Source: Myxococcota bacterium (lineage in GTDB: Bacteria; Myxococcota_A; UBA9042; PHBI01; JAWLBL01). Taken from it: a stretch of 22,489 nucleotides of DNA. This document shows, in pieces, positions 1 to 22,489 of the stretch (its first letter is position 1; each line of letters opens with the position of its first letter). The stretch spans positions 1 through 22,489 of the forward strand of contig JAWLBL010000046.1 in the NCBI GenBank assembly GCA_041687695.1, read 5' to 3'. A model generated the notes under the pieces. That model was not told the DNA's origin, searched no databases, and saw only the letters and a program-made list of their open reading frames with translations. The translations under genes were made by a program, and so were the position numbers.

Positions 1-99
1 CGGGCCGCCAAACCCGGCGCAGCAAGCTGCGCCGAATGGGGGCTCCACCAAGGTGGAGCACTCCGGTTAGGCTGTTGCGACACCCTCTTCCAGCCGGCC
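1..99 (-). repeat. Partial REP/REPIN-like palindromic element, inverted copy of the repeat at 22139-22234; truncated by window start
   Basis: The reverse complement of 1-99 aligns almost base for base with 22139-22234. It contains perfect hairpins CGGCGCAGC-AA-GCTGCGCCG (15-34) and GCTCCACC-AA-GGTGGAGC (42-59), followed by ACTCC (60-64). 78-99 is identical to 22312-22333. Confidence 0.9.
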
Positions 100-152
100 G
101 AGCCGCTGCGGTCGCTACGTCACGGCCGCGCTCTTGGGAGCCGGCCGCGCCC

Positions 153-998
153 TCAGCCGCCGACGCCGGTCCACTCGGCGCTGCGGCGCCACAGCTCGGC
201 CGCGGCGGCGGGGTCCTCGGCGACCGGGTTGGGCTTCTTCGGCTTGCGCTGGTCCCAGTAGAGCCCGGTCTGGCTCGCCGCCGCCGGATCGGTCGCGCAG
301 TGCAGCGTCGTCTGCGCGCCCTCCTCGTTGGTGATCATGAACAGCTTCATGATCGGCCGCACCAGCCCCGGGACCCGGCGCCAGATGTCCGAGGCGACCA
401 CACCCGGGTGCAGCGAGTAGGTCGTGACGTTGGTCCCGGCGAGCCGCCGCGCCAGCTCGGCGCTGAACAGCACGTTGGCCAGCTTGCTGACCGTGTACTC
501 GGGAAAGCCGGTGGTCGTGCGGGTCGGCTGCCGCACCGCCTCGTAGTCGATGCCGCGCGCGCGGTAGTGTCCACGGCTGGCCACCGTCACGACGCGCGCC
601 GGCCCGGACCGGCGGATGCGGTCCAGCAGCAGGTTCGTCAGCAGGAAGTGGCCCAGGTGGTTGGTCCCGAAGGCCAGCTCGAAGCCGTCCCTGGTCACCC
701 CGCGCGTCCCGGCCAGCCCGGCGTTGTTGACCAGCACGTGGATCGGCAAGTCCCGCGCCAGCAGCCCCTCGGCGCAGGCCCGCACCGACTCGAACGAGCC
801 GAGGTCCAGCGGCACCACCTCGACCTGCTCGTTGCCGGTGTCGGCCCGGATCGCCTCGGCCACCGGGTTCGCCCGCTCCAGCGACCGGCACGCCATCACC
901 ACGTGCGCCCCGCGCCGCGCCAGCTCGCGCGCCGTCACCGCCCCGATCCCCGTGTTGGCGCCCGTAACCACGCACACGCGCCCGTCCATGTCCCCCAT
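153..998 (-). CDS. Short-chain dehydrogenase/reductase (retinol dehydrogenase/WWOX-like classical SDR), 281 aa
   Basis: VVTGANTGIG Rossmann motif, LVNNAG, FGTNHLGHFLLTNLLL, catalytic YTVSK (YxxxK), LHPGVV. GGAGG Shine-Dalgarno upstream of ATG 998. Confidence 0.93.
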   Translation of the reverse strand: MGDMDGRVCVVTGANTGIGAVTARELARRGAHVVMACRSLERANPVAEAIRADTGNEQVEVVPLDLGSFESVRACAEGLLARDLPIHVLVNNAGLAGTRGVTRDGFELAFGTNHLGHFLLTNLLLDRIRRSGPARVVTVASRGHYRARGIDYEAVRQPTRTTTGFPEYTVSKLANVLFSAELARRLAGTNVTTYSLHPGVVASDIWRRVPGLVRPIMKLFMITNEEGAQTTLHCATDPAAASQTGLYWDQRKPKKPNPVAEDPAAAAELWRRSAEWTGVGG

Positions 999-1035
999 CG
1001 TGTCCTCCCCCGGGCCGCGCGAGGCGACCCCAGCG

Positions 1036-3242
<2,207 letters not shown>

Positions 3243-3245
3243 GCG

Positions 3246-4759
3246 TCAGTTCTTCTGCATCTGGGGGTCGATGGCGTCGCGGATGCCGTCGCCCAGGAAG
3301 TTCATCGAGAACAGCGTCGCCGCGAGGGCGAGGCCCGGCCACAGGATGAGCCAGGTCTGCTGCTCGAACTTGCTGGCGCCCTCGGTGATCATGTTGCCCC
3401 ACGACGGGTCGGGCGGCTGGACGCCGAGGCCGAGGAAGCTGAGGAAGGCCTCTTGCAGGATGACGGCGGGCACCAGCAGGGTCGAGTAGACGATGACCGG
3501 GCCGACCGTGTTGCGCATCAGGTGGCGGAAGATGATGCCCGTCTTGCTGACGCCGATGGCGCGCGCCGCCTCGACGAACTCGCGGGTCTTGAGGCTGATG
3601 ACCTGGCCGCGGACGACGCGGGCCATGGACAGCCATTGGATGGCGCCCAGGGCTATGAACAGGTTCACCGTGCTGCGGCCGACGATGACGATGAGCAGGA
3701 TGACGATGAACAGGTAGGGCAGGCCGTAGAGCACGTCGACGATGCGCATCATGATGTTGTCGACGCGGCCGCCGAGGAAGCCCGACACCGAGCCGTAGAT
3801 GACGCCGATGACGAAGCTGACGAAGGTGGCGAGCAGGCCGATGGAGATGGAGATGCGCGCGCCGTAGAAGATGCGCGTCAGCACGTCGCGGCCCTGGCCG
3901 TCGGTGCCCAGGATGAAGGTGTGCAGCTCGGGGGCGCCGGGGAACTCGGCGGCCGAGATGCGCAGATCGTTGTCGGCGTCGAAGTCGTCGAGGAGCTTCT
4001 GGCGCAGGGTCCAGTTGAAGCGCATGTAGCGGGTGCGCTGGGTGATCTCCCACTGGCTCAGGACGTGGTCGCCGTTGACGTCGAGGTTGCGGAAGGCGTC
4101 CGGGCCGGACAGGCCCAGGCCCTGCAGCTCGAGCGGCAGGTCGGCGTCGGTCTTGGGGAACTCCTTCCAGGTGAGATAGCCGTCGGGCTGCTTGCGGGTG
4201 GGGTCCGGGTCGTCGTCACCGCGCGCGACGTCGAAGTTGACCGTCAGCGAGATGAGGTGCTTGCCGGCGGCGTCGAGGGTCTCGAGCTCGGGGCAGCGCA
4301 GCGTGCCGGTCTTGGCCTGGATGAGCGCCTTGATGGGCATCTGGGCGTCGAGGGCGTCGAGGTCGGCCAGCACCTTGGTGTGCAGCGACGGCACCTCGCG
4401 CTCCATCCACTTCAGGCCCGGCAGGCCCAGGACCTTCTGCGGAAAGCGCTTGCAGGTCAGGTACCCGTCGCCGTCCAGGTCCATCGCCGCGAACCACGCC
4501 TTGTCGCCGTCGTAGGTCGGGTGGTCGTACGAGACGTCCTGCGTGCCCGGCGGCTGGAAGGCCAGGTGGTTGTGCTGCTCGTCGAGCGAGAAGTGCGTGC
4601 CGTACTTGGCGATGAGCGGCGCGGAGTAGCCCGCGACGGCCATGACGACGACCAGGCCCGCGCTGGCCAGGGCCAGCTTGTTCTTCTTGAGCCGCTTCCA
4701 GGCGTCGGCCCACAGGCTCTCGCCCTTGTCGACCACGATTTGCTTCTGCTTGTCGGCCA

Positions 4760-4760
<1 letters not shown>
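3246..4760 (-). CDS. oppC: Oligopeptide ABC transporter permease OppC with a ~207-aa EF-hand-containing insertion, 504 aa (start MADKQKQ)
   Basis: OppC N-terminal motif [41 protein letters not shown] loop [20 protein letters not shown]...[16 protein letters not shown]. The ATG overlaps the oppB stop (TGATG). Confidence 0.92.
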
Positions 4761-5913
<1,153 letters not shown>

Positions 5914-5914
<1 letters not shown>

Positions 5915-7887
5915 CAGCGGGCCCCCTTCTTCTGGCCGTCGGCGCCGCCGTCACTCGCCGGAGCCACCGCGGGCGCCTGCGCCGGCTGCGCGTCGCCCGA
6001 GCGCCCCGCCGTTCGATCGATGCGGATGTACTTGAGCAGGTGGTGGTCCTGGTACTGCGGCTCGTAGCCCTGCACGAAGGGCCGCAGCAGGTACGAGCGC
6101 GTGTAGTAGTAGAGCGGCACGACCGGCATGTCGCGGGCCAGCCCCTTCTCGGCCGCGCAGATGAGGACGTTGCGCTTGCGGGTGTCCCGCTCGTTCTGGA
6201 TGCGGTCGAGCAGCGCGTCGTACGCCGGGTTCTTGTAGGCCGGGTAGTTGTTGTCGCTGCCCGAGTGGAACACGTCGAGGAAGGTCATCGGGTCCGGGTA
6301 GTCGGCGCACCACGAGGTGCGGGCCGCCTGGAAGTCGCCCGACTGGGTCTGCTTGAGCAGCGACTTCCACTCCATGTTGTTGATGGCCGGCTCGGTCCCG
6401 AGGTTCTCCTTGAGGTTGCGCTGCATGAACTCGGCGATGAGGCGGTGGCTCTCGTAGGTGTTGTAGATGATGTCGAAGCTCAGCCCCACGCCGCGCGGGT
6501 AGCCGGCCGCCGCCAGGCGCTGCCGGGCGCCCATGGGGTCGAACTCCTCGCCCTTGGGCGAGACGTAGCCGAGCGTCCCCTCGTACATCGGCGGCAGCAG
6601 ACTGGTCGCCGGGATCTGGAACGACTTGAGCAGGTGCGAGGTCATCCCCGGCTTGTCGATGGCCTGGTTGACCGCGCGGCGCACCTGCGGGTTGTCGAAG
6701 GGCGGCCGGTCGGTGCGCAGCACGTAATAGTAGGTGCACATCTGCGCGTCGACGTGCAGATCGCCCCGCCCCGCCGTGATCCACCTCTCGAGCTTGCTCG
6801 ACGGCAGCGGCCGCGCCACGTGCGCCTGCCCCGCCTCGTAGAAGCGGACGTTCTTCTCCTCGTCGTCGCTCAGCCGGATCAGGCTCTTTTGCAGCGCGAC
6901 GTTGTCGGCGTCCCAGTACCGCGGGTTCTTCACCAGCTCGACCCGGTCGCGCGGCAGCCAGACCGTCATCTTGAACGGCCCGTTGACCACCATGTTCTCG
7001 GGCCGGACCCACTGCTTCCCGTGCGCCTCGATGGCGTGCCGCGGCACCGGCGCGTAGGCGATGTAGGTCGCCAGATCCAGGAAGTACGGCGTCGGCCGCT
7101 CGAGCGTGACCTCCAGCGTCCGGTCGTCCAGCGCCTTGACCGCGACCGTCTCGGGGTCGGTCGTCCGCCCCTCGTTGAAGGCCTTGCCGCCCTTGATGTA
7201 CCACAGCTGCTGCGCCGTCTTGCTGGCCGTCTCGGGCAGCAGGCCGCGGCGCCAGCTGTAGACGAAGTCGTGGGCGGTGTGCGGCGTGCCGTCGCTCCAG
7301 ACCAGGCCCTCGCGCAGGTGGAACGTGTAGGTCAGCCCGTCGGGCGACACCTCCCAGCGATCGGCGACGCCCGGGACCGGCCGCCCATTGCCGGCCGGGA
7401 TGGTTACCAGGCCCTCGAACATCTGGCTGGCGATGGCGTTGCCCGCCGACTCGCCGATGAGGTTCGGGTCCATGTACTCGGGGTCGCCTTCGATCCAGAC
7501 GAAGGTGTCGTCCTTGGGCGGCGGGCCGAAGTCGGGCGCCTTGTCGGTGCCCTGCCAGACCTTGGCCGGACGCGCCTTGGACGGGTCGAGCGGCGCCTCG
7601 GGCTGCAGCGCCTCGCACTGCTCGGCGAACTTGTCGAACTGCTCGGCCGTCGTGAACCCGGCCGCCCCCAGCTCGGTCGGCTCGGGCACCGCCAGCGGGT
7701 CGGCCTCCGCCTCCTCGGCCGTCGCGGCCTGCTCGAGCGAGGCCAGCAGCTTGCCCCGCTCCGCCTCGGGCACGACCACCAGCGGCACGACCTTGCCGTC
7801 GTCGGTCCGCTCGAAGCATCCGGCGAGGCCCGTCAGCCCGGGCGCCACCAGCAGCGCCAGCCCCAGGGCGATTCGTCGTCTCTCCAT
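5914..7887 (-). CDS. oppA: Oligopeptide ABC transporter substrate-binding lipoprotein OppA (SBP family 5), 657 aa
   Basis: Signal peptide with lipobox LAG-C. Family-5 signature PGVADRWEVSPDGLTYTFHLREGLVWSDG. VVNGPF, NPRYWD, CTYYY and WCADY motifs as in enterobacterial OppA. Confidence 0.93.
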
Positions 7888-7949
7888 CCCGTGCGTGCTC
7901 CCGTCCGAGCCCCGTCAGAGCCAATGAACCGAGGCGGCCTGGCGGCCGT

Positions 7950-7987
7950 TGGCCCGCTCACTTTCCACCGAGCGGGCCACCTGTCAA
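7950..7987 (-). promoter_or_regulatory. Putative sigma70 promoter of the opp operon overlapped by a 10-bp inverted repeat
   Basis: Minus strand TTGACA (7982-7987), 16 nt, then a weak -10 GAAAGT. Perfect inverted repeat TGGCCCGCTC (7950-7959) / GAGCGGGCCA (7970-7979). Confidence 0.5.
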
Positions 7988-8137
7988 ATGCGCTCCCTAC
8001 CGCGCATGCCCCGGGGGTCCCCCTCGGTAGCACAGGCGCTCAATCGTGTCGCGCCCGTTTCTATGCCCGAACCGCGCCCCCCGCCCCGAGCCCCTCGCCC
8101 GCCCGCGGGTCGCGCGCCGCCTGGCCGAGACGCGTTC

Positions 8138-8166
8138 TTGACGCTCCCGGCGGGCGGACCTACCGT
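8138..8166 (+). promoter_or_regulatory. Putative sigma70 promoter giving a leaderless mRNA
   Basis: TTGACG (8138-8143), 17 nt, TACCGT (8161-8166), 7 nt, then in-frame GTG at 8174 with no Shine-Dalgarno. Confidence 0.65.
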
Positions 8167-8173
8167 CGCCGAC

Positions 8174-8707
8174 GTGAAAGACGCTGCGGAGTCCCAGCTC
8201 AGCGGAGAGGTCAGCCCCCGCACCTCGGGGGGCGTCATCCGCTACCGCCTCTGGCCCGCCAAGCGCCACCCCTTCCGCACCCTGTTCGCCGCCGGCCTCG
8301 TCGTGGCCGCCACCGTGGCGACCTGGATGTCCTTCACCTCGTGGATGTGGGCCGCCATCGTGCTCCTCGGCCTCACCCTGGGCACCGCCGTCTTCCTGTT
8401 CCCCACCGAGGTCGCCCTCGACGGCGCCGCCCTGCACGTCCGCCAGCTGGGCACCCCGCGCATCTACGATCTGCGCGAGTTCGTCCGCCTCGAGGTGCTG
8501 GGCGATCTGCTGCCCCGCGTCGAGCTGTGCTGGCGTCCCGGCATCAGCCCGGTCGACAAGGTCAGCTCGGTGACCGTCCCGCTGCCCGCCGACCGCGCCA
8601 TGGCCGACAAGGTGCTGGTCCACCTGCGCAAGTGGGTCGCCCGCCGCCAGACCGGCCGCTTCGAGATCGACGTCGACCACGCCCCCGAGGACACGGTCGA
8701 CCACTGA
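8174..8707 (+). CDS. Hypothetical membrane protein, 177 aa: two N-terminal TM helices followed by a small soluble, probably beta-rich domain
   Basis: Coding-like GC3 bias from ~8174. Hydrophobic segments TLFAAGLVVAATVATWMSF and WMWAAIVLLGLTLGTAVFLF. Start chosen from promoter geometry; ATG 8063 is an alternative. Confidence 0.75.
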   Translation: MKDAAESQLSGEVSPRTSGGVIRYRLWPAKRHPFRTLFAAGLVVAATVATWMSFTSWMWAAIVLLGLTLGTAVFLFPTEVALDGAALHVRQLGTPRIYDLREFVRLEVLGDLLPRVELCWRPGISPVDKVSSVTVPLPADRAMADKVLVHLRKWVARRQTGRFEIDVDHAPEDTVDH

Positions 8708-8721
8708 TCCCGGGACGGCCG

Positions 8722-8737
8722 CCGTTCGTCAGAACGG
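8722..8737. terminator. Short hairpin between convergent genes; possible 3'-end signal
   Basis: CCGTTC-GTCA-GAACGG in the 49-nt gap between stops 8707 and 8757. No U-tract. Confidence 0.25.
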
Positions 8738-8756
8738 GCCACGCTCTCGGCCGATC

Positions 8757-10088
8757 TCAGAGCGGCCCGCGCCGCAGCGGCAGCGTCAGGCACCGCGGGC
8801 CGCCGCGCCCGCGCACCAGCTCGTGGCCCTGCAGCGCCACCGCGACCGGACGGTGGTCGGGACGCATGTACAGCGAGGCGTTGCGCACGAACTGCGGCGG
8901 CTCGACGATCTCGTACCCCGCGCGGTTCAGCTCGCGCAGGGTCACCTCGTTGCGGCCGTAGGTGATGATGACCCCGGGGGCCACCGCGAAGGCGTTGGCG
9001 CCGTCGGACCACTGCTCGCGCGCCTGGGTGATGGGGTCCTCGCCGCCGCACAGGATGGGCTCGAGGCGCAGGCCCACGTCCGCCAGGGCGGTGAGCAGGT
9101 TCGAGCCGACGACCCGCTCGGCGACGCCGTCGCCCTCGGGGGTCAGCTGGTAGACCCGCGCGCCCACCGAGCCCGGGTCGCGGAACAGCGGCGGGTAGAT
9201 GAGGCAGTGGTCGTGGTCTATCTGCGTGAACAGCGTGTCGATGTGCATCGCCGCGCGGGTGCGGGGCATCTCGCAGGCCAGCAGGACCTCGAAGCCGCGG
9301 GCGAACAGGTGACGCGCCAGGCGACGGGCGGCCGTCAGGGTCGTGCGCACGCCGATGCCGACCAGGGCGACGCGGTCGCTGAGGACCTGGATGTCGCCGG
9401 CCTCGAGGGTGACCGCGGGCTGCCCGGGGGCGCGCAGCGGGCCGTCGTGGGCGATGTCGATCTTGGGCGTGTCGCGAAACAGCGGGTGGTGCGTGAAGAC
9501 GGCGCGCGACAGGCGCATGTCGCGGCGGCGGGCCGGCTCGGCGGCGTGGGTGACGATGATGGCGTCGCCGGCGGCGGCGCCCAGATCGCGGGCGAACAGG
9601 GTGTTGGGGGCCGGCCAGCGCAGCAGGCGCCGCCGAGAGCGCGGCTCGCGGCCGCTCAGCAGGGCCTCGGCGAGGGCGGTCGGCTCGAGGCGCAGGAGCC
9701 CCGCGCGCGACGCGCGGAGCTGGTCGTCGGGGACGCCGTACAGCTCTTGCTCGAGGACCAGCACGTCCTCGATGACGTCGGCGCGGGCCTGGTCGTCGTA
9801 CAGGGTCCCGGCGAGGAGATCGCGGAAGGTGGCGTGGTTGGTGTCACCCACGACGGCGCGCAGGACCGCGGTCAGCTGGGCGTGCTCGGCCTGCATGGCG
9901 CTGAGCAGGACCAGGTCGTCGAAGAGCAGGTAGTCCTTGTTGGGGACGACGCCGCCGCCCGGCGCCGGGACGAAGCGCTCGAGGTTGTGGGGCAGCATGA
10001 ACTCGAACTCGATGCCCGGCGGGCTCGTGACGATGACCTCGAGCGGGGCGATCTCGCTGCGGTTCGAAATGCGGAGCGGAGCGGACAT
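8757..10088 (-). CDS. arcA: Arginine deiminase (amidinotransferase superfamily), 443 aa (start MSAPLRISNRSEI)
   Basis: SEI near the N-terminus, YLLFDD, PNTLFARD, LEAGD, MHIDT, REQWSDGAN, ELVRGRGGPRCLTLPL. Catalytic Cys, His, Glu and substrate-binding Asp residues are present. Confidence 0.88.
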   Translation of the reverse strand: MSAPLRISNRSEIAPLEVIVTSPPGIEFEFMLPHNLERFVPAPGGGVVPNKDYLLFDDLVLLSAMQAEHAQLTAVLRAVVGDTNHATFRDLLAGTLYDDQARADVIEDVLVLEQELYGVPDDQLRASRAGLLRLEPTALAEALLSGREPRSRRRLLRWPAPNTLFARDLGAAAGDAIIVTHAAEPARRRDMRLSRAVFTHHPLFRDTPKIDIAHDGPLRAPGQPAVTLEAGDIQVLSDRVALVGIGVRTTLTAARRLARHLFARGFEVLLACEMPRTRAAMHIDTLFTQIDHDHCLIYPPLFRDPGSVGARVYQLTPEGDGVAERVVGSNLLTALADVGLRLEPILCGGEDPITQAREQWSDGANAFAVAPGVIITYGRNEVTLRELNRAGYEIVEPPQFVRNASLYMRPDHRPVAVALQGHELVRGRGGPRCLTLPLRRGPL

Positions 10089-10096
10089 GGGCAGCT

Positions 10097-10480
10097 TCAG
10101 CCTGTGGGCGAGGGGGCGCGGACCAGGCGCGCGATCAGCGCGGGCAGGCGCTGCGGGGCGACCATCTTGGGGACGCCGTCGTCGGCGCCGGCCAGGATCA
10201 TGCGGTGGTTCATGATCGGGTCCGAGCTTATGGCCACGATGACCAGCTCGGAGGGCGCGTAGCGTTCGCGGAGGGTCGCGACGGCCTGCGCGCCGGTCAA
10301 GTGGTCGCCGCCCATGGCGTAGTCCATCAGGACCGCGGCGGGGCGCACGGCGGCCACGTCGGCGAGGGCGTCGTCGGCGTGGGGCCGGTAGTGGAGCTCC
10401 GCCGGCAGGGCGGCCAGGAAGTCGGGGTGACGGACGAGGTCGTCGTCGAAGACCAGGACGCGGGGTCGATGTGCGCTCAT
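10097..10480 (-). CDS. Single-domain response regulator (CheY-like receiver), 127 aa (start MSAHRPRVLVFDDD)
   Basis: Acidic pocket VLVFDDD, phosphoacceptor VLMDY, conserved Ser (VAISS), AGAD, conserved Lys (VPK). No output domain. Ends 8 nt before arcA. Confidence 0.85.
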   Translation of the reverse strand: MSAHRPRVLVFDDDLVRHPDFLAALPAELHYRPHADDALADVAAVRPAAVLMDYAMGGDHLTGAQAVATLRERYAPSELVIVAISSDPIMNHRMILAGADDGVPKMVAPQRLPALIARLVRAPSPTG

Positions 10481-10612
10481 GCGGCGAGAGTGACAGACGC
10501 CGAGGGCCGTGGATACCGGGGCCTCGCAGACGCGCGAAACTGTGGTAGGAAGTGGCCTCACTCCAAGCAGCGGGCCGGGCCGCGCGGGCCGGCGCCGCCA
10601 TCGAGGTGGCAC

Positions 10613-11053
10613 GTGTTCGGGATCCGCTTCAGCGAGACCATGGCCGGGACGATGCAGCCGACCGACGGGGCGGCCGAGCGGCGCTTCAGCTTCACGGTGA
10701 CCGTGCAGGGGCGGCGGGCCTGGCGCGCGGCGCTGGGGTCGCCGCTGTCCATCGAGGGCCACGTGACGATCGACGGCCTGGTCGACCGGGCGCCGACCCA
10801 CGGGACGCTGATCATCGACCCGCTGCGCGGGCGGCGGCTGGTCTACGAGCTGTTCTGGGTCGACGCCCAGGGCCGGCCGCAGCGCTTCTACGGGCGAAAG
10901 GACCTGCAGCTGCCGGCGCTGGTCGCGTCCATGACCATCCTGCGCGGCACCGTCTACAGCCAGGGCGAGCCCCTCGGCCAGGCGACGCTGCACTTCGATC
11001 TCGACGATCTTCCGCAGTTCATCCTGGGGATGCGGCCGACCCTCGCCCTCTGA
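10613..11053 (+). CDS. Hypothetical beta-rich protein, 146 aa (GTG start, MFGIRFSETMAG)
   Basis: GAGGTGG Shine-Dalgarno before GTG 10613 and coding-like codon bias. Alternating beta-strand pattern. From memory it resembles a domain appended to some GMC/cholesterol-oxidase-like proteins (unverified). Confidence 0.72.
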   Translation: MFGIRFSETMAGTMQPTDGAAERRFSFTVTVQGRRAWRAALGSPLSIEGHVTIDGLVDRAPTHGTLIIDPLRGRRLVYELFWVDAQGRPQRFYGRKDLQLPALVASMTILRGTVYSQGEPLGQATLHFDLDDLPQFILGMRPTLAL

Positions 11054-11061
11054 GCCGCCGG

Positions 11062-11137
11062 GGCGCCTTCAGCGCCGCTTGCCCCTCGGCGCCTTCAGCG
11101 CCGCTTGCCCCCAGGCGCGTTCAGCGCCGTTTTCCCA
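11062..11137. repeat. 26-nt tandem repeat, about 3 copies; the third copy is the 3' end of the lytic transglycosylase gene
   Basis: GGCGCCTTCAGCGCCGCTTGCCCCTC (11062-11087), GGCGCCTTCAGCGCCGCTTGCCCCCA (11088-11113), GGCGCGTTCAGCGCCGTTTTCCCA (11114-11137). Confidence 0.9.
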
Positions 11138-13526
11138 TGAACGGCCCCAGCGTCATCGGCAGGCGCATCGGCACGTCGACCCGCGGGCCCGACACGCCGT
11201 ACATGGCGCGATAGACCTGCGACACCGCCACGACCCGCCGCACGTAGCTGCGCGCCTGCTCGTAGGGGATGGTCTCGACGAAGGCGTCCGTCTCGAGGTG
11301 GCCGCGCTTGCGCATCCAGCCGCGGACCGCGCCGCTGCCCGCGTTGTAGCCGGCCAGCGCCAGCGCCGGGTTGCCGCCGAAGTGCTCGAGCAGCTCGGCC
11401 AGGTAGCGCGCGCCGATCTCCAGGTTCGTCTTCGGGTTCCGCAGCGTGCGCGTCGAGACCTGCTTGCCCAGCAGGTGCCGCGCGATGCTGCGCGCCGTGG
11501 CCGGCATGAGCTGCGTCAGCCCGATGGCGCCCGCGCCGCTGACGACGTTGGCCTTGTAGCGGCTCTCGACATAGACCAGCCCGGCCAGCAGCGCCGGGTT
11601 CAGGCCGTTGTCGGCGGCGGTCTGCTCGATGAGCTCGCGGTGCTCGAACGGGAAGAGGCTGCCGTACAGGTCCTCGTCCTCGGCCTGCGGCACCTCGACC
11701 AGCACCCCGTCCGACTTCAGCACGCGCGCCGAGCTGAACGCCTGCCCGGCGCGCCGATGCAGCGCCGCCAGCAGCGCCCGCCCGGTGCCCGGCAGCTGCC
11801 CCGCGTCGAACAGCGCCCCGAGCGCCTCGCGCGCCCCCGCCTCGTCGCCCAGCCGCAGCAGCGCCACCGCCACGTCCAGCTTCGGCCGCCGCACCACGCG
11901 CAGCCCGGTCAGCTCGTCCGGCCGCGGCGGCAGCCCGACCATTGCATACATCGGCGCGTCCTCGGCCGGGACCAGCACCAGCGCCGGCGCGTCCGTCCCC
12001 AGCAGCGCGTCGCGCCGCTGCCCCGCCAGGATCGCGTACCACCCCAGCGGGAAGCGCTCGATCAGCTCGCCGTACTCGCTCAGCGCCTGCTCGCGCTGCC
12101 CGGCCCGCTCGAGGCTGCGCGCCAGCCAGTACCCGGCCCGCTCGGCCCACAGGATCCCCAGCGCGTCCCGCTCGCCGCCGTACTGCTCGTGCACCCGCGT
12201 CAGGTGCACGATCGCCTCGTCGAACCCGCCCCGCAGGTGCGCCGCGAACCCCGCGTGCCACAGCGCCAGCCGGTGCGCCCGCCCGCGATGCCCGCGCAGC
12301 GCCGCCCTCTGGTACAGCGCGTCCGCGTCCAGGTGCAGCCCCTCGCGCGCCAGCAGCCCCGCCGCCTCGACCAGCGCCTCCTCGGCCAGCACGTGGTCCG
12401 GCCAGCCGTCCGCCAACGCCCGGTACGCCTCGGCCGCGTCGTAGTCCAGGTCCTGCTTGCGCAGCACCTCGGCCTGCCCGAACAAAAACCACGGCTCCAG
12501 CGCCGTCCCGGCCACCTTCGCCCGCAGCTCGGCCAGCGCGCCGATGCCCTTCAGCCGCGTCCCCTCGTCCCAGCGGCCCAGCACCGCCTCGGCCCACGCC
12601 AGCGCCCGCTTGCGCGCCGCGCCCTTGCCCTTCAGCGCCGCCAGCTCTCGCCGCGCCTCCTCGGCCTTCGACGCCGACGTGTGCAGCACCCGCCGCGCCA
12701 GCGTCGCCTCGAACGCGGGCGTCGCGTCCAGCGCCTCGAGCCGCTCCCACGCCTTCTGCCCGTAGGCGCCGTCGCCCTCGGCCCACCACAGCGCCTCGAG
12801 CAGCCGCACCGCCCGCGCCCGCTCGCCCGCCTCGAGCTTCAGCTCGGCCGTCAGCAGCGTCAGCCGCGCCTTCACCCCCGACGCCAGCGCGTGCGTCAAC
12901 ACGTCGTCCAGCACCGCGGCCGCCCGCCCGACCTGCGCCGTCCCGCGCACCAGCCCGGCCGCCTCGACGCAGGCCGCCTCGTGCCCCTGCGTCCCCGGCG
13001 TGACCGCCAGCAGCTGCGCCGCCGCGCCCAGCGGGTCCCCCGCCGCGATGAGGTCCTCGGCCAGCGCCCGCCGCGCCAGATCGGCCAGCGACGAGCCCCG
13101 GTCCACCAGCCGCTGCAGGTCGGCGCGCGCCAGCTCGGGCAGGCCCGACCGCCGCTGCAGGGTCGCGCGCAGCCAGCGCGCCGCGTCACGGGTCAGCGGG
13201 TCGCGCCACGGGCTGCTCGCCGAGGGCAGCGGCGCGTCGAGCCGCTCGGTCAGCGCCGCCAGGGCCGCCTGCACGGCCGTCGCCACCTCGGGGTCGCCGT
13301 CGACCACCTGATCGGCGCCGCCCAACCGCTCGAGCGCGGCGCGCGCCTGGGCCAGCACGGGCTCGACCTCGGCGTACGGCCTCAAGTCATAGAGCACCGG
13401 CGTACCCGGCGCCGGCTGCGCCGCGGCGTCGGCCTGGGCCCGCGCGGGCGTAACCCCGACCTCGGCCCACAGCGGCACGAGGCCGACCGCGGCGAGCGCG
13501 AAGATCCTGGCGAGGCGGTGGAGCAT
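11121..13526 (-). CDS. Exported soluble lytic murein transglycosylase (Slt70-like; TPR-like helical repeats plus C-terminal SLT domain), 801 aa
   Basis: Catalytic VES, GAIGLTQLMPATA, NLEIGARYL, ALAGYNAG, FVETIPYEQARSYVRRV. Signal peptide MLHRLARIFALAAVGLVPLW...ARA-Q. Start 13526 is supported by promoter geometry; ATG 13598 with GGAGAGG upstream is an alternative. Confidence 0.9.
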   Translation of the reverse strand: MLHRLARIFALAAVGLVPLWAEVGVTPARAQADAAAQPAPGTPVLYDLRPYAEVEPVLAQARAALERLGGADQVVDGDPEVATAVQAALAALTERLDAPLPSASSPWRDPLTRDAARWLRATLQRRSGLPELARADLQRLVDRGSSLADLARRALAEDLIAAGDPLGAAAQLLAVTPGTQGHEAACVEAAGLVRGTAQVGRAAAVLDDVLTHALASGVKARLTLLTAELKLEAGERARAVRLLEALWWAEGDGAYGQKAWERLEALDATPAFEATLARRVLHTSASKAEEARRELAALKGKGAARKRALAWAEAVLGRWDEGTRLKGIGALAELRAKVAGTALEPWFLFGQAEVLRKQDLDYDAAEAYRALADGWPDHVLAEEALVEAAGLLAREGLHLDADALYQRAALRGHRGRAHRLALWHAGFAAHLRGGFDEAIVHLTRVHEQYGGERDALGILWAERAGYWLARSLERAGQREQALSEYGELIERFPLGWYAILAGQRRDALLGTDAPALVLVPAEDAPMYAMVGLPPRPDELTGLRVVRRPKLDVAVALLRLGDEAGAREALGALFDAGQLPGTGRALLAALHRRAGQAFSSARVLKSDGVLVEVPQAEDEDLYGSLFPFEHRELIEQTAADNGLNPALLAGLVYVESRYKANVVSGAGAIGLTQLMPATARSIARHLLGKQVSTRTLRNPKTNLEIGARYLAELLEHFGGNPALALAGYNAGSGAVRGWMRKRGHLETDAFVETIPYEQARSYVRRVVAVSQVYRAMYGVSGPRVDVPMRLPMTLGPFMGKRR

Positions 13527-13535
13527 GAGGCGCCG

Positions 13536-13564
13536 ACCGTAGCCGGCCTCGGCGGGACCGGCAA
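13536..13564 (-). promoter_or_regulatory. Putative sigma70 promoter of the transglycosylase gene (leaderless or near-leaderless)
   Basis: Minus strand TTGCCG (13559-13564), 17 nt, TACGGT (13536-13541), 9 nt, then ATG 13526 with no Shine-Dalgarno. Confidence 0.55.
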
Positions 13565-13705
13565 GCAAGGTGTCGGGCTGTGCGTCTTCGGTTTCCATGG
13601 CCTCTCCCGCGCCCCGGGGCGCCGGTCGACGAAGGTCGCACGCCCCCGCCGCCGGGGGCAACCTCGAGTTGACCCGGCTTTGCTTTCAATCGCTTACGCT
13701 CGCCC

Positions 13706-13734
13706 TTGACTCGCCGCCGGGCCCCGGCCACATT
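13706..13734 (+). promoter_or_regulatory. Putative sigma70 promoter of the metal-efflux operon (leaderless first ORF)
   Basis: TTGACT (13706-13711), 17 nt, CACATT (13729-13734), 7 nt, then in-frame GTG at 13742. Confidence 0.55.
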
Positions 13735-13741
13735 GGCCGAC

Positions 13742-14155
13742 GTGCGGGTGACCTCCACCATCGTCGCGCTGGCCTTCGCCCTGGTCTCGCTGGGGCTTAC
13801 GCCCGAGTGTTTCTGCCACGCGCCCCCGGCCGCCGCCGCCGCGCCCGCCGACGACGCCCACGCCTGCTGCCACGGCGCCGACCCGCGCGCCGAGCCGCCG
13901 CCCGAGGCCCAGCGCCTGCGCGCCGCCTGCGACAAGGGCTGCTGCGACCCGGCCGAGCAGCTGGCCGAGGCGCCCCCCGCCGAGACCCGCGCCGCGCTGG
14001 ACGCCCCGACCTGGGTCCAGCTGCCCGCGACGCCGTGGCCGCCCGCCGCCCTGGCCGGCCCCCGCGCCGCCGCGCCGCTCGCCCGCTTCATCCGCGGCCC
14101 CCCCTCGGGACCGCCCGCCCCCGCCCTGGCCCACCTCCAAGTCTGGCGCTGCTGA
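13742..14155 (+). CDS. Cys/His-rich small exported or membrane-anchored protein with a late RGPP motif; candidate metal-responsive leader peptide (DUF2946/CruR-like architecture), 137 aa
   Basis: N-terminal hydrophobic helix, then CFCH, HACCH and CDKGCC, a Pro/Ala linker, RGPP at 14093-14104 and tail LAHLQVWRC. Coding-like GC3 bias. First ORF of the efflux operon. Confidence 0.75.
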   Translation: MRVTSTIVALAFALVSLGLTPECFCHAPPAAAAAPADDAHACCHGADPRAEPPPEAQRLRAACDKGCCDPAEQLAEAPPAETRAALDAPTWVQLPATPWPPAALAGPRAAAPLARFIRGPPSGPPAPALAHLQVWRC

Positions 14156-14216
14156 GCCCCCGCAAGGAACGTCGCCGTCCCCGACCGCGCCCCCCCTTGC
14201 CCCGGAGCCCTCCGCC

Positions 14217-15599
14217 ATGTCACCCCGACGCGCCGCCCTCGCGGCGCTGGCCCTCATCGGCTGTGCGCCGGCCGGCTGCGCCACGCCCGCCGAGCGCGCC
14301 GCCCTGCGCGACCTCGACGCGCTCCCGCCCGTCCACGCCCCCGACGACCCCGCCGCCGCCCCCCCGGCCGCGCCCCCGACCAGCCTCGCCGATCTGCTGA
14401 CCCTGGCCGAGCAGCGCAGCCCCGCCCTGCGCGCCGTCCGCTGGCGCGCCCAGGCCGCCGCCGACACGCTGCCGACCGCCCGCAAGCTGCCCGAGCCCCA
14501 GCTGACCGCCCAGGTCATGCCCGGCGCGGCCGACGGCGAGGTCGACCTGATGGAGACGCAGCTGCAGGTCATGCAGAGGCTGCCCTGGCCCACCCGGCCG
14601 GGCCTGTCCGCCGACGTCGCCGCCGCCCAAGCCACCGCCGCCCGCCTGCGCTACGAGGCCGCCCGCCAGCGCCTGCGCGCCCAGGTGCGCCGCCCCTTCG
14701 CCGAGCTGGCCTTCCTCGACCGCACCGAGCGCCTGCTGCGCCTCGAGGAGCGCCTGGTCGCCCAGATCGAGGAGTCCGCCCGCGGCCGCGTGGTCGCCGG
14801 CCGCGCCGATCTGGGCGGCCTCGCCCGCCTGGCCGTGCGCCGCGCCGAGCTGCGCGAGCAGGCCGACGCCCTCGAGGACCGCCGCCGGGGCCTACGCGCC
14901 CAGCTCCGCGCCGCCGCCGGGCTGCCCCCCAACACCCCGCTGCCCACGCCCGCCCTCGAGCCCACCCCCGAGGCGCTGCCCACCTTCGAGGCCCTGGCCG
15001 CGCTCGTAACCGACAACCCCGAGCTGTCGGTCGCCCTGGCCGAGCACGCCGCCGCCCGCGCCGCCGTCGCCCGCGCCGAGGCCGCCGGCCTGCCCGACTT
15101 CACCGTCGGCGCCGGCTTCATGAACCGCGCCGGCATGGGCCACGCCCCCGACATGAACGGCGCCATGCTCATGCTGGGCCTCACCCTGCCCGTCTGGCGC
15201 GACGCCTACGCCGCCGAAGCCGACGCCGCCCGCGCCCGCGCCCACGCCGCCCACGCCGACCGCGACCAGGCCCTGCTCGAGGCCCAGGCCGCCCTGGGCG
15301 CCCTGCTCGCCCGCTGGGACGAGGCCACCCGCCGCGCCCGCGTCGTCGAGCGCGAGCTGGCCCCCGGCACCCGCTCCGCCCTCGAGGCGGCCCTGTCCGG
15401 CCTCGCCGCCGACCGCGCCAGCCTGGTCGACGTGCTCGAGCTCGAGCAGCAGCTCCTGCGCTTCGAGACCCAGCGCGCCCGCGCCGAGGCCGACCGCGTG
15501 CAGGTCCTGGCCGAGCTCGAGGCCCTGCTCGGCCGGACGCTCGCCGCCGTTCACGCCGCCCCCGCCCCCCACGCGCAGCCCGCCCCGGAGGCCCCATGA
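14217..15599 (+). CDS. TolC/OEP-family outer-membrane channel lipoprotein of the heavy-metal RND system, 460 aa
   Basis: Lipobox-like LIG-C/PAG-C, two OEP repeats (AEQRSPAL...LPEPQL and NPEL...LPDFTVG...LGLTLPVW), SLVDVLE, LEALLG. GGAG Shine-Dalgarno. Stop overlaps the next ATG. Confidence 0.88.
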   Translation: MSPRRAALAALALIGCAPAGCATPAERAALRDLDALPPVHAPDDPAAAPPAAPPTSLADLLTLAEQRSPALRAVRWRAQAAADTLPTARKLPEPQLTAQVMPGAADGEVDLMETQLQVMQRLPWPTRPGLSADVAAAQATAARLRYEAARQRLRAQVRRPFAELAFLDRTERLLRLEERLVAQIEESARGRVVAGRADLGGLARLAVRRAELREQADALEDRRRGLRAQLRAAAGLPPNTPLPTPALEPTPEALPTFEALAALVTDNPELSVALAEHAAARAAVARAEAAGLPDFTVGAGFMNRAGMGHAPDMNGAMLMLGLTLPVWRDAYAAEADAARARAHAAHADRDQALLEAQAALGALLARWDEATRRARVVERELAPGTRSALEAALSGLAADRASLVDVLELEQQLLRFETQRARAEADRVQVLAELEALLGRTLAAVHAAPAPHAQPAPEAP

Positions 15600-17793
15600 A
15601 CGCCGCCACCCTCTCGCGCGCCCTGCGCCCCGCCGCCGCCCTGGCCGCCATCCTCCTCGCCGCCGCCTTCGGCGCCTTCATCGCCGCCCCGCCCGCCGAT
15701 CCGGCCCCGGCCCCCACGGCCACCGTGGCCGCCGACGGCGACGAGCACGCCGGCCACGACCACGCCACCGAAGACGCCACCGTCTGGACCTGCTCGATGT
15801 GCCCGCAGGTGCGCCTGTCCGAGCCCGGCAAGTGCCCCATCTGCGGCATGGACCTCATCCCGGTGCAGGCCGGCGCTTCCGGCGGCGCCCAGGTCACCCT
15901 CTCGCCCGAGGCCGCCGCCCTCGCCGGCCTGCGCACCGTCCCGGTCGAGCGCCGCCCCGCCTCGCTGCGCGTCCCCCTGGTCGGCAAGGTCGCCTGGGAC
16001 GACACCCGCGTCGCCCGCATCACCGCCTGGTTCGGCGGCCGCATCGACCGCATGTTCGTCGACTACGCCGGCACCCGCGTCGCCAAGGGCGACCACCTCT
16101 TCGAGCTCTACTCCCCCGAGCTGCTCGTCGCCCAGCAGGAGCTGCTGCAGGCCGCCCGCGACGCCAAGCGCCTGGCCGGCAGCGAGCTGATGCGCGCCTC
16201 CATCGAGGAGACCCTGGCCGCCGCCCGCGACAAGCTGCGCCTGTGGGGCCTGCAGGCCTGGCAGGTCAAGCAGATCCAGGACCGCGGCCGCCCCATGGAG
16301 CGCGTCACCATCTACGCCCCGCTGGGCGGCGTGGTCACCGACAAGGCCGCCCTGCAGGGCAGCTGGGTGTCGACCGGCCAGCCCATCTACACCATCGCCG
16401 ATCTCTCCAAGGTCTGGATCGTCCTCGACGTCCCCGAGTCCGAGGTCCAGTGGATCCGCTACGGCACCCCGCTCACCTTCGAGGTCGCCGCCTGGCCCGG
16501 CCGCCGCTACCGCGCCGAGGTCTCCTTCGTCAGCCCGGCCATGGACCCGCGCACCCGCACGGTCCAGGTCCGCGCCACCGTCGACAACGCCGACCAGTCC
16601 CTCAAGCCCGAGATGTTCGTCCGCGCCACCGTCCACGCCACCCTCGGCGGCGACGGCCACGTCGGCCACGCCCACCACGACCTCGGCGGCCGCTACATCT
16701 GCCCCATGCACCCCGAGGTCACCGCCGACGGCCCCGACCGCTGCACCGTCTGCGGCATGAAGCTGGTCCCCGCCGGTGAGCACTGGCTGGTCAGCGCCTC
16801 CCTCGGCCGGCCCCCGGGCGAGGCCGGCGACCCGCTGCTCATCCCGGCCACCGCCCCGCTGCTGACCGGCCGCCGCGCCGTCGTCTTCGTCGAGGTCCAG
16901 GGCGCCGACCAGCCCACCTATCTCCTGCGCGAGGTCACCCTGGGCCCGCGCGCCGGCGACGCCTACGTCGTGCTCGACGGCCTGATGGAGGGCGAGCGCG
17001 TGGTCGCCGAGGGCGCCTTCAAGCTCGACAGCGCCCTGCAGATCCGCGGCGACCGCTCGGCCATGTCCCTCGGCATCGACGGCGACGGCGCCCAGCCCGC
17101 CGCCTCGCCCCTCGAGGCCCTCGCCGACGCCCTGGCCCACCCCGACGACCCCGACGCCCTGCTCCAGGCCGTCCGCGCCGCCGGCCTCGACGCCCACCTC
17201 CTGCGCGGCCCGGCCGCCTGGCTCGCCCGCGCCACCGAACCGCGCGAGCGCGCCGCCGCCCAGGCCCTGCTCGCCCGCGCCGCCGCCCGCGTCCCCAAGC
17301 TCGCCGTCCCCGAGCCCCCGCCCCCGCCGCGCCGCGAGGCCGGCTTCCCCGCCGCCCTCGACCGCCTGGTCCAGGACGCCGTGGTGGTCGCCGCCGCCCT
17401 CGCCGCCGACGACCCGGCCGCCGCCAAGGCCGCCGCCGCCCCGCTCGCCCCCGCCGTCGCCCAGCTGCTGGCCGCCGCCGGCGAGCCCCTCGACCCCGCC
17501 CTGGCCCAGGCCGCCCAGGCCCTCGGCGCCGGCCCCGCCGAGCTGCCCGCCCAGCGCGCCGCCTTCGGCCGCCTCTCCGCCGCCCTGGTCCCGCTCATCG
17601 ACCTCGAGCGCCCCGCCGGCGTCCCCTGGCAGATCACCTTCTGCCCCATGGTCGACGGCGACCAGGGCGCCTACTGGCTGCAGGCCCCGGGCGACGTGGC
17701 CAACCCCTACTACGGCGCCGAGATGCTGCGCTGCGGCAACGCCGTCGAGATCGGCCCCGCCGAGGCCCCCCCCGCCCCGGGAGGCGCCGCGAA

Positions 17794-17797
<4 letters not shown>
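15596..17797 (+). CDS. cusB: CusB-like periplasmic adaptor (MFP) with two heavy-metal-binding domains and a C-terminal DUF3347-like domain, 733 aa
   Basis: WTCSMCP...GKCPICGMDL; GRIDRMFVDYAG...LYSPELLVAQQELL; IYAPLGGVV; IADLSKVWI; DPRTRTVQVR; LKPEMFV; YICPMHP...CTVCGMKL; GLMEGERVV; FCPM...WLQ...NPYYGAEMLRCG. Confidence 0.88.
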
Positions 17798-21393
<3,596 letters not shown>

Positions 21394-21422
21394 CCCTCCC
21401 TTCACCACCAAGGAGACCCTCC

Positions 21423-22025
21423 ATGAAGCTTCGTCACCTGTCCTTCGCCCTGCTGCTGACCCTGCCCGCCTGCGCCAAGCAGGACGCGCCCGCCCCGGCC
21501 CCGGCCGAGCCGCCCGCCGCCGAGGCCCCCGCCAAGGCCGACGCCCCCGCCAAGGCCGAGGCCCCCGCCAAGGCCGACCAGCCGACCCCGGCCACCGCCG
21601 ACCCGGCGGCCATCGCGGCCAAGCCCCAGGTCATCCAGGACTACGAGGCCGCCCGCGCCGCCCTGGCCGACGACCAGCTCGAGCCCGCCAAGCAGGCCGC
21701 CCAGAAGCTGGCCGCCACCGCCTCGACCGAGGTCTCGACCAGCGAAGGCGCCGCCCAGACCGCCTGGCAGGACCTCGCCACCCACGCCAAGGCCCTGTCC
21801 GCCGAGACCGAGATCGAGGCCGCCCGCAAGACCTACGGCTACGTCTCCAAGGCCCTGCTGCAGCTCATCGCCGCCAAGCCCGACCTCGGCGAGGGCCTGA
21901 CCGCCTTCCGCTGCCCCATGGCCCAGGACTACCCCAAGTGGGTCCAGGTCTCGGACCAGATGGCCAACCCCTACATGGGCAAGCGCATGCTCCAGTGCGG
22001 CGGCAAGGTCCCCATGAAGCCCTGA
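21423..22025 (+). CDS. DUF3347-like putative metal-binding lipoprotein, 200 aa (start MKLRHLSF, inside the 17979..22025 ORF)
   Basis: AAGGAGA Shine-Dalgarno, lipobox LPA-C, Pro/Ala/Lys tether, helical domain (YEAARAALADD...IEAARKTYGYVS), FRCPMA...WVQ...NPYMGKRMLQCG. Confidence 0.85.
   Translation: MKLRHLSFALLLTLPACAKQDAPAPAPAEPPAAEAPAKADAPAKAEAPAKADQPTPATADPAAIAAKPQVIQDYEAARAALADDQLEPAKQAAQKLAATASTEVSTSEGAAQTAWQDLATHAKALSAETEIEAARKTYGYVSKALLQLIAAKPDLGEGLTAFRCPMAQDYPKWVQVSDQMANPYMGKRMLQCGGKVPMKP
21519..21578 (+). repeat. In-frame 18-nt tandem repeat (3.3 copies) encoding an A[ED]APAK linker
   Basis: GCCGAGGCCCCCGCCAAG / GCCGACGCCCCCGCCAAG / GCCGAGGCCCCCGCCAAG / GCCGAC. Confidence 0.85.
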
Positions 22026-22034
22026 CGTCCCCGA

Positions 22035-22068
22035 GAGGCCGGCCGTCCCCACCCGACGCGCCGGCCTC
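22035..22068 (+). terminator. GC-rich hairpin 10 nt after the last operon gene; possible terminator or 3' stabilising stem
   Basis: GAGGCCGGC-CGTC / GACG-C-GCCGGCCTC, 13 bp with a one-base bulge and a 7-nt loop. No U-tract. Confidence 0.4.
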
Positions 22069-22090
22069 CCGCCCCGCCCCGCCCCGGCAC

Positions 22091-22489
22091 CCAGCCGCCC
22101 CGAACCTCCGCCCGCCCCGGGCACCGCCCCCTGGGATCGCCGGCTTCCAGAGGGTGTCGCAAAGCCCAACCGGAGTGCTCCACCTTGGTGGAGCCCCCAT
22201 CCGGCGCAGCTTGCTGCGCCGGGCTTGGCGGCCAGTTCCCGGCGGCAAGCCGCCGGGGCCGGGGCTCCGGCAAGCCGGAGCACTCCATGGCCGCCTCCGC
22301 CGGCATCAGTACGACACCCTCTTCCAGCCGGCCCGAATCTCCGCCCGACCCAGGCACCGCCCCCTGGGATCGCCGGCTTCCAGAGGGTGACGCAAAGCCC
22401 AACCGGAGTGCTCCACCTTGGTGGAGCCCCCATCCGGCGCAGCTTGCTGCGCCGGGCTTGGCGGCCAGTTCCCGGCGGCAAGCCGCCGG
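22091..22489 (+). repeat. Tandem array (233-nt period) of a REPIN/MITE-like four-hairpin element; second copy truncated by window end
   Basis: 22091-22256 matches 22324-22489 with few substitutions. The complete unit has hairpins at 22177-22194, 22201-22222, 22238-22257 and 22264-22281, inverted GGAGTGCTCC ends (22172 and 22286), and 18/21 outer inverted repeats (22139-22159 / 22312-22332). Confidence 0.9.

Follow-up and report, generated by a model that had tools for sequence, protein, structure and literature searches.

A putative EF-hand domain in a predicted periplasmic loop of an OppC-type peptide permease from uncultured Myxococcota

Computational analysis of the window, a 22,489-nucleotide stretch of Myxococcota DNA with a G+C content of ~70%, indicated that the OppC permease of an oligopeptide ABC importer carries a large insert between its first two transmembrane helices (TM1 and TM2), and that this insert probably forms a domain built on four EF-hand-type loops, of which two are canonical and two are interrupted. 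The minus strand of the window contains an oppABCDF operon, which encodes the following proteins.

5914..7887, minus strand: oppA, substrate-binding lipoprotein, 657 aa (Pfam SBP_bac_5, 1.1e-88)
4760..5914, minus strand: oppB, permease, 384 aa (Pfam BPD_transp_1, 3.9e-42)
3246..4760, minus strand: oppC, permease with the EF-hand insert, 504 aa
2127..3242, minus strand: oppD, ATPase, 371 aa (ABC_tran and oligo_HPY)
1036..2130, minus strand: oppF, ATPase, 364 aa (ABC_tran and oligo_HPY)

The oppB stop codon and the oppC start codon have one base in common. The adjacency of oppA, oppB and oppC was found in 18 of 20 related loci, and oppD and oppF came next in 11 of the 20. Since this oppC is the only OppC_N gene in the 99%-complete, 8-Mb genome, the operon looks like a housekeeping peptide importer rather than an odd spare. 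The neighbouring genes, encoding an SDR, an arginine-deiminase-like protein, an SLT transglycosylase and a Cus-type efflux system, showed no evident operon link.

Outside the inserts, OppA, OppB and OppC are, as judged from their sequences, orthodox Opp proteins, and the cargo is likely to be peptides. Foldseek aligned the membrane part of OppC with E. coli OppC (8z21_B) at E 1.3e-15, with 51% identity over 218 columns and a target TM-score of 0.72, and the operon context is that of an OppC-type importer, including an OppA-type binding protein, OppB, and OppD/OppF with the oligo_HPY tail. The best NCBIfam matches were the oligopeptide permeases Opp4C, Opp3C and OppC for OppC, and OppA and OppB for the respective proteins, all of them below the equivalog cut-offs. 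With PRK15406, OppC scored 280.7 bits over aa 276-500 only, against an equivalog cut-off of 433 bits; OppC is a member of the family, yet no equivalog by NCBI's rule. The closest solved relatives of OppA were Salmonella and E. coli OppA (2.9e-97) and MppA. The main features of OppC are as follows.

4548..4718, minus strand: OppC_N with TM1, aa 15-71 (PF12911, 47.3 bits against a cut-off of 23.9)
4545-4559, minus strand: FQPPG motif, aa 68-72, just before the insert
3924..4544, minus strand: predicted periplasmic EF-hand insert, aa 73-279, 207 aa
3885..3923, minus strand: conserved 13-residue OppC motif, aa 280-292, leading into TM2
3255..3806, minus strand: BPD_transp_1 membrane core, aa 319-502 (PF00528, 111.6 bits, 4.8e-32)

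An earlier sequence-only reading of the window had described a large insert between FQPPG and the next OppC motif, and the motifs that it quoted were all recovered on the minus strand where it had placed them. Alignment with E. coli OppC agreed with this description: residues 21-63 of the E. coli protein aligned with residues 12-54 of the query and residues 73-300 with 274-500, leaving between the aligned blocks ~9 residues in E. coli OppC versus ~219 in the query. From TM1 to the GTDxxGRD motif, 18 residues are present in three paralogues of the same class that have no insert, and 124-243 in the EF-hand-bearing relatives. These alignments indicate that the segment in the TM1-TM2 loop is a true insertion. 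The K/R-rich N-terminus of OppC (8 K/R versus 4 D/E in residues 1-29) is predicted to be cytoplasmic, and the positive-inside rule, together with the topology of solved OppC and a conserved pair of cysteines, predicts a periplasmic location of the insert. Within the insert, the four loops, EF1 to EF4, were delimited as follows.

4452..4481, minus strand: EF1 loop positions 1-10, D94...C103, aa 94-103; entering helix aa 88-93
4296..4451, minus strand: helical sub-insert within the EF1 loop, aa 104-155, variable and modelled as three helices
4287..4295, minus strand: C156-P157-E158, second staple Cys and putative EF1 position-12 Glu; exiting helix aa 157-170
4158..4235, minus strand: EF2, aa 176-201, comprising F-D177, a 15-residue intrusion and D193-G-Y-L-T-W-K-E200-F-P
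4224-4235, minus strand: FDVA, start of EF2, aa 176-179
4158-4187, minus strand: second part of EF2, 10 residues, aa 192-201
4047..4082, minus strand: EF3 canonical loop, aa 227-238, with a helix on either side
3945..3980, minus strand: EF4 loop, aa 261-272, with Leu at position 6 and FPG after Glu12

The two loops that had been read as canonical correspond to EF3 and EF4. Both directly display the features of a 12-residue EF-hand loop, in which positions 1, 3, 5 and 12 supply oxygen ligands and position 8 is hydrophobic; in EF4, position 6 is Leu instead of Gly. EF1 displays these features only when E158 is counted as position 12, and EF2 departs from them at position 3. The two loops that had been read as interrupted proved to be derived EF loops, as each is found whole in a relative. 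In relative L062, which has a minimal insert of ~105 aa, the first loop is an uninterrupted 12-residue loop, DLDSDGQLRCPE, followed by the EF4 loop. In relative L064, all four loops are canonical and cysteine is absent (DRNGDGQLDDAD, DADRDGRVTRAE, DRDGDGALTTAE and DGDGDGVLERAE), and its canonical loop DADRDGRVTRAE stands at the place of EF2. Because loop 1 is whole in relatives (DLDSDGQLRCPE), loop 1 of OppC reads as an EF loop split after position 10. By the same comparison of sequences, a 52-residue helical module lies between C103 and C156, and P157-E158 represent the original positions 11-12 of EF1. A C103-C156 disulfide most likely closes the neck of this sub-insert, and E158 would then serve as the position-12 ligand. 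Loop 2 reads as an EF loop with an intrusion of 12-15 residues after position 1; its competence for Ca2+ is doubtful because the intrusion leaves the position-3 ligand unrecognisable.

Profile searches supported the EF-hand assignment. Pfam placed EF-hand_6 (31.6 bits against a cut-off of 25) and EF-hand_1 (27.3 bits against a cut-off of 25.4) on aa 88-106 of OppC, whereas EF-hand_7 on aa 221-273, which covers the EF3-EF4 pair, scored 28.6 bits, just below the cut-off of 30. The combination of OppC_N, EF-hand and BPD_transp_1 profiles anticipated for OppC was therefore found by Pfam, and precomputed PF13405, PF13499 or PF00036 matches were present in most homologues. A relaxed EF-loop pattern, run on the six-frame translation of the window (44,974 residues), found only the two canonical loops. 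In a six-frame EF-hand_7 search of the 8-Mb genome, oppC was the sole match, with an E-value of 0.003 and a score below the cut-off. Since both the pattern and the genome-wide profile single out oppC, and since the ligands are conserved in homologues, the EF-hand match is not regarded as a chance event. PF00404 (dockerin) and Excalibur were not listed for OppC at E <= 1, in searches where the HMMER filters drop most weak matches.

AlphaFold2 models were obtained for full-length OppC with 35 homologues (pLDDT 85.8; 82-95 in the blocks of the insert) and for the insert alone (aa 66-292) with a 30-genome alignment (pLDDT 91.8, pTM 0.81). The helix-loop-helix form that had been expected of the insert was seen in loops 1 and 3, which are flanked by helices on both sides, and not in loops 2 and 4, each of which has just the entering helix, as E-F-P comes right after it. 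Structure searches with the insert returned mostly EF-hand pairs, with modest Z-scores of up to 6.0, and the matches fell into two ranges of the model, ~18-213 (loops 1 and 4) and ~98-180 (loops 2 and 3). These ranges suggest a nested pairing in the model, of EF1 with EF4 and of EF2 with EF3, which, if true, would join both ends of the insert at the membrane. Foldseek with the insert returned nothing at E <= 1e-3 (best E 0.065), with calmodulin-type and other four-EF-hand chains at TM-scores of 0.10-0.32, and an ESM Atlas search with the insert gave no usable match. Taken by itself, the insert is small, soluble-looking and confidently modelled. The four-EF-hand module in the first extracytoplasmic loop, as proposed in the sequence-only reading, agrees with the Pfam matches, the confident model, the EF-pair matches and the conserved ligands, with two refinements: exiting helices are missing from EF2 and EF4 in the model, and EF2 has no recognisable ligand at position 3.

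A search with the insert region against 5.8 billion clusters identified 36 other proteins of 296-528 aa, all with OppC_N; their source records, from Myxococcota or "Deltaproteobacteria" MAGs, call them no more than permeases. The alignment comprised 35 of the 37 proteins, leaving out P0021, a fragment, and P0023. In EF1, D94, D/N96, G99, C103, C156 and E158 were present in all 35 sequences and D98 in 34, the other having N. The EF2 residues D177, D193 and E200 were present in 33, 34 and 35 sequences, respectively. All 35 sequences had D227, D/N229, D/N231 and E238 in EF3 and D261, D/N263, D265 and E272 in EF4. Ligand conservation was similar across 30 genomes, with C103 and C156 in 30 of 30, and the invariance of the two cysteines fits a disulfide in the oxidising periplasm. 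The acidic ligands thus passed the test of conservation that the sequence-only reading had set for them, in clusters and genomes alike, among sequences whose identity within the insert is only 35-58%. Away from the ligands, the surface motif HPTYDGD (aa 80-86) is strongly conserved and R244 is invariant. Since EF1 is degenerate in some relatives (family f8), not every site appears indispensable.

Relatives of ~450 aa were found to be without the EF1 sub-insert. In a tree of the membrane parts, forms without the Cys-Cys module nested within forms that have it, twice with strong support, which indicates repeated loss or gain of the module. The backbone of this tree is open, its short forms have long branches, and the node that sets apart the three insert-less paralogues is supported at only 68/67; for these reasons no order is claimed as to whether two or four EF-hands came first.

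The EF-hand OppC architecture is clade-restricted, rare overall and common within its class. Among 401 genomes of the phylum searched with the insert, 32 matched, including the window's own genome; the other 31 belong to the same order (10 of 11) or the same class (21), and the architecture was not found in the other Myxococcota classes sampled. A class-wide search with an insert profile matched 63 of 107 genomes, 44 of 68 high-quality genomes and 43 of 58 genera, with some of the matches covering the outer pair only. The homologues with the same insert for which the sequence-only reading had called are accordingly represented by the 36 proteins and by these genomes. When the insert profile was run against longer proteins, 55 of the 56 matches were permeases of 431-563 aa, and ~55 such proteins are already present in public databases, named only as permeases. 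An exhaustive phmmer search of 1.84 billion representatives gave 24 matches at E <= 1e-3 and nine at E <= 1e-10; the strong matches covered positions ~64-290 of OppC-like proteins or fragments, and the rest were generic EF-hand proteins. No convincing free-standing form of the domain was seen among these 1.84 billion representatives, in which the short matches were not each inspected. A word-index search of proteins of 113-363 aa for a free-standing form scored none of 269 candidates, and this negative result is weak evidence because the 296-aa fragment P0021 was missed. A search for related loci with a nine-row alignment found 11 loci, 10 of them in Myxococcota, Deltaproteobacteria or Myxococcales MAGs or a metagenome chromosome and one a weak EF-pair match in Chloroflexaceae; the same search with the single OppC protein found none. 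Full-text literature searches, whose library did not include the original structure papers on OppABCD and OppBCDF, brought up no account of an EF-hand domain within any ABC permease, of the Opp type or otherwise, in keeping with the earlier impression that the architecture is uncharacterised.

The partner subunits show features of their own. OppA has a lipobox, LAGC, at aa 21-24, then a tether of ~100 aa and the SBP_bac_5 core. The tether includes a Cys-bearing helix (aa 77-96) that is conserved in the closest order only, whereas the OppC insert is class-wide, a mismatch of scope that speaks against docking of OppA with this helix as the possible partner of the insert. Co-prediction of the OppA core (aa 124-657) with the insert, run without controls or the tether, scored 0.00 in both runs and counts neither way. 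OppB also carries an insert.

5528..5767, minus strand: OppB periplasmic insert, aa ~50-129, lipoyl/barrel-sandwich-like

This insert adds ~71 residues after TM1 of OppB, as residues 1-49 and 59-306 of E. coli OppB aligned with residues 1-49 and 130-383 of the query (9.3e-72), and it gave a weak Biotin_lipoyl match (E 0.01), below the cut-off. It is present in 25 of 29 related loci; loci L010, L020 and L029 have the OppC insert, but no OppB insert is visible in the alignment.

A calcium-sensing or a calcium-stabilised importer, as put forward in the sequence-only reading, are both plausible from the sequence. Outside the cytoplasm, Ca2+ normally far exceeds what EF-hands need for binding, and a structural role is preferred over a switch because EF-hand sites would always be filled there. 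By analogy with other importers, and with a probability of about 0.4, the domain may hold Ca2+ permanently as a structural cofactor: its EF-hand loops would bind Ca2+ constantly and so keep it rigid, and the rigid periplasmic platform would help to capture or position the lipid-anchored OppA over the permease. According to a review, the P2 loop of MalF (residues 91-276), which is periplasmic and belongs to the permease of a type I importer, binds MalE with a Kd of 7-22 µM (PMC6906923). In FusA and AlgQ2, an EF-hand-like Ca2+ site lies at the interface between binding protein and permease, and it is needed for translocation, not for ligand binding (PMC5222590). A bolder and rather doubtful extension of the platform reading is that a calcium-held docking device evolved in the peptide ABC importers of at least one Myxococcota class, in which the EF-hand module in the permease loop would grip the lipid-tethered OppA, perhaps via its tether helix (aa 77-96), so that OppA would be captive and not diffusing. 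Capture of OppA in this way, if true, would give a transporter its own bacterial equivalent of calmodulin-target or dockerin-cohesin recognition.

The main rival to a permanently Ca2+-filled platform is a calcium switch, in which the domain would sense periplasmic or external Ca2+ and gate peptide import; this is considered unlikely, given the Ca2+ levels outside the cytoplasm. Under this reading, the domain without Ca2+ would keep OppA from docking or would lock the permease, much as EF-hand regulatory domains do in the mitochondrial ATP-Mg/Pi and aspartate/glutamate carriers. It is also possible, with no greater likelihood than the switch, that the Ca2+-stabilised domain packs on the OppB insert or the periplasmic face of the permease and protects, stabilises or spaces the transporter without touching OppA. 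The co-occurrence of the OppB insert in 25 of the 29 loci, the position of both inserts after TM1 of their own subunits, and the variable EF1 sub-insert, lost or gained repeatedly as in a solvent-exposed decoration, are consistent with such a cap, but the conserved non-ligand surface motifs, HPTYDGD and R244, suggest a specific partner, and L010, L020 and L029 have the OppC insert and show no OppB insert.

Handling of another metal (a lanthanide or a transition metal) or of metal-peptide complexes, with the transporter tied to metal uptake, is very unlikely. Ligand sets consisting of O only favour Ca2+, the best scores of OppA, OppB and OppC are with genuine oligopeptide systems, and the Cus genes lie on the opposite strand, separated from the operon by three unrelated genes. 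Lanmodulin typically has Pro at position 2 of its loops; this position is L95, V228 and A262 in the insert, not Pro, and lanmodulin-type lanthanide EF-hands were rejected as candidates. The disrupted EF2 and the degenerate EF1 of some relatives would suit a relic domain, with the fold kept and metal binding lost or irrelevant, but EF1, EF3 and EF4 have kept their ligands with little or no variation in inserts that are only 35-58% identical, and this reading is the hardest to credit.

Folded periplasmic accessory domains are rare on the permeases of type I ABC importers, themselves textbook machines. The putative metal-loop domain of OppC, together with the small beta domain of OppB, would represent a second kind of permease accessory domain; it is conserved within one class of uncultured Myxococcota, whose main peptide importer this appears to be. 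Should the domain serve to dock OppA or to gate transport through Ca2+, an ABC importer would be coupled in a new way to its binding protein or to an ionic signal. EF-hand evolution by nested insertion would likewise gain a clear bacterial example, with one pair inside another and a helical module lodged in a Ca2+ loop, where a probable disulfide closes it off.

In its OppC_N and BPD_transp_1 domains, its GTDxxGRD motif and its oppABCDF operon, the system resembles known Opp/Dpp permeases, such as E. coli OppBCDF (8z21) and DppBCDF (8z1v) and M. tuberculosis OppABCD (8j5q); it differs from E. coli OppC, with ~9 residues at this place, in the ~207 extra residues of the TM1-TM2 loop. The P2 loop of MalF (~185 aa) is likewise a large folded domain inserted in the permease of a type I importer and is called unique to the maltose system in the review (PMC6906923). 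MalF P2 is Ig-like, lies between TM3 and TM4 of MalF and has no metal sites, whereas the OppC insert is a helical EF-hand domain between TM1 and TM2, and the likeness would be a functional analogy only. The class G binding proteins FusA and AlgQ1/AlgQ2 also bring a Ca2+ loop to an ABC importer, at the permease interface (PMC5222590), but theirs is a single loop on the binding protein and not a four-loop domain on the permease. Compared with MCFD2, calmodulin, calcineurin B and the SCaMC regulatory domain, the loops appear to pair in a nested rather than a sequential order, the 52-residue sub-insert with its two-Cys staple splits loop 1, and loop 2 is expanded; no four-EF-hand protein matched the whole arrangement in Foldseek (TM 0.10-0.32). 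EfhP of P. aeruginosa, CaBP of Caulobacter and lanmodulin resemble the predicted periplasmic insert in having EF-hand loops outside the cytoplasm; these proteins are described as small and free or singly anchored, whereas the domain described here is part of a transporter subunit.

The most constant element of the OppC insert was EF4, which adjoins an E-[FY]-x-G-x-P stretch ahead of TM2. In family f8, a group of related opp loci (L067, L068 and L073) in which the inserts are short, EF4 was still canonical, while EF1 was either degenerate or Cys-less. At a further related locus (L030:1462-2181, G294), a Cys-rich stretch was found in place of the module inside EF loop 1, and the whole loop contained 10 Cys residues. 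The site of the EF loop 1 module looks like an insertion hot spot. A word-index search with the insert alone overlooked P0021, a 296-aa fragment homologous to insert-bearing OppC proteins that was found at 53-55% identity in other searches; blanks from the word-index search were accordingly treated as weak evidence.

Features located in the window, in addition to the OppC insert, were as follows.

5528-5767, minus strand: periplasmic insert of OppB, approximately 71 aa after TM1 (aa about 50-129)
7600-7659, minus strand: conserved amphipathic helix with a single Cys (C91) in the OppA tether (aa 77-96)
8757-10601, minus strand: arginine-deiminase-family protein of 614 aa
14217-21393, plus strand: OEP outer-membrane factor, HlyD_D23 adaptor bearing a pair of HMBD (heavy-metal-binding) motifs, and AcrB-family pump

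The OppB and OppC inserts occurred together at 25 of 29 related loci. The OppB insert contains no Cys residues, and its pattern is lipoyl- or barrel-sandwich-like, with a weak match to Pfam Biotin_lipoyl that fell below the cut-off (E 0.01). Within the sequence stretches examined, no oppD or oppF match was found next to oppABC at related loci of family f6 and of some other relatives from the class (L040-L048).

Elsewhere in the window, the three genes on the plus strand form a Cus-type tripartite efflux operon. The Pfam domain of the arginine-deiminase-family protein begins at aa 224, leaving approximately 220 unassigned N-terminal residues ahead of it, provided that the start of the ORF is correct.

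The OppA tether helix was common to the window and five loci from the same taxonomic order. In OppA proteins of more distant relatives it was absent, and the lipobox was followed instead by a short motif resembling 'AQLLAE..P'. This helix is a candidate partner of the OppC EF-hand domain.
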